This document shows positions 1 through 64,000 of a stretch of 64,000 nt of DNA, in pieces. The DNA is taken from positions 122,438-186,437 of the forward strand of contig CBDUKN010000002.1 in assembly GCA_965367815.1 (NCBI GenBank), read 5' to 3'. The stretch comes from an uncultured Thermoprotei archaeon (GTDB lineage Archaea; Thermoproteota; Thermoprotei; Thermofilales; B15-G2). Position numbers and translations under genes: made by a program. Under the pieces are notes generated by a model, which saw nothing but the letters and a program-made list of their open reading frames with translations, was not told the DNA's origin and searched no databases. Each line of letters begins with the position of its first letter. The first letter of the stretch is position 1.

Positions 1-2
1 CA

Positions 3-521
3 TGTAAAGCCAGATTCGATGAACCTACAGTAAAGCACTATTGTCTAAACTGCGGAATAGAATTTACTCATAGAGAAGCAGTCTACGAAAAAATATTCGA
101 GTATGAGATAGTAGAAGAGAAGTTTAGAGAACTAGAAGAGACACTCATAATGGACATAGTCAAGACCTTCTTCGAAGAAAGAGAATTTAAAGTATCAAGT
201 AATGCTGTAGCACGAGGCGCTAGTGGACTTAATCATGTCTTCTCATTTCTTGCAATTAAAGACAATACCGGACTTTACATTGACGTTAAATTAGCAGATG
301 GCGAGAGCTCAGATGTATATGTTAGGACATACGCCAAGTACATAGACATAAGAGACGTCAATACAATAAAAGACGTTCTTCTGGTGCTAAAAGGACGAGG
401 TGTTAAAGAAAATTATGAATCTGGCTTTATGTGCATAACTTTCAGTAGCATAGAAGAACTAAAGGAGAAATTGTCTAGAGTCTACGGCTCTTTAATGGAG
501 ACTCCTAAAGAAACAGAGTAA
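3..521 (+). CDS. 5'-truncated zinc-ribbon protein (TackOD1-like) with a C-terminal restriction-endonuclease-like domain
   Basis: The frame is open from base 3 (CKARFDEPTVKHYCLNCG...) into the ORF-track protein. It has CxxC knuckles and a GxSGxxH motif (GASGLNHVF). Confidence 0.6.
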   Translation, partial: CKARFDEPTVKHYCLNCGIEFTHREAVYEKIFEYEIVEEKFRELEETLIMDIVKTFFEEREFKVSSNAVARGASGLNHVFSFLAIKDNTGLYIDVKLADGESSDVYVRTYAKYIDIRDVNTIKDVLLVLKGRGVKENYESGFMCITFSSIEELKEKLSRVYGSLMETPKETE

Positions 522-579
522 CTAAAACTCCTTGTACTGTAGAGCATTTTCGCTTTCAGAAACATTGGTAAATAGATCT

Positions 580-1518
580 CTAGGAGGGTAGAGACCCTTT
601 AATTATTGACTCAAAGTATCCTCTCATAGCCAGACTTATTATGCTGAAAAAGAAAGCTACTGCTATGAGCATTATTATTACATGCTTTACTCCTTTAATC
701 GCAGATCCGTCAACTATTTTTCCTGCAATAATTCCTCCCATTATTGACTGAACAAGCGAGCTTAAGAAAAACAGTCCCTCGTAAACTCTCTCATCAAGTG
801 TTCCGAAAATAAATGTTCCTCCGACAACTTTTCCTATTTCGGCGGTTGGTCTTATAAACGACTCCATTATTACCACTGCGATAAAGCTGAAGAGAAAAAC
901 ACTCATGTATATTATCCAGACATAGTGTTTTAGTCTACCTCTTTTACTGTGTTCGTAGTCTCTTATCATAGAATATATTCTTGCTGCAGAGTCTAGTACT
1001 TCTGTCATTCGTCCTCCGCTACGGTAGGCTTCTACTAGAGTTACATACGCTCTTTGAACAGCCGTAGTTGGAATTCTTTTAGCAAGACTTTCTGCAGCTT
1101 CTTCAAAGTCTGCTCTTAACTTATATCTTACAATAATTCTGTTTACTTCTTTTCCTAAAGCTGTGTCTTTTTCTCTCCTAGCATATTCTTCTAGTGCTTC
1201 GGGTAGGCTTACTCCAGCTCTAGTGCTTTCAGCGAGTTCTTTGAAAAAATCGGGAAGTTTGTCTTCGATATTTTTTACATATCTGTCTTCGAGGTAATTT
1301 ATTAGAGCTACTGGTATACATATTATTATTAACCCGAAGACAATTGATGTATTAAAGACGAGATCATAGGGCAAGGGTATTCCTATTGATGTAATTACTA
1401 TACATTCATCGATAGTTTTAACTCCCGTAATTAAGGGAAAGAACATGATAAATATGCCTATTACACACGAAGAAGTGTAAACTAGGTACCTTACTTCTTT
1501 TGGTACTAGTATACTCAC
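580..1518 (-). CDS. Type IV pilus platform protein (TadC/AapF, T2SS F family)
   Basis: TM helices plus IEDKLPDFFKELAESTRAG and EAYRSGG motifs; next to the ATPase gene. Confidence 0.9.
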   Translation of the reverse strand: MSILVPKEVRYLVYTSSCVIGIFIMFFPLITGVKTIDECIVITSIGIPLPYDLVFNTSIVFGLIIICIPVALINYLEDRYVKNIEDKLPDFFKELAESTRAGVSLPEALEEYARREKDTALGKEVNRIIVRYKLRADFEEAAESLAKRIPTTAVQRAYVTLVEAYRSGGRMTEVLDSAARIYSMIRDYEHSKRGRLKHYVWIIYMSVFLFSFIAVVIMESFIRPTAEIGKVVGGTFIFGTLDERVYEGLFFLSSLVQSIMGGIIAGKIVDGSAIKGVKHVIIMLIAVAFFFSIISLAMRGYFESIIKGSLPS

Positions 1519-1617
1519 GAGTTATTTATACGAGTGAGATTAAAACTTTTAAGTGCATCGAGTATAGGAAAATATTCTAGTATTTATTAGTTTTCAAGTA
1601 AATTTTTGGTTTATAGG

Positions 1618-2487
1618 TTACGCTTGAGAAATAGTGCTGTCGTAGAGGAGGTACATTATCAGCGATGCAGATGGCATATAGATTAGTATTACTGCGACAG
1701 TAAGTACTATAGGATCTAGCCCAAATACGCCTCCTCCTATCATTGACATGAGAACGAATAAGAGAATAAATATTACAGGTGCAGCTACCATTGCTGCAAT
1801 ATATATTTCGGAGAGAAAACTAAGAGTGTCTACCAGCGTCTCAAGTTTTGTTTCTTTTTCTCTAATCATAGTTGATGTGAGGTAGTTTAAGTAGCTTCTT
1901 AAATCGCCACTAGTCAATGCTGTCTCTTTTAAACCTGTGAGAATTCTAGCGAAAATGGAAGATGGAGACCTGTCAGCAGCTATTGTTAGTGCTGTAGGCA
2001 GATCGTATCCGAGAACCTTAACGCTTTTCACAATTCCCTCAAACTCATTTTTAATTTCCTTCTCAGGCTCTACTTCAGCTACTCTCTCTATGATATGCTC
2101 TAAGGACGCTCCTCCTGCCGCTAGAACAGTCATGTAGCTGACTGTGTATAGGAGATTTCTTTCAATTCGTCTTCTTCTCTCTGATACACGGTAGAGAGGA
2201 TAAGCTATCATTGCCATTAGGCACGAGAGTGAGAGAACTAGTGAGAGCATTATGCCTAGTAGAATTGAGAGAAGTAGAGGAGCTTTAAGGAAAATTACGT
2301 GTAGTACTATTAATACAGCAAGAGAAACTGCTAGAACTATGAAAGGTAAAGAGAATGCAAGCCCTATGTATGCTTTATAGTGCATTTTAATACGAGCCTT
2401 TATACAGAGATCTATGAATGACCTTAGTTTCTCTTCGTGTTCTTCTAAAAATGTTTTATAGAATCTATACCCATATCCTTCTAACAT
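1618..2487 (-). CDS. Type IV pilus platform protein (TadC/AapF, T2SS F family)
   Basis: IERNLLYTVSYMTVLAAGG, LGYDL and SPS motifs; TM helices. Confidence 0.9.
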   Translation of the reverse strand: MLEGYGYRFYKTFLEEHEEKLRSFIDLCIKARIKMHYKAYIGLAFSLPFIVLAVSLAVLIVLHVIFLKAPLLLSILLGIMLSLVLSLSCLMAMIAYPLYRVSERRRRIERNLLYTVSYMTVLAAGGASLEHIIERVAEVEPEKEIKNEFEGIVKSVKVLGYDLPTALTIAADRSPSSIFARILTGLKETALTSGDLRSYLNYLTSTMIREKETKLETLVDTLSFLSEIYIAAMVAAPVIFILLFVLMSMIGGGVFGLDPIVLTVAVILIYMPSASLIMYLLYDSTISQA

Positions 2488-2491
2488 TGTA

Positions 2492-4000
2492 TCACACTGC
2501 CCTTAATTTAAGTGAAGTGTATGTTTCTCTTGGACTCCTATAGTATCTGCTTATAATTTCAGCTACTTCATCAAAGCTTCTCATTTTCTTTAAAGCGAGT
2601 ATTCTGAGTATTTCTGCCCGCCTTCTCCACTCTTCCATTATTTCATTGAGAGACATAAAATTTCTTTCAGCTATGCGTTTAAGCAGCTCGCTTTCGCCGA
2701 CTTTTATGAATATATCTCTTCTGGCATCCCACCTGAATACTTTCTGCATTTTTATTTCTCCGTGAACTCTATCGTAGCTGAGTACTTCGTAGACTTCGTA
2801 GACTCTTCTAACAGCTCTGTCTCCTAGTTTATGTCTAACCATTTGGACGAAGATATTAGCGAACGGTATTAGCTCTGGCGGCACGTTCATAGGTCTGGCC
2901 TGCAGCCTCATTATTGCTGCTTCACAGCTTTCAGCGTGTATTGTACACATTCCGGCGTGGCCTGAGGCTATTGCCTGGAATAGTGTAAATGCCTCTTCTC
3001 CTCTAACCTCGCCTATAATAATGTAATCTGGTCTCTGTCTTAGTGCTGACTTCAGTAAGTCGTATAATGTAATATTTTCGACTCCAGCTTCAGTCGATGG
3101 ACGAGTTACAAGCGGAATCCAGTTCTCATGAGGTAGCCTTATTTCAGGTACTTCCTCTATCGTAACTATCTTTAATTCAGGTCTAATGAATGTGGCTACA
3201 GCGTTAAGCATCGTTGTTTTACCTGTTGCTGTAGCTCCGCTGATTATAATTGTCCTCATGTTATCTACAGCTAGCCAGAAGTAGGCAGCTAGCTCCGGTG
3301 AGACTGTATTCAGTGAAATTAGGTCTATTATTGTGAACGGCACTGCTCTGAACTTTCTTATAGTAAATGTACCGCCTCTCATAGAGACTTCTTTTAGCGT
3401 CAAGTGTATTCTAAAGCCCTCAGGCAGAGATCCCTCGAGAATAGGCTTAGCTATCGATATGTGCTTTCCCGCTTTATAGGCTAGTCTATGTATCATAGCC
3501 TCTAGCTCTTCTTCTGTCTCAAATACTACGTTAGACGGTATTGATTCATAGTATTTGTGCCAAACATAGACAGGTATGCCTACTCCGTCGCAGGAAATAT
3601 CTTCTAGGTTCTCGTCCCTGATCATGGGATCTATCTTTCCGTAACCGAAGAAATCTCGCTCAACATAGTAAGTTATTTTATGAATAGCTGGTCTAGGTAT
3701 CTTTATTCTGAACTTTTCGATTATTTTGGCTACAGTTTCTCTAATAAAGGCTTTAGATTCGACTTCGCTAGGCATTTTTTCACTTGTCTCAACAAAGTCC
3801 AGAAATATTCTTTTAATTTCTTCAAGAGCTTTCTTCTCTGCTTCATTTAAATATGGCTCTATAACTAGGTATTTTAAAAAACCTTTCTTGTCTTTAACTA
3901 TAGCTACATAGGCAAATGGAGGGTTAACTGCATAAAACTCTTTGAATATATATTCCCTAAACCTTGCAGCATGCTCTTTAAGCTTAAGTTCAGCTCTCAT
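2492..4000 (-). CDS. Type IV pilus assembly ATPase (TadA/AapE/ArlI family)
   Basis: Walker A GATATGKT, ALRQRPDYIIIGEVRGEE, GHAGMCTIHA. Confidence 0.95.
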   Translation of the reverse strand: MRAELKLKEHAARFREYIFKEFYAVNPPFAYVAIVKDKKGFLKYLVIEPYLNEAEKKALEEIKRIFLDFVETSEKMPSEVESKAFIRETVAKIIEKFRIKIPRPAIHKITYYVERDFFGYGKIDPMIRDENLEDISCDGVGIPVYVWHKYYESIPSNVVFETEEELEAMIHRLAYKAGKHISIAKPILEGSLPEGFRIHLTLKEVSMRGGTFTIRKFRAVPFTIIDLISLNTVSPELAAYFWLAVDNMRTIIISGATATGKTTMLNAVATFIRPELKIVTIEEVPEIRLPHENWIPLVTRPSTEAGVENITLYDLLKSALRQRPDYIIIGEVRGEEAFTLFQAIASGHAGMCTIHAESCEAAIMRLQARPMNVPPELIPFANIFVQMVRHKLGDRAVRRVYEVYEVLSYDRVHGEIKMQKVFRWDARRDIFIKVGESELLKRIAERNFMSLNEIMEEWRRRAEILRILALKKMRSFDEVAEIISRYYRSPRETYTSLKLRAV

Positions 4001-4065
4001 TTTATGCCTTATGTAATTAGTTTCAGTAATCTATATTGGTTTTTCGTTTGAATAACTCTTTACAT

Positions 4066-4078
4066 AAAGGTTTTAATA
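4066..4078 (+). promoter_or_regulatory. BRE/TATA promoter for the pilin-adhesin operon
   Basis: AAAGG-TTTTAATA about 27 nt upstream of the ATG at 4105. Confidence 0.5.
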
Positions 4079-4104
4079 TACCTCTACACTTATTTTCAGT
4101 AGCT

Positions 4105-4557
4105 ATGCTAAAAAAGAGCCTCGGTGTAAGCGAAGTAGTAGCATCTATTTTAATGCTTGTAATCACTGTTGTCGTGAGCCTTCTCATTTATCTCTGGTAT
4201 ACGGGTTACCTTTCTACAGTAGAAAGTTCTGTGAATAAATTCTTGTTTGAAGAGGAGCTTTCTTTAAGAGAAAAAATTGAAATAGTGCATGTTTCTGTCG
4301 TAAAAGATTCTTCCTCCTCTTCTCTCAATATAACTGTATACGTTTTCAACTACGGAGATATTATGGTTGCTATAGATGATGTAGCTTATGTGGACGGCAA
4401 TATGGTTATTTTGTCTCGAGAATATACTGTTCTTCCTGGACAGTGTGTTAAAATAGAGTTCCCCCCGCTACCTTACAATAATTTGCCTTCGTTAGTGAAA
4501 ATAAAGATAGTTAGTAAGAGGGGTAATTATGCAGAATACTGCGTCAAGAAACCGTAG
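4105..4557 (+). CDS. Archaeal type IV minor pilin
   Basis: Class III signal peptide MLKKSLG/VSEVVASILMLVITV. The start is moved from 4036 to ATG 4105. Confidence 0.85.
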   Translation: MLKKSLGVSEVVASILMLVITVVVSLLIYLWYTGYLSTVESSVNKFLFEEELSLREKIEIVHVSVVKDSSSSSLNITVYVFNYGDIMVAIDDVAYVDGNMVILSREYTVLPGQCVKIEFPPLPYNNLPSLVKIKIVSKRGNYAEYCVKKP

Positions 4558-7500
4558 AGGTATAGCTGTACCTATAGCAACGATGTTTATGATTCTGATA
4601 ATAATACTGTCAATAGCCTTTATGATTTATTTACTGCACCGCGTCAGCGAGATAAGTAAAACAGGAGTACAAATAGTAAAAGAAGAAAGAGAAAAAATAG
4701 AAGAGAATGCCGAGCTTTTTGTAGCAAGAGTCTCTATAAGGAACCTTTCTTGTAATATCACTTTGGGTCTTCTCAATACAGGTTCAGTTACTTTAACTGC
4801 ATCAGCTCTGTACGTATTTCTAGTTCAAGCAGGCAACTATACTGAATTATACTCTAAAACAATATCCCTGTCTTCTTCTCCGGGAGAACTTCTATTCATA
4901 AATATTACTGACTTACCTTACGTTACTCCAGCAAACACTACATATTATGTATTTAAAGTAGTAAGTACTAGGGGAAATGTTTACACAGCCTACTGGAGAA
5001 TATCGACACCAATGGCATATCTCTTTATAAGTCCTCCTCTAATCTACAGTGGCTGTAGAGGATCTGCTTGGCTAATAGTTATAAACAATTCGACAGAACC
5101 TCTCTTCGATTTAACTGCATCACTTAACTACTCGCCTTCTACAGCCAATATTACAATAAGCAATGCTACCCCAAGTACTATAGAAAGACTACCGCCCGGA
5201 GCCACAGCTGTATTCTACTGGAACTTTACAGCGCTGTCGCTTGACACCACTAACGTTACATTCACAGCTTCTCTTACTTCACTTAATGTTACCATAACAT
5301 CTAATAAAACTGTAAGTGTTATAGAGACGCCTAAAATATCATCTATTTCAGTTAAAATATTGTTAAATGAAACATTGTGCCGCTCAGGTTCCTGGGTAAC
5401 CATGTACATTAATGTAACGAACTTCGGGCCCAATCTAGTCGAAGACGTTTTACCCAAAATATCTATGATAGGCGTGTGGCCCAACGGCAGCCTCACAGTA
5501 AACTATACACTACTAGACACAAGACCACAAACAATAACTCCCAACAACTACACTCTATTTAGATATAATCTATCGTGTAGCGGCGCAGGAAAAGCAGTAA
5601 TATTTGCATATGCCTATGGTCGTGACAATGCTACAGGACACCGAGTAGTTTCAAGCGAAGCATCCTCCCAGATACTTTTTGTTAAAAGAGGAGGACTTCT
5701 TTCATGTACAATAATCGCCCCTTCAACAGTAATAACTACCTCGACTCTTCCAGGCTACAACATAACAGTACTAGTTAAAGTAAGAAATAATGGAGATGTC
5801 GAAGTATACAATATAACACCTACGCTGACTCTCTCAGCTTCAGGAGGCATAAATCCAGACGCTGATATAGTACTAGGTCCAATACCAGATAAAATAGACA
5901 TACTTCCACCTAACAGCGAAGCAGTCTTCAAGTATATAGTAAATGTTACGGGATCAAGCAAGACTAGAGTTACTGTAACGGCATCTATCTTAGGAAAAGA
6001 CTATTTCGGGACCCTTGTATCTGCTTCAAGCTCAGAAGTACTTTATGTAAGAGAAGCTGCTGTACTAGCGAAAATTTATGTAATTTACGAAAAAGGTATA
6101 GTACCTTATCCAAGTTCTGTCGATGTGATTAACGGTACTTATGCTTATGCCTCACTTTACGTAGAACCACCTCAGAATTATTTCAGAGTACCAATATCTA
6201 TACGGAGCCTTTTCTCTCGAACAAACTTTCCGGTACCTGTATTCATCAATTTTACAGAATTACTCCAGTCGCTAGGATATTCAGGAACACTAGATATAAA
6301 CTCTATTAGAGTCGTAGATGCGACTACACTAAAAGAAATATCTTATAACTATACTTTAGCAGAAGGATACAATCCTCGGACAAACGCTTGTATGTGGATT
6401 GTTTTCCCGATGAATTTAACAGCGTATGTGTCGTCTCGAGTGTATATCTATTTTAATATACTTGAAAATATTGCCGCTCAAGCTCCCATTAAGTATTACG
6501 AAGTAGGGTATATTGATAAAAAAGGTAGGACGATATATGATGACAACTACTATATAGCGTTAAGAGCACCACATAACTTTTTTTCACCAAACACTCTTAC
6601 ACAGCTAGTATATGGTGACGATGAGGCTACATCAGTATATCTTTTGCTCCCTTTTCCCTTCTATAGAAGATTTTACCCCAAAATTGGCGTATGCACAAAT
6701 GGCTTTATTCAACCCCTAAGATTATTTCAATCACCTAGCACTGAATGGCGTACTGTTCCCTACACAACATACTTTATTCCTGAGAGACAAATAGCCCCCT
6801 TTAAGATGGATCTATACTCTAACTCTTCTATGGGAGCATTTTTCGGCGAAATTAATGTATACGGCTTAAACGGAATATGCTTCTATTATAACTCCACGTT
6901 CTACGCAGATAATGTCAGCACAGTGGAATTTGAGGCAATACTACTTTACTCAGGAGATATAATTTTTTCATGGAATAGGACTGATAGATTTAACGGCTGG
7001 ACCTACGACTGTCTTTACTACTATGCAGGAATTTCTCGAGGTGTAGCAAACAATTACATGATAATATCGACTAACGACCCTAGCTTATATCCTCCCGTAA
7101 AACCCGAAGAATTAACTTCAGTTAACGTAATTTTTACATATAAAAGATCCCTATTAGTCACAGTAGGTGCTCCCGAAGTAACTTCAAACATACCGTTCTC
7201 TATAAACTATAGGGGGCTTTTTAGCTACGTAGTAGCAATAGTTAATAATGATCCAGTAAACAAGTGGCAAGTGCGTTTTACACTTGACCGCATAGAAACA
7301 ACAGGACCTGTTCAAAACTTTACAGTAGTAGTCTATAACTCAACATACTCTCACAAAGAGATAGTATTCGAATATGACAAAATAATCAAATCTCTGTCAT
7401 CATGGATTACATTAGCTCCTAAAAGCAAAGCCTACGTACTCATAGATATTTCTACTTCGAGCAAACTTAAAGTTCAACTATATCTAGAAACAAGAAAGGC

Positions 7501-7561
7501 TTATCGCGACAACCTATATGGATATATTTTACCATTTACAGTAATCGTAAATACTTCTTAA
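4529..7561 (+). CDS. Large pilin-like adhesin (class III signal peptide, Ig/CARDB-like repeats, DUF2341-like and NIDO-like segments)
   Basis: RNRRG/IAVPIATMFMIL N-terminus; repeated V.N.G...P....L.P motifs; DDEATSVYLLLPFPFY...TNGFI...IAPF; many N-x-S/T sequons. Confidence 0.7.
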   Translation: MQNTASRNRRGIAVPIATMFMILIIILSIAFMIYLLHRVSEISKTGVQIVKEEREKIEENAELFVARVSIRNLSCNITLGLLNTGSVTLTASALYVFLVQAGNYTELYSKTISLSSSPGELLFINITDLPYVTPANTTYYVFKVVSTRGNVYTAYWRISTPMAYLFISPPLIYSGCRGSAWLIVINNSTEPLFDLTASLNYSPSTANITISNATPSTIERLPPGATAVFYWNFTALSLDTTNVTFTASLTSLNVTITSNKTVSVIETPKISSISVKILLNETLCRSGSWVTMYINVTNFGPNLVEDVLPKISMIGVWPNGSLTVNYTLLDTRPQTITPNNYTLFRYNLSCSGAGKAVIFAYAYGRDNATGHRVVSSEASSQILFVKRGGLLSCTIIAPSTVITTSTLPGYNITVLVKVRNNGDVEVYNITPTLTLSASGGINPDADIVLGPIPDKIDILPPNSEAVFKYIVNVTGSSKTRVTVTASILGKDYFGTLVSASSSEVLYVREAAVLAKIYVIYEKGIVPYPSSVDVINGTYAYASLYVEPPQNYFRVPISIRSLFSRTNFPVPVFINFTELLQSLGYSGTLDINSIRVVDATTLKEISYNYTLAEGYNPRTNACMWIVFPMNLTAYVSSRVYIYFNILENIAAQAPIKYYEVGYIDKKGRTIYDDNYYIALRAPHNFFSPNTLTQLVYGDDEATSVYLLLPFPFYRRFYPKIGVCTNGFIQPLRLFQSPSTEWRTVPYTTYFIPERQIAPFKMDLYSNSSMGAFFGEINVYGLNGICFYYNSTFYADNVSTVEFEAILLYSGDIIFSWNRTDRFNGWTYDCLYYYAGISRGVANNYMIISTNDPSLYPPVKPEELTSVNVIFTYKRSLLVTVGAPEVTSNIPFSINYRGLFSYVVAIVNNDPVNKWQVRFTLDRIETTGPVQNFTVVVYNSTYSHKEIVFEYDKIIKSLSSWITLAPKSKAYVLIDISTSSKLKVQLYLETRKAYRDNLYGYILPFTVIVNTS

Positions 7562-7620
7562 TAAAGACAAGTAATACTATTTTAAATATATGAGAAAAAA
7601 GAAAAATAATGTTACCTACT

Positions 7621-8076
7621 TTATGGCCAAGTAAAGGCTAGCGATGCTTCAGTACCTTTCTTTGTAACGACTTTAGCTACATAAGTGCAGCCAGATGTAT
7701 ATGTGCCTGATACATCTACAGACACTATATTATCTTCATCAGTAGTTCCGCTAACCTCTCCAGGACCTAGTTCTACATTAAGATCTGTATTTGCATCAAT
7801 TACTGTACCTGTAGTAGCATTGAGTATATACGCCGCCTGTATAACAACTCTTACAGATCCTATGTTTCTTACGTAGATAGTTACAGTACCATCAGATACT
7901 TTAACTCCATCTATTTTGATTTTTTCTTCTAGTTGTTCTGGTTGTCCGCTTTTTTGTGCTGAGCCTATGTATCCTAGTACCCATAGGTATGTTAGTAGTG
8001 CTGCTGTTACTGTGATTACGATGAGTAGGAGTACTGCAATTATTGGGGAGACACCTTTCTTGTTTAAAACACGCAT
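7621..8076 (-). CDS. Archaeal type IV major pilin
   Basis: MRVLNKKG/VSPIIAVLLLIVITV class III signal; YVRNIG motif; own promoter and SD. Confidence 0.92.
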   Translation of the reverse strand: MRVLNKKGVSPIIAVLLLIVITVTAALLTYLWVLGYIGSAQKSGQPEQLEEKIKIDGVKVSDGTVTIYVRNIGSVRVVIQAAYILNATTGTVIDANTDLNVELGPGEVSGTTDEDNIVSVDVSGTYTSGCTYVAKVVTKKGTEASLAFTWP

Positions 8077-8080
8077 TTTT

Positions 8081-8122
8081 TCACCTTGATGTTAAGATTT
8101 TTCTAGGGTATATAAGGCTTTC
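8081..8122 (-). promoter_or_regulatory. BRE/TATA promoter and Shine-Dalgarno of the major pilin
   Basis: Minus strand GAAAG-CC-TTATATA (8122-8109) and AGGTGA (8086-8081) just upstream of the ATG. Confidence 0.65.
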
Positions 8123-8158
8123 CCTTAAGAATATTACGTCTTTTTCAGTGATGTTTTT

Positions 8159-8626
8159 ATGGGGAATATTCTTGAAGTTCCGAGGATGCATGGGGCGTAT
8201 ATCCTAGTTACTGCTATTAATTTTTCCTGTAAAGTTAGAGTAGGTTCTCTGGGCGAAGTTTTCTTAAAGAGAGGATACTATGCTTATGTTGGCTCAGCTA
8301 TGGGTCCTGGCGGGCTTTTTTGCCGTATTAGAAGACACTTGAGCAGGGTTAAGCGCCTGAAGTGGCATATTGACTACGTGCTTGAAGTGGGGCGTGTTAT
8401 ATGTGTTGCTTATACAGTTTCTGATGTTAAGTTGGAGTGCGAAATAGCTTCACTTATAGCAGAGAAGTACTCTATTGTAGTAGAGAAGCTTGGTTCAACT
8501 GATTGTCGCTGTAAATCTCATTTCTTTTTCTTGGGCGAGGATCTTGATTCAGTTGAGGTCTTTTTAGATTTTTTAAAGGAAATTGAGTCTAGGCTCGGCG
8601 TTTCTTTTTCTGTTGTTTGGTGCTAG
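8159..8626 (+). CDS. DUF123 / GIY-YIG (Uri superfamily) nuclease
   Basis: GAYIL, GYYAYVGSA, RIRRH, KWHIDY, GSTDCRCKSH. Confidence 0.88.
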   Translation: MGNILEVPRMHGAYILVTAINFSCKVRVGSLGEVFLKRGYYAYVGSAMGPGGLFCRIRRHLSRVKRLKWHIDYVLEVGRVICVAYTVSDVKLECEIASLIAEKYSIVVEKLGSTDCRCKSHFFFLGEDLDSVEVFLDFLKEIESRLGVSFSVVWC

Positions 8627-8888
8627 GCTTCTTTTTGGCTGCCAGTAATATGCATCTTCCTCTTACTCCAAGAAGCCTAGCATCTACTTTTTGCGCTAGT
8701 TCTTCAGCGAATTTAAATCTATCGAAATTAGGTGCGCTTTCGGCGTAGTTTTTTAGTACTTTTACTTTGATTACTTTTCTTGCTTTTAGCTGTGTTTTTA
8801 TTTCATTTATTACGCTTTCACAGAGTCCTCTTTTGCCTATTCTAACTGTTGCTTTTAGTTCTGCCCATAGTTTTGATGCTCTTGGCAC
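8589..8888 (-). CDS. YhbY/CRM-domain RNA-binding protein
   Basis: TVRIGKRGL...EIKTQLKARKVIKVKVL...RGR. Confidence 0.88.
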   Translation of the reverse strand: MPRASKLWAELKATVRIGKRGLCESVINEIKTQLKARKVIKVKVLKNYAESAPNFDRFKFAEELAQKVDARLLGVRGRCILLAAKKKPSTKQQKKKRRA

Positions 8889-8926
8889 TTGATGTTTTGG
8901 TTTCCGGCTGTAATAAGCTTATCTAT

Positions 8927-9385
8927 TTAATAGAATCTTATGCTGTGTAGGCTCGGTTCTCCATGTGCTATGAAGTATTTTACCTGCTTAACTACTTCCT
9001 TTACTCTAGTGTTTAAGGGTTTTCCGTATCCTATTCCATTGCATATTTTTTCTGCAGCAGGATTTAGTCTCAGTTCAATAGTATTGGGCTTTTTTACAAG
9101 CTGTATTGGGAATAGTGAACAGTTCCAGGGATACCATTTGTGTCGGAGAAGAAGTCCGCACCGGTTTCCTTTTAGGAAGACGCATCCATGGCTATTAGTG
9201 TTCATGTAGAAGCATCCTTCTTCTATATGGTAGAAGTTTCTGTAGCCTATTTTTTCTAGGTACTGTACTTCGTTGCTGTATAGTTCTAGCTTCCACTTAG
9301 TGTAAAGGAAAGCTTTACAGCAGTTTCCACATTTAACGCAGCGGAATTTTATTTTTCTCAGTTTATCTGATATTATTATTTTCAT
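8927..9385 (-). CDS. YkgJ/UPF0153 cysteine-cluster protein
   Basis: FRCVKCGNCC, CVFL...C, PWNCSLFP, CNGIG. Confidence 0.85.
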   Translation of the reverse strand: MKIIISDKLRKIKFRCVKCGNCCKAFLYTKWKLELYSNEVQYLEKIGYRNFYHIEEGCFYMNTNSHGCVFLKGNRCGLLLRHKWYPWNCSLFPIQLVKKPNTIELRLNPAAEKICNGIGYGKPLNTRVKEVVKQVKYFIAHGEPSLHSIRFY

Positions 9386-9431
9386 TGATGGCTAGTAGTC
9401 TCTCAGCGAGTATAAAAGCATTTCTGCTATG

Positions 9432-10433
9432 TTACGTGAAATCTAGCAGACTTTTGCCCTTCTTGAGGCGCTTAAGGTGTTTTTCTACTCTCTCTTTATT
9501 AAATCCTCTCTCTACGAGGAACTCTACTACTTCTTTTTCATCAACAGATCTCCACTCGAAGTCGTATACCTTTTTGACAGGAGGATTTAAGTAAAATTTC
9601 TTTATTTCGAACAGAGCTGGGTCAAGTTTCCATCCATAAGCTTTGTATGCCTTTTCTATATTGCCGTATGTTTTGATTATTTTTACTGCTTTGACTATTC
9701 CTACTCCTTTTACTCCTTTGTTGTAGTCTGTTCCTACAAGGAGAGCTATATCTATTAGCTGCTCTAATGTGAGTCTATGTTTTTTCAGTACTTCATCTAA
9801 GTTGACTAACTCGGGTTCTAGTTCTTCTACTAGTCCTCTTTTAGGATAGTATTTTCTGCTAGCTACTGCGAAGTTTAGTACTAGTCTTGGTGCTCCAAAG
9901 AGAAGTGAATCGTAGTCTTGGCTTGCTACGCTGTAAGCTACTCCTTCCTTGACCATCCACGCTGCCTGCGCTTCTGCTTCGCTTGGAGCATCTATGTAGG
10001 GTACTCCCATTAAGTCAAGTAGCTTTTTAGCTTCCTTTACTATTCTTGGAGTTACTTTAGCAGTCATGACAGATCGTCTGAAAGCGAGTGCTATGTCTCC
10101 TGCTTTTAAGGCTTCTCTGTATTTTTGCTCGAATTCTACTTTAATTCTTTTTCTTTCCTCTATAGCTTTCTTCTTGAATACTGGAGGCTCACCGTCGAAG
10201 ACAAATATGGGTTTTATTTTGAGCTCTAGAAAGTTTACTAGTCTATAGAATAGTCCTACTAAGTGACTGGTGACGTATCCATCAGGCCCTGTTAGTGGTC
10301 TGCCGTCAGGGAGCCTTATTATTGAGAGAAATTGGTAGAGGGTATTGAATGCGTCTACTGCTACTATTTTTCCGGAGAAAAAGGATAGAGGTACTCTATG
10401 TCTTACTAAAAGGTCTCCTATCTTAGAGCCTAC
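9432..10433 (-). CDS. fen1: Flap endonuclease 1 (333 aa; apparent start codon GTA)
   Basis: The frame stays open 122 codons upstream of the ORF-track start: (V)GSKIGDLL...AVDAFNTLYQFLSIIR...SHLVGLFYR...FVFDGEPP. Further motifs APSEAEAQAA, SQDYDSLLFG, GTDYN. SD AGGTGA lies 6 nt before the GTA. Confidence 0.92.
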   Translation of the reverse strand, partial: VGSKIGDLLVRHRVPLSFFSGKIVAVDAFNTLYQFLSIIRLPDGRPLTGPDGYVTSHLVGLFYRLVNFLELKIKPIFVFDGEPPVFKKKAIEERKRIKVEFEQKYREALKAGDIALAFRRSVMTAKVTPRIVKEAKKLLDLMGVPYIDAPSEAEAQAAWMVKEGVAYSVASQDYDSLLFGAPRLVLNFAVASRKYYPKRGLVEELEPELVNLDEVLKKHRLTLEQLIDIALLVGTDYNKGVKGVGIVKAVKIIKTYGNIEKAYKAYGWKLDPALFEIKKFYLNPPVKKVYDFEWRSVDEKEVVEFLVERGFNKERVEKHLKRLKKGKSLLDFT

Positions 10434-10489
10434 GTTTTGTCACCTTAAAGAAAAATATTAATTTGAGTAAAAATATCTAGTGAGCAAGT

Positions 10490-11749
10490 TTAATACCATC
10501 CTCTTAGCTTCATTGCAACAGCTACTCGGCGAACAGCTAGGGCCATGGCAGCGTCTCTTAAGACTACCTTTTTGTCTAGTCTTGTCCACTCGTCTACTAC
10601 TCTCTTGAAGGCATCTACCATCTGTCTTTCTAATTTTTCTTTAACGTGGTCTTCGCTCCACTGAGTCCATGTCCAGTTCTGTACCTGTTCGAAGAAGGAA
10701 ACTATAACTCCCCCAGCATTAGCCAGAAAATCTGGTATAACTAGAGCATTTTTCTCCTTGAATAAGTATTCCTCTGCTTCGGGTGTTGTTGGACCGTTTG
10801 CTCCCTCTACTATGAGCTTTGCTTTAATATTCTTCATGTTCTTTGACGTTATTACGTTTTCTAGCGCTGCTGGTACCAGTATATCTACGTCTAGTTCAAG
10901 TAGCTCTTCATTAGTTATTGTCTTCGCGTCTTTATAGCCTACTACGCTTCTCGTCTTCTTCTTGTGCTCGAGTACTTTCTTGGGGTCAAGTCCATCTTTA
11001 TTATATATTCCTCCTTTGGAGTCGCTTACAGCTACTATTTTGAAGCCCATTTCGTGAAGGAATATTGCTGTGTAGGAGCCTACGTTGCCGTAGCCCTGTA
11101 TAGCTACAGTTAGTTCTTCTGGCGATTTTCCTTTAAGAAATTCTTTTACGGCTTCTCTTGTTATTACAGCTACTCCATATCCCGTCGAATATACTCTTCC
11201 AAGAGACCCTCCGAGTTCAATTGGTTTACTTGTGACTACACCTTTTCTTGAAGCACCAACTACTTTTTCGTACTCATCTAAGAACCATGCCATTACCTGC
11301 GCATCTGTTCCTACGTCTGGTGCGGGGACATCTACGTCTGGTCCTATGAAAGGAGCTATTGCTCTAGCATATCCTCGTGTGAGTCTCTCTAATTCTCCTC
11401 GACTTAGTTCCTTTGGATTAACTGCTACTCCTCCCTTTCCTCCTCCTAGTGGTAGTCCTGCTAGTGACACTTTCCATGTCATCCACATAGATAGTGCAAT
11501 GACTTCCTCCATTGTGACACTAGGATGATACCTTATTCCTCCCTTGTAGGGTCCTAAAGCATTATTATGCTGAGACCTATATCCAACGAATACTTTAACA
11601 GAACCATCGTCCATTTTAACTGGGATTGATACTCTAATTACTCTCTGAGGATATTTCAATATCTCTACAGCTTGAGGATCTATTTCAGCTATTTTCGCGG
11701 CTCTTTCAAGCTGCTCTACAGCTACTTGATAAGGATTTATTTCACTCAC
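10490..11749 (-). CDS. gdhA: Glutamate dehydrogenase
   Basis: GPYKGGIRY, GGGKGG, DVPAPDV, QGYGNVG, EGANGP. Likely start is GTG 11749 (ORF track gives 11791). Confidence 0.95.
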   Translation of the reverse strand: MSEINPYQVAVEQLERAAKIAEIDPQAVEILKYPQRVIRVSIPVKMDDGSVKVFVGYRSQHNNALGPYKGGIRYHPSVTMEEVIALSMWMTWKVSLAGLPLGGGKGGVAVNPKELSRGELERLTRGYARAIAPFIGPDVDVPAPDVGTDAQVMAWFLDEYEKVVGASRKGVVTSKPIELGGSLGRVYSTGYGVAVITREAVKEFLKGKSPEELTVAIQGYGNVGSYTAIFLHEMGFKIVAVSDSKGGIYNKDGLDPKKVLEHKKKTRSVVGYKDAKTITNEELLELDVDILVPAALENVITSKNMKNIKAKLIVEGANGPTTPEAEEYLFKEKNALVIPDFLANAGGVIVSFFEQVQNWTWTQWSEDHVKEKLERQMVDAFKRVVDEWTRLDKKVVLRDAAMALAVRRVAVAMKLRGWY

Positions 11750-11931
11750 AATACTATGTGCTAGCTCAAGCTTATTAAAATACTGTGGCAATTAGAGATA
11801 AGACGCTCATAGATAAGCAATTTTTCCTTTTACTAAGTTCTAGTAGTTTATAGTCACTTAACTAAGCCGAAAGAAAAGTAAGGGCTAAAACGTGAATAAG
11901 ATAGTCTCCTTCGTTGACATAAATATTAAAT

Positions 11932-11988
11932 GAAATCAGACGAAAATTCCTTCATCACGGCTCAAGAACCCAACCGCTTCATCATTTC
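11932..11988 (-). ncRNA. Box C/D guide sRNA
   Basis: Minus: ATGATGA-AGCGGTTGGGTTC-TTGA-GCC-GTGATGA-AGGAATTTTCGT-CTGA, with a short terminal stem. Confidence 0.85.
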
Positions 11989-12034
11989 GGTGTTCTCTAC
12001 TTTTATTTATAATAACTGCTTAAGTACTTTTCTA

Positions 12035-12829
12035 CTAGAGTTGTATTTTCTTTATAAGACTTATTGTTCTCTCTATAGACTCTTCTGGCTGTACTCCGGG
12101 CGAAATGTGTTCGAGCGAAATGTATTCCGTATATCCGGCTTTTAGTACTTTAGTCACTGCTTCTTTTAAGTTAAGCGGCTTATAGTAGATATCTGGAATG
12201 TGCACATGTACTATCCAGCTCAAGTATTTTCTGAGTATTTCATCTAAGTTTTCATTTGAACGAACTACGTGCATTAAGTCTACCATTACGCGGACATATT
12301 TAGACGATATTCTTTCAGCTAATTTTACTGCCTCTTCGGTGGTATTAATGAAATTTGTGTCTTCTGAGGGTAGAGGCTCTAGTGCTACGATTACTCCACG
12401 GTTTTCTGCATATTCTCCGGCTTTTCTAAAGAAGTCTACTGCCCATTCTTCAGCAGTTTTTCTGGGGACTTCAGGAGGTATTTCTCTTTGCTTAGGGCTT
12501 CCCACTACAATTATTTTTGCTTCTAAGTCGACCGCCAAATCAATCACATCAAATGTATGCTTTAAGGCCTCCTTTCTTTTCTCCTCTGACTTCGAGAAGA
12601 GTTTAAGCCCTGGCGGCGACGCGTAAATCCAGTGAAGAGCGCATATTTCAAGGCCCCTTGATGAAAAAACTTCCTTTATTTTTGCTCTCTCGCTTGTCGA
12701 CAAGTCTGAGGGTTTTGTGCAGAAAGTGAAATGCGCTAATTCTACTCCTTGGCAGCCTACTTTCGACGCTACTTCAGCTGCTTTAGTTAAATCTCTTCCT
12801 ATAATTTCATTACATATACTGAGCTTCAT
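12035..12829 (-). CDS. Sugar phosphate isomerase/epimerase (xylose-isomerase-like TIM barrel)
   Basis: GSPKQR, ALEPL, D-x-x-H, HVH and ISLE metal ligands. Confidence 0.88.
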   Translation of the reverse strand: MKLSICNEIIGRDLTKAAEVASKVGCQGVELAHFTFCTKPSDLSTSERAKIKEVFSSRGLEICALHWIYASPPGLKLFSKSEEKRKEALKHTFDVIDLAVDLEAKIIVVGSPKQREIPPEVPRKTAEEWAVDFFRKAGEYAENRGVIVALEPLPSEDTNFINTTEEAVKLAERISSKYVRVMVDLMHVVRSNENLDEILRKYLSWIVHVHIPDIYYKPLNLKEAVTKVLKAGYTEYISLEHISPGVQPEESIERTISLIKKIQL

Positions 12830-13971
12830 TTTTTCACTTTTCCGATAAGTATTTTGACTGGCAGAGCGTACTCAAGATATTTTTGCGAGACTTTTGCTTC
12901 AATATAGTTTCCTCTATGTATGTATATTCTGTACTTCAGCTTCAGTGTTTCGTCTTTCTGTAGCTCATAGCATCCTGGGAAATCAGGGAATCTAGATGAG
13001 ATATTTGGACAGAACATGCCGTAGTCTCTTACATGCCAATGACACGGGTGTCTAATATTATCAGGATGGTCAAATATAGCGTAGCCAGCTGTCACACCAT
13101 CTATTATCCCGTAGTAATCGCACCAGTCAGCTCTTTTACCCCATACGTTTTTCTCGTATTCTCTTCCTTCTGAATCGACTATTTTTCCTCCATCTTTTAC
13201 GTCTATTTCATCAGCTACTCTCGTCGCGAATATTCCTCCTTCTTTTGTGTCATAGAAGACTACGATGTCTTGTAAAGCTTTGAGCATAATTGTGATATCG
13301 AGTATTCTGGCTTCAGGCGGTAAATTGTAGGCTTTTATTGTTCTATAGTCCTGAAGCAGGGGAGTTCCTTCAGGTGTAATCCATTTTGATTTTGTTTCAA
13401 TATAAGCTAGTACGGGTCCTTCGCTTATTTTCAATACTTCTTCATGGACTATTTTACCGCAGCCTTCTTTTTCTGCCCAGAAATCATATCCATTTACGTC
13501 TCCGAAAGCTACCCATATTGACTTATGGTGAGGGTGGTCTTCTGGAGCAAGTTGAGTTAGAGACTTGTCTACTGGCCCTAAGATGGGGTACAAGTATGGT
13601 TTGTATCCTTCTTTGTTGTAGACATATTTTGTGAAAAGCTTATCTTCTATTCTGACTTCAAGGCATTCACTGGTTTCTAGTATTTTGCAGGCACCTGGTG
13701 CTTTGAGTGAGGGCTTGTCGCTGTACTCGAACGCTAGCGTGTAGTGCTTTTCTTCATTTGGCTTAGCTTCATTTTCAATCCAATATATCTTGTACACTGA
13801 GTCTGCTAAATATACAGCTTGACATGGTAATTCTTTTCCAGTTTTCTTTTCAGTAAGTTTAAGTGAGCTTACATCAATGTACTTAGCAGAGGGGAGTTTG
13901 AGTAGTGCTTCTAACGGAGTATTTTCATACTGTGTTTTATCAAATTTTACTATAATATTTACTTCAGGCAA
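12826..13971 (-). CDS. DUF6807 (so-called PmoA family) beta-sandwich protein
   Basis: KPYLYP, DHPHHKSIW, WCDYYG, FDHPDN, WHVRDYG. Confidence 0.8.
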   Translation of the reverse strand: MPEVNIIVKFDKTQYENTPLEALLKLPSAKYIDVSSLKLTEKKTGKELPCQAVYLADSVYKIYWIENEAKPNEEKHYTLAFEYSDKPSLKAPGACKILETSECLEVRIEDKLFTKYVYNKEGYKPYLYPILGPVDKSLTQLAPEDHPHHKSIWVAFGDVNGYDFWAEKEGCGKIVHEEVLKISEGPVLAYIETKSKWITPEGTPLLQDYRTIKAYNLPPEARILDITIMLKALQDIVVFYDTKEGGIFATRVADEIDVKDGGKIVDSEGREYEKNVWGKRADWCDYYGIIDGVTAGYAIFDHPDNIRHPCHWHVRDYGMFCPNISSRFPDFPGCYELQKDETLKLKYRIYIHRGNYIEAKVSQKYLEYALPVKILIGKVKK

Positions 13972-13975
13972 TTTT

Positions 13976-15082
13976 TCACCTTGATATGGCTTTCTTTTCT
14001 GATAATTCTTTTAATACTTCTTCGTATTCGTTTCGATCTACAGGAAGCGTTACTTCTTTTTTCTTTACGCTCGACAATATTATAGCATTTACTATTTCTA
14101 GAGATTTCAGAGCTTCTTCTCCTGTTACCATGGGTTCTTTGTCGAATAAAATTGCTTTAGCGAAATCTTCTAACACTACTTTATGTCCCCATTCGCGTTT
14201 AACTTCTTCTAGGCTTATTTTCTTTGAAGTATAGGTTGGTGACTCCCACTTGGCTAGTTTCTTTATTGACTCTTTTATTGGAATATTGTTGTAATAAATT
14301 GTGGCTACATCATTTTCGATTATTACAGCTTTTTCGTCTCCTCGTATTTCTATTCGTAGTTCGCCAGGTGTATCAATGCTACTTACTTGAATAGTGCCGA
14401 GTGCACCGTTTTCAAACTCTATTGCAGCCGAAGCAATGTCTTCTACTTCTATTTCATGAGCGATAGTATTAATAAAAGCACGTATTCTTTTCACTGGAGT
14501 TTTTGTGAGCCATTGGAAAAGGTCTATGAAGTGTATTGCTTGATTTATTAGTACTCCTCCGCCTTCTGTTTTCCATTTTCCTCTCCAGGCAGCGCTTTGA
14601 TAATATGACTGCGTTCTATAACATAGATAAGTTAGCTGTGCTCTCAGAAGCTCTCCTATGCCTTCTTCGTCTATAATTCTTTTTACCTCTTGGTAAAGAG
14701 GATTTGTTCGATTCTGGAATACCACAGCTAGTTTTACCCCCTTCTTTTTCGCCGCATTTATCATTTCGTCTGCTTCTTTAACAGAAATAGCGATCGGCTT
14801 TTCGACCAAGACATGAGCTCCAGCTTTAATAGCATTTATTGTAATAGTGGCATGTAAAAAGTGCGGGACGCATACTGATACAGCATCCAGCTTTTCCTTC
14901 TCTATCATTTCGATATAATCGGTGTAAGTTTTTACTCCGTACTCTTCTTTAGCTTGAGCAAGAAATTGCTCGTTGACGTCAGCTACTGCCACAAGATCTA
15001 ATTCGGGGATTTTCAGCGCACATTTGACGTGTTCTCTGCCTACGCCACCAATTCCAATTACGCCATACCTTATTTTACTCAA
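13976..15082 (-). CDS. Gfo/Idh/MocA oxidoreductase
   Basis: GVIGIGGVG, HVLVEKP, WRGKWKTEGGGVLINQAIHFID. Confidence 0.93.
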   Translation of the reverse strand: MSKIRYGVIGIGGVGREHVKCALKIPELDLVAVADVNEQFLAQAKEEYGVKTYTDYIEMIEKEKLDAVSVCVPHFLHATITINAIKAGAHVLVEKPIAISVKEADEMINAAKKKGVKLAVVFQNRTNPLYQEVKRIIDEEGIGELLRAQLTYLCYRTQSYYQSAAWRGKWKTEGGGVLINQAIHFIDLFQWLTKTPVKRIRAFINTIAHEIEVEDIASAAIEFENGALGTIQVSSIDTPGELRIEIRGDEKAVIIENDVATIYYNNIPIKESIKKLAKWESPTYTSKKISLEEVKREWGHKVVLEDFAKAILFDKEPMVTGEEALKSLEIVNAIILSSVKKKEVTLPVDRNEYEEVLKELSEKKAISR

Positions 15083-15130
15083 TGTTCTTCCCAGTAGTTG
15101 TCACACATAATACAAATAAATGACTTCTGC

Positions 15131-15775
15131 CTAAGAGGTCTTTTTCCTACATGGTTTGAAGAAATATTTTTTCAAAAGCAGTTTTCCTGCCTCTATAAAT
15201 CCTTCTTTTTTAGCTGTTTTAGCCACTTCTACCCAGTCTATTTTCGCTAATAAGTAGGTAGCTATGAGACATAGTACTACGAGAATTATCGTTGACCACA
15301 AACTGTTTACACCCATATATTCGGTCATTAAATATAAATAACTTTTACTAAATATACATAAACCTACGGTAAGGATGACTTTTCCTATAGTACAGGCAAT
15401 AAAGTATTTTACTATGTCGTAGCCCATGAAGCCTACAGGAATATAGAGCAGATCATCGGGTAGAGGAGAAGCTGCAAAAAGTACTATTGCTAGGAAAAGG
15501 TATTTTTGTACAAGTTCTCTGAAAGCATCTAATCGGGCTTTCGTTTCCTTGCTAACAAATCTTCTAGTTAAGGAGGGAATCAAGTAGATTATTATTTTGC
15601 CTACAGCTGCACCTACGCCACTTATGATTCCCACTATTATGGGGTTTCCGCAGTTAGCTGCGTACACAGCTACTACAAGGAGATAGGGCAAGCCTACGAA
15701 AGGTATTGAGTTGGCTATGAGTGATAGAATAAAGATTCCAAGTAGACCCATCTCTTCTAGTCCCTGTAAATACAC
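15131..15775 (-). CDS. DedA/VTT (SNARE-associated) membrane protein
   Basis: GAAVGKIIIY, FAASPLPDD, GK motif; multiple TM helices. Confidence 0.85.
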   Translation of the reverse strand: MYLQGLEEMGLLGIFILSLIANSIPFVGLPYLLVVAVYAANCGNPIIVGIISGVGAAVGKIIIYLIPSLTRRFVSKETKARLDAFRELVQKYLFLAIVLFAASPLPDDLLYIPVGFMGYDIVKYFIACTIGKVILTVGLCIFSKSYLYLMTEYMGVNSLWSTIILVVLCLIATYLLAKIDWVEVAKTAKKEGFIEAGKLLLKKYFFKPCRKKTS

Positions 15776-15877
15776 AAGTGGATTAGTGATTGGTTAAAAT
15801 ATAGCTTTCGAAAGACTTTTATTATATAATGAATCTAGGAAACCGTTAATACAATATTTTCTCTAATTTAGTTAAGT

Positions 15878-16531
15878 ATGAAGCCTATTATCATTAAGGT
15901 AGATCCTAAAAAGCCTAATCGAGATGCTTTACGTAGAGTTGCAAAAATTGTTAAAGCAGGAGGAGTTGTTGTTTATCCAACAGACACTGTTTATGGTCTT
16001 GGAGCAGATCCTTTTAACACTGAGGCTGTAGCTAGAGTCTATAGAGTAAAGAAAAGGAGCTTTCATAAACCTCTACCAGTGCTGGTTTCTGGCGTAGAGT
16101 ATGCACGTGAAGTAGTCTATGTGTCTCCCTATGCCGAGAAATTAATGCAAGTTTTTTGGCCTGGGGCGTTAACTTTAGTTTTGCCCAAAAAAGAAAACGT
16201 ACCAGATATAGTCTCCGGTGGAAAAAAGAATCTAGCTGTCCGCATGCCTAACCATATTGTAGCTTTAGCTCTAATAGAGCTTTGCGGAGGATGCCTTATA
16301 GGGACTAGCGCCAATATTTCAGGTAAAGAATCCCCTAGAACCCTGGAAGATGCCTTAGAACAGATAGGTTCTGAAGTAGATGCTGCAGTTGACGCAGGAC
16401 CCTGTCCTCATGGAATTCCTTCAACAATACTCGACTTAAGTAAGGAAAAACCGATTATTTTAAGAAAAGGTCCTATTTCTAAAGAAGAAATTGAGAAAGT
16501 TTTGAGAACTGAAATAGAGGTACTCAGTTAA
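15878..16531 (+). CDS. sua5: L-threonylcarbamoyladenylate synthase (Sua5/TsaC)
   Basis: PTDTVYGL, KxR...KP, WPGALT, TSANISG; YrdC domain only. Confidence 0.93.
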   Translation: MKPIIIKVDPKKPNRDALRRVAKIVKAGGVVVYPTDTVYGLGADPFNTEAVARVYRVKKRSFHKPLPVLVSGVEYAREVVYVSPYAEKLMQVFWPGALTLVLPKKENVPDIVSGGKKNLAVRMPNHIVALALIELCGGCLIGTSANISGKESPRTLEDALEQIGSEVDAAVDAGPCPHGIPSTILDLSKEKPIILRKGPISKEEIEKVLRTEIEVLS

Positions 16532-16532
16532 T

Positions 16533-16555
16533 AAGACCCTAGTCGCTAGGTTTTT
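16533..16555 (+). terminator. Hairpin plus U-tract after sua5
   Basis: CCTAG-TCG-CTAGG followed by TTTTT right after the stop codon. Confidence 0.35.
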
Positions 16556-16564
16556 ATCGCATTA

Positions 16565-17005
16565 ATGTTTCACTTTCCTGTGGACGCGCCGCAAACTCAT
16601 TTAAAAGCAAACAGCGATCTTCTAGGAAAGCCTATAGAAATAGTAACTGAAGATCATTCTGTAGTAGAGCTGAAAACTTGCGAAGAAATGGTAGTTGACG
16701 AAAAAGGGCTTATTCACGGAGGCTTTATTTTCGGCCTTGCTGATTACGCTGCTATGCTAGCAGTAAATCACCCATACGTTGTCTTAAAGAAAGCTGAAGT
16801 TAAGTTTATAAGACCGGTAAAAGTCGGCTCAACTCTATTAGCTGAAGCTAAAGTTGTTGCGAGAACACTAAACACTAAAGGAAGAGAAGAAAGACTAGTT
16901 GAAGCTATTGTAAAGCGCAAAGAAGATGGAGTGAGAGTATTTGAAGGAAAATTTACTTGCGTTATTCTACCTAAACATGTTCTAGACCTTGTAAAGGAAA
17001 AATAG
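16565..17005 (+). CDS. PaaI-family hotdog thioesterase
   Basis: GLIHGGFIFGLADYAAM, F.RPVKVG. Confidence 0.88.
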   Translation: MFHFPVDAPQTHLKANSDLLGKPIEIVTEDHSVVELKTCEEMVVDEKGLIHGGFIFGLADYAAMLAVNHPYVVLKKAEVKFIRPVKVGSTLLAEAKVVARTLNTKGREERLVEAIVKRKEDGVRVFEGKFTCVILPKHVLDLVKEK

Positions 17006-17510
17006 CTATTTTTCTATACCTATCTCCGGCCTCGTAGTATATTAATTCCTTAACTGTAGTTGTTACCGATATTTTTTCACAGGCTTTTAGTATTTTCTCA
17101 GCTATTTTTGATGCATAAACGTAGTCTTTACCTCTGTATCTAGCGAAAGTTGCGTGAGGTAGAAAGTTCTCTAAGTACTTGTCCGATATTTTTATTCCAT
17201 GCTTATTACAAAAATCAATTAGAGCTATTCTAAGTTCTTTTATTTTTTCTTCACCATATGTAATTTTCGCGGCAATTACTCTAGGCTTTGTGAGTGATGG
17301 TATTGGTATAGCTCCTTTTAAAACTACTTTAAATTGCTGAAAACACAGTAAGTATAGTGAAAGCTCCCTTAATAGGTACCGCGGTATTTTTGTTTTACCT
17401 AAATAGAGTAAAGTTATATGATGTTTTTCTACAGGCTCTTTAATAAAAGGAGGTTTTACTTGACTGCAGAAAAGTGATAAATCTACTTCTATTCCTATGA
17501 AAAACGTCAT
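16971..17510 (-). CDS. thpR: RNA 2',3'-cyclic phosphodiesterase (2H phosphoesterase)
   Basis: Two HxT motifs (HHITL, PHATF) and PRVI. Confidence 0.85.
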   Translation of the reverse strand: MTFFIGIEVDLSLFCSQVKPPFIKEPVEKHHITLLYLGKTKIPRYLLRELSLYLLCFQQFKVVLKGAIPIPSLTKPRVIAAKITYGEEKIKELRIALIDFCNKHGIKISDKYLENFLPHATFARYRGKDYVYASKIAEKILKACEKISVTTTVKELIYYEAGDRYRKIAIFPLQGLEHV

Positions 17511-17512
17511 CG

Positions 17513-18772
17513 TTAGGGTATAAGTCTGTGAATGTCTCGTGGAAATAGCACTACTTCTCTTACGTTGTTGAAGCCGAGCATTTTTATCAGTAGTCTTTCG
17601 AGGCCTAGACCAAAGCCTCCGTGGGGAGGCATGCCGTACTTAAATGCGTTTAGATAGAATTCAAAGTCCTCGGGACTAAGTCCTTTATCTTTAATGTTTT
17701 TAACTAGCTCTTCGTATCTGTGTTCTCTTTGTCCTCCCGAAGCAATTTCTAGACCTTTATAGTCTAAGTCGAATGCTTCGCTAAGCTCGCCTTTCCTCAT
17801 AATATAGAAGGGTTTTACTTCCCAAGGATACTCTACAATGAAGTATAGCTCGTGTCCCTCTTTCAGCATTTCTTCTCCTAGAGCAGCTTCCTCGCGGTCG
17901 CTGAAATCTTCGCCCCACTTCACCTCAATTCCTTTATTTTTCAATATTTCCAATGCTTCTTTATATGTCAGTCTTTTGAAAGGCTTTGATGGTACATTAA
18001 CTTTCACATTTAATATTTCTAATTCCTTTGCACACTCTTTTGATACCTTGCTTATTATGTAATGCACTAGGTCTTCTAATACTCTCATTACATCTTCTTG
18101 AGATTCTATGAACGCTAGTTCGCAGTCTATGCCCCAGCATTCGTTTAAGTGTCTCGTTGTATGGAATTTTTCTGCTCTAAAATATGGTGTTATTTCATAT
18201 ACTCGTGGAATTCCAGCCATAAGCATTTGCTTATAGAGCTGAGGGCTTTGAGCTAGGAAAGCTTTTCTACCAAAATAGTCTAATGTGAATAGCGTAGCTC
18301 CTCCTTCAGCGCCAGCTCCACATATTTTGGGGGTGTGTACTTCGAGAAACCTTCTTTCTTCGAAGAACTCTCTGGCAAACTTTAGGGCTTTAGCTCTTAT
18401 TTTGAAAATAGCTCTTTCTTTTAGTGTTCTTAGGAGAAAGTACCTGTACTCTAACCTGGTGTCAAAGAGAATTTCCGTTTTTCCGCTGGGGTCTACAGGC
18501 AGCACGTCCACAGGATTTGATACAATTTCTATTTCTCTTGCAAGGAGTTCTACTCCTTTGCGGCTTACTGCTTTTTCCGGAATAATTCCTGTGACTTTTA
18601 TTGCCGCACCTAATTTAGCCTTTTTTGCAGTCTTCCAGGCGTCTCTAGAAAAGTTTTTCTTTGCTACTACTGTAATTATTTTTAGGTCTGTATTTGGAAT
18701 TACTTCTAGGAAAACTATTCCTCCAATATCCTTTTTCTCATTTATATATCCAAGTATTTTCGCTTCAGACAT
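17513..18772 (-). CDS. aspS: Aspartate-tRNA ligase (archaeal, probably non-discriminating)
   Basis: AEGGATLF, LAQSPQLYKQ, FRAE..HTTRH, GMPPHGGFGLGLER. Confidence 0.93.
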   Translation of the reverse strand: MSEAKILGYINEKKDIGGIVFLEVIPNTDLKIITVVAKKNFSRDAWKTAKKAKLGAAIKVTGIIPEKAVSRKGVELLAREIEIVSNPVDVLPVDPSGKTEILFDTRLEYRYFLLRTLKERAIFKIRAKALKFAREFFEERRFLEVHTPKICGAGAEGGATLFTLDYFGRKAFLAQSPQLYKQMLMAGIPRVYEITPYFRAEKFHTTRHLNECWGIDCELAFIESQEDVMRVLEDLVHYIISKVSKECAKELEILNVKVNVPSKPFKRLTYKEALEILKNKGIEVKWGEDFSDREEAALGEEMLKEGHELYFIVEYPWEVKPFYIMRKGELSEAFDLDYKGLEIASGGQREHRYEELVKNIKDKGLSPEDFEFYLNAFKYGMPPHGGFGLGLERLLIKMLGFNNVREVVLFPRDIHRLIP

Positions 18773-18785
18773 AGTTTTACCTCTT

Positions 18786-20183
18786 TTATACCAATTTCTC
18801 AGATTTTAGCTTATTAACGAGTTCCTCAGCTATTTTAATTGCTTTCTCATATAGTTCCCTCGAAATCAAATTTTCTTCTAAATACATGTCGAGCTCCTTG
18901 CGGTCTATTATTTTGGGTTCGCTATCTCTTGTTCGAACAACATCTACTGCTAAGTCTATGTACTTTATTTCATCGAACGAAATTTCTGGAGGTGTAGATA
19001 TGCTTATGTATACCCCCTTAAGGTCTCCATTTTTCGAGAAATACTTATGGACAACATACCATTCTCTAGTATTTACTTCCATTAGATCATAGTCTCCCGG
19101 CTCTTTCGCTATATTTAAGCCGTCATATACTCCCTTCGATGTAAAGACTCTTTTCAATATTACTCCGTTTTCTAGTACATCTACGACAATTCCAGGGGTT
19201 AATTTAATTACTTCTCCCGATAACTTTATGTGTTTTATTGATATTTTTCTTCCTCTCAAGAAACTTATATGTAGTTTTTCTAATTTTTCTTCAATGTATT
19301 TCCTCAGATCTTCGTCGAGAGAAGCCATATGCTCTAGAAAGTCAGTTACTACCGAAGACACAGTACCACTCGACTTAAATGCGTGATGCCCATCTATTGT
19401 ATAAAGTACTTCTTTTCGAGCTTTATCTAGTTCTCGTTTGGCCTGCGAAGCGAAGAGAACTTCAGCTATGCTTTCTCCTTCAGAAATTTTCGCCGGAGCT
19501 TCGGCATTTTTCGCAGCTTTTTCTAGCTCAAGAGCTTTTTCGTAAGCTTTTTTAAGAGCCTCACTTAGCTGAAGCAAATCTGCGTACTGCGCCGAACTTC
19601 TCCATTTAACACAGTATCCTGATACATTCATTGAATACGCTAGAGTTAAGAGTTCCTTCCTTTTCTCAGGATCTCTTATGTGTTCACTTAACTTAATGCC
19701 GCCTCTCGGCAAAAGAGTCACGTATGGTTGTACTACAGCCACTCCTTCCGAAAGTTCTACATACTCTTTTTTAGAAAATGTAGGCTTTCTCACATATACT
19801 GTTATTTCACTTCCAACAGGATAGAATCCTCTGAGCTTACCGTAGATTCCCGGAGAAATTTCTACTATACTCTCATTTCCTTTAACTTCTCTAACTACGC
19901 CTCTAAAAGTAGACCTCAACTCTACTACAGCCTTTCTTGTAAAAACACCTTCTATCTCGCCTATTTTTGTTAGAAAATCTTTCACAGCTTCAGGCCTACC
20001 AATAACTAATACACCCTCTTTATGATCTAGGTCCTTTACTGTTAAGTCGGGAGGAGCCCTGTCAAACTCTATATTGAACCTCTCTCTGATAGGCTCTGTT
20101 GCTTGCACTATTCTGTAACCCCATTTTTGAGCAAGATTTGTTAATGCAGTAGCGTAAATACCACGTATCCTTATTTTAAACAT
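18786..20183 (-). CDS. fau-1: FAU-1 family RNase/AU-rich RNA-binding protein (S1 + DUF402)
   Basis: IRIRGIYATALT, WRSSA, GHH, YDGL, YIDLAVDVV. ATG 20183 follows an SD-like GGTGGAGTGA. Confidence 0.9.
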   Translation of the reverse strand: MFKIRIRGIYATALTNLAQKWGYRIVQATEPIRERFNIEFDRAPPDLTVKDLDHKEGVLVIGRPEAVKDFLTKIGEIEGVFTRKAVVELRSTFRGVVREVKGNESIVEISPGIYGKLRGFYPVGSEITVYVRKPTFSKKEYVELSEGVAVVQPYVTLLPRGGIKLSEHIRDPEKRKELLTLAYSMNVSGYCVKWRSSAQYADLLQLSEALKKAYEKALELEKAAKNAEAPAKISEGESIAEVLFASQAKRELDKARKEVLYTIDGHHAFKSSGTVSSVVTDFLEHMASLDEDLRKYIEEKLEKLHISFLRGRKISIKHIKLSGEVIKLTPGIVVDVLENGVILKRVFTSKGVYDGLNIAKEPGDYDLMEVNTREWYVVHKYFSKNGDLKGVYISISTPPEISFDEIKYIDLAVDVVRTRDSEPKIIDRKELDMYLEENLISRELYEKAIKIAEELVNKLKSEKLV

Positions 20184-20313
20184 TGTCACTCCACCCCACC
20201 TATGCACTGTTAGTTCTCAGCTCACACTAGACAGGATACTCTATAATAGTCAATTGACCTCAAATAAGCATTTTGAAGTAATTCAACCTTAACTAAACTA
20301 ATATAACTCATTA

Positions 20314-20362
20314 TCAGCTGCCGACGTGACCTCATCTCTCGGGCTCGCAGATACTTCATCAT
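20314..20362 (-). ncRNA. Box C/D guide sRNA
   Basis: Minus: ATGATGA-AGTATCTGCGAGC-CCGA-GAGATGA-GGTCACGTCGGCAG-CTGA. Confidence 0.8.
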
Positions 20363-20516
20363 TAAATAGGCTACCGTACTACTATCGATTTTAAAATATA
20401 TTTACCTATGATCATTTTTGGCTATAGTGCTTTGGAGGATTTCTATCAGAGCGAGCGATCTTGCTCTTGGGGTTAGTTTATAATTGCTTTCTTTTAGTCC
20501 ACCAGTATAGGAATCT

Positions 20517-20816
20517 TTATGGTACTCTCCTTAAGCTTTCCTCTACAAGAACAATTACTGTGTCTCTTCTCCTATTAATCCACGAGCCAAGCACTCTACC
20601 CTCTACCTTATACTCCCTCGGTAACTTGTATTCAAGCCACTCGTCGCTTTCTGGCGGCGGAGGCTCCTCACCAAAAACATCAAACCAGTCTTCAAACGCA
20701 TAAACACTCAGAGAGTACCCGCCACACTCGCACCTATACTCCTCGTCAAGAACCCATGCACCGTATACTCTAAATCTATGCACTGTACCACTAAAAGGCT
20801 CCACATACTCAACCAC
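20517..20816 (-). CDS. Orphan hypothetical protein, possibly 5'-decayed
   Basis: Protein-like composition. The frame stays open about 45 codons upstream (to ~20953) with no ATG/GTG/TTG. Confidence 0.5.
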   Translation of the reverse strand: MVEYVEPFSGTVHRFRVYGAWVLDEEYRCECGGYSLSVYAFEDWFDVFGEEPPPPESDEWLEYKLPREYKVEGRVLGSWINRRRDTVIVLVEESLRRVP

Positions 20817-21063
20817 CCTACTACACTTCTCCCTAAGCCTCTCTATTTCCTCTAAATCAAAAAACTCGTCACGATAACGCTCAGGAATACTATCAACTAT
20901 TTTCGATAAAATTCTAGCAAGTGCTACTAGTATAGTTTTCAGTAAGTAAATACATTAACATTGCTTGGTTTTATGTCAAATATACTTTACTAGCACTTAC
21001 TTTAACAGAAAGTATTACTAACGAAAGTAGTAGAATTAGTAGGAGGACTGCGTATCTAGCTAG

Positions 21064-21204
21064 GAACAGAGGGGCTTACTTCTCAGCCACTAAAAGCTCC
21101 CGTGACGAAACCCCCAGCCTCCGGGATGAAGGTGGGTGTTTTCGATGAAACAGGGGGAATGAACCAGACCCCCTCAGAGAAAACCCCACCCAAAAACCGG
21201 AGAC
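21064..21204 (+). ncRNA. Candidate structured RNA with K-loop/K-turn-like motifs
   Basis: GC-rich island with nested stems CTCCGG/CCGGAG, GGTGGG-T-GTTTTC/GAAAAC-CCCACC and AGGGGG/CCCCCT, the last closed by an AAU-GA-ACCA-GA K-loop. An upstream GGGGCTT/AAGCTCC hairpin is flanked by CAGA and GTGACGA. Confidence 0.6.
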
Positions 21205-21260
21205 TCAGGACACAAGCGTTTTCTTCATCGATGTTTATCTGACGACCCAGCGCTCATCAT
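21205..21260 (-). ncRNA. Box C/D guide sRNA
   Basis: Minus: ATGATGA-GCGCTGGGTCGT-CAGA-TAAACA-TCGATGA-AGAAAACGCTTGTGTC-CTGA. Confidence 0.8.
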
Positions 21261-21349
21261 CGTTCTGTGTATTCTATTCATACGACAACTATATTTCTTA
21301 CTTATATGGCTCGATTTTCGGAAAGTAATTTTCCGAATAGTACAATTTT

Positions 21350-22882
21350 TTGATGAATATTCAATACTCTTCGTTGCCGAACATAACATCAATAGCATCC
21401 GATATACCTTGCGTAATTTACTGTACTTTAGCAGTCGCTTTTTGCGTGATTATAGTCTTGCTTTTAAATAAAGTGTTTAAGTGGTCACTAGTAGGCCGCT
21501 ACTTTATTGTATCAGTAATTCCGTTTTTTACGATAGATTTATCTAAACACATATGTATACTCGGCTCTAGTGGTAGCGGTAAAAGTAATACTGCACGACT
21601 ACTTGCATTAAAAATTTCAAAGAAATATCCTGTGCTTATATTAGATTGGCATGGAGAACATGTCGGATTAAATGGATTTAAGGTACTTATTCCTGGTATT
21701 AACTTTTTTATTAATCCTATAAAGATTAGAAGTAAAAATACTGTTGACGAGATAAATTTAATTATAGATATAATAAGTGAAGTTTTCTATCTTACTGACC
21801 CTCAGCGATATATTTTATATGAAGCACTGAAAAATATTATAATTAATAAACAAGAACAAAATATATATAATCTTATAAAATCTGTTGAAAATTATCAAAT
21901 TAAAAGTATTAAGGAGAATGAAATAAAATTAGCTATATTAAGAAGACTAAAGCCGTTATCCGAGGGAAGACTTGGCTTAATGTTGTCCAAAGATATTGAC
22001 TTTGAAAAAATACTTTCTGGAAATTTTATAATAGATTTAAGTGTATTTAAAAGTATATACTTAAGAAAATTGGTTGCATTAATTATATTAAAGACTTTGT
22101 ATAATTATTTAATGCGAAAAGGTCCCTCTTATAGTACAAGACATATTACCATTATCGAGGAAGCTTCCAATATAATCCCTCCCCGAAGGCTAGAAGACCC
22201 TCCTTCAGTTGGAGAAAGAATGTATATTGAATTGAGAAAATATGGAGAAATATTGATTTCAATAGCACAGAGTCCTGAGCTTATAGCACCTACGGTACTT
22301 GAAAATACGCACACTTTTATAATTCATAGACTACCTTTATTTTCTAAAAAATTAGGAAAAGAGAATATTGATGTAGACTCTCTGAAAGTATTTGAGGCAT
22401 ATTTGATTTCAGGTAGTCGATTAATCAAATACAAGTTTCCTAGAATCCAAGTAAACAATCTTTCAGTAGTTATTGCGAGAAATTTTGTAGATAATGCAGT
22501 ACCTGCAGAGAACCTTGTTCAAGACACTGCTTCTAGTGAAGAGCCTAAGCCTAATTTTTGCAATACTTCCACTTCGTCTAATTTAATTAAAAGTCAACCT
22601 GCTAAAAGCACCGAATTCACTAAATCTGAAAATATGGGAAAAAGCCTTAATGCTTTTAGCGAGCAGCTAAGAGTTTTAGCCGAACGAATAGAGCGAATAG
22701 AGCGCCGCGTTGCTGCTAATTCTTCTAGCTTTGAGAGAATATTCAGCTTAATTGAAGTTCTCGAAGGAAGAGTAAATGTCATTGAAAGTAAGTTAGCGAG
22801 AACTGAAAGAACTCTCAGGAAAATTGTAGACTACTTGGAGTACCGTGAGCAGCTTCGCTCGATGCGTGGTGAGGAAGTGTGA
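21350..22882 (+). CDS. Membrane-anchored HerA/VirB4-like (DUF87) ATPase
   Basis: N-terminal TM segment, HICILGSSGSGKS, ILDWHGEH, IIEEAS, ELRKYG...AQSP, C-terminal coiled coil. Confidence 0.85.
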   Translation: MMNIQYSSLPNITSIASDIPCVIYCTLAVAFCVIIVLLLNKVFKWSLVGRYFIVSVIPFFTIDLSKHICILGSSGSGKSNTARLLALKISKKYPVLILDWHGEHVGLNGFKVLIPGINFFINPIKIRSKNTVDEINLIIDIISEVFYLTDPQRYILYEALKNIIINKQEQNIYNLIKSVENYQIKSIKENEIKLAILRRLKPLSEGRLGLMLSKDIDFEKILSGNFIIDLSVFKSIYLRKLVALIILKTLYNYLMRKGPSYSTRHITIIEEASNIIPPRRLEDPPSVGERMYIELRKYGEILISIAQSPELIAPTVLENTHTFIIHRLPLFSKKLGKENIDVDSLKVFEAYLISGSRLIKYKFPRIQVNNLSVVIARNFVDNAVPAENLVQDTASSEEPKPNFCNTSTSSNLIKSQPAKSTEFTKSENMGKSLNAFSEQLRVLAERIERIERRVAANSSSFERIFSLIEVLEGRVNVIESKLARTERTLRKIVDYLEYREQLRSMRGEEV

Positions 22883-24342
22883 GTCTTGTTCCAAGGATTT
22901 TCCCATATGAGTATCCTAGATTGGCTCAGATAGAAATTTGGAGTGTACTTAGAGAACTAGAGAAAAATAAGGCTATTTTCATTGAGGCACCAACCGGTGT
23001 AGGTAAAACTAGCGCTATTCTATCCTACTTGCTAGAAAAATATGATAGGGTGCTGTGGTTTTGCTATACGCACCGTCAGCAAGAAGTAGTACTAAAAGAA
23101 GCCGGAAGAATCGAAGAAAAAATTGGAGTACATTTAAATACGGTGCTTATAAGGGGGATAAGTAGTTTATGTTTATTTAAAGAGGTTCGAGAGTCTATTT
23201 TTCCCCATCAAGCTTGCCGATACTATAGCGCTATCCATGGATGTGCACACTGTCCCTATAAAGAACAGTTCTTGAAAGCTCTTTCATCGAGACTTGTAGT
23301 AGTTACTTATGCTTACTTAAAGGAACCTTATTTCAAAAAGATATCCTCCTTAATCGACTTAGCTGATGTAGTAGTTTTCGATGAAGCTCATCATTTATTA
23401 CTGCCGCCTAGAATAGAAATACCTGTTCAGTGGGCGGAAAAAGCATATAATGAAATAAAATGCACATTTTTCGAAAAAATGATTAATAGAGAAAAAATAA
23501 TATTAGTGAGCTCTGCTCCTTCTATAACGAAATGCGAGGAAATTTTTTGGCGCAATGGCTTATCCTATTCACTAGAAATAGTTCTTCAGTCTGTTCAAGC
23601 TTCTAAACTCTTTTTAAACAGAAAAACAAACAAGTATTTAGGTATAGATGAAAAATTTCATCGTAAACTATCAGATATTTTAAAAACAAAAGAAACAGTC
23701 ATTACTAGCGCTACATTACCTAATAATCTTCCGACTGTATTACGTCACTTTAGTTACAGCTTTTATAAAGTAGAAAATCATGAATACTGCTTCAGAACGT
23801 TAATCTTCATAGGCAGTAGTTTACCTAAGAAAAAGTGGTATAATTCAAAGACTTTAAGTGAAGTGAGTAAAGTACTCGATATTGCGTCAAGGTACTACAG
23901 AAAAGTTTTAGCTGTTTTTCCATCACAAGACACTCTGAGAAACTATCTAAGACATTACTCTCTTTCACGTAACACCACATCTATTGTTGCAGGCTCTCGT
24001 GAAGCCGAAGGAATTGATGTAAATGCCAATATTTGTATTATTTTAGGTGTGCCGTATGACCGTGTAACAAGAATTACTATAGAGACAGTAAAATATTTTC
24101 GCCGATATGCTAGTAGACCTAAGACTTTAGGCTATACTATTCCCGCTGTTATTAAAGCAGTTCAGGCAGCAGGTAGAATACTGCGAAAACCAAATAGAGT
24201 AATAGTCTTCTATGATAAAAGATGGCTCGACCTAAAAAAATATTTTCCAGCGTGGCTTAAGAACAAAAATATCAAAGCAATAAAAAATTCACATGAGCTT
24301 TATAATGAACTAATATTTTCTAGTATTATTTCTAATAGCTAA
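22879..24342 (+). CDS. Compact XPD/Rad3/DinG-family helicase with FeS cluster
   Basis: FPYEYPR.AQ Q-motif, EAPTGVGKT, Cys cluster, DEAHH, TSATL, AEGID, GVPY, QAAGRILR. Confidence 0.88.
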   Translation: MSLVPRIFPYEYPRLAQIEIWSVLRELEKNKAIFIEAPTGVGKTSAILSYLLEKYDRVLWFCYTHRQQEVVLKEAGRIEEKIGVHLNTVLIRGISSLCLFKEVRESIFPHQACRYYSAIHGCAHCPYKEQFLKALSSRLVVVTYAYLKEPYFKKISSLIDLADVVVFDEAHHLLLPPRIEIPVQWAEKAYNEIKCTFFEKMINREKIILVSSAPSITKCEEIFWRNGLSYSLEIVLQSVQASKLFLNRKTNKYLGIDEKFHRKLSDILKTKETVITSATLPNNLPTVLRHFSYSFYKVENHEYCFRTLIFIGSSLPKKKWYNSKTLSEVSKVLDIASRYYRKVLAVFPSQDTLRNYLRHYSLSRNTTSIVAGSREAEGIDVNANICIILGVPYDRVTRITIETVKYFRRYASRPKTLGYTIPAVIKAVQAAGRILRKPNRVIVFYDKRWLDLKKYFPAWLKNKNIKAIKNSHELYNELIFSSIISNS

Positions 24343-24384
24343 TATAGGTTAACTAATATAAATGAGTACAGTACCTTATAGGCT

Positions 24385-25146
24385 GTGTTTCCAATAAGTG
24401 CTGAGAAAAGGCGGGGAAAACCTCCTCTAGTTACATGGAGTATAATAGTTATCAACGTAATAGCGTATGTTTTGTCATTAATTTTCGGCTACGAAAATAT
24501 CGTTAACAACTATGGAATGATACCTGCATTTATTGTCGAAGGAAAAAGACTATATACATTAGTAACATCAATGTTTCTACATGGAGGACTTCTGCATTTA
24601 GGAGGAAATATGCTTTATTTATACATTTTCGGTCCTGGAATAGAGTCAAGATTAGGAAAAACAAGATATCTTATACTGTACTTCGCTTCTGGTATAGCAG
24701 CATCGCTTCTTCACATATTCATTGTCTACAACTTTTCTGAACCAATAATTGTTTACGGCCCATTTGGCTACAGCATAATAGACTCAAGATTGATACCATG
24801 TATAGGTGCGTCAGGAGCTATATCCGGTATATTAGGTGCATACATGTTCTTAATGCCTAATAAAACAGTATACGTATTAACGTACCTCTGGCCAGGCCTC
24901 CCCTATATAATTAGAGCCCCAGCCTACCTCTTTATAGGCTTTTGGTTCGTCTATCAGCTACTTATGGGCTTACTTTCATTAGCTATACCAGCTCCTTACT
25001 TTTCTGGTGTAGCCTTCTGGGCGCATATAGGTGGATTTATTGCAGGACTGCTTTTAGCATCTCCTCTCTCAAGAAAAGCAAAAAGAAGAAAAAGAATAAT
25101 TATAGACTATACAGGAAGAAGATGGTATGAAATTCCCGTGGAGTAG
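24385..25146 (+). CDS. Rhomboid intramembrane serine protease
   Basis: SMFLHGG..HLGGNM, GASGAISG, AHIGG. Confidence 0.95.
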   Translation: MFPISAEKRRGKPPLVTWSIIVINVIAYVLSLIFGYENIVNNYGMIPAFIVEGKRLYTLVTSMFLHGGLLHLGGNMLYLYIFGPGIESRLGKTRYLILYFASGIAASLLHIFIVYNFSEPIIVYGPFGYSIIDSRLIPCIGASGAISGILGAYMFLMPNKTVYVLTYLWPGLPYIIRAPAYLFIGFWFVYQLLMGLLSLAIPAPYFSGVAFWAHIGGFIAGLLLASPLSRKAKRRKRIIIDYTGRRWYEIPVE

Positions 25147-25195
25147 ATCCTTCAAAAGACTTAAGTGCCTCCACTTACGTACGTACGTAGACGAA

Positions 25196-25245
25196 ATGAT
25201 TAAAAAGAACCCGTGCTGATGTGTGATGACCGGGCTAGACGATGA
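25196..25245 (+). ncRNA. Box C/D guide sRNA (variant boxes), probably tRNA-targeting
   Basis: ATGATTA-AAAAGAACCCGTG-CTGA-TGT-GTGATGA-CCGGGCTAGACG-ATGA. Confidence 0.7.
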
Positions 25246-25381
25246 TCTGCGAACATTAGAAAAGGCTTATTAATTTGATATAGTTCCTTTAAAAATCTAA
25301 TTCATTTTCCAAGAATAACCTGAATAAGTAGAAAATGTAAGCACTAAAAATATAATTATGCTTCAGTAGAGAGAACAAGGT

Positions 25382-25432
25382 ATGATGAATAACCCTGGGA
25401 TCAGATAAGGTGAAGAAGTGGTCCTCGGCTGA
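25382..25432 (+). ncRNA. Box C/D guide sRNA
   Basis: ATGATGA-ATAACCCTGGGAT-CAGA-TAAG-GTGAAGA-AGTGGTCCTCGG-CTGA; it ends 4 nt before the next ATG. Confidence 0.82.
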
Positions 25433-25436
25433 AAAT

Positions 25437-26171
25437 ATGCTTCTACATATACATAAGAAATTACACAGCTTAATTCTCAGAAAAATAATTCATTTAATGC
25501 TAGTTACTCTACTGTTCTTACCCTTTGTAGTAGATATTAGGATTTTTGGATTGACCACTTTGACATACTACTCAATACTTCTTCTAGTTTCGGCTTTCAT
25601 CAACTCTATTCAAGTAAAAAAACCTCCCTTAGTAAAAATTGTATTGGAGCATATAGAAGAAACTCGAAATAAGTTTTTTGCAAAAATATCTTCTATCGAA
25701 TCTAAAAGCGAAATAAATGCTTTTATTGTAAGCTTTCTAAGCGAAATAGAGCATACTTTAATTCCTCAAATCAACGCCGCTATAAGAGACTATGAACGTC
25801 TAGGTGGATACATAGGTATAACTTTTGGCGCAATAGGAGTCCTTGTGTCGAATATTCTGTTTAAAAATTATGTCTTCTATGGAGCCTTAGCTCTAGCCGT
25901 TGTCGATACAGTTACAGCACTAGTAGGAAAATTTTTAGGAAAAACTAGGATTCCTGGAACAAATGCTACACTTGAAGGCAGCTTAGCAGGTTTAGTAGCA
26001 TTCTTTGTCACCCTGTCTCTGATAAAAGTGAATGCTATAGCTGCACTTATAATATCAACGCTTACGGTTATAGCTGAAGCCTACGGTGTTGAAGACAATC
26101 TAGCAATACCTCTAACGGCTTCATTTACAGCATATTTACTAAAAGCCCCTATACCGTCTTTTCCTTCATAG
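25437..26171 (+). CDS. Dolichol/phytol kinase-like (CTP_transf_1 family) membrane protein
   Basis: RKIIH, DTVTALVGK, TLEGSLAG, EDNLAIPL. The start is moved to ATG 25437, downstream of the sRNA. Confidence 0.8.
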   Translation: MLLHIHKKLHSLILRKIIHLMLVTLLFLPFVVDIRIFGLTTLTYYSILLLVSAFINSIQVKKPPLVKIVLEHIEETRNKFFAKISSIESKSEINAFIVSFLSEIEHTLIPQINAAIRDYERLGGYIGITFGAIGVLVSNILFKNYVFYGALALAVVDTVTALVGKFLGKTRIPGTNATLEGSLAGLVAFFVTLSLIKVNAIAALIISTLTVIAEAYGVEDNLAIPLTASFTAYLLKAPIPSFPS

Positions 26172-27066
26172 CCAATAATCTGCAGAAACTACAGACTTCA
26201 CCTTGTGAAGGCAAACCACATACCTTACATTTTTTAACACGCACTTCCGAAGAAATTTTCTCCCATAGAATTGGCTGAATATTCTTATACCAGCTTTTAA
26301 CTAAGTTCAGTACAGATCCTGGATACATGGCTTCTAGGAGCTCTATTAGACTTTTGACTTTGAGTGAAGTAGCTCCTACTGAATAGGGACATTGTTCTTC
26401 AACATAGGGTAATCTATGTACTTTAACATAGGCTAGTGTTTCGTACTCATACATTCGATAAAGCGGTTTTATTTTTGGAGGAAGATTTCCTAAGGAAGAT
26501 ATGAAAGGACTTCTTTTCGCCAACGAAAGTATATCTGACCTAGTTAAAGCGGATAACAAGAAGATAGCTTCATCCACTAGGTTATGCCCAGTAGCTATTT
26601 TAGTAGCTTTTAACTTCACAGCATAAGATGACATAATATACCTCTTTATAGTACCGCAAATAGAGCAGGGAGGGCGATTAGAGACCTTAGCGAGCTCAGG
26701 TAAAGTTATACCATATTCTCTTTTTATGTCTACAATTATTAAATCAACTCCTAGCCGAGAACATACTTCTTCACATACTTTTCTAGAGACTTCACTGTAT
26801 TTTCCTAAGCCTAAATCGATGTGCAATGATATTACCTCATAACTGAATTTTTCTTTGAGACGCCATAATGCATGTAGCAATGATATACTATCTTTTCCTC
26901 CCGAAACACCTATTAAAACAACATCTCCCTTTTTAAGCATTTTAAATGCTCTAATAGTTTTTTCTATTTTCTTCATAAAGTGTTTATCATAATGTTCACT
27001 GCAAAAGCTAACTCCTGCGTAATCTATTTTCACTACAGCAGGTTTTTTACAGACAATGCACCGCAT
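26149..27066 (-). CDS. tRNA 2-thiolation protein (TtuA/NcsA/Ctu1 family)
   Basis: CxxC...CxxH zinc finger, SGGKDS PP-loop, CSICG, ATGHN, CPY, C-terminal zinc finger. Confidence 0.92.
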   Translation of the reverse strand: MRCIVCKKPAVVKIDYAGVSFCSEHYDKHFMKKIEKTIRAFKMLKKGDVVLIGVSGGKDSISLLHALWRLKEKFSYEVISLHIDLGLGKYSEVSRKVCEEVCSRLGVDLIIVDIKREYGITLPELAKVSNRPPCSICGTIKRYIMSSYAVKLKATKIATGHNLVDEAIFLLSALTRSDILSLAKRSPFISSLGNLPPKIKPLYRMYEYETLAYVKVHRLPYVEEQCPYSVGATSLKVKSLIELLEAMYPGSVLNLVKSWYKNIQPILWEKISSEVRVKKCKVCGLPSQGEVCSFCRLLAMKEKTV

Positions 27067-27193
27067 TTAAGTTTTAGTTACTTTAATACCTTTTTATTTT
27101 TTCCTAGAATAGTACTTACACAACAACAAAGCCCTCTCCACTGCCTAGAATGCCACGGTAAGATTTATTTTATATGTCAAGTTAAATTGATGT

Positions 27194-28126
27194 ATGGCTT
27201 CCGAAGGCTGGGAGACTTTTGCGTGGAGCGGTATAGTGTTTAGTAAACCTTATTCATGGGAGATAGCTAAAGAGGAGTTTACTTCAAAAGTATATTATGT
27301 AGTGTTTGAAGATATTAAAATGCGTAGATTAGAACTTAAGGCAGAAAAAATTCCGTTTGATAAAGCTCCTGAAGCAAAAGATATTATAGAGAAATTTATT
27401 GAAACTGTTAAGGAAAAGTTTACAGATGTAAAAGTTATAAGCAAAGGAGATCTTTCTTCATTAAGTCATAAAGCTTATGAAGCTATAATGAGAACAAAAG
27501 ACTATTGTCTCAAATGTATAGGATGGTACTGCGATGAAAGTGAAAGAGCATTTCTCCTAAACTTCATATACAAGATTGATGAGTCTGAAAAAGCTAAGCA
27601 CACCATATCTAAGGTATTAAAAAGCTTTAAATGTCATTTAGATGGAGAAAAATATCCTTGGTATTTTCAAGGAATTTTTTTGACACTGCCAAAAGAATAT
27701 AAGCCTATAGAAAAGAAAACTACTACTGGACTTAGTTACTTAAAGTTTTATTACAAAGAAACAGTAATTTTACTCGCCTATAACTGTATGGCTTCAGTTC
27801 TTCTTGAAGAAGAAGATACAGAGACATGGTTCCAAAAAAGAGTATTTAAGCAATGCTTCAAAAAGTACGGCAAAATATCAGACTTAAAGAAAAAGGAAAG
27901 TATTAAATTAAACAATCACAGTATCGATATTTTCACATACAACATTAAGGTTCCATTTAGTCCGAGAAAGCGAAAATGCTACCTCTCCCTATGGGTTTGC
28001 GATCAGAACAATAGACTCATGTGTTTTACTGTAGTCTCAAAAGAATCAATTAGAATTAAAGAAAAAGAATTAAAGGAAATAGAAAATCTTTTCAATACAA
28101 GCCTTCGCTCAATTAAGTGCCACTAA
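27194..28126 (+). CDS. Hypothetical protein with an internal duplication
   Basis: Two halves each end in W.CD...R...S.KCH. Confidence 0.7.
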   Translation: MASEGWETFAWSGIVFSKPYSWEIAKEEFTSKVYYVVFEDIKMRRLELKAEKIPFDKAPEAKDIIEKFIETVKEKFTDVKVISKGDLSSLSHKAYEAIMRTKDYCLKCIGWYCDESERAFLLNFIYKIDESEKAKHTISKVLKSFKCHLDGEKYPWYFQGIFLTLPKEYKPIEKKTTTGLSYLKFYYKETVILLAYNCMASVLLEEEDTETWFQKRVFKQCFKKYGKISDLKKKESIKLNNHSIDIFTYNIKVPFSPRKRKCYLSLWVCDQNNRLMCFTVVSKESIRIKEKELKEIENLFNTSLRSIKCH

Positions 28127-28177
28127 TAAACAGGAATTTAAGTATATACGCTCTATGGAACAAGTCTAAGGGACTAA

Positions 28178-28528
28178 ATGACTAAAGTAGAAGCTTTACT
28201 GGTAGTACTACTTGCGCTATCTATTGTACCTATAGTAGTCTTAGGTAAGCCAAAAAATAATGAAAATAAGTCTATAATTCCTTCAACAAATTTTCTAGAG
28301 ACATTTGATAAAATATTAAGTGATATAGAAAGAATACTATGCTTAGCAGTCAATAGAGTTATGAAATTTATTATAAATGTTGTAAGAGCAATCTATATTA
28401 TACTAGCTGTAGTTGGCGTAATATTATGGATTACTCACTGGAATCCTAGTAGAGGAAAGCACTATATTCTGGCGGCTATAATTTTAATGCTTCTTGCAGA
28501 ATATCTCTCAACAATTATTGGTGAATAG
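28178..28528 (+). CDS. Small membrane protein, VirB2/TrbC/CedA1 pilin-like topology
   Basis: Signal-like N-terminus followed by two hydrophobic helices separated by NPSRGKH. Confidence 0.5.
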   Translation: MTKVEALLVVLLALSIVPIVVLGKPKNNENKSIIPSTNFLETFDKILSDIERILCLAVNRVMKFIINVVRAIYIILAVVGVILWITHWNPSRGKHYILAAIILMLLAEYLSTIIGE

Positions 28529-28546
28529 CTAGAGTATTCAGTAGAA

Positions 28547-29032
28547 TTATGCTTTTTTGGCCATTAAGTAGGCATCTTCTCCATCTAAGTAATAGCCTTT
28601 AATCACTTTAACTATTTTATATCCTAGTTTTTTATACAGAGAGATAGCAGGCTTATTAGATACTCTCACTTCTAGAAAGTATTCGTCGACATTGTATTCC
28701 TTTTTAAGGTTTTCCATAGCCTTTATCATTAAGGATTTACCGATACCTTTTCTTCTAGCGTAAGGCATAACAGCTATCGACACAATGTGTCCTTTTCTCG
28801 CTACTCCTATTCCGAAATTACTTAATCCATGTTCTACTCTACACATAATGTAGCCTACTATTTCATTATGCATTTCAGCTACTAAGAACGCTTTAGGACA
28901 ATTGTAGTACTGCATCATGAAGAAGTATGGAGGATAATTTTCGGGCAAGCATTTCCTGTTAATCTCGATAACTCTTTCTAGGTCTTCAGGTCTGAACTCT
29001 CTTATTATATATTCTTGCTTATTTTCTGTCAT
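28547..29032 (-). CDS. ard1: N-terminal acetyltransferase Ard1/RimI
   Basis: LPENYP, VGYIMCRVE, GHIVSIAV...RRKGIG, LEVRVSN, YYLDGEDA. Confidence 0.94.
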   Translation of the reverse strand: MTENKQEYIIREFRPEDLERVIEINRKCLPENYPPYFFMMQYYNCPKAFLVAEMHNEIVGYIMCRVEHGLSNFGIGVARKGHIVSIAVMPYARRKGIGKSLMIKAMENLKKEYNVDEYFLEVRVSNKPAISLYKKLGYKIVKVIKGYYLDGEDAYLMAKKA

Positions 29033-29037
29033 ATTCG

Positions 29038-29641
29038 CTAAGTTACATATAGTACTCCTAGTTCTTTAAGCTTATTATACAGCTTCTTGATGGCTATTTC
29101 TACTTCCTCTTCCTTCTTTGCTCCAGTACATACACACTTTCCGCTAGAGAAAATTAGAATAACTACACGAGGATCATCCATCCTATAGATTAGTCCCGGG
29201 AATTGCTCAGGCTCATACATGGAGTTTTCAAGTAAGAATGCTGCTTTTTCTAAGTTGACTTCAGCGTGAAGATTCGCGCTTGCGACTATATTCTGTATTT
29301 TTATTTGGGGCTGGCTAACTATTTCTATACCATGTTCCTTAAGAATCTTTATTATGTTTTTAACTGCCTTGTATACCTCGTTTTCGGACTTTGCTCCAGT
29401 ACATACCATTTTTCCGCTAGAGAAAATTAGAGTCGCAGTCTTAGGCCTACTAATTCTCAGGACTAGCCCAGGGAACTCTCGGATCCCGAGGGTTTTAAGC
29501 CTCGGGATGTTCCGGATTATACTCCGCGTTAGGTACTCTCGACGCGATTAACTCTAAATCAAGCCGTTGGTCGAGAGTAACCGATGCAACTACGTTTTCT
29601 ATACGGAAACTTGGTTCTGAGAACCTAACGACTCTTCTCAT
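29038..29641 (-). CDS. tbp: TATA-binding protein, two exons: 29641-29509 and 29477-29038 (190 aa spliced)
   Basis: Exon 1 reads [44 protein letters not shown]. Exon 2 continues [31 protein letters not shown] and contains the second repeat (NIVAS...[12 protein letters not shown]...[14 protein letters not shown]). Confidence 0.95.
29478..29508 (-). other. 31-nt bulge-helix-bulge intron in tbp
   Basis: mRNA sense: CGGA-[AC^A]-UCCCGAGG-CUUAAAAC-CCUCGGGA-UCCG-[AG^A]. It has a 4-bp central helix, two 3-nt bulges and an 8-bp intron stem; removal restores the frame and Gln45. Confidence 0.88.
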
Positions 29642-29687
29642 AATATTCCCGTTCTACCTTTAAAAAGCTTAAATATATATTAATCGG

Positions 29688-30206
29688 TCACTTTCGACTC
29701 TTAGACTTCTTTTCCTCCTCTGGAGAAAAGACTATCATAATGAGTAGCAGTATTACTACTAGAGCATAGACATAAGGATATTTTTCGGCGAACAGTTTAA
29801 GTACTCCAAGATAAGGTACGTCCAACATCACTATTCCCTTTACTTGACTTATTGAGACAGGATAGTCTGGAATTAGATTAGCGTCTCCTTTAGTTACTAG
29901 CTTGTAAACATTACCTTCTCTTTCATAAACTTTTATTATTCTATGAACTGTTGGCTCGCTTCCAGCACTCCTCTTATATACAATTACTTTTCCTACTTGA
30001 AGATCAGAGGAAGATTGAACTCCTACAATTACTATCATGTCTCCAACTTGAAGTGAGGGTATCATACTCCAGCTTGAAACTACCGCTAAGGGTATTTCTG
30101 TCGACAATATGGCTTTAAATAAGTAGTTTATAGTAATGTAAGCTAGCAGTACTACAACAATAATTGTCACTAGTGTCTTTAATTTTCTATCAGATGACTT
30201 AGCCAC
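29688..30206 (-). CDS. Signal peptidase I (Sec11/S26B)
   Basis: VSSWSMIPSL..GD, VHRII, TKGDAN. Confidence 0.92.
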   Translation of the reverse strand: MAKSSDRKLKTLVTIIVVVLLAYITINYLFKAILSTEIPLAVVSSWSMIPSLQVGDMIVIVGVQSSSDLQVGKVIVYKRSAGSEPTVHRIIKVYEREGNVYKLVTKGDANLIPDYPVSISQVKGIVMLDVPYLGVLKLFAEKYPYVYALVVILLLIMIVFSPEEEKKSKSRK

Positions 30207-30313
30207 ATTGAGAAAATGATTTAGCTAAAAATTAGTCTTTCGATAGATAGTATTTTCAATACTCTAACAGAAAAAATTATGTTAGAGAGAACTAAGGACT
30301 CTACTGAGAGAAA

Positions 30314-30805
30314 ATGTCCTATACTCCAGTAGTGCCATTCGTTCCTACACCAGAAATAGTTGTTAGAAAAATGCTTGAATTAGCTAAAGTAAAACCCGGA
30401 GAAATTGTTTACGATTTAGGGTGCGGAGACGGCAGAATTATAATAACTGCTGCAAAAGACTTTGGAGCGTACGCAGTCGGCATAGAAATACGTAAGGATT
30501 TAGTAGAACAGTGCATAAGAAAAGTAAAAGAACTCGGACTAGAGGATAGAGTCACAATAATTTATGGCAACTTTTTTGAAGTAGATATAAGTGATGCAGA
30601 TGTAGTTACTCTATATCTTCTAACAAGCGTTAATGAAAAATTAAAAACTAAGTTTATTAAAGAATTAAAACCTTCAGCTAGAATAGTCTCACATGATTTT
30701 GAGATCGTCGGATGGAAGCCTCATTTAGTGAAAGAAGTTAAAGAAGACTGGAGAAACCATAAAGTATACTTATATCTAATGGAAGAAGTACTTTCAAGAA
30801 GATAG
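30314..30805 (+). CDS. Protein-lysine N-methyltransferase (aKMT-like)
   Basis: VPFVPTP, YDLGCGDGR, VVTLYL, RIVSHDF. Confidence 0.88.
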   Translation: MSYTPVVPFVPTPEIVVRKMLELAKVKPGEIVYDLGCGDGRIIITAAKDFGAYAVGIEIRKDLVEQCIRKVKELGLEDRVTIIYGNFFEVDISDADVVTLYLLTSVNEKLKTKFIKELKPSARIVSHDFEIVGWKPHLVKEVKEDWRNHKVYLYLMEEVLSRR

Positions 30806-30807
30806 TT

Positions 30808-31845
30808 ATGAGAAACAGTATTAGGGACCAGCTGCTAAAGACCCCTGTTAAAGACTTACACTTACGTAAAGATACAAAAATTAAAGACCTTATAGACTCC
30901 TTTAAAAGCATAGGCGGTTTTTCTGCAGCACATCTAGCTGATGCGTGCAGTATAGTAACAGAAATGCTGGAAGACGAAAATTGTCTTGTACTTATGTCGA
31001 TTACAGCAAATATTATAGCTACCGGAATTAGAGGCCTTGTTTCAGACCTAATCAAAAATAAGATGGTAGATATTATATTTACTACTGGAGGAACTATCGA
31101 CCACGATATAGCAAAAAGCTATGCTAACTACTACTGCGGAAGTTTTGATATCGACGACGAGATGCTAAGAGAAGAGGAAATACATCGTCTAGGCAATATT
31201 CTCGTACCTAAAGAAAGCTATGGTCCCTTAATTGAAGAGAAATTACATACATTTTTAGAGAAAGTAATAAAAACTAAAGAAAAGTGGAGTTGTAGAGAAC
31301 TGCTCTGGGAAATAGGCAAACAAATTTCAGACGAAAACTCTATTCTTCGTAGTGCCTACTTAAATAAAGTACCTATTTATGTTCCAGGCTTTTACGATAG
31401 TGCATTTGGAACACACATCATTACATTTAATGAAAAACAGAGACTAAAGGGCGGAAAAATAATATCAATAGACTACTCAATCGATATGAAAGAACTTTCC
31501 AACATATTTTTCATAGCTAATAAATTAGGAGGAATAATAGTCGGAGGAGGAATAAGCAAACATCACTTAATATGGTGGAGCCAATTCAGAGACGGACTAG
31601 ACTACGCAGTTTATTTAACTGTAGCTGTAGAATGGGACGGCAGCCTTAGTGGAGCGAGACCCCGTGAAGCTATAAGCTGGAATAAAATAAAGCCACAATC
31701 TAAAAAAGCATTCATATACAGCGACGCCACAATAACTTTACCGCTAATATTTTATGCAGTATACGATATAGTAAACGAAAATAAGCTTAACTTAAGAAAA
31801 CAGAATGCTCAAAAAATAATAAATTCATCTATCTCTACTCTTTAG
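30808..31845 (+). CDS. dys: Deoxyhypusine synthase
   Basis: ANIIATGIRG, TGG..DHD, HRLGN, GGGISKH, DGSLSGA...EAISW.K. Confidence 0.95.
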   Translation: MRNSIRDQLLKTPVKDLHLRKDTKIKDLIDSFKSIGGFSAAHLADACSIVTEMLEDENCLVLMSITANIIATGIRGLVSDLIKNKMVDIIFTTGGTIDHDIAKSYANYYCGSFDIDDEMLREEEIHRLGNILVPKESYGPLIEEKLHTFLEKVIKTKEKWSCRELLWEIGKQISDENSILRSAYLNKVPIYVPGFYDSAFGTHIITFNEKQRLKGGKIISIDYSIDMKELSNIFFIANKLGGIIVGGGISKHHLIWWSQFRDGLDYAVYLTVAVEWDGSLSGARPREAISWNKIKPQSKKAFIYSDATITLPLIFYAVYDIVNENKLNLRKQNAQKIINSSISTL

Positions 31846-32197
31846 TGCTTTCAGAGTCCTTAGAATACTCAACGACCCACTTTACTTCTTTTGGCTTTAA
31901 TATTTCTATTTTTCTAGCAACATCCTCTAAAACAGAGTTAACTCCTCTTAATTTTCTTTCAATCTCTTCAAGCTTCTGTTCAAGTTTTTTCCTCTCATCG
32001 CTTATCTTCATTAAGTACAGTTCAAGCCTACTAGCCCTTATGTAATCTCTCGTTTTTCGCATTTCCTCAAAAATCTTACTCTCTTTTTCTTTAAGCTTCT
32101 TTATTTTTTCAAGAATTTCGTTTCTATTTTTTTCTAATTCATTCTTTAGATCTTCTAATTCTTTTTTCTTTTGTCTTAATTCCTCAAGGCTATACAA
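31835..32197 (-). CDS. Coiled-coil hypothetical protein
   Basis: E/K-rich heptad repeats. Confidence 0.7.
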   Translation of the reverse strand: MYSLEELRQKKKELEDLKNELEKNRNEILEKIKKLKEKESKIFEEMRKTRDYIRASRLELYLMKISDERKKLEQKLEEIERKLRGVNSVLEDVARKIEILKPKEVKWVVEYSKDSESTKE

Positions 32198-32248
32198 ATT
32201 TATCTCCCTCTTATCTCCTTAAAAGTGATTGATAAAGTTTCTGCACAG

Positions 32249-32683
32249 TTAAATTAACTTCTTCCATATAGCTGTTGAAGAAAATTTTAATCCATTATCA
32301 GCTAAAACCCATTCAATTACATAAATAATCAGAGGCCTAAGTCCCCGCTCACGTCTAATGTCATTCGCCTTAATCGCATTAATTAAGGTCTCTTGCGACA
32401 CCACTATTGCTTCAATCTCGCTATCAAAAATAGCCGGACCATAGGGGTCGTCTAGCTTCGCTATCTCATATTCAACGCCAAGGCTTGTCAGTAATTTCTC
32501 GACTCTTTGAGCCCTAATAGAAAAGTTTTCTACAGGGTGCTTCTTTTTAAGTTTCTTAATGAAATTATCAGAAGTAATTCCAATTACAAGTTTTTTAGAT
32601 AGCTCACCTGCCTTTCTAATAAGTTTTTTATGACCTTCGTGTAAAATAGAAAATGTTCCTCCTAGACAGACTTTCTTAAACAT
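32249..32683 (-). CDS. coaD: Phosphopantetheine adenylyltransferase
   Basis: GGTFSILHEGH, DPYGPA, VVSQET, SST. Confidence 0.9.
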   Translation of the reverse strand: MFKKVCLGGTFSILHEGHKKLIRKAGELSKKLVIGITSDNFIKKLKKKHPVENFSIRAQRVEKLLTSLGVEYEIAKLDDPYGPAIFDSEIEAIVVSQETLINAIKANDIRRERGLRPLIIYVIEWVLADNGLKFSSTAIWKKLI

Positions 32684-35535
32684 TACCAGAACCTCTTAGA
32701 TAGAGCCTTTTTCTCAGCTTCTATTATTGCTTTTATTAAAGAATCATCTAGTTTGCTATGTTTTTCAACAATTCTTATTATCTCTTCTTTTTTCAATCCC
32801 CTGCCTGCCAAAACGACTGCACCTATACTATTATATTTTTCTATTATTCGTGATGAAAATTGAAGAAAATCTATTAATTTTATCTCTTGCTTACTTACAG
32901 CTTTGAAGTTTTTGTTAATAATTTTTTCTATTTCTTTCTCTTCAGCGTTAGCTACGCCTACTTTTCTTGACCCGCACTTGGGGCATTTTCCGTATTTAAT
33001 GAAATCCTTTACTTTCATTAGCGAGTACCACTTGCAATTAAGACACACAAAGCAAAGAACTGTATTTAAGAGCCTTGTTTTAGCTGACTCGACTATAATT
33101 TTCTCTAATCGTTCAGGAGGTATTAGCTCAAGCTTTTTAGCCATTTTGTTAAGAACTGCTGCTGTTACCGGCGATGCCTCTTCGCTCTCAATAACTATAA
33201 CCTCTATTTCACCTCTCTGTATGCCTTCGATTATCTGCCAAGCTTCTTCAATGCTGACATCTTTCGCCATATACTCTTTCAGAGCTTCTTCGAAGATGAC
33301 TGTACCTTCAAAAGCTTCTACTAGTTTTCTCATACTAAGTGTCGATGCCTCAACACCTTTAGGTAACGCACCAAACCTTCTCGCAACATGAATCAATCTC
33401 CTCTTGAATAAACCCTGCCTCGTGGCAGAAGTTACTACAGTGTTTCTAAAATCATCGTAGTCGCATTCAAGGAGCTTATTTTTTATTAAATTACCATCTA
33501 CATTCGCTGACGTCACTACTATTATGGAATATGGATCTTGCTGGACTTTAACTCCATAGCCTGTAGCCTCAATTATTTTTTCTGCGAGATATCGAGAAAG
33601 AGCTCTATTAGCAAGGGTTCCTCCATGGACATGGACTACGATTCCCTCGGGACATTTTTCTATAAGCACTCTTTTATCAGTGGGCAGCTTGTATCCCTTC
33701 TTTACATGCTCTGCAAAAAGCCTAAGGGCATTTGCTAAGCTTACTTTGTCTATTGGGTATTTCTGTACAAGGTCTTCCGCTACCTCTTCTATTTTAAGAC
33801 CTTTACGTAGTTGCTGCTCTAGGTATCTTTTAATAGCACCCACTTCGAGAGCTACTTCTAGAGGAACAGGTATTTCTTCGCCTACCCATGAGGGGACTGC
33901 GCCCGTGGGATCTTTAGCGGGCTCTACGTAGATTCTATCTCTACTTATGTCCTTTATGATCCAGACACTTCCGCGGAACACAAACTTAACTCCTATTTCA
34001 CCGTATTCAGCGACAAAAGCCTCGTCAAGAACTCCTAAAGGCTCGTCGTTTTCTATGTTTACTACTAAGTACTGCTTTTCATCAGGTATTGTAGAAATTT
34101 GATTAAAGAAATATTCGTATATTCCTCTAGTGTTCTTTGGTTTAAGCACAATTTCGTCTTCAAAGCTAACCCATGCTAATCTTGGGTAACGATTATGCAT
34201 ATAGCTTAAGACTTTTACTAAATCTTCCTTACTCAAGTTTCTATAGGGGTAAGCTTTCGTGTACAGATCTAATATTTCACTAAATCTCCAGCGTCTTTTG
34301 AAGAAAAAGAGTGCTACTATTTGGTGACATAAAACATCATATGGTTTTTCAGGCATTTTTGTTTCCTCTATTTTTCCTTCAAGAGCCCTCCTTGCTATAA
34401 CTGCGGCTTCAAGTGTATCGTCTTCATCGTCAGTCACAATAATTCCCTTAGCGACTCTATCAAGAGAATGACCCGCTCTGCCCACTCTCTGCACAAGCCT
34501 CGTAACTTGACGAGGCGACATGTATTGTATTACAATGTCTATTCTACCTACATCTATTCCTAATTCTAATGAAGATGTGCATACAAGGGCCTTAAGCTCT
34601 CCTGACTTTAGACCTCTTTCTGCAACAATTCTGCTCAATTTAGAAAGTGAGCTATGGTGGACGTCCAGAGGCACGTTTCTATCCCATATTCTAAAGCGAG
34701 ATGCAAGCACTTCAGCTATAGCTCTCGTATTAGTGAAAACTAGCGCTGATCTATGTTTTTTAATCAAATCAGCTATAATTCTTAGTCTTGCCGCTACTTC
34801 AGGTACTGTATACAGTTTCGCTGCAAGAACTTCATCTTCAGGCAAAGGCCTAGGGTAAATAACTTTTATGTCCATTTGCCGGGTGACATCAGCTTCGACA
34901 ACCTCTATTTTTCTTCCAATACCTGCAAGAAACTGGGCAACTTCTTTAGGCGACCCTACAGTAGCACTTAGGCCTATTATCTGAAAGTCTCTTTCTGCAA
35001 GATATCTGAGTCTCTCGAGTGCTAGAGATAACTGCGACCCTCTTTTGTCTTCAGCTATCTCGTGCACCTCGTCGACAATAACATACTTTACGTTTTTGAG
35101 AGCTTTTCTCAAAAGTCTTCCGTAGAGAAGAAGTTGAAGAGTCTCTGGAGTCGTTATTAACATGTGGGGAGGATTCTTAGCTTGCTTTGTTCTTTCCTTC
35201 TGGTCGGTATCTCCATGTCTAACACCAATACTCAGACCCAGTTTAGAACACCACCACTCAAGTCTGTCCAATAGATCTCTGTTGAGAGCCCTCAGGGGAG
35301 TAATATAGAGTATATTTATTCCTTTTTCACCTACACCTTCGCTAAGCAACCTACTTAACACTGGTATTACCGCTGCTTCCGTTTTACCGCTACCTGTAGG
35401 CGCTACTATCAACACGTTCTTGCCTTCTAGAATCAGAGGAAATGCCTTCTCTTGTACAGGAGTAAGATACTTAAATCTACTTAAGAGAACTTCACGCACC
35501 TTAGGATGAAGCCTTTGCAAAATATCTTCTAGCAT
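32683..35535 (-). CDS. lhr: Lhr-family SF2 helicase with C-terminal zinc ribbon
   Basis: APTGSGKT, TTPE, DEVH...KRG, LSAT, SSLELGID, QRVGRAGH. Confidence 0.92.
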   Translation of the reverse strand: MLEDILQRLHPKVREVLLSRFKYLTPVQEKAFPLILEGKNVLIVAPTGSGKTEAAVIPVLSRLLSEGVGEKGINILYITPLRALNRDLLDRLEWWCSKLGLSIGVRHGDTDQKERTKQAKNPPHMLITTPETLQLLLYGRLLRKALKNVKYVIVDEVHEIAEDKRGSQLSLALERLRYLAERDFQIIGLSATVGSPKEVAQFLAGIGRKIEVVEADVTRQMDIKVIYPRPLPEDEVLAAKLYTVPEVAARLRIIADLIKKHRSALVFTNTRAIAEVLASRFRIWDRNVPLDVHHSSLSKLSRIVAERGLKSGELKALVCTSSLELGIDVGRIDIVIQYMSPRQVTRLVQRVGRAGHSLDRVAKGIIVTDDEDDTLEAAVIARRALEGKIEETKMPEKPYDVLCHQIVALFFFKRRWRFSEILDLYTKAYPYRNLSKEDLVKVLSYMHNRYPRLAWVSFEDEIVLKPKNTRGIYEYFFNQISTIPDEKQYLVVNIENDEPLGVLDEAFVAEYGEIGVKFVFRGSVWIIKDISRDRIYVEPAKDPTGAVPSWVGEEIPVPLEVALEVGAIKRYLEQQLRKGLKIEEVAEDLVQKYPIDKVSLANALRLFAEHVKKGYKLPTDKRVLIEKCPEGIVVHVHGGTLANRALSRYLAEKIIEATGYGVKVQQDPYSIIVVTSANVDGNLIKNKLLECDYDDFRNTVVTSATRQGLFKRRLIHVARRFGALPKGVEASTLSMRKLVEAFEGTVIFEEALKEYMAKDVSIEEAWQIIEGIQRGEIEVIVIESEEASPVTAAVLNKMAKKLELIPPERLEKIIVESAKTRLLNTVLCFVCLNCKWYSLMKVKDFIKYGKCPKCGSRKVGVANAEEKEIEKIINKNFKAVSKQEIKLIDFLQFSSRIIEKYNSIGAVVLAGRGLKKEEIIRIVEKHSKLDDSLIKAIIEAEKKALSKRFW

Positions 35536-35572
35536 TAGCTGTTAATAAGGAACGAAACAGACTAAAATAAGT

Positions 35573-38002
35573 TTATTGTGATTTTTCTACGTACATATTG
35601 GGTCCTATTACCTCGAATAGGTCTTTGTTCTCCGGAACTCCTACTTTGAGCTCCTTGATTCTATGCATTGCCTTTAAGTCTTTTATGAAAGGCTCTAATT
35701 CTTTAGGCATATACACTGTGAGCTGTAGAGGCTCTTTGAGAGATAAGCCTTTATCTTTCTTGTATTTCCATATACTGCTGTTAAACTCCATGAAAAGTTC
35801 GAGTGCTTTAACGTACTCAGTATCGTGTTCTGGAACTGGCTCTGGGAATAATTCTATGTGAATGCTTGTTTCTTTGTAGAGTTTTCGCCAAATGTAGTCA
35901 GTTATGAATGGACATATGGGGGCGAGCAACTTTAGGATAGCTTCTAGTACTGTGTGCAGAGTATACCATGCGCTTTTCTGCTCTTCTTCACTAAATATTC
36001 CTTCTAAGTTATATGCTCTCTGTTTAACTGCTTCTATGTAGTGTGCAGCGAATACTTTCCATGTGAAACTGTATATTTCATTAGCCGGCAAGAATACATC
36101 CATTTCCTTGTAAGCATCGACACATTTCCTTATTAAGTTATTAAGTTCACCTAATATCATAAGGTCTAATGGCACAATTTTACTTGGTTTTTCGCACTTA
36201 GGGAACTGTGATATAAATCTAGCGATATTCCATAGCTTTACAACAAAAGCTCGTCCTGTTGCAACGTGGTGTTCTGAATAGCGGTAATCGCTTCCGAGTT
36301 TGGCTTCAGCAGCGCTCCAGAATCTTACTGCATCAGCACCGTACTTTTCAACTATAGGTATTGGATCAATGATATTTCCTTTACTCTTACTCATTTTTTC
36401 TCCTTTCTCATCTAAACCCATTCCAGTTATTCTCACATACTTGAATGGTGGTTTACCAGTCAGTAAGTATGATTTCAGCATAGTGTAGTAGAGCCATGTT
36501 CTGACAATATCTTTTCCCTGAGGTCTTAGTGAACAAGGATAGTTTTTCTCGAAGAAGTCTTTACGATAGTAGTATCCACACACATAGAGAGGCGTATTAC
36601 TTGAATCCATCCACGTATCGAATACTCTCTCTTCGCCTACAAATTCTGTGCAACCACACTTGCTACACTTCTCAAATGGAGCTTTTTCTGCCCAAGGCCT
36701 ATAGTATTTTCCGGGCTCAGGTACATGTGGAGTCCCGCATTTTTTACAGTACCATATGGGAATTTCTGTTCCATAGTACCGTCTCCTTGAAATAGGCCAG
36801 TCCGCAGTAATACTCTTTATCCAGTTCACTAAGATTTCTTTCGCTTCAGGAGGATAGAATACCATTTGATCTGCTAGCTTCAATAACTCTTCCTTGAATT
36901 CTACCTGCTTAAGATAGTATTCTGGCATAGCGATAAACTCTATTGGAGTCCCACAGCGCCAGCATACTGGTATTTCATGCTTAATAGGCTTCTTTTCAAC
37001 TAAGAGACTTTCTTTTTCAAGATCCTCCGCTATTTTTTCACGGGCTTCTTTAACAGTGAGCCCCGCATATTTTCCTGCAACCTCATTCATTTTTCCGTCA
37101 GGATTAATCGCAATCTTGTACTTCAGACCAAGTTCTCTAAATATTCTTACGTCGGTTAAGTCTCCAAAAGAACATATCATGACAAGTCCAGTCCCGAACT
37201 CTGGTCTTGCAGCTGGATGCGCCCTTATCTCTACTTCTTGACCGAATATGGGAACTATAGCGTGCTTGCCTTCCAGCCTCTTATATCGCTCGTCTTCAGG
37301 ATTAAATATCACAAGTGCACACGTGCAAAGAAGCTCAGGTCTTGTTGTAGCTATTATTATATCTTCACCCGTTTCTTTGACCTTGAACTTAATGTAATAG
37401 AGATATGCGTCTACAGTCTTGTATTCTAGTTCGGCGTCTGCTAGAGTGGTATTGCATCTAGTACAGAAATTGTTTGGCCTTAAGTCTTCGTAAATAAGCC
37501 CTCTCTTGTAGAGCTCAATGAAAGTAAGCTGGGTTAAAGTACGGTACTTCTCGCTGTCAGTACCATCACGCCAGTACTGAAAACTAAAGCCCATCCTCTT
37601 AACTATGTATACTAACTCTTCTTCTACTTTATCGATGAACTCTTTACAAAGTCTAAGAAATTCTTCTCGTGGAACATCTTTTGCTCTAATACCGTACTTT
37701 TTCTCTACCTGAACTTCTACAGGTAAGCCATTTCTATCACAATAGAAGGGTACTAGAACATTATACCCCAGCATGCGGTAAGCTCTAGCGACCATATCTA
37801 TTTGCGCGTAGTGAGCTGCCGCCCCCAAGTGCCAGCGGCCACTAGTATAAGGTGGAGGAGTGTCTATAGTGAAAACAGGCTTTTCGCTGTCTTCGTGAAA
37901 CTCGTAAATATTTTCTTCTTCCCATTTCCTTATAAGTTCTTCTTCAAAATTCTCAGGAAGCCTAGTCTCTTTAATTAGCGGCTTATATTTCATGAGACTC
38001 AC
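35573..38002 (-). CDS. valS: Valine-tRNA ligase
   Basis: DTPPPY.SG..HLG, ATTRPE, W.ISR, DTWMDSS, KMSKS. Confidence 0.96.
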   Translation of the reverse strand: MSLMKYKPLIKETRLPENFEEELIRKWEEENIYEFHEDSEKPVFTIDTPPPYTSGRWHLGAAAHYAQIDMVARAYRMLGYNVLVPFYCDRNGLPVEVQVEKKYGIRAKDVPREEFLRLCKEFIDKVEEELVYIVKRMGFSFQYWRDGTDSEKYRTLTQLTFIELYKRGLIYEDLRPNNFCTRCNTTLADAELEYKTVDAYLYYIKFKVKETGEDIIIATTRPELLCTCALVIFNPEDERYKRLEGKHAIVPIFGQEVEIRAHPAARPEFGTGLVMICSFGDLTDVRIFRELGLKYKIAINPDGKMNEVAGKYAGLTVKEAREKIAEDLEKESLLVEKKPIKHEIPVCWRCGTPIEFIAMPEYYLKQVEFKEELLKLADQMVFYPPEAKEILVNWIKSITADWPISRRRYYGTEIPIWYCKKCGTPHVPEPGKYYRPWAEKAPFEKCSKCGCTEFVGEERVFDTWMDSSNTPLYVCGYYYRKDFFEKNYPCSLRPQGKDIVRTWLYYTMLKSYLLTGKPPFKYVRITGMGLDEKGEKMSKSKGNIIDPIPIVEKYGADAVRFWSAAEAKLGSDYRYSEHHVATGRAFVVKLWNIARFISQFPKCEKPSKIVPLDLMILGELNNLIRKCVDAYKEMDVFLPANEIYSFTWKVFAAHYIEAVKQRAYNLEGIFSEEEQKSAWYTLHTVLEAILKLLAPICPFITDYIWRKLYKETSIHIELFPEPVPEHDTEYVKALELFMEFNSSIWKYKKDKGLSLKEPLQLTVYMPKELEPFIKDLKAMHRIKELKVGVPENKDLFEVIGPNMYVEKSQ

Positions 38003-38060
38003 CTTTGGATAGTGTTCCTAAAAATTCGAGAAGAATACTTAAATATTTATGTGGCTGTTC

Positions 38061-38501
38061 TTACGGCAAAATCTCTACTTCTTTGGCAAAACCTGCTTTT
38101 GGGACAATTATCTCTAGAACGCCGTTTTCGTATTTCACCTGAATTTCGCGAGGATTAGGTTTTATTTTCTCGGGAAGCTTTAGTTCTTTAACAGCTTTTT
38201 TGTAAACTCTCTGTCTAATAATATATTTTTTACCGACTTCTTCTAATTCTTCTCCTTTTTCAGCTCTTATTTGTATATAGTCTTCACCTACTTTAATTTT
38301 TATTTCCTGTTTTTTAAACCCAGGTAAATCTATTTTTACAACATACTTCTCTCCTAAGTCCTCTACATCTGCTGGAGGATCATAACTCAGATCTTTTAAC
38401 TCCATAGTGGGCAGTGATGACCATAGGTCCCTAAAAGCCTTCTCTATCTCTTTATGTAGCTCTAAAATCATTTTTAGAGGGAACTTCTCGCTTATTTCCA
38501 T
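38061..38501 (-). CDS. Small heat-shock protein Hsp20
   Basis: DLPG, YENGVLEI.VPK, C-terminal VEI. Confidence 0.92.
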   Translation of the reverse strand: MEISEKFPLKMILELHKEIEKAFRDLWSSLPTMELKDLSYDPPADVEDLGEKYVVKIDLPGFKKQEIKIKVGEDYIQIRAEKGEELEEVGKKYIIRQRVYKKAVKELKLPEKIKPNPREIQVKYENGVLEIIVPKAGFAKEVEILP

Positions 38502-38573
38502 ACAGCTTTAAAATACTCTTACTGATATTTTTACTCTTCCCTCTGCTTAGAAGCATATTAACCTGCAGAAACT

Positions 38574-38586
38574 AAAACTTATATAT
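38574..38586 (+). promoter_or_regulatory. BRE/TATA promoter of the por operon
   Basis: TAAAAC-TTATATA about 27 nt upstream of ATG 38613. Confidence 0.55.
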
Positions 38587-38612
38587 CAAATTACCTTCTG
38601 CTAATTGAGAGA

Positions 38613-39173
38613 ATGTTGTACGAAGTTCGCTGGCATGGAAGAGGAGGGCAGGGTGTCGTAACTGCAAGCGATCTTCTGGCGCGTGCAGCGATAATCGAGG
38701 GGAAGTACGCTCAGCACTTCCCTGAATTCGGTCCAGAGCGAATGGGTGCGCCGATCAGAGCATTTACTAGAATAAGCGACGAAAAAATAGAGCTCTACAC
38801 AGGTGTATACGAGCCTGAAATGGTTGTCGTAATAGACCCGACGCTTCTGACTAGAACAGATTTAATTCTCCAAGGACTGAAAGAAGACAGATTGCTTGTA
38901 GTAAATGCTAAAACACCTCCAGAAACTCTTGTCAATCAATGCAACGAAAAGAAAATCAAACTATATGTCGTCGACGCATACACCATAGCTATGGAAGTCT
39001 TTAAGAGACCATTCTATAACACGCCAATGCTAGGTGCTGCTGTAAAGGCTTCAGGAATAGTTAAAATAGATTCTGTTCTCGATGCTGCAAAATTAAGATT
39101 TAGCGGAACAATTTTGGAGAAAAATATTGAGGTAATTAAACGAGGTTATGAGCAGGTGAGAGAATATGCTTAA
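38613..39173 (+). CDS. porG: Pyruvate/2-oxoacid:ferredoxin oxidoreductase gamma subunit
   Basis: HGRGGQG, FGPERMGAP. Confidence 0.93.
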   Translation: MLYEVRWHGRGGQGVVTASDLLARAAIIEGKYAQHFPEFGPERMGAPIRAFTRISDEKIELYTGVYEPEMVVVIDPTLLTRTDLILQGLKEDRLLVVNAKTPPETLVNQCNEKKIKLYVVDAYTIAMEVFKRPFYNTPMLGAAVKASGIVKIDSVLDAAKLRFSGTILEKNIEVIKRGYEQVREYA

Positions 39174-39444
39174 AGGATGGAAGGAAATTCCGATAGGTGG
39201 AATGATACTAGAACCCGGCAATAGTGTCAACTTTAAGACTGGTGACTGGAGGGCAATGAAACCTGTTATAGATAAAAGTAAGTGCATTAAATGCTTAATG
39301 TGCTGGACATTCTGTCCCGAGCCAGCCATAATAAGACATGAGGACAACAGTGTAGACATTAACTACGATTTCTGTAAAGGATGTGGTATTTGCGCTAAAG
39401 TTTGTCCACGTAAGGCAATTACTATGGTTCCTGAAGGTGAGTAA
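39166..39444 (+). CDS. porD: 2-oxoacid:ferredoxin oxidoreductase delta subunit
   Basis: TGDWR and two CxxCxxCxxxCP motifs. Confidence 0.93.
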   Translation: MLKGWKEIPIGGMILEPGNSVNFKTGDWRAMKPVIDKSKCIKCLMCWTFCPEPAIIRHEDNSVDINYDFCKGCGICAKVCPRKAITMVPEGE

Positions 39445-39446
39445 AT

Positions 39447-40622
39447 ATGGGTAAGGTTCTCGGTTTAATGGGAAATGAAGCTGTAGCCTATGCAGTAAAA
39501 CAAAGCAATGTTGATGTAATCGCCGCTTACCCAATCACTCCTCAAACAATAATTGTCGAAAGACTCTCAGAGTTTGTAGCTAATGGAGAACTCGACGCAG
39601 CCTTTGTTCCTGTCGAGAGCGAGCACTCAGCCTTATCATGCTGTGTAGGCGCTTCCCTAGCTGGAGCTAGAGTTTTTACTGCTTCAGCTAGCCAAGGTAT
39701 AGCTTTAATGTTCGAGATAACATTCATAGCTTCTTCTATGAGATGCCCAATAGTCATGGCTATAGTTAACAGAGCATTCTCTGCTCCAATCAATATTCAC
39801 TGCAGTCACGACGATACAGTAGCTCTACGCGACGCAAGCTGGGTTCACTTAATTTCAGAAAGTGTACAAGAAGCTTACGATAACGCGATACAGGCCTTCA
39901 AGATAGCCGAAGACTCCCGCGTACTTCTGCCTACGTCAATAAGCCTAGACGGATTCATTTTATCTCACTGCCTAGAAAGAATAGAAGTACTTGACAATAA
40001 AGTAGTATCAGACTTCTTGCCTCCGCGTAAAGCTGAATATAAGTTGGATCCAGAGAAACCAATAACATTTGGTCCATTGGCATTGCAAGACTACTACTTT
40101 GAGTTCAAGAGACAACAGGAAGAGGCTATGAGAAATGCCTTATCAGTAGTCAAAGAAGTTGGGAAGAAATACGGAGAAATCTCTGGAAGAACTTACGGAA
40201 CAGTAAAGAAATTCATGACAGATGATGCAGATGTAGTGCTAGTTTGTATGGGAACTGTTGCTGGTACAGCAAGAGTAGTCGCAAGGAGCCTAAGGAAAGA
40301 AGGCAAGAAAGTAGGTGTGTTGAGCATCAGGCTATTTAGACCATTCCCGGCACAAGACGTTGTAGAGGCACTAAGAAACGCGAAAGCAGTGGCAGTAATA
40401 GATAGGTCTTCTGCTCCTGGATGTATAGGCGGACCACTATTTGAAGACATATGTACAGCTCTCTACGACCTCCCAGAAAAACCACTCACATACAACATTA
40501 TTGCTGGACTAGGAGGAAGAGACATAACTCCTGAACATATTAAACAAATTTACAATACTGGATATAAGTACATTAAAGAAGGTAAAGTTTTAGAAAAAGT
40601 CTTATGGGTTGGGGTGAGATAA
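39447..40622 (+). CDS. porA: 2-oxoacid:ferredoxin oxidoreductase alpha subunit
   Basis: YPITPQT, ESEH, NRA...PINI, GLGGRD. Confidence 0.94.
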   Translation: MGKVLGLMGNEAVAYAVKQSNVDVIAAYPITPQTIIVERLSEFVANGELDAAFVPVESEHSALSCCVGASLAGARVFTASASQGIALMFEITFIASSMRCPIVMAIVNRAFSAPINIHCSHDDTVALRDASWVHLISESVQEAYDNAIQAFKIAEDSRVLLPTSISLDGFILSHCLERIEVLDNKVVSDFLPPRKAEYKLDPEKPITFGPLALQDYYFEFKRQQEEAMRNALSVVKEVGKKYGEISGRTYGTVKKFMTDDADVVLVCMGTVAGTARVVARSLRKEGKKVGVLSIRLFRPFPAQDVVEALRNAKAVAVIDRSSAPGCIGGPLFEDICTALYDLPEKPLTYNIIAGLGGRDITPEHIKQIYNTGYKYIKEGKVLEKVLWVGVR

Positions 40623-40623
40623 T

Positions 40624-41550
40624 ATGAGCTACTTTAAGAAATTAGCTGATTTACCTAGAGAAGAACTCCTGGCTCCAGGACACAGATTATGCGCAGGTTG
40701 TGCTGCATCAATTATCGCACGACTAGCTCTTAAAGCTACGAGAGGCCCAACAATAGTGGTAAATGCCACGGGATGTTTAGAAGTAGCTACAACAATATAC
40801 CCCTATACATCGTGGAGAGTTCCATGGGTTCACGTAGCCTTCGAAAACGCTGCTTCAGTGGCAAGCGGTATAGAAGCAGCTTTTAGAATAATGGAGAAAA
40901 AGTATGGAGTCAAGAAACCCGACATAATAGTCTTCGGCGGGGACGGAGGAACCTTCGATATAGGTCTTCAAGCTCTATCAGGAGCACTAGAAAGAGAGCA
41001 CGACTTCGTCTACATATGCTACGACAACGAAGCCTACATGAACACAGGCATTCAGAGATCCAGCGCAACACCACTTGGCGCGTGGACAACAACAAGTCCT
41101 GCAGGCAAGGTTGTTCCAGGAAAACTAGAAAGAAAGAAAGATCTAATAGGAATTGCTGTAGCACACGGAGTAGAGTACGCTGCAACAGCTTCACCAGCAT
41201 ATCCTCTAGACTTAGTGAATAAAGTAAGAAAAGCTATTGAAGTAGATGGACCAGCAGTACTGCACATAATATCTCCATGCCCAAGAGGATGGAGATTCGA
41301 TCCAAGCGAAACAATTGAAGTAGCTAGACTAGCTGTAGAAACAAGATTCTTCCCTATCTATGAAGTAGAGAGAGGACAGTATAAGATAAACATAAAGGTA
41401 GCGAAGCCAAAGCCAGTAGAAGAGTACTTAAAGAAACAGGGTCGATTCAAGCACTTATTCTTACCCGAAAATAAGTGGCTACTAGAAAGAATAAAGAAAG
41501 TAGTAGAAGAAAACTGGAATAGATTACTAGAATTAGCTGGAGAAAAGTAA
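40624..41550 (+). CDS. porB: 2-oxoacid:ferredoxin oxidoreductase beta subunit
   Basis: CAGC, TGC, GDGG, DNEAYMNTG, PCP. Confidence 0.94.
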   Translation: MSYFKKLADLPREELLAPGHRLCAGCAASIIARLALKATRGPTIVVNATGCLEVATTIYPYTSWRVPWVHVAFENAASVASGIEAAFRIMEKKYGVKKPDIIVFGGDGGTFDIGLQALSGALEREHDFVYICYDNEAYMNTGIQRSSATPLGAWTTTSPAGKVVPGKLERKKDLIGIAVAHGVEYAATASPAYPLDLVNKVRKAIEVDGPAVLHIISPCPRGWRFDPSETIEVARLAVETRFFPIYEVERGQYKINIKVAKPKPVEEYLKKQGRFKHLFLPENKWLLERIKKVVEENWNRLLELAGEK

Positions 41551-41551
41551 A

Positions 41552-41971
41552 ATGCAGCAATTAGCAAATATCTTAAATGAAATAGAAGAAAGATTAAATG
41601 AAAGTAAAAGCCTAGAAATAGCATACGAAAACGACACACCAATAATAAAAGATGTAAAAGGAATTGTAAAGTATAAAGTATCAAAAAATGAAGTAAAAGG
41701 TATTAGAAAACGTAAAGGAAAAGTAAAAGAAAAAACTAAAAAAGTACTATTGAAATTGTCAGAAAAACTCATACAAAACAAGACTGCATTCAAAATAATA
41801 ATATGGCCTAAGGTGGTTGAACTAAGATTTGACTTAGATCGGTTTATAAGTATCTACGATAAAGAAGTAAAAATAGCTGGATTCACATCCAAAGAAGAAG
41901 AACCGCTATCATATATATACAATATATTAGAAACTCATGGGAAAATAGTATTCCTCAAACCCCTTAAATAA
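41552..41971 (+). CDS. Hypothetical protein
   Basis: ORF directly coupled to the porB stop; typical codon usage. Confidence 0.6.
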   Translation: MQQLANILNEIEERLNESKSLEIAYENDTPIIKDVKGIVKYKVSKNEVKGIRKRKGKVKEKTKKVLLKLSEKLIQNKTAFKIIIWPKVVELRFDLDRFISIYDKEVKIAGFTSKEEEPLSYIYNILETHGKIVFLKPLK

Positions 41972-42062
41972 TTTTTCCACCTTCCCTTAGCTACTTTTTT
42001 AAATATTTTTCGACCATAAAACTAATAAACTTAGACCCAATATTAATGGCGAGCGGAGGTTT

Positions 42063-42740
42063 ATGCACAATAACATAGTAGTATTCAGACCAAGATTAGT
42101 AAGAGTAGAGGAACTAGTCTTGAGAAGAATGATATCAAATAAACTAAAAGAAGAATTTCAAGTGTTATCTAACAGAGAAGAAAACTTCATTGTCGATATT
42201 GCTCTGAAAGACTTCCTGAACTATATTAAAGTAATGAAAAATATAGATGGAGACTTACTCGACGTATATAATTATATAGGAAGGCTCTTAGAAGAAAAAC
42301 CCTTAGAGCTTAAAAGAGAATTTGACGAATGGATCGACGAGTGGATTCTTAAGTGGAGAACTAGAGTTAAAATAACAGTAAATGAAGATGAATTTAAGAA
42401 AATAGCCGTAAACTTCGACAAAGAGGTAGACGAAGTAATAAGTAAGCTTCCTTTCATAGATGAACTAAAAGAATATGTTCTAGGATCAATTATTAGAGCT
42501 GGAGAAGTATGTATGACTAATCTCATTACAGACAGTATAATCAAGGCTGAAGTCGCTAAATTCTTCAATAATATTAAGGATGTTAATAAAACTGTTGAAA
42601 TACTATCAAAGAATACAATATCATTAATAAATAATATTAATAAGAAGGTAAAGTTCATTAGAAATTACAGAGGCCCTCTCGTAGTGCTTCGTTTCGATCT
42701 AGTAGTCTTTCATGGTACTACAAGTAAGCTATCTCGATAA
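42063..42740 (+). CDS. Hypothetical protein
   Basis: 225-aa ORF with SD GGAGG. Confidence 0.7.
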   Translation: MHNNIVVFRPRLVRVEELVLRRMISNKLKEEFQVLSNREENFIVDIALKDFLNYIKVMKNIDGDLLDVYNYIGRLLEEKPLELKREFDEWIDEWILKWRTRVKITVNEDEFKKIAVNFDKEVDEVISKLPFIDELKEYVLGSIIRAGEVCMTNLITDSIIKAEVAKFFNNIKDVNKTVEILSKNTISLINNINKKVKFIRNYRGPLVVLRFDLVVFHGTTSKLSR

Positions 42741-42769
42741 AAAACTTTTATAAGTTCTTAGACAGTTTA

Positions 42770-42828
42770 AGCTTGATGATGACTTTGCCGAGTGCTGTCG
42801 AGGTGATGAACCATTCATGAACTGAGCT
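42770..42828 (+). ncRNA. Box C/D guide sRNA (both guides 23S-like)
   Basis: ATGATGA-CTTTGCCGAGTGCTG-TCGA-G-GTGATGA-ACCATTCATGAA-CTGA; AGCT/AGCT terminal stem. Confidence 0.85.
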
Positions 42829-43084
42829 ATTAAAAACAATTCCTTGTTTAATTTTGTAGTAATATATAATTTTATATGCTTAGATTTATTTTTAAACTGA
42901 TTCCTATCTGACTGTAGCTTCAATAGCCCGATATGTTCTTCATTTTTATAAAATTATGAATATTGTCCAAAAAACCTAAGACAGCTATGATTATTTAAGC
43001 ACTCTGCCGTCTCCAGCGTAAAAATAAAGTTTTGCAAACTACCTATATATTCAATTCCTGCAATAAGATATTTGGAGTGAAAAT

Positions 43085-43963
43085 ATGCCTATCTTCGACT
43101 GGGGGACATACAACGGCTTATCTAAGTTAAGGGTAGCAGAACTTTTAGGCACTAGGCTTACCGAAATTCCTCCAAGAATATTTATGAGAAAAACCTATGA
43201 GGGTTACTTTAGGGAGTACAAGGAAAACTCGAAGTTCTTTACAACTATTACTGCTCACGCTCCTTACTACTCTCTTTTATCATATAACAAGGAGGTAATG
43301 GAGAGAAGTATTAAAGCTATGAGAAATGCTGTAAAAAACGCCGTTATTGCTGGAGCAGAGATATTCAATATGCATATTGGAGTAAAAGTCTTCAGAGATG
43401 AAAGGGACATAGAGCTTGTAGCAAATACTGTTAAAGAAATAATGAAGGACTTTGAAGATAAAATATACTTCTCTCTCGAAACAACGTATGCTCCATGGAT
43501 GCTAGGAAACTTCGAAGAAATAAGAGCTATAATAGAGACTATTGGCAGTGATAAAGTAATAGTGTCTCCACAACTCGAGAACGTTTTCATGTACAAAACT
43601 GCTCTACATTCTCACGGAAAATTTGAACAAGCCAATAAACATGCTACTAAAGACTTCTGGCTTAAAGTGCTTGCTGAAACCTTAAGGCTGAGTAAAGGCT
43701 ACTTTAGCTTAAGATTTTCACAGATAACCGGAATTTTCTTAGGCAATAAACTATTAAAGAAAAGAGTGCCGCTAGGAAGAGGATATCCTGATATAGAACC
43801 ACTCGCCGACGCACTTGCAGAATTCATGGTTAAAGAAATATACGATAAAAATCTTCCCCTCGAAATACACTTAATTTATACAGGTCCCCCCGAAACAAAG
43901 TACCAGGACACCGTTATGCTGTATTCAGAGATAATGCGTAGAGTCTTCCTCTACTTAAAATAG
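43085..43963 (+). CDS. Divergent endonuclease IV/xylose-isomerase-like TIM barrel protein
   Basis: TAHAPYY, NMHIG, SLETT; the later metal ligands are not recognisable. Confidence 0.65.
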   Translation: MPIFDWGTYNGLSKLRVAELLGTRLTEIPPRIFMRKTYEGYFREYKENSKFFTTITAHAPYYSLLSYNKEVMERSIKAMRNAVKNAVIAGAEIFNMHIGVKVFRDERDIELVANTVKEIMKDFEDKIYFSLETTYAPWMLGNFEEIRAIIETIGSDKVIVSPQLENVFMYKTALHSHGKFEQANKHATKDFWLKVLAETLRLSKGYFSLRFSQITGIFLGNKLLKKRVPLGRGYPDIEPLADALAEFMVKEIYDKNLPLEIHLIYTGPPETKYQDTVMLYSEIMRRVFLYLK

Positions 43964-44003
43964 TATAGCTTTTTTATTAACACCAATAGCATATCTGTAG
44001 AGA

Positions 44004-45785
44004 ATGTCTGATAGAGTTCTACACAAACCGAGAGACTACCAACTTGAGGCATTTGAGTACGCTTATTTAAAGAAGAAATGTGTCTGCGTCCTTCCTACTG
44101 GTACAGGCAAGACCCTAATTGGACTTCTGTGGGCTATTAGACTCCTTCAAGAGAAAAAGGTGAAACGAATTCTAGTACTTGAGCCGACGCGATATCTAGT
44201 AGAGCAAATAGCTAGCTACTACAGGAGAATAGGTAAAATAGATGCTAAGCCTATTCATGGAGGATTCCCCAAAAACTACCGTAGAAAAATGTGGAAATCG
44301 AGAGTCATAGTCGCTACTCCTGAAATAGTTTTAAGTGACCTAACTGAAAGCGATCTTGAGGAAATAGACGCAATTATAGTGGATGAATGCCATCATACTA
44401 CAGGTCAAGACGCTTATGCAAAACTAGTCAACAAAATTAAAGCAGAATACAGACTTGGGCTATCAGCCTATATACCTCCTAGCAGACGAGAAGAGATAGA
44501 GAAATCTATAGGAGACATAAGATTCTGGAGCTGGAAAGACCCTCGCATTAAGCAATATGTTCCCGAATGGATAGGAGAAGTATACGAGGCACCACTCAAT
44601 TCACAGGAAAAAGACGTGCTCAAGTACTTAGAAGAAATATACAGCACTGTAGAAGATAAGTACCGCAGTACTGTTAGGCTAGCTATACGTTTTTTCGTTA
44701 GAGACGGAGCCCTTGCTCTCTCAGAAAGCATTCAGAAGAGAGGAAAAATGTATAAATTACTAGACGGCAAGCTGCTGGAAAAACTAAAATACGTAAGGCC
44801 AGCACACAAGCTCCCAGCTTTGAAAAGAATTCTCGAAGACCACGAAGAATTCAAAAAAGCTATAATCTTCATCGATAGAGTTTCACTAGCATATTACATA
44901 TCAGAAAAACTTAATAAATGGAGCTACCGGAACATTGTTCTATGTGGAAAGTCACGTAGAGAGAGAGATGTGAAGGAAATACTTTATGAAGCACAAAACC
45001 CCGAAACAAAAATTATAGTATCTACGTCTGCTGGCGAAGAAGGAATAGACTTACCTACAGCAGACCTTCTGATAATATGGTCCAATATTGTAAGCACACT
45101 AAGATTCATTCAAAGACACGGAAGACTTCTGCGCAAATCGGGAGAAAAACTGAAATTCGTTACATATATAGTTACACCCGAGACTCCTGACGTAGACAGC
45201 TTTGTAGACGCAATTTTCTTCGCTAAAAAAGCCGGTGTTGATGTTCCGCTCGAAGAACATACGCTAGAAGCGCTAGTGAAGAAAAGTACTAAAGCTAGAA
45301 TAATTGAGCTACTTGAAGCTCGTCCTCTTCCTGCAGAGTGGATAGCTGAAGCACTAAACATGTCTCTATCTGAAGCAAAAAGGCACTTGGCTTTCTTAGT
45401 TAAAAACGGAGATATTATATACTTCTACACTCATTTAGGAAAAACATATGTTGCAAAAAACTCTTTTCAATCAATACTTGAAGAATACGATTACTTCTTC
45501 GAACCAAAGATAAAGGAATCAATAGCTGACGTAAATATAGTTATCAATAAGAAGAAAAGAAAAATTAGCGGAAGCTTGACTGAAGTATTAGCTAAGCTAA
45601 AAGAAATAGCACATATCAAGACAATTTCCCAAGCAACAGTTTCGGTACAAGTCTTTAATCCTGAACTAAAAGCCTATCACTTGATAACAGTCAAATACAA
45701 TTACAGCATAGATACTCCAATGCTAGCAGAACTAATCATAAGAAATGCTTTCTCATATGCTGAAAAGAAAATAGGGTTAGCTTAA
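44004..45785 (+). CDS. Hef/FANCM-like SF2 helicase without ERCC4 nuclease, with C-terminal wHTH
   Basis: RDYQ, LPTGTGKT, ATPE, DECHH, STSAGEEGIDLP, RFIQRHGR, AEWIAEALNMS. Confidence 0.82.
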   Translation: MSDRVLHKPRDYQLEAFEYAYLKKKCVCVLPTGTGKTLIGLLWAIRLLQEKKVKRILVLEPTRYLVEQIASYYRRIGKIDAKPIHGGFPKNYRRKMWKSRVIVATPEIVLSDLTESDLEEIDAIIVDECHHTTGQDAYAKLVNKIKAEYRLGLSAYIPPSRREEIEKSIGDIRFWSWKDPRIKQYVPEWIGEVYEAPLNSQEKDVLKYLEEIYSTVEDKYRSTVRLAIRFFVRDGALALSESIQKRGKMYKLLDGKLLEKLKYVRPAHKLPALKRILEDHEEFKKAIIFIDRVSLAYYISEKLNKWSYRNIVLCGKSRRERDVKEILYEAQNPETKIIVSTSAGEEGIDLPTADLLIIWSNIVSTLRFIQRHGRLLRKSGEKLKFVTYIVTPETPDVDSFVDAIFFAKKAGVDVPLEEHTLEALVKKSTKARIIELLEARPLPAEWIAEALNMSLSEAKRHLAFLVKNGDIIYFYTHLGKTYVAKNSFQSILEEYDYFFEPKIKESIADVNIVINKKKRKISGSLTEVLAKLKEIAHIKTISQATVSVQVFNPELKAYHLITVKYNYSIDTPMLAELIIRNAFSYAEKKIGLA

Positions 45786-45790
45786 TAGTA

Positions 45791-45851
45791 TTGGTCTCAG
45801 AAATTCTTTTTCTTCATCTTTCAAGAAGACCGTCGTTTCATCACGGACTAA
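45791..45851 (-). ncRNA. Box C/D guide sRNA
   Basis: Minus: GTGATGA-AACGACGGTCTTC-TTGA-AAG-ATGAAGA-AAAAGAATTT-CTGA, with a terminal stem. Confidence 0.8.
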
Positions 45852-45890
45852 GATAAATGACTAATGTATACCATTTATGTTTTACGCTTT

Positions 45891-46592
45891 CTAATCTAGT
45901 AGACTTATTCCCATTCTTTTTAATGCTGGCAAAGTTAAGCTAATAATCACTGTTGACAAGATTATCAACAGTACTCTCTCGACGTACATGATGTAGGCCA
46001 TGGGAGCAATACTTTCTAAGACATTTAGCGGAGGTCTAAATATCCAGAAATATATGTTGAATCCAGTTAAGTGGTCTACTAGTATCGCTGACGCTGAAAT
46101 AATTACAACGGATGCTATGTACTTCTTTCCTTTAAGCAATTTTACCCACTTGTAAATGCTATCGGACATTACTATGCTAACTATGAAGACTATCAGATGT
46201 GGCAAAGCAATAAGCCCGAAATAAGAGAAATCAGTGTAGACAAACCATAGAGCGAGAAGTACAGAGTATACTGCTAGAAGCAGTAGTTTTTTCTTAGCTG
46301 AATCAGAGCGAGCTAAAATTCCTGCCGTAAGTGCGCTTAGCATAGAGGGAGGTGAAAAAATTATGCTCATGAACTTGAAGCCTTTAAAAATATAGGTTAG
46401 TAGCTGGCCCATAGCTACTGCTATTAGTCCGTTAAAGGGACCCAAAATGATTCCATAGAGAGGTGCTAATGCAGCTACTACCTTTATTTTAGCTTTAGTC
46501 AAGCCTATTACAGGTATACCTGGTATAAATGTCATTATACAGTACATCGCCGCGAATACAGCTAGAATAGCGACTTTGAGTGAAGTTTTCAC
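45891..46592 (-). CDS. ECF transporter S-component-like membrane protein
   Basis: A..AA.Y, APLYGIILGP, YVER motifs; about 6-7 TM helices. Confidence 0.7.
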   Translation of the reverse strand: MKTSLKVAILAVFAAMYCIMTFIPGIPVIGLTKAKIKVVAALAPLYGIILGPFNGLIAVAMGQLLTYIFKGFKFMSIIFSPPSMLSALTAGILARSDSAKKKLLLLAVYSVLLALWFVYTDFSYFGLIALPHLIVFIVSIVMSDSIYKWVKLLKGKKYIASVVIISASAILVDHLTGFNIYFWIFRPPLNVLESIAPMAYIMYVERVLLIILSTVIISLTLPALKRMGISLLD

Positions 46593-46622
46593 GTCATGGT
46601 GAGAAAAGCAAGTAATATAAAA

Positions 46623-48176
46623 TTATCCGCTTTGACTCTTGCTTTTTTCGAATTTCCTTATGTACATTCTGTAAGTTAATATGACTGTTTTCGGCAAATT
46701 CGCTTTAACATAGTCGAGTCTACTGACCGCCGTGTTTATGGGAGCTTTCTTAAGTTCGCTCGGTTCTTTGTAAGCTTTCTCCGAGATCTTGCAGAGTATT
46801 TCGGCGTAGCGGTCTATGTTGTCTACTCTCTCGGATTCTGTAAATTCTATCATTAAGGCTTCTTCGACTATAGGCGGGAAATATATTGTTGGTGCATGCA
46901 TACCTTCATCTAGTATAGCTTTAGCCACATCTTCAGCGGTAACTCCAGTATCCTTCCTTAGCTCTTTAGCACTTATAACACATTCGTGCTTACGGTATCG
47001 CTCTGGACCATAGGGTAGGCTGTATCCTTTAATCTTCTTTACTTTAGATAGGAAGTAATTAGTGTTAAGAACCGCTACTTCAGAAACTTTTTCGAGACCC
47101 TTTTCTCCAAGCGACATTATGTATATGAATGTTTTGAGCAGCGGGATAATATTTCCGTAGAATGCTCTTACACGGCCTATTGAGTATGGTCTATTGTAGT
47201 CGAGATAGTATCTTTTCTTATCTGGATCGCGCTCTATTACGGGTATAGGCAGGAACTTCTCAAGTTCCTTTGTTACGCACACAGGTCCTGCTCCCGGCCC
47301 GCCTCCTCCATGTGGTGTTCCAAATGTTTTATGCACGTTTATGTGAACTATATCAAAGCCCATGTCACCGGGCCTCGCTTTCCCTAATATTGCATTGAGG
47401 TTTGCTCCATCGTAGTATAGGAGTCCTCCTGCCTCGTGGACTATTTTCGCTATTTCGAGAATGTCTTTCTCGAAAAGTCCTAGGGTATTGGGATTCGTTA
47501 ACATTATTCCTGCTGTTTTTTCCGAAACTACTGCTTTAAGAGCTTCTATGTCTACGCAGCCGTCATCTCGAGTAGGTATTCTAATTATCTTAAATCCCGC
47601 CATAGCCGCTGAAGCTGGATTTGTGCCGTGAGCACTATCTGGAACGAGCATTTCATCACGTTTTTCACCCTTATACTCGTGATAAGCTCTTATGATTAAG
47701 CAGCCTGTAAGCTCTCCATGGGCGCCTGCAGCTGGCTGCAATGTAGCTCTATACATTCCCGTTATTTTACAGAGCCATCTTTCAAGCTTATACAGTATCT
47801 CCAGTATTCCTTGAACAGTATCTTCATCTTGCAGTGGATGAAGCCATGCTATATTATCGTCTGAAGCCAGTTCTTCACATATTTTGGGGTTATATTTCAT
47901 CGTACAAGAGCCTAGAGGATATGTTCCTAAATCAACACCATAGTTCATTTGAGATAGCCTAGTGTAATGTCTAACTACGTCTATTTCAGAAACCTCAGGC
48001 AACGGAGGGGGCTCTTTACGCAACATAGTGGCTGGCACCATTTCTTCGGGTTTAGCTCCTACTGTCTCCACTATTTCTTTAGGAGGCTCTGGCACTAAGT
48101 GCCCTACAAGACCTTCTTTGCTTAACTCATATATGAGCGGCTCATCCCATCTAGCTTGTCTAAACATTATTTTCAC
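46623..48176 (-). CDS. gcvPB: Glycine dehydrogenase (decarboxylating) subunit 2
   Basis: PLGSCTMKYNP, QPAAGAHGE, HINVHKTF..PHGGGGPG. Confidence 0.96.
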   Translation of the reverse strand: MKIMFRQARWDEPLIYELSKEGLVGHLVPEPPKEIVETVGAKPEEMVPATMLRKEPPPLPEVSEIDVVRHYTRLSQMNYGVDLGTYPLGSCTMKYNPKICEELASDDNIAWLHPLQDEDTVQGILEILYKLERWLCKITGMYRATLQPAAGAHGELTGCLIIRAYHEYKGEKRDEMLVPDSAHGTNPASAAMAGFKIIRIPTRDDGCVDIEALKAVVSEKTAGIMLTNPNTLGLFEKDILEIAKIVHEAGGLLYYDGANLNAILGKARPGDMGFDIVHINVHKTFGTPHGGGGPGAGPVCVTKELEKFLPIPVIERDPDKKRYYLDYNRPYSIGRVRAFYGNIIPLLKTFIYIMSLGEKGLEKVSEVAVLNTNYFLSKVKKIKGYSLPYGPERYRKHECVISAKELRKDTGVTAEDVAKAILDEGMHAPTIYFPPIVEEALMIEFTESERVDNIDRYAEILCKISEKAYKEPSELKKAPINTAVSRLDYVKANLPKTVILTYRMYIRKFEKSKSQSG

Positions 48177-49581
48177 CTGAAATAATCTCTCTTAAAGCCT
48201 CCACAAGACAATCTAAATCTTCTTTCGTGTGAATCTCAGTAGTACAGAAAAGTGCCGCGTTTTCCAATTGGGGGAAATATTTACTCAGTTCAAGTCCACC
48301 TATAATATTTCTTTTAAGAAGCTCTCTATTTATATGCTCCACACTTATGCTAATCTTACTAAAGTCTACTACAAACTCTTTGAAGAACGCTGATTTAAAT
48401 AAAGGGGCCACTACACCTTCAATAGAGTTAAGTTGCTTAGCTAAGTAATGCGAATTATACAGTATTATTTCACATAATTTACGCAAACCCTTAGGTCCGA
48501 GGAGAGACAAATATACTGCAGCAGCTATCGCGCAAAGAGTTTCATTCGTACATATGTTTGATGTAGCTCTTTCTCTTCTAATGTGCTGTTCTCTGGTTTG
48601 CCACACCATGCAGAATCCTCTTTGAGACCCATCAAGCGTAGTAGTCATGCCGATAAGTCTTCCAGGCATTTTTCTAGCAAGCTTCAAGTCTCTTACACCA
48701 AATATTCCCAACAACGGTCCCCCATAGTTGAGTCCCAGACCTAAAGGCTGTCCTTCTCCAACAACAATATCGGCGTCATAATCTGCCGGAGGCTTGAGTA
48801 TTCCTAAGCTAATGGGATCTACACTGACTACCAGTAGTGCTCCTTTACTGTGAGCTATTTCAGCTATTTCATCGGGCTTCTCCTCAATAAAGCCTAAGAA
48901 AGAAGGTACTTCTAGACAGACTGCCGCAGTATCGTCATCTATTTTGTTTTGCAGATCATCCCTATTCATATAACCTGTTTCTTTGCAGTAGTCTACCTCC
49001 ACTATCTTGATGCCCTGATACTTCGTGTAGGTTTTAGCTACTTCTAAGTACTGTGGATTCATAGTACGTGGAACAAGAACCTTGCTTCGTCCATTTACTC
49101 TTTTAGCCATAAGTATAGCTTCAGCTAACGCGGTTGATCCATCGTAGAGTGAAGCATTAACTACCTCCATGCCCGTTAAATCAGCTATCATACTTTGGTA
49201 CTCAAAAAGGGCTTGAAGCATACCTTGAGAAATTTCAGCTTGATAAGGAGTATACGATGTATAAAATTCACTACGTCTAACTATTTCTTTAACGACTGCT
49301 GGAACATAATGAGGCCAGCATCCAGCACCTCTAAAGCACTTTAACTCAAGTAAAGACTTATTTCTCTTCAAAATCTGCTTGACTTTTCTCCACACAAGGT
49401 ATTCTGAAACTGATTGCTCAATTTCCAAATCTATTTTAGCTTTTTCTCGAATTTCTCTAGGAATATCACTAAACAAATCCTCTACGTCATTCGCCCCTAT
49501 TTCACTCAGCATCTCGTCAAATATTTTCTGCGAAGAATTCGGTATCCAGGGATGGCTTTCCATACAGCTCCCAGTAAACAT
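48160..49581 (-). CDS. gcvPA: Glycine dehydrogenase (decarboxylating) subunit 1
   Basis: YTPYQAEISQG, NASLYDG, TREQHIRRERATSNICTN; the start may be ATG 49563. Confidence 0.96.
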   Translation of the reverse strand: MFTGSCMESHPWIPNSSQKIFDEMLSEIGANDVEDLFSDIPREIREKAKIDLEIEQSVSEYLVWRKVKQILKRNKSLLELKCFRGAGCWPHYVPAVVKEIVRRSEFYTSYTPYQAEISQGMLQALFEYQSMIADLTGMEVVNASLYDGSTALAEAILMAKRVNGRSKVLVPRTMNPQYLEVAKTYTKYQGIKIVEVDYCKETGYMNRDDLQNKIDDDTAAVCLEVPSFLGFIEEKPDEIAEIAHSKGALLVVSVDPISLGILKPPADYDADIVVGEGQPLGLGLNYGGPLLGIFGVRDLKLARKMPGRLIGMTTTLDGSQRGFCMVWQTREQHIRRERATSNICTNETLCAIAAAVYLSLLGPKGLRKLCEIILYNSHYLAKQLNSIEGVVAPLFKSAFFKEFVVDFSKISISVEHINRELLKRNIIGGLELSKYFPQLENAALFCTTEIHTKEDLDCLVEALREIISGENNV

Positions 49582-49659
49582 TTCGTGTAGTAGTTTATTA
49601 TCCTAAGCTTAAATCTGGACTTAGTGCTTAGCGATATATACTTACAGAGCTAAAAAGAA

Positions 49660-50745
49660 TTGATGGTACAACTTAAAACACCTCTTTACGAAGAACACGT
49701 TAAGCTGGGTGCGACAATCTCCAACTTTGCCGGCTGGTCTATGCCCATAGTATATGAGAGCACTATTAAGGAGCATTTGTCTGTTAGAAAAAGTGCAGGA
49801 GTATTCGATGTCTCTCACATGGCACGTATATTGGTTAAGGGACCTGACTCAGCAAATCTCTTGCAAAAACTAGTTGCAAAGAATATAGAGAAAGCTAAAG
49901 AAGGACGAATGTTAGGGCCCACGGCGTTTCTAAATGAGAAAGGAGGATTTATAGACGATATAATGGTTTATAAGCTAAGCGAGAAAGAGTTTCTTATTGT
50001 CGGAAACGCTGTAAATAGAGAAAAAGATGTTAACTGGATTAAACGCTTCGTCGAAGGACTCGAAGTAGAAATAGTGGACCTAACTTTCGAAATAGCAATG
50101 ATAGCTCTCCAAGGACCTGATAGCTCGAAGATAATGAAGAAATTGTCTTCAAGCAATATCGAAGACTTAGATTTTCTCCACTTTAAGAAAGACGCTGAAG
50201 TAGCTGGTGTAAAAAGCTTCCTTGTGAGCAGAAGCGGGTGGACAGGTGAAGATGGCTATGAAATAATGGTTCCCTCAAACTACGCTTCAAAAGTATGGTC
50301 GGCGCTAATTGAAGCTGGAGCAACTCCTTGCGGGCTCGCCGCAAGAGATTCACTTAGAATAGAAATGGGGTACTGCCTCTACGGCGAAGACATAGATGAA
50401 AATATTACTCCGCTTGAAGCGAGATACTGGGTATTCACGTTTAACAAACCTCCGTATATCGGATACAAGGCTTTGCTTAAGAAATATGAAGAAGGAGTAG
50501 ATAAAATACGTGTAGGAATAAAGCTTAAAGAAAGAACCGTACCGCGGAGAGGACATAAAGTATACATGGGAGAAACATGCGTAGGAGAAATCACTAGCGG
50601 AACTTTCTCTCCAATACTCAACTGCGGTATAGGAATAGCTTATATTGATTCCAAGCACGCGCTGATTGGAGCTCCTGTAGTAGTTGACATAAGGGGCAAG
50701 AAAAGGAAAGCTAAAATAGTAGACTTTCCCTTTATAACAAAGTAA
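49660..50745 (+). CDS. gcvT: Aminomethyltransferase (glycine cleavage T protein)
   Basis: FDVSHM, SRSGWTGEDGYE, GLAARDSLRIE. Confidence 0.96.
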   Translation: MMVQLKTPLYEEHVKLGATISNFAGWSMPIVYESTIKEHLSVRKSAGVFDVSHMARILVKGPDSANLLQKLVAKNIEKAKEGRMLGPTAFLNEKGGFIDDIMVYKLSEKEFLIVGNAVNREKDVNWIKRFVEGLEVEIVDLTFEIAMIALQGPDSSKIMKKLSSSNIEDLDFLHFKKDAEVAGVKSFLVSRSGWTGEDGYEIMVPSNYASKVWSALIEAGATPCGLAARDSLRIEMGYCLYGEDIDENITPLEARYWVFTFNKPPYIGYKALLKKYEEGVDKIRVGIKLKERTVPRRGHKVYMGETCVGEITSGTFSPILNCGIGIAYIDSKHALIGAPVVVDIRGKKRKAKIVDFPFITK

Positions 50746-50755
50746 AGGTGATAAA

Positions 50756-51160
50756 ATGAAGTATAAGGAATACGAAGTAAATGAAAACGTATTATACACT
50801 AAAACACACGAGTGGGCAAAAATAGAGAATGGAAAAGCCCGAGTTGGATTAACAGACTACGCTGTAAAGAAACTCAAAGATATAGTTTACATAGAGCCAG
50901 TAGACATAGGTCAGCACGTAAAGAAAGGAGAACCTGTAGCCGCAATAGACTCTATAAAGGCGTCTGAAAACGTCTATGCACCTGTTTCAGGAAAAGTAGT
51001 TGAAATAAACTCTAAGGTAGTTGAAGACCCTACACTTATAAACAAAGATCCATACGGAGAAGGCTGGATACTAGTAATAGAGATAGAGAAGCCGGAAGAG
51101 GTAGATGAACTACTCAAGCCTGAAGATTACGTCAAGTTACTCGAGGAAGAAGAACACTAA
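50756..51160 (+). CDS. gcvH: Glycine cleavage H protein
   Basis: YTKTHEW, DSIKA lipoyl-Lys motif, DPYGEGW. Confidence 0.95.
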   Translation: MKYKEYEVNENVLYTKTHEWAKIENGKARVGLTDYAVKKLKDIVYIEPVDIGQHVKKGEPVAAIDSIKASENVYAPVSGKVVEINSKVVEDPTLINKDPYGEGWILVIEIEKPEEVDELLKPEDYVKLLEEEEH

Positions 51161-52266
51161 ATAACTTTAACCATCTTTTCCTCTCTGTAATCTATTATAA
51201 CCCTGATATATCCTTTAAAGAGACTATCAAGTTCTGGATCCCCTGTATCTACTCTCAACACTGGTGTATGAACAATTTTTGCTTTAGTTGCAACTACTAT
51301 AACATTATTTCTGCCTACTTTCTTCAAGACCCTGGAGCTAATTTGTTGATTACCTCTACCGAAAATAAAGCCTTGAGCACCTATAGGAGATACTATAATT
51401 TTTACCTTATCATACTTATTAAGTAAATTCAATAGAATTTTTTCATTTACATCTTTCGCTATAATTTTGCCATTATATACTACATCTACTCCTAAGAGAG
51501 TTTTCTTTACGCCCAGTACATCAGCTATAGCTTTGACCGTTGTACCCGGTCCTAAAATATATAGGCAGTCTTTCTCCATTTCCTCAACGACATACCTCGC
51601 TATAGCTTTTTGATTATCTAATTCAGAATCCGTTAAAACTGTAGGCTCCTTCGATTCTTGAACATAACGTGGATCATAAGGCGTTAATGCGTAGCCATAA
51701 AGCTTTACTGAAAGCCTATTTTCACGGAACGCCTCTTCGTCTATGTCGAGTACTTCAACATAACGTATGCCTGCTTTCCCCTCGATAAACAATTTCAGCA
51801 TAGATGCCGCTGCCTGAGGAGTAGCGGCAAATACTCCACTGTACATTTTAACCCCTGAAGGCACGCCGAGTATAGGGACTTTAGTGTCCACGCTCTTCAA
51901 AACATCTCTAGCAGTCCCGTCTCCACCAACAAACACAAGTATATCTGCTCCTTTGTCCACCATTTCTTTAGCTATTCTAATGGTGTCTTCGGCGGTAGTT
52001 TCTTCACCAACTTCACCAATTACGGTAAACTGTTTTAACAGGCCTTTGGACTCGTACTCCCCCATAGCCTTGGGAGCAACTAGAAAATCCGCATCGATGC
52101 CGAGTCTAACAAGCTCCCTTAAGAAAACCGAGGCGCGCCTGGGAGCTACAGGCTCTGCACCAAGCTCAATGGCTTTCTTAAGAATCTCCTTGCCGTCAGT
52201 TCCTTTTAGGCCTACAGCGCCTCCCATGCCGGCAATAGGATTGACTATAAAGCCTATTTTCTTCAC
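51157..52266 (-). CDS. ATP-NAD kinase family protein
   Basis: NPIAGMGG...KGTDG, GGDGTARD, GVKMYSGVF, GRGNQQ, VDTGD. Confidence 0.88.
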   Translation of the reverse strand: MKKIGFIVNPIAGMGGAVGLKGTDGKEILKKAIELGAEPVAPRRASVFLRELVRLGIDADFLVAPKAMGEYESKGLLKQFTVIGEVGEETTAEDTIRIAKEMVDKGADILVFVGGDGTARDVLKSVDTKVPILGVPSGVKMYSGVFAATPQAAASMLKLFIEGKAGIRYVEVLDIDEEAFRENRLSVKLYGYALTPYDPRYVQESKEPTVLTDSELDNQKAIARYVVEEMEKDCLYILGPGTTVKAIADVLGVKKTLLGVDVVYNGKIIAKDVNEKILLNLLNKYDKVKIIVSPIGAQGFIFGRGNQQISSRVLKKVGRNNVIVVATKAKIVHTPVLRVDTGDPELDSLFKGYIRVIIDYREEKMVKVI

Positions 52267-52304
52267 ACAAAATAGTTTAATAGCTTGCTAATAATAATTG
52301 TTTT

Positions 52305-52577
52305 GTGACGAAAGCTGTCTACAAAGCGGCTAAAGGAGTCATTAAGATCGACTTAAGCTTAACTGACGGAAAAATATCCGATATTAGGATTGCTGGAGAC
52401 TTCTTTATTCACCCTGAAGAAAAGCTCTGGTCTCTTGAAGAATTCCTTAAAGGAAAAGCCTTAAGCGAAATAGACAAAATAATAGTGGACTTCTTTAAGA
52501 CCATTGAATCGCCTGGTGTTACGGCAGAAGACTTTATTAAAGCCATAAAGCTAGCGGCAGGTGAAAAGAATGTCTAA
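52305..52577 (+). CDS. Lipoate-protein ligase accessory subunit (LplB-like, stand-alone C-terminal domain)
   Basis: K...G.I, I.GDFFIHPEE, LE..L.G. Confidence 0.85.
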   Translation: MTKAVYKAAKGVIKIDLSLTDGKISDIRIAGDFFIHPEEKLWSLEEFLKGKALSEIDKIIVDFFKTIESPGVTAEDFIKAIKLAAGEKNV

Positions 52578-53394
52578 GCTTAGAGTTTTAGTCATAGAGA
52601 AGCCGGAAAATGCCTACTTGAACTTGGCTATCGAAGAAGCTATAGCTAGAGCTAAAGGAAGAAAACTAGTTCCAGATACTCTTCGTATATGGAGAAACAA
52701 GAATGCTGTTGTCATGGGACTTTTCCAAATAACTGAAGATGAAGTAAATATAGAAGAAAGCAATAAGCTATCTGTACAAGTAGTTAGAAGATTCACTGGA
52801 GGAGGAGCTGTTTACCACGACTTAGGTAACGTAAATTATGCTATAGCACTGCATCGAGAAGATAGAAGACCGCCTACCTCTATACTCGAATCATACAGGT
52901 ATTTTGGCCAGGCCGTAGTCTACGCGTTAAAGAGACTTGGCGTAGAAGACGCAGGGTTAGGCAAAGTAAACGACATAGTTATAGGCAAAAGAAAGGTAGG
53001 GGGCACTGCTCAGACAAGAATGTTCAATACTATTTTCTATCACGGAACTCTTCTAGTAGATACCGACACAGAGAAAATGGCTAGGTTACTGAAGATACCG
53101 AAGGCTAAGCTCTCTGATAAAGGAGTATCTTCTCTCAAAGAACGTGTAGTAAATGTTAAAGAGGTCTTAGAAAGCCTTCCAAGCTTCGACGAAGTAATTC
53201 AAGCATTAGTAGAAGGATTCAGCAAAGTACTTGGCGTAAATAACATAGAAATGTGCGACGACTTAACCGACATCGAGTGGGAAATAGCTTATGATCTATA
53301 CGAAAACAAGTACAGTAAAGACAAGTGGAACATGGGCAGAGTAGACAAGAAATATTTATTCTATACTCCTAAAGTTTTACGCAACAATTCGTAA
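52570..53394 (+). CDS. lplA: Lipoate-protein ligase A catalytic subunit
   Basis: [21 protein letters not shown]...[13 protein letters not shown]. Confidence 0.92.
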
Positions 53395-53855
53395 ATTTCA
53401 GGAGACAATTTATGTCTTCTAACAATTATATTTGCTTCTTCAAGCATTTCTTTGGATAACTTATCTTCGTAGTCTGAATCATATACAACTTCCTTTATTT
53501 CAGCATTAATTATCATTTTCGCACATATCACGCAAGGAAAGGTAGTAGAATACAGAGTAGCACCTTTAGTCGACACACCAAATACGGCTGCCTGAATTAT
53601 TGCATTTTGTTCTGCATGAAGACCTCTACACAGCTCGTGCCGCTCACCCGAAGGAATCTTGAGTCTTTCTCTAATACAGCCAGTTACTGAGCAGTGAGGG
53701 AGTCCTTTAGGAGCCCCATTGTATCCTGTAGAAAGAATACGGTTATCTTTAACTAAAACAGCTCCTACTTTTCTTCTCAGACAGGTCGAGCGTAGTTTAA
53801 CTATATGCGCTATAAGCATAAAGTAGTCGTCCCATGAAGGTCTCTTCTCACCCAC
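53361..53855 (-). CDS. dCMP deaminase (ComEB family)
   Basis: [33 protein letters not shown]; likely start GTG 53855. Confidence 0.93.
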
Positions 53856-53859
53856 GCTT

Positions 53860-54927
53860 TCACTTGAGCTTCCAGTACTTATTAAAGAATCTTTTAGCAT
53901 ATTTAATAGTATCTAGGACTTCCGCTTTAAATGAAGAATACGTCGTAGTACGCGCCTCTAAGCTATCATATTCTTCAGCTTCAGCCAACTTTACTAGATA
54001 GTATATGGTTTCAGCCATACCAGAACTATATCCTCCCTCAAGTGAAGCTACACATCCTACTTTAAGCTCTTTAAAAACACTACATATGACCATCAAATAT
54101 GCTTTAGCATAACCCTCACTACTTAAATTCATGTCAGTTAGAGGATCTAGGTAATGTGCGTCAAATCCAGCTGATAGCAAAAGAAACTCGGGTTTAAAGT
54201 CAAGCAGTACTGGTAAAACAATTTCATCTATTGCTTTTAAATAATCATTATCACCTGTCAGAGGAGGCAATGGGATATTTACTTTAGTTCCCTCCGCTTC
54301 ACCCTTACCTGCTTGCTCGATAAAACCTGTTCCAGGGTAAATTACCCGCGGATCTTCATGCAAACTAATGTAAAGAACCCTTGGATCTTCTTCAAAAATT
54401 TCCTGCGTACCATTGCCGTGATGACAATCTAGGTCAACAATCGCAACTTTCCTCAATTTACACTTTTCTATGAGCCACTTAGCAGCAATAGCAACATTAT
54501 TGAAAATACAGAACCCTTGCGACGGCGCACCTAAAGCTACTCCATCTATTCCAGCATGGTGACCGGGAGGCCTCACTAGGGCTGATATGAAATCATATTC
54601 TTTGGATAAAATACGCTTACATGCACTAATTACAGCCGATACTGCAGAAAGAGCTACACTAAAAGTCTTTTTACACACATAAGTATCTGTATCAAGCGGA
54701 ATTTCTTCTTCAGAAAAAACCTTAACTTTCTCTATGTACTCACTCGTATGCACAAGTCCTAAAATCTCCTCATCTACCTGCTCAAACGAAATTAAAGGAA
54801 GCTTACTCAAAATATTTTTTGACTCTAAATAACTGACAATTGTATCGAGTCTTGAAGGAGATTCAGGATGCACGAAACAAGGCTTATGCTCCTTAAACAC
54901 CGGAGAGTAACACAGAGCAACCTTCAC
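53860..54927 (-). CDS. Histone deacetylase family protein
   Basis: [41 protein letters not shown]. Confidence 0.94.
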
Positions 54928-54968
54928 ATAACTAAGTATATTAAGACCCTCTTAAAATATTACATTGG

Positions 54969-55020
54969 GTGATGAACCTCACGGTAGCAATGATTTGATG
55001 AAGAAACGCACCTCCACTGA
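54969..55020 (+). ncRNA. Box C/D guide sRNA
   Basis: GTGATGA-ACCTCACGGTAGCA-ATGA-TTTG-ATGAAGA-AACGCACCTCCA-CTGA. Confidence 0.82.
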
Positions 55021-55163
55021 CTTCTACTCGACTTCTTTATTCTCGCCGTTTACATATGCTTTTGACTACACTATGTATTGCAAAGGCTTTAACTGTACTC
55101 GTATCTCTCATACTGTTTTATTCAAAAAACTTAATTATTTAAAAGAGAATATAGTATTAGCGA

Positions 55164-56459
55164 ATGGAAGCGAAAAAGGAGAGAGTATCTCTGGCTCGCG
55201 ACAAAATATATAGACTGAAGGGCCCAGCAATGATGGTTTTGACTAAAGGAAGAATTTTCGCTTTAGGTAGGGAGCTTACGAGTAGGGAAAAAATAGTAGT
55301 TCCTAGGTCGAGAATACTTTGCTTTAAAACACTTGAAGATAGTGAAGTAGAAATTGTTGTTGGAAGTGAAGGTAGTTTTGAAGAAGCATCAAGTGAAGAA
55401 GAAGTTATAGACATATGGAACACAGAAATCGATAGAATACTCGACAGTAAAGTGTCTTCAGTTCTAGTTCTAGGACCTGTTGATGTTGGAAAGACTACTT
55501 TTTGTTGCTTTATGGCAAATAAAGCTCTCGCTAAAAATTACAGTGTTTACGTAATAGACGCTGATATAGGGCAGGCCGATATAGGTCCTCCCACTACTAT
55601 TAGTGCTGGAAGAGTGGATAAGCCGATATTTTCTCTGAGAGAACTTAAGCCGAAATACATGGCTTTCATAGGCGTAGATAGCCCTATGAATGTAAAAGAG
55701 AGAGTTATTGCTGGCTTAAAATTAATTTATGAAAAAGTAATGAAATATGAAAAAACCGATATAGTGATCATTAATACCGATGGCTGGACTCAGGGGTCTA
55801 AGGCCCATGAATATAAGTTAGCAATAGCATCTGTAATTAACCCGGATGCTATTGTTTTATTGCAGAAAGACACACCAGAACTGGATAATATAATTCCAGT
55901 ATTAAGGAAAATGTCTAAGCTATTTATTCTTCCTTCACCTAAAGCAGCTAAGGCTAGAGATCGCTATGAAAGAAAAATGTTTAGGGAGTCCTCTTACTTG
56001 CGCTTTATAAATAACTTGAAACTTAAAGCAGTAAGTGCTGAAAAATGTCCTCTTCTCTATACACATTTATTTAAGGGATGTCCACTGAACGACGATGAGA
56101 AAAAGGCTCTAGAATTACACTTAGGAGCTCGAGTACTATACTCTGAAGAAACCTGTGATAGAGTAATAATTATCGTAGATAAGCCTATTCCGAGAGAAAA
56201 AATAGAGGAACTTAGAGCACTTTACGGTAAAGAAGTTTTCATAATTGTTAAAGGCTACGAGAAAGGACTTCTAGTAGGCCTGCTCGATAAAGAAATGTTG
56301 TGCCAAGGTATAGGTTTGTTAGAAGAAATAGACTTTGATACGAAAACTCTGAAAATAAAAACAAACGTATCAAGTGATCCTCAATATATAGCTTTCGGTC
56401 AAGTAAAGTTAAATGAAAAGGGCGAAGAGATAGGCAAGTTTAGGGACTGGTTTTTGTAA
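55164..56459 (+). CDS. Clp1/Nol9-family polynucleotide 5'-kinase
   Basis: GPVDVGKT, DADIGQ...PPTT, INTDGW, R..R...RE. Confidence 0.9.
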   Translation: MEAKKERVSLARDKIYRLKGPAMMVLTKGRIFALGRELTSREKIVVPRSRILCFKTLEDSEVEIVVGSEGSFEEASSEEEVIDIWNTEIDRILDSKVSSVLVLGPVDVGKTTFCCFMANKALAKNYSVYVIDADIGQADIGPPTTISAGRVDKPIFSLRELKPKYMAFIGVDSPMNVKERVIAGLKLIYEKVMKYEKTDIVIINTDGWTQGSKAHEYKLAIASVINPDAIVLLQKDTPELDNIIPVLRKMSKLFILPSPKAAKARDRYERKMFRESSYLRFINNLKLKAVSAEKCPLLYTHLFKGCPLNDDEKKALELHLGARVLYSEETCDRVIIIVDKPIPREKIEELRALYGKEVFIIVKGYEKGLLVGLLDKEMLCQGIGLLEEIDFDTKTLKIKTNVSSDPQYIAFGQVKLNEKGEEIGKFRDWFL

Positions 56460-56908
56460 TGGTGCAGGAAAATATCTTTGAAAAAAACATTCTTATAGTC
56501 TATCACTATTCTCCGAAGAACTATAGCCTGCTATTAAATACTATACAACGGTATAAGAATAAAGCTAAAAAAATACTAGTAATATCTTTTGATACACCTC
56601 TCCATGAAAGAAAAAATATTGTAGAAACAATTAATTCTTTAAGAGAAATTAAACTTGATCATATAATATTCGAGTTAAATGAAATAAATAGCCCTTTCTT
56701 TATTCTTTTAAAGAGGTCGAAGTGCTACTACTGTAAATCAATAAGATATTCACTATTACGTAGAATTTTTGGAGAAAAAATAGAGATAATTGATTTGGAA
56801 TATCCGTCTGAGAAACATGAAGATGTCTTTAAAGCAGCTAGAGAGAACAATATTATTCTGTTAGAAGGAGATACTGTTTGTAAGTATTGTAGTTTAAGAA
56901 AAGTTTAA
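56459..56908 (+). CDS. Hypothetical protein, degenerate PP-loop/LarE-like
   Basis: DTP and CYYCK...Y motifs, but no SGGxDS. Confidence 0.45.
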   Translation: MVQENIFEKNILIVYHYSPKNYSLLLNTIQRYKNKAKKILVISFDTPLHERKNIVETINSLREIKLDHIIFELNEINSPFFILLKRSKCYYCKSIRYSLLRRIFGEKIEIIDLEYPSEKHEDVFKAARENNIILLEGDTVCKYCSLRKV

Positions 56909-56934
56909 AAATAAAGATTTAGTTCCATGAAATA

Positions 56935-58098
56935 GTGCGTAAGAGAGCACTCTTGTGCATGGTTAAGACAGATCCACATGACCATACGCTGTATAAAATA
57001 AGGCTAACTGAGCTGGCTCAGTTAGCCGAGGTAGCGGGCTATAAAGTAGTGGATACTGTTATTCAAGTTAGGCGTCGTGAACATAGTAGTTACTGCTTAG
57101 GTAAAGGTAAGGTGCAGGAAGTAAAAGAGCTTGTTAAGAAACTAGAAATAGATACTGTAATATTTTATAATATTTTGAAGAGTAATCAAAAATATAATTT
57201 AGAGAAGCAACTGAATGTAGAAGTAATAGATAGATATGATTTAACTCTTGAGATTTTCGATAAATCTGCTTCGGATAAAATATCTAAGCTACAGATAGAA
57301 TTAGCTAGATTAACTAAAGCGTTCCCCTACGAGAAATTAAAGGCTGCCGTGAAATATTTGGTAGAACACCCAGGTAAAAAGAGCATGGGTGAATACGCTT
57401 ATCACAGTGTTATCAAGCAGTTGAGAAAAAGAATTAAGAAAGTTAGAAAAGAACTTGAAGCTTTGATAGAAATTCATGAAAAGAGAATAAGAGAAAGAAA
57501 AGAGAAAGGAAAGCCCATTGTATGTCTTACAGGCTATTATGGCGCAGGGAAAACAAGTATTTTTAATGCTTTAACAGGTCTAAATAAACCGGTTACAGGA
57601 AAGCCTTTCACTACGCTTTCAAGTAAATATTACTTAATAAGTAATCATACTTCGGAGCTATTTATAATAGACACAATTGGTTTTGCTCTAGACTTAGACC
57701 CTAGATTAATTGATTCATTTAAATTAACTCTCAATGATATAAAGGCTTCAGATATTGTATTGCTTATAGTAGACATTTCTGATCCCTTAGGTTTACTGCT
57801 ATTAAAGCTTAAAACATCTCTAAATATTTTGAAGGATTTAGGCATAACTTATGATAAAATAATACTTGTATTAAACAAGATAGATAAAATAAGTGAAGAA
57901 GAATTGAAACAAAAACTTGTTTTTCTGCATCCGTATATGTCAATATTTACATATGTTCTTGTTTCAGCTAAGACGGGTAGGGGTCTTGATGAACTCTTGG
58001 CTAAAATAGAGAATAAGCTAAGCGAACATAAAGCTCCTACTCTTCGCCAGGAGGTAGGTGGTACCACGCAATCTTCCCATTTTGCCAGTCTCTTATAA
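56935..58098 (+). CDS. hflX: GTPase HflX
   Basis: LGKGK..E, VIDR..L.LEIF, KLQIELARL, GYYGAGKTS, FTTL, DTIGF, NKID, SAK. Confidence 0.92.
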   Translation: MRKRALLCMVKTDPHDHTLYKIRLTELAQLAEVAGYKVVDTVIQVRRREHSSYCLGKGKVQEVKELVKKLEIDTVIFYNILKSNQKYNLEKQLNVEVIDRYDLTLEIFDKSASDKISKLQIELARLTKAFPYEKLKAAVKYLVEHPGKKSMGEYAYHSVIKQLRKRIKKVRKELEALIEIHEKRIRERKEKGKPIVCLTGYYGAGKTSIFNALTGLNKPVTGKPFTTLSSKYYLISNHTSELFIIDTIGFALDLDPRLIDSFKLTLNDIKASDIVLLIVDISDPLGLLLLKLKTSLNILKDLGITYDKIILVLNKIDKISEEELKQKLVFLHPYMSIFTYVLVSAKTGRGLDELLAKIENKLSEHKAPTLRQEVGGTTQSSHFASLL

Positions 58099-58849
58099 CT
58101 ATTTTAGCAGCCTCTTCTATTCTCGGCTCTCCACCTTTAGTTAAAAGTCCTCTCTTAATAGCCAATGCACGTAAGAACTCAAGAGGATCTTTTTCTTTAA
58201 TCGAGTATGTTTTCTCTAAAACTCCAGGAGCTACTTTATTCGCATACTCTATGAACTTTATTGCAGCTACTACAGGATCATCAAATCTCTCTGGAGGAGC
58301 TGCACACTTTAAGATTAAGTCGAGCTCATCTTTCTTTTCTACAGGAAGTACTCCAGGAGTATCTATTACTCTTAACCAGGTAGCTGCCTTCACTTGAGTT
58401 ATGTGTTTAGTAAATCCAGGCAGAGGAGAAGTTCCGACACTGTGTCTTCCTTTAAGTATGTTGATTATAGTGCTTTTGCCTACATTGGGGTATCCAACGA
58501 CTGCTACTTTGACTGGTCGCTTGTCACAAACCTTTTTGATCGCAATCCATAGTTTGCGTGTACCTAGTCGGGATGAAGCACTAACGTATATTGTGTAATA
58601 TTCTTTTGAAAGATATTTTTTCCACTTTTCTAAAATATCTCTTGGAACAAGGTCTGCTTTATTTATTACAATAACTAGTTTTTTGCCCATTTTGTCTACT
58701 AAGCGCTCTAAGGTCTCACACCTAGTTTTCATGGGTTCTCGGGCATCGATGACTTCTAGCACTACATCCGCCTCTCTAATAACTCTTTTAACTTTCCTCC
58801 ATACATCTCTCGGAGTAGTCATGGTCAATTCCCTCCAGCTCAACCTCAA
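58037..58849 (-). CDS. Circularly permuted GTPase (RbgA/YlqF family)
   Basis: EVIDAREP, NKADL (G4) before GYPNVGKS (G1), DTPG; the start may be ATG 58822. Confidence 0.93.
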   Translation of the reverse strand: MRLSWRELTMTTPRDVWRKVKRVIREADVVLEVIDAREPMKTRCETLERLVDKMGKKLVIVINKADLVPRDILEKWKKYLSKEYYTIYVSASSRLGTRKLWIAIKKVCDKRPVKVAVVGYPNVGKSTIINILKGRHSVGTSPLPGFTKHITQVKAATWLRVIDTPGVLPVEKKDELDLILKCAAPPERFDDPVVAAIKFIEYANKVAPGVLEKTYSIKEKDPLEFLRALAIKRGLLTKGGEPRIEEAAKIVIRDWQNGKIAWYHLPPGEE

Positions 58850-58969
58850 AATCTCTAGCTACCTCTTCTTTATTTTTACTAAAGAATACTAAAACATTAC
58901 TCAAAAGAGAAATATCTTGTGTTATATCATATATAAACACTTAAATACTTTGCCGCTACTACGAAGCAC

Positions 58970-59530
58970 GTGACGATAGTTGAAATAGTTAAAGAAGTAG
59001 CTGACACTTTGTCCCAGAAAGGAATAGAGGGAGTTATTGTAGGTGAAGTATGTCTTCAACTTCTATATAAAATACCAGTAGAGGTCAAAGACTTCGCAGT
59101 ATTTGTTTTGAATAAGAGTCCTTTTCTCGAGCCACAGATTTTCGAAGAAATAGGACTGGAGAGAGGATGGGATGTTGGCTTCACAGACATAGGAACTCCC
59201 TATTACCTTATTAGGAAGAATGGCGATGAATATGTTGTTGAACTAATTGAAAACATAGGTGACATATATATTCCTGATAGAATGTTAAAAAACGCAGTTC
59301 AAATTAAGATAAACAATGTAAAAGTCAAGGTGCTCAAACTAGAAGACTATATTTTGATTGCATGCAGAACTAGTAGACCAGAAGACTACAATTTTCTTGA
59401 AAGAGTAAAGAAATTAATAAATATGGGTAAAATAAAAATTAATTCAAAGTACTTGAATAAAAATATATCATTATTCAAAGAAGACGAGGGATTTATAAGA
59501 AGACGTTTAGCCGAGTACCATATCTTATAA
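58970..59530 (+). CDS. Nucleotidyltransferase-fold protein (degenerate)
   Basis: VIVG....L, xKD, LEDYI...R..D pattern. Confidence 0.55.
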   Translation: MTIVEIVKEVADTLSQKGIEGVIVGEVCLQLLYKIPVEVKDFAVFVLNKSPFLEPQIFEEIGLERGWDVGFTDIGTPYYLIRKNGDEYVVELIENIGDIYIPDRMLKNAVQIKINNVKVKVLKLEDYILIACRTSRPEDYNFLERVKKLINMGKIKINSKYLNKNISLFKEDEGFIRRRLAEYHIL

Positions 59531-59586
59531 TACTTTCACTTTCCTCACCGTTACTTTAATACGACATACTTCTTTACTTAAAACAG

Positions 59587-60216
59587 ATGTTCTACAGTAT
59601 ATTAAGTGAATACGAGAACCCTGACCAGGCTATAGGCGAAATTGTTGAAAGTACTCACTTTTCCTGTACTTTATCATCGTACTCGCTTGGAGAATCACCA
59701 AGAATAGGAGAATTTTTAGTGATAAGAAATCCGGATACCATTATTGTAGGAGTATCCGTTGGTTCACAGATTATTCCGCAGTCGCCAGTCGCTGTTGTCG
59801 AGCCTCTTAGGAAACGTGTAGAGGACTTAGAGGCCTTGTATGTAGATCTATCTGAAAGGTTTAGAGATCTTACTAAAGCTATTTTAGTAGGATATCTCGA
59901 TGAAGGAGAGTTTATACAGGGGCTTCCTCTACACAAGCCTAAAATACATACACTTGTTTTCTCGATGAAAAGTGAACATATTAAATACTTTTTAAGAGAA
60001 AAAGATAGTATTTCGGCTAGGTATTTAGAAATCTTAGCTACTTATCTGAGCCAAGAATTTCCTTTAATAGTGGATGCTCACTTCAAGTACTTGAAGGCTT
60101 TTTTAAGTAAAGATGAGCTGAGAATTTTAGCATTGAATGCTATTAGCCGCATTCATTCAGTTCTGTCCGATAGAGAGTTCTTGAGAGTTGGGCGAGTCTT
60201 GAAGGAGGTGATATAG
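59587..60216 (+). CDS. Stand-alone HAS-barrel domain protein
   Basis: IGEIVES...P.IGEFL...LVGY...QGLP...PKIH; coupled to herA. Confidence 0.7.
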   Translation: MFYSILSEYENPDQAIGEIVESTHFSCTLSSYSLGESPRIGEFLVIRNPDTIIVGVSVGSQIIPQSPVAVVEPLRKRVEDLEALYVDLSERFRDLTKAILVGYLDEGEFIQGLPLHKPKIHTLVFSMKSEHIKYFLREKDSISARYLEILATYLSQEFPLIVDAHFKYLKAFLSKDELRILALNAISRIHSVLSDREFLRVGRVLKEVI

Positions 60217-61874
60217 TGGAAGAGAGTATTGTGGCTCAAGTTTGTGGAGGAAGCTCTGCAAAAGGAATAGACGCCAGGATACTACCTCCTTATTCAAGCG
60301 AAGATATTTCTGTAGGAGAATCTCTTCTAGTTGAAGGTAGAAGAAGCTCCGTATTTTTAACAGTTGTCAGCGAAATCAAGCATCATGAAGGAGAAAGCTA
60401 TGCATTTATGCTCTCTAAGATAGAGGGTCTCGCAAGAGACCCTCACAACATTAAATATGTACAGGACACAGCTGTAGGTGAGTTACTTTCCTCAAAAATA
60501 TCGCTAATACCCATAGCAGTTTACAGAGATAAAAGGATATTTGAAGCCGACACAATACCTGACTTTCTTTCTAGATGCTTCAAAGTAACTAAAGACTATA
60601 TTAGGATATTTTATGGCGACATAGACTACAAGTATAGGTGGCCTATAGGTCTGCCTAAAGCTAATAGAGAGAAAGAAGATCAAGCGTTCATTCCAATAAA
60701 CATCGACGCTTTACTAAGAAACTCTTTCGCTATCTACGGTAAAAGCGGTACCGGTAAGACTTACATGGGCAATATCCTAGCATCCTTTATTGTAGGCTAC
60801 AACCATAGTGTAAGTGAAGAAGATAGAGTAAGTATGCTTATTTTTGATCTTCATAGCGAGTATTCACACTTTCTATTAGACCCCACAGGAAAGCCTCTGG
60901 TAGAAGGTGTTGCTAGAGCATTTAACGAAGATTTTATAGTGTATACTCTGGACGAGGCGTTCACCAAAGTTTTACTCGATGCACGTTTGCTTAAAATATC
61001 CGCTAGCAACATAGATGTAGACGATCTACTTATTTGTTCTGAAGCTCTCGGCTTAACAGAGAAATTTGGAGATTATGCATATGCCATCACAAACGCTATA
61101 AGAAATAGAAGGCGAGCTAGATCTATTCTCGAGTACGTTTTAAAAGAAGATTATAATAGACTACAGTCATTTATAAATAGCTTAGATTCTCCTCAAGAGA
61201 AAAACGTATTTAGAGCTAATATTCCTAAGCTCAAAAGGCTTGCAGAATATCCGTTCATTTCTCTCGACGAAGAAGATTCTCTATCGGAAATTGTAGAGAA
61301 CTTGATTAAAGGAAAAAATGTCTGCATAGCTTTCGGTACTTATGAAAACGATTCCTTAGCTTATCTAATAGTGGCAAACGTTTTAGCCCGTAGAATATGG
61401 AATACTTATCGTGAAATAGGCTTAAAAACAAGCTCGCGCAAGAGACTAGTTATTTTCTTAGAGGAAGCACATAAATTCCTTGCTAGAGATATGTACTTCA
61501 AGACACCTTTTGGAAAAATAGCTAGAGAGCTAAGGAAGAGAGGAGTTGTGCTGGCTGTAATAGACCAGAGACCTTCAGAATTAGACCCTGACGTCAAGGC
61601 GATGTTATGGAACAAGATAGTATTCAACTTGACAGATCGTAGTGATATACGTGAAGCATGCATAGGTCTACCTCATAGAGAATTATTTGAGCCAATAGTT
61701 GAGACACTTAGAAGAGGAGAAGCCCTAATATTCGGCTCGGCAATATCTTTTCCAGCAATAGTGAAAGTTATAGACTATTCACAAGCAATAGATATTGTTA
61801 AAGAAAGAATTCAAGAATTTTATAATGAAATAGAGGAAAGAAGATTAAGAGAGAAAGGTGAGCCTGAATGGTAA
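60216..61874 (+). CDS. herA: HerA bipolar helicase/translocase
   Basis: N-terminal HAS barrel, GKSGTGKT, FDLHSEY, LEEAHKF, RELRKRGV...DQRP. Confidence 0.9.
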   Translation: MEESIVAQVCGGSSAKGIDARILPPYSSEDISVGESLLVEGRRSSVFLTVVSEIKHHEGESYAFMLSKIEGLARDPHNIKYVQDTAVGELLSSKISLIPIAVYRDKRIFEADTIPDFLSRCFKVTKDYIRIFYGDIDYKYRWPIGLPKANREKEDQAFIPINIDALLRNSFAIYGKSGTGKTYMGNILASFIVGYNHSVSEEDRVSMLIFDLHSEYSHFLLDPTGKPLVEGVARAFNEDFIVYTLDEAFTKVLLDARLLKISASNIDVDDLLICSEALGLTEKFGDYAYAITNAIRNRRRARSILEYVLKEDYNRLQSFINSLDSPQEKNVFRANIPKLKRLAEYPFISLDEEDSLSEIVENLIKGKNVCIAFGTYENDSLAYLIVANVLARRIWNTYREIGLKTSSRKRLVIFLEEAHKFLARDMYFKTPFGKIARELRKRGVVLAVIDQRPSELDPDVKAMLWNKIVFNLTDRSDIREACIGLPHRELFEPIVETLRRGEALIFGSAISFPAIVKVIDYSQAIDIVKERIQEFYNEIEERRLREKGEPEW

Positions 61875-63058
61875 AAATTCTACATACAGCAGACTTACAT
61901 TTAGGTGCGGGAAGTAGCATAGGAGGCAAGAAGCGTGTGGAAGATTTCATAGAGTCATTTAAACGTATAGTAGACTTAGCGATAAAAGAAGAAGTCGACT
62001 TAGTACTTATCGCCGGAGATATTTTCCATACTCCTAGACCTTCATCAACAGTTTTCTACGCATTTGCAGAGCAAACTAAGAGGCTATTCGAGAAAAATAT
62101 CAAAGTAGTAGCTGTTGCCGGAAATCACGATGTTCCTAGATCTTTAGAAGATAAATCATTCTTAGAAGCCTTAGCCGAGTATTCAGATAAAATGTTTATT
62201 TTCATTAAGCGTCCCCGCAAAGTGACTATCGAGAGCAAAGAAGGCAAGAAAATATCCATTGTAGGCATACCATACTTAAATCCGATATACTTTACATTAC
62301 CAGATGTAAGAGACGAAATAGGCTATCGTAGAAAAATAAGAAACACAGTAAAATCTTTACTAGAAGACACTGACGCTGACTACAAAATACTGCTAGGACA
62401 CCTTATGACAGAATGGGCTACTTTTGGAAGCGAAAAGATATTTGTTGGAGATAAGGACATAAGAATATCTAATCAAGATATCCTGGCACATGAATTTGAC
62501 TATGTAGCTTTAGGACATGTACATAAACCTCAAAGTCGAGACAACGTATATTACGCAGGCTCTATTGAGAGAATAGACTTCAGTGAAGCAAAAGAAAAGA
62601 AAAGAGTGTTAATTCTAAGTGAAAACTATGGCAAAGTAGTTCCCACAGAGTACAGAATACCTGTAAGAGCTATGGTCTCAGCAGCTCTAGCTGTTAAAGA
62701 CCCTTCAAAAATAATGCAAGATATTTATCGAATACTGCTTAAAGTAAAGAACATAAACGATGATTACGAAATATTACCTCCACTACTAAAACTTAAACTT
62801 ATTTTAAAGAAAGGAATGAATATTAACATAAAGAATATAGAGGATTACATTAGAGATAAAGTATACTGTCTCAAAATCACTACTGAATACGAAATAGTAA
62901 AGCCGAGTGATATTAAATTATATAGTAAAGAAAAACCTTTACATGAATTAATTAAAACTTATATTAAGAAACTATGTGAAACATCATTCGATTTAAAAGA
63001 CTTAGAAGAAGAACTTACACGTGAGGCTTTAAGTATTTTAGAAGAGGTGAATACATGA
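61868..63058 (+). CDS. mre11: Mre11/SbcD nuclease
   Basis: ADLHLG, AGDIF, GNHD, LGH.H, YAGS. Confidence 0.93.
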   Translation: MVKILHTADLHLGAGSSIGGKKRVEDFIESFKRIVDLAIKEEVDLVLIAGDIFHTPRPSSTVFYAFAEQTKRLFEKNIKVVAVAGNHDVPRSLEDKSFLEALAEYSDKMFIFIKRPRKVTIESKEGKKISIVGIPYLNPIYFTLPDVRDEIGYRRKIRNTVKSLLEDTDADYKILLGHLMTEWATFGSEKIFVGDKDIRISNQDILAHEFDYVALGHVHKPQSRDNVYYAGSIERIDFSEAKEKKRVLILSENYGKVVPTEYRIPVRAMVSAALAVKDPSKIMQDIYRILLKVKNINDDYEILPPLLKLKLILKKGMNINIKNIEDYIRDKVYCLKITTEYEIVKPSDIKLYSKEKPLHELIKTYIKKLCETSFDLKDLEEELTREALSILEEVNT

Positions 63059-63963
63059 AAATAATTAATATAAAACTAAAAAACTTTATTACATGTGATG
63101 ATATAGACTTAAATTTAAAGAACATGAAAATTATTGGAGTATACGGGCCTAATGCAGCCGGAAAAACTACAGTCTTTGTCGATGCAGTACTTTTTGCACT
63201 ATATGGATACGAGTGGGTGAGAAGCAGAAAAATAAAGCTGGAAGACCTAATAATGAGTGGAAAAAGCTTCTGTTCAGTATCTCTTACATTCGAAACTATC
63301 GATAATACCGGAAGAAAAAGAATACTCGAAATATGTAGAATACTGCGAAAAAATGGATCAAGCTCCGTAGAACTATATGAGTACTTAGATGACAGTAAAA
63401 AGCTTATAGCTCACGGAGATAGAACAGTTACACCTTACATAAAGAGTTTACTCAAATTAGACTGCAAAACCTTTCTGACTACCGTCGCTGTACGCCAAGG
63501 CGAAGTACTTCAAATAGCTAAAGGAACTCCTAGCGAAAGAAGAGACTTGCTTTTAAGGCTTTTAGGCTTGAAGCTTGAAAAGGCGAGAGAAGTAGCTAAA
63601 GAAAAATACTATGAAGCTAAACAAAAGTATTTAGAGCTAAACGAAAGAGTAAAAATGCTTAAAAAAGAAGTCTCTATGAAAAATGATATTCTAGCTAAGT
63701 TAAATGAAGATAGAAGTAAATTAGAGAAAATATCACTAGCTAAAAAACACTTACTTGAAGAAAAAGAAAGACTGCTAAACAAGATAGACAACTACAGAAG
63801 CAAGCTAATGGAATTGTCTAAAATTAAAGGAAAGATTGACAGTATTAAAAGAACTATATATGATATAGAAAAGCAAATTAATGAGGCAAACTACGAAATA
63901 GCTAAAATTACGAGAATACTAGGTAATAAAATAGATCTAAATAACATAAATACTATACTATTG
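63055..63963 (+). CDS. rad50: Rad50/SbcC ATPase, 3'-truncated at the contig end
   Basis: LKNF, GPNAAGKT, FALYG, Q-loop RQGE, start of the coiled coil; runs into adapter sequence. Confidence 0.92.
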
Positions 63964-63996
63964 CTGTCTCTTATACACATCTGACGCTGCCGACGA
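63964..63996 (+). other. Illumina Nextera adapter (Tn5 mosaic end), technical contamination
   Basis: Exact CTGTCTCTTATACACATCT-GACGCTGCCGACGA. Confidence 0.98.
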
Positions 63997-64000
63997 ATTA

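Follow-up and report, generated by a model that had tools for sequence, protein, structure and literature searches.

A predicted bulge-helix-bulge intron in the coding region of an archaeal TATA-binding protein gene, conserved in Thermofilales and in neighbouring lineages

The archaeal splicing endonuclease EndA recognizes the bulge-helix-bulge (BHB) motif and cuts after the second nucleotide of each 3-nt bulge. The strict form of this motif, designated hBHBh', has flanking helices on both sides, h being formed between the exons and h' within the intron; the Haloferax volcanii enzyme, a homodimer, has strict motif requirements. A different splicing reaction that engages a tRNA ligase is known for HAC1 and XBP1, where the mRNA of a transcription factor is cut at stem-loops by Ire1 and joined by the ligase (RtcB in animals) in a stress-regulated manner, and where the lack of splicing leads to a different or truncated product. 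The BHB intron of the cbf5 pre-mRNA was reportedly the subject of studies by Watanabe in 2002 and Yoshinari in 2006, and the non-canonical tRNA introns of Thermoproteales are said, in a review, to have been investigated by Sugahara in 2008 and Fujishima in 2010.

In the passages of Yokobori 2009 (PMC2738675) that deal with cbf5, the BHB intron of its pre-mRNA is described from Desulfurococcales and Sulfolobales, and splicing is stated to have been confirmed, as of that year, for no gene except this one. A later article, where it turns to archaeal mRNA, presents cbf5 as the only additional BHB intron reported in such molecules and adds one case located in a 5' UTR (Schwarz 2020, PMC7714728). 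For Thermoproteales, the corresponding part of a review (PMC4090602) describes non-canonical tRNA introns with relaxed BHB motifs and notes this lineage for intron gain. Our own literature search, with subscription journals largely outside its scope, found no paper reporting an intron in tbp, in agreement with an initial reading of the locus made from the letters of the sequence (hereafter, the sequence-only reading), which had known of no BHB intron in this gene.

Here we describe such a candidate. In our estimation, with a probability of about 0.88, a genuine BHB intron interrupts the coding region of the only tbp gene of an uncultured Thermoprotei archaeon, and the pre-mRNA is predicted to be spliced by EndA and RtcB. 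The window analysed is a stretch of 64,000 nucleotides of this genome (GCA_965367815.1, contig CBDUKN010000002.1, positions 122,438 to 186,437), in which tbp lies on the minus strand and consists of exon 1, a 31-nt insert and exon 2 (see the table). The list of open reading frames contains a TBP fragment of 123 aa (29038..29409, minus strand) and, in another frame, a 48-aa ORF (29495..29641, minus strand) that terminates at a TAA. In a Pfam search, the former matches TBP with an E value of 3.6e-42, whereas the latter covers positions 1-37 of the 85 positions of the TBP profile (E 2.3e-9), as expected from the earlier claim that a C-terminal fragment is separated from 44 N-terminal codons lying upstream in a different frame.

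In the minus-strand RNA, the elements follow one another in the order CGGA, ACA, UCCCGAGG, an 8-nt loop, CCUCGGGA, UCCG and AGA, and fold into a 4-bp helix, two 3-nt bulges and an 8-bp intron stem; this structure, proposed by the sequence-only reading, was confirmed to the base. The bulges lie on opposite strands with the 4-bp helix between them, as can be read from the sequence here and in all 31 orthologous introns. Cuts placed after the second base of each bulge would excise the insert and unite 133 and 440 nt in a frame that is 573 nt long and comprises 190 codons and a stop. Recomputation of this frame gave the 190-aa TBP postulated before, with two tandem repeats (PF00352) in one polypeptide, of which repeat 1 becomes complete after the predicted splicing. 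If the insert were retained, the UAA in the loop would terminate reading after 48 codons, and the 48-aa ORF ends at exactly this triplet, again as claimed. The outer exon-exon helix consists of one C-G pair (29515/29476) and the motif is therefore of the relaxed kind, a point on which both analyses agree.

Upstream of exon 1 stands the element CTTTTTAAAGG, read by eye, which we take to be a TATA-like box on the basis of the archaeal TATA consensus and its usual spacing; its position suggests a leaderless or short-leader transcript. The downstream neighbour of tbp (window 28547-29032, minus strand) encodes a GNAT acetyltransferase and begins 5 nt past the tbp stop codon. The upstream neighbour (window 29688-30206, minus strand, thus the strand of tbp) encodes a signal-peptidase-like protein with weak S24/S26 matches.

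Features of the interrupted tbp gene in the window and of the two tbp introns found in genome G057
Feature	Position	Strand	Remarks
TATA-like box CTTTTTAAAGG	29657..29667	-	about 21-26 nt upstream of the exon-1 ATG; read by eye
tbp exon 1	29509..29641	-	ATG at 29641; 44 codons and the first base, C (29509), of a split Gln codon
Central 4-bp helix, exon strand CGGA	29511..29514	-	parts of Pro and Glu codons; pairs with 29480-29483
Bulge 1 (ACA)	29508..29510	-	predicted 5' cut between 29509 and 29508, from the EndA rule and the restored frame
Candidate 31-nt intron	29478..29508	-	stem 29500-29507 with 29484-29491; loop 29492-29499; intron strand of central helix 29480-29483
Bulge 2 (AGA)	29477..29479	-	predicted 3' cut between 29478 and 29477
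tbp exon 2	29038..29477	-	remaining two bases of the split Gln codon; then 145 codons and a stop
G057 repeat-1 intron	L181:1204-1234		31 nt; helix CAGA/UCUG
G057 repeat-2 intron	L181:1508-1534		27 nt; helix CGGA/UCCG

The insert is present in DNA from several sources. Of the 22 sequencing runs listed for this sequence, none is recorded as RNA. The source genome (2.45 Mb in 37 contigs, 99.4% complete) has all three of its PF00352 matches (profile positions 2-37, 37-84 and 1-85) at one locus, which makes it the only tbp of this genome. Contigs assembled from four public DNA runs, belonging to four studies, contain the insert in every case, and none joins the exons across it. These near-identical vent populations are polymorphic in the loop, at an A-run at window position 29493, the intron being 30 nt long in three of the four assemblies and 31 nt in one; a difference of a single base among assemblies indicates that the insert tolerates a frame-changing indel. 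In another member of the genus (G001), tbp runs without interruption, exactly these 31 nt being absent, and the predicted spliced TBP aligns with the product of that gene over residues 1-190 without a gap, at 96.3% identity. The identity of the two genes at the DNA level is only 77.8%, with 104 codons differing by synonymous changes only versus 7 with non-synonymous ones. Within exon 1, these numbers are 29 and 1, respectively, which argues that this exon is translated in its own frame.

When 40 relatives were searched with the Pfam TBP profile, many proved to have their tbp in three pieces as well, the insert being placed at the same codon. A strict sequence pattern of the intron was matched in 25 of 41 genomes of the order, once in each, with no match in the reversed control, and in 27 of the 120 genomes of the class; this pattern was absent from all 341 genomes sampled from the rest of the phylum. 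When the intron strand of the central helix was left free, 31 of the 120 genomes of the class gave a match, 30 of them at tbp; the remaining one (G078) lies away from the tbp of its genome and was dismissed as a chance match. Within the order, the carriers found in this way comprise all genomes of families f2 (4/4), f3 (3/3), f4 (2/2) and f6 (2/2), 13 of 23 in f5 and one of two in f1, whereas none was found in f7 (0/1) or f8 (0/4). Outside the order, all genomes of f11 (4/4) and f12 (1/1) are carriers, and no tbp match was obtained in the 74 genomes of families f9, f10, f13, f14 and f15. In total, the set amounts to 31 introns in 30 genomes, one genome having two. The names borne by database proteins (Thermofilaceae, Infirmifilum, Thermofilum and Vulcanisaeta) locate this order in the vicinity of Thermofilum.

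The genome with two introns (G057, locus L181) belongs to another order of the class. Its BHB introns interrupt both TBP repeats at the homologous Pro-Glu/Gln-Phe codon, and their removal gives a 189-aa frame, which suggests that an intron was gained at a paralogous target site. A loose scan of public genome contigs returned mostly bacterial chance matches, and among the matches listed only two (L110 and L096) are tbp introns, both duplicates of known loci. In four incomplete metagenome-assembled genomes of another family of the class (G084, G079, G085 and G080; loci L185-L188), the tbp frame is broken between or within the repeats, in two of them at the same place; no BHB motif accompanies these breaks, and they look like single-base frameshifts, not BHB introns.

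Comparison of the 31 introns supports the proposed structure. Their lengths range from 26 to 31 nt (one of 26, three of 27, six of 28, 13 of 29, three of 30 and five of 31 nt) and fall in all three phases (6, 11 and 14 introns). The structure pairs 97.5% of alignment cells, as compared with 82.6% in shuffled alignments and 6-50% when the partners are slid by 1-3 columns; double changes occur in 10 of 14 pairs (72 cells), and the observed score was reached by none of 500 shuffles. In the intron stem h', of 8-9 bp, 96.4% of cells are paired and all nine pairs show double changes, while the single C-G pair of the outer helix h is kept in 30 of the 31 introns. The central helix is paired in every intron (100% of cells), also in three genomes that have A-U in place of a G-C pair, owing to C>U in the intron and a synonymous CCG>CCA change in the exon. 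Both bulges are of 3 nt throughout, with AAA and AUA as variants of bulge 2 in relatives. RNAalifold, given nothing but the alignment, recovered the 4-bp helix, the first 3-nt bulge and the 8-bp stem.

The reading frames behave accordingly to what splicing would demand of them. Read without splicing, all 30 loci run into a stop within 2-26 codons, in 17 cases inside the intron; read as spliced, 29 of the 30 are open, and the remaining one runs off its contig. Exon 1 of the carriers ends with CCGGAAC in 27 cases, CCAGAAC in three and CCGGGAC in one, whereas five different pairs of codons encode Pro-Glu at this site in ten intron-less genes. At the intron site, the exon sequence of carriers is thus constrained as well. 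Taken with the pairing data, the candidate is a conserved, previously unannotated intron with the features of an endonuclease substrate. Its being an old feature of the whole order, present also in cultured species, goes beyond what the sequence-only reading could have known.

A motif of this kind is, by itself, not rare. When the entire genome was scanned for a 4-bp helix with 3-nt bulges and a perfect stem of at least 7 bp, 520 matches were obtained, as compared with 364 and 331 in two shuffled genomes. Since the bare motif is common, the case rests on its position and on the comparison with other genomes, and it is beyond chance in that excision restores a gap-free TBP frame and covariation extends over 31 orthologous introns. 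The energetics of folding depend on temperature. At 37 °C, an alternative fold, in which the exon segments GGAAC and GUUCC pair, is more stable than the splicing fold (-25.7 versus -19.8 kcal/mol), and the z-score for folding of the region is -2.05. The helix-bulge-stem core has the lowest energy when folding is computed for 70 or 85 °C. Because the alternative fold prevails at 37 °C, the argument from folding leans on a high growth temperature, which we infer from the vent labels of the metagenomes and from thermophilic relatives.

The source genome encodes the proteins that the proposed reaction would need. There are two genes of the EndA family (PF01974), with ORFs of 201 aa (102 bits) and 175 aa (46 bits), and a gene for RtcB (610 bits). 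From the Pfam scores and from the catalytic residues expected of such enzymes, the two EndA paralogues would fit a catalytic and a structural subunit (alpha and beta), and the endonuclease is probably an alpha2-beta2 heterotetramer accepting relaxed motifs. ARAGORN predicted 44 tRNA genes, 19 of them with intron calls (6-61 nt, apart from a spurious call of 1575 nt), leaving 18 credible introns; with introns called in 19 of 44 tRNA genes, the splicing pathway appears to be heavily used. Two of these genes, tRNA-Ala(cgc) on contig C11 and tRNA-Ala(tgc) on contig C31, have identical 32-nt introns. A covariance model of the tbp intron (R1) scored its own site at 55.9 bits and found no second copy in the source genome. 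The idea of a multi-copy mobile intron family was rejected, as the model matches the tbp site only and no tRNA intron looked alike by eye.

A further BHB-type intron was noticed in the source genome within rps5, the gene of ribosomal protein uS5 (G000:C8:62590-62613, plus strand, locus L234). The motif has a 7-bp stem, AUA and AAG as bulges, and ACGG/CCGU as its central helix; the intron measures 24 nt, and because of it the PF00333 match contains two in-frame TAA codons. In the sister species G001, the corresponding intron has 23 nt and a different loop (C2, about 49990-50035, locus L233), and no such intron occurs in 37 other genomes of the order, in all of which the gene is uninterrupted. 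The predicted spliced uS5 aligns with each of 30 relatives in one HSP, 27 of them gap-free. Another BHB-like candidate (C5:103352-103416) was discarded, as it lies between two complete genes, for CYTH and radical SAM proteins. At five more places, the excision of a BHB-like hairpin would fuse two open frames: C4:134338-134407 (-), C6:60510-60579 (+), C2:67655-67686 (-), C7:44440-44518 (+) and C1:43762-43786 (-). The genes at these places encode a T2SSE-type ATPase, an ABC permease fragment, unknown proteins, a HepT-like protein and an antiporter fragment; the hairpins may be introns, gene borders or broken genes.

Public annotation has missed the intron. The TATA-box-binding protein entries in NCBI and UniProt are of 142 and 149 aa for Infirmifilum lucidum, 141 aa for I. 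uzonense, 149 aa for Infirmifilum sp. NZ, and 141, 148 and 153 aa for genomes labelled Thermofilum, and they are exact exon-2-frame ORFs of intron-bearing loci, several with the start inside the intron. The loci matched to annotated entries are L006/L173 (genome G022), L005/L175 (G020), L012/L179 (G005) and L010/L177 (G023). A search for entries of correctly spliced TBP has only indicative value: among the 120 proteins listed of about 8000 in the database, none matched any of 20 intron-bearing loci at more than 92%, while nine of ten intact loci found a match of at least 90%, with the reservation that the intron-less G001 reached only 79.7%.

Could these entries depict the real protein? One might assume that the product is a truncated TBP of about 123-153 aa, encoded by exon 2 only, whose translation starts within the insert or downstream of it, exon 1 being either idle or the source of a separate 48-aa peptide. 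The database entries, which are precisely ORFs of this sort, would agree with such an assumption; they are, however, the output of gene callers and not protein data, and their annotated starts vary from one entry to another, some of them falling inside the intron. Exon 1, moreover, is present and open in all 30 carriers, accounts for positions 1-37 of TBP repeat 1, is preceded by the TATA-like box and evolves under strong purifying selection in its own frame, as judged by the comparison with G001 given above (29 synonymous changes versus 1 non-synonymous). A product of exon 2 would also leave without a role the structure that compensatory changes have kept, and we consider this possibility very unlikely. 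The stable hairpin in the gap might alternatively indicate that the insert is skipped in translation, through ribosomal bypass or a hairpin-aided frameshift, instead of being removed from RNA. What has been conserved, however, is the exact geometry of an endonuclease substrate: all 31 introns have it, a change in the central helix is compensated, and rps5, an unrelated gene, displays it as well. Inspection revealed no matched take-off and landing codons, and the intron lengths occupy all three phases; skipping by the ribosome is accordingly hard to believe.

That the frame is broken as the DNA reads would be expected also of a decaying pseudogene, or of a gene that has suffered an insertion at the DNA level or an error of assembly. 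Against this stands the status of the gene as the only tbp of a 99.4%-complete genome, under purifying selection, as well as the recurrence of the insert in four independent assemblies and at the same site in 30 species; the genome, in addition, contains the element only once. We assign to this group of explanations next to no likelihood. Among the checks that the sequence-only reading had called for, those on DNA, i.e. the search for the insert in DNA, for a second intact tbp and for inserts with covarying stems at the same codon in relatives, have all turned out in favour of a BHB intron of the tbp pre-mRNA removed by the tRNA-splicing enzymes. The sole copy of the gene, the four assemblies, the 30 carriers and the presence of EndA and RtcB genes support this reading.

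For the BHB intron, the following course of events may be proposed. Transcription would start from the TATA-like promoter just upstream of exon 1, and at growth temperature the pre-mRNA, according to the computed folds, would adopt the 4-bp helix between two 3-nt bulges and the 8-bp intron stem. By analogy with the known pathway, the splicing endonuclease would cut behind the second base of each bulge, and RtcB would join the exons and probably circularise the 31-nt intron. The spliced mRNA would then direct synthesis of a normal two-repeat TBP of 190 aa.

The intron would be old, as it is common to most families of the order and to two neighbouring lineages, and several precise losses would have followed, including one in the sister species of the source genome (G001). 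The 30 rows of an unrooted TBP tree comprised 20 carriers and 10 intron-less genes; the tree did not include the four f8 genomes, G002, G009, G011, G019, G034, the genomes of f11 and f12, or two genomes in which no TBP match was obtained. On this tree, the presence of the intron requires four changes, and well-supported branches make at least three of these unavoidable: the intron-less genera of f5 form one clade, G012 is nested among carriers of its own genus, and G001 is sister to the source genome. As two lineages outside the order have an intron at this very site, the simplest assumption is that the intron was present ancestrally and was precisely lost several times; this we infer and do not read directly from the tree, as the latter is unrooted.

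If the proposed splicing takes place, tbp would be the second case after cbf5, and a much wider one, so that mRNA splicing by the tRNA machinery would not be a one-gene curiosity, and an essential transcription factor would have been made dependent on EndA and RtcB. The TBP annotation of a whole order would be corrected, type strains being now on record without the first 44 residues of this protein, and the correction would affect alignments, phylogenies and marker-gene counts. The group may also serve as a comparative system for intron gain and loss, as it includes sister species that differ in having the intron, and one gene in which two paralogous codons are interrupted. Since carriers are in culture (Infirmifilum lucidum and I. 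uzonense), the predicted splicing of tbp is directly testable.

One may go further and speculate that mRNA introns cut by EndA are recurrent and overlooked in this class, that they target core information-processing genes (tbp in 30 species, with both repeats affected in one of them, and rps5 in one genus) and serve as a checkpoint, and that new sites arise by transfer to a paralogous target sequence. We regard this broader proposal as rather unlikely. If it were true, a basal transcription factor and a ribosomal protein would be made only in the presence of active tRNA-splicing enzymes and a temperature-dependent BHB fold, and the system would be an archaeal counterpart of HAC1/XBP1 splicing.

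Among the systems introduced at the beginning, cbf5 is the closest. Both introns are short, of BHB type, and placed in the coding region of an essential information-processing gene, in hosts with a hetero-oligomeric endonuclease (which for the tbp host we deduce from its genes); both are lineage-wide, show precise secondary losses and were overlooked or misread in annotation. The two differ in the gene and in the lineage concerned, as cbf5 of Thermofilum is intron-less in the table of PMC2738675. Splicing of cbf5 has been demonstrated experimentally, whereas that of tbp is predicted. In the Haloferax volcanii case, HVO_1309, as presented in the relevant part of PMC7714728, an mRNA is likewise a substrate of the splicing endonuclease, as predicted for tbp; its intron, however, lies in the 5' UTR and leaves the reading frame uninterrupted, in contrast to the tbp intron, which lies within the frame. 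The tRNA introns of Thermoproteales, in the account given by that section of PMC4090602, would share with the tbp intron the enzymes and the size range, which for the tRNA introns of the source genome is 14-61 nt. They differ from it in the host RNA, which for tbp is an mRNA, and by inspection none of the 18 credible tRNA introns of the source genome shares the tbp stem.

The eukaryotic HAC1 and XBP1 offer a parallel. There, as predicted for tbp, a transcription-factor mRNA is processed by a non-spliceosomal endonuclease and a tRNA ligase. The endonuclease of HAC1/XBP1 is Ire1, whereas the tRNA-splicing endonuclease is proposed for tbp, and regulation by stress is a feature of the HAC1/XBP1 system.
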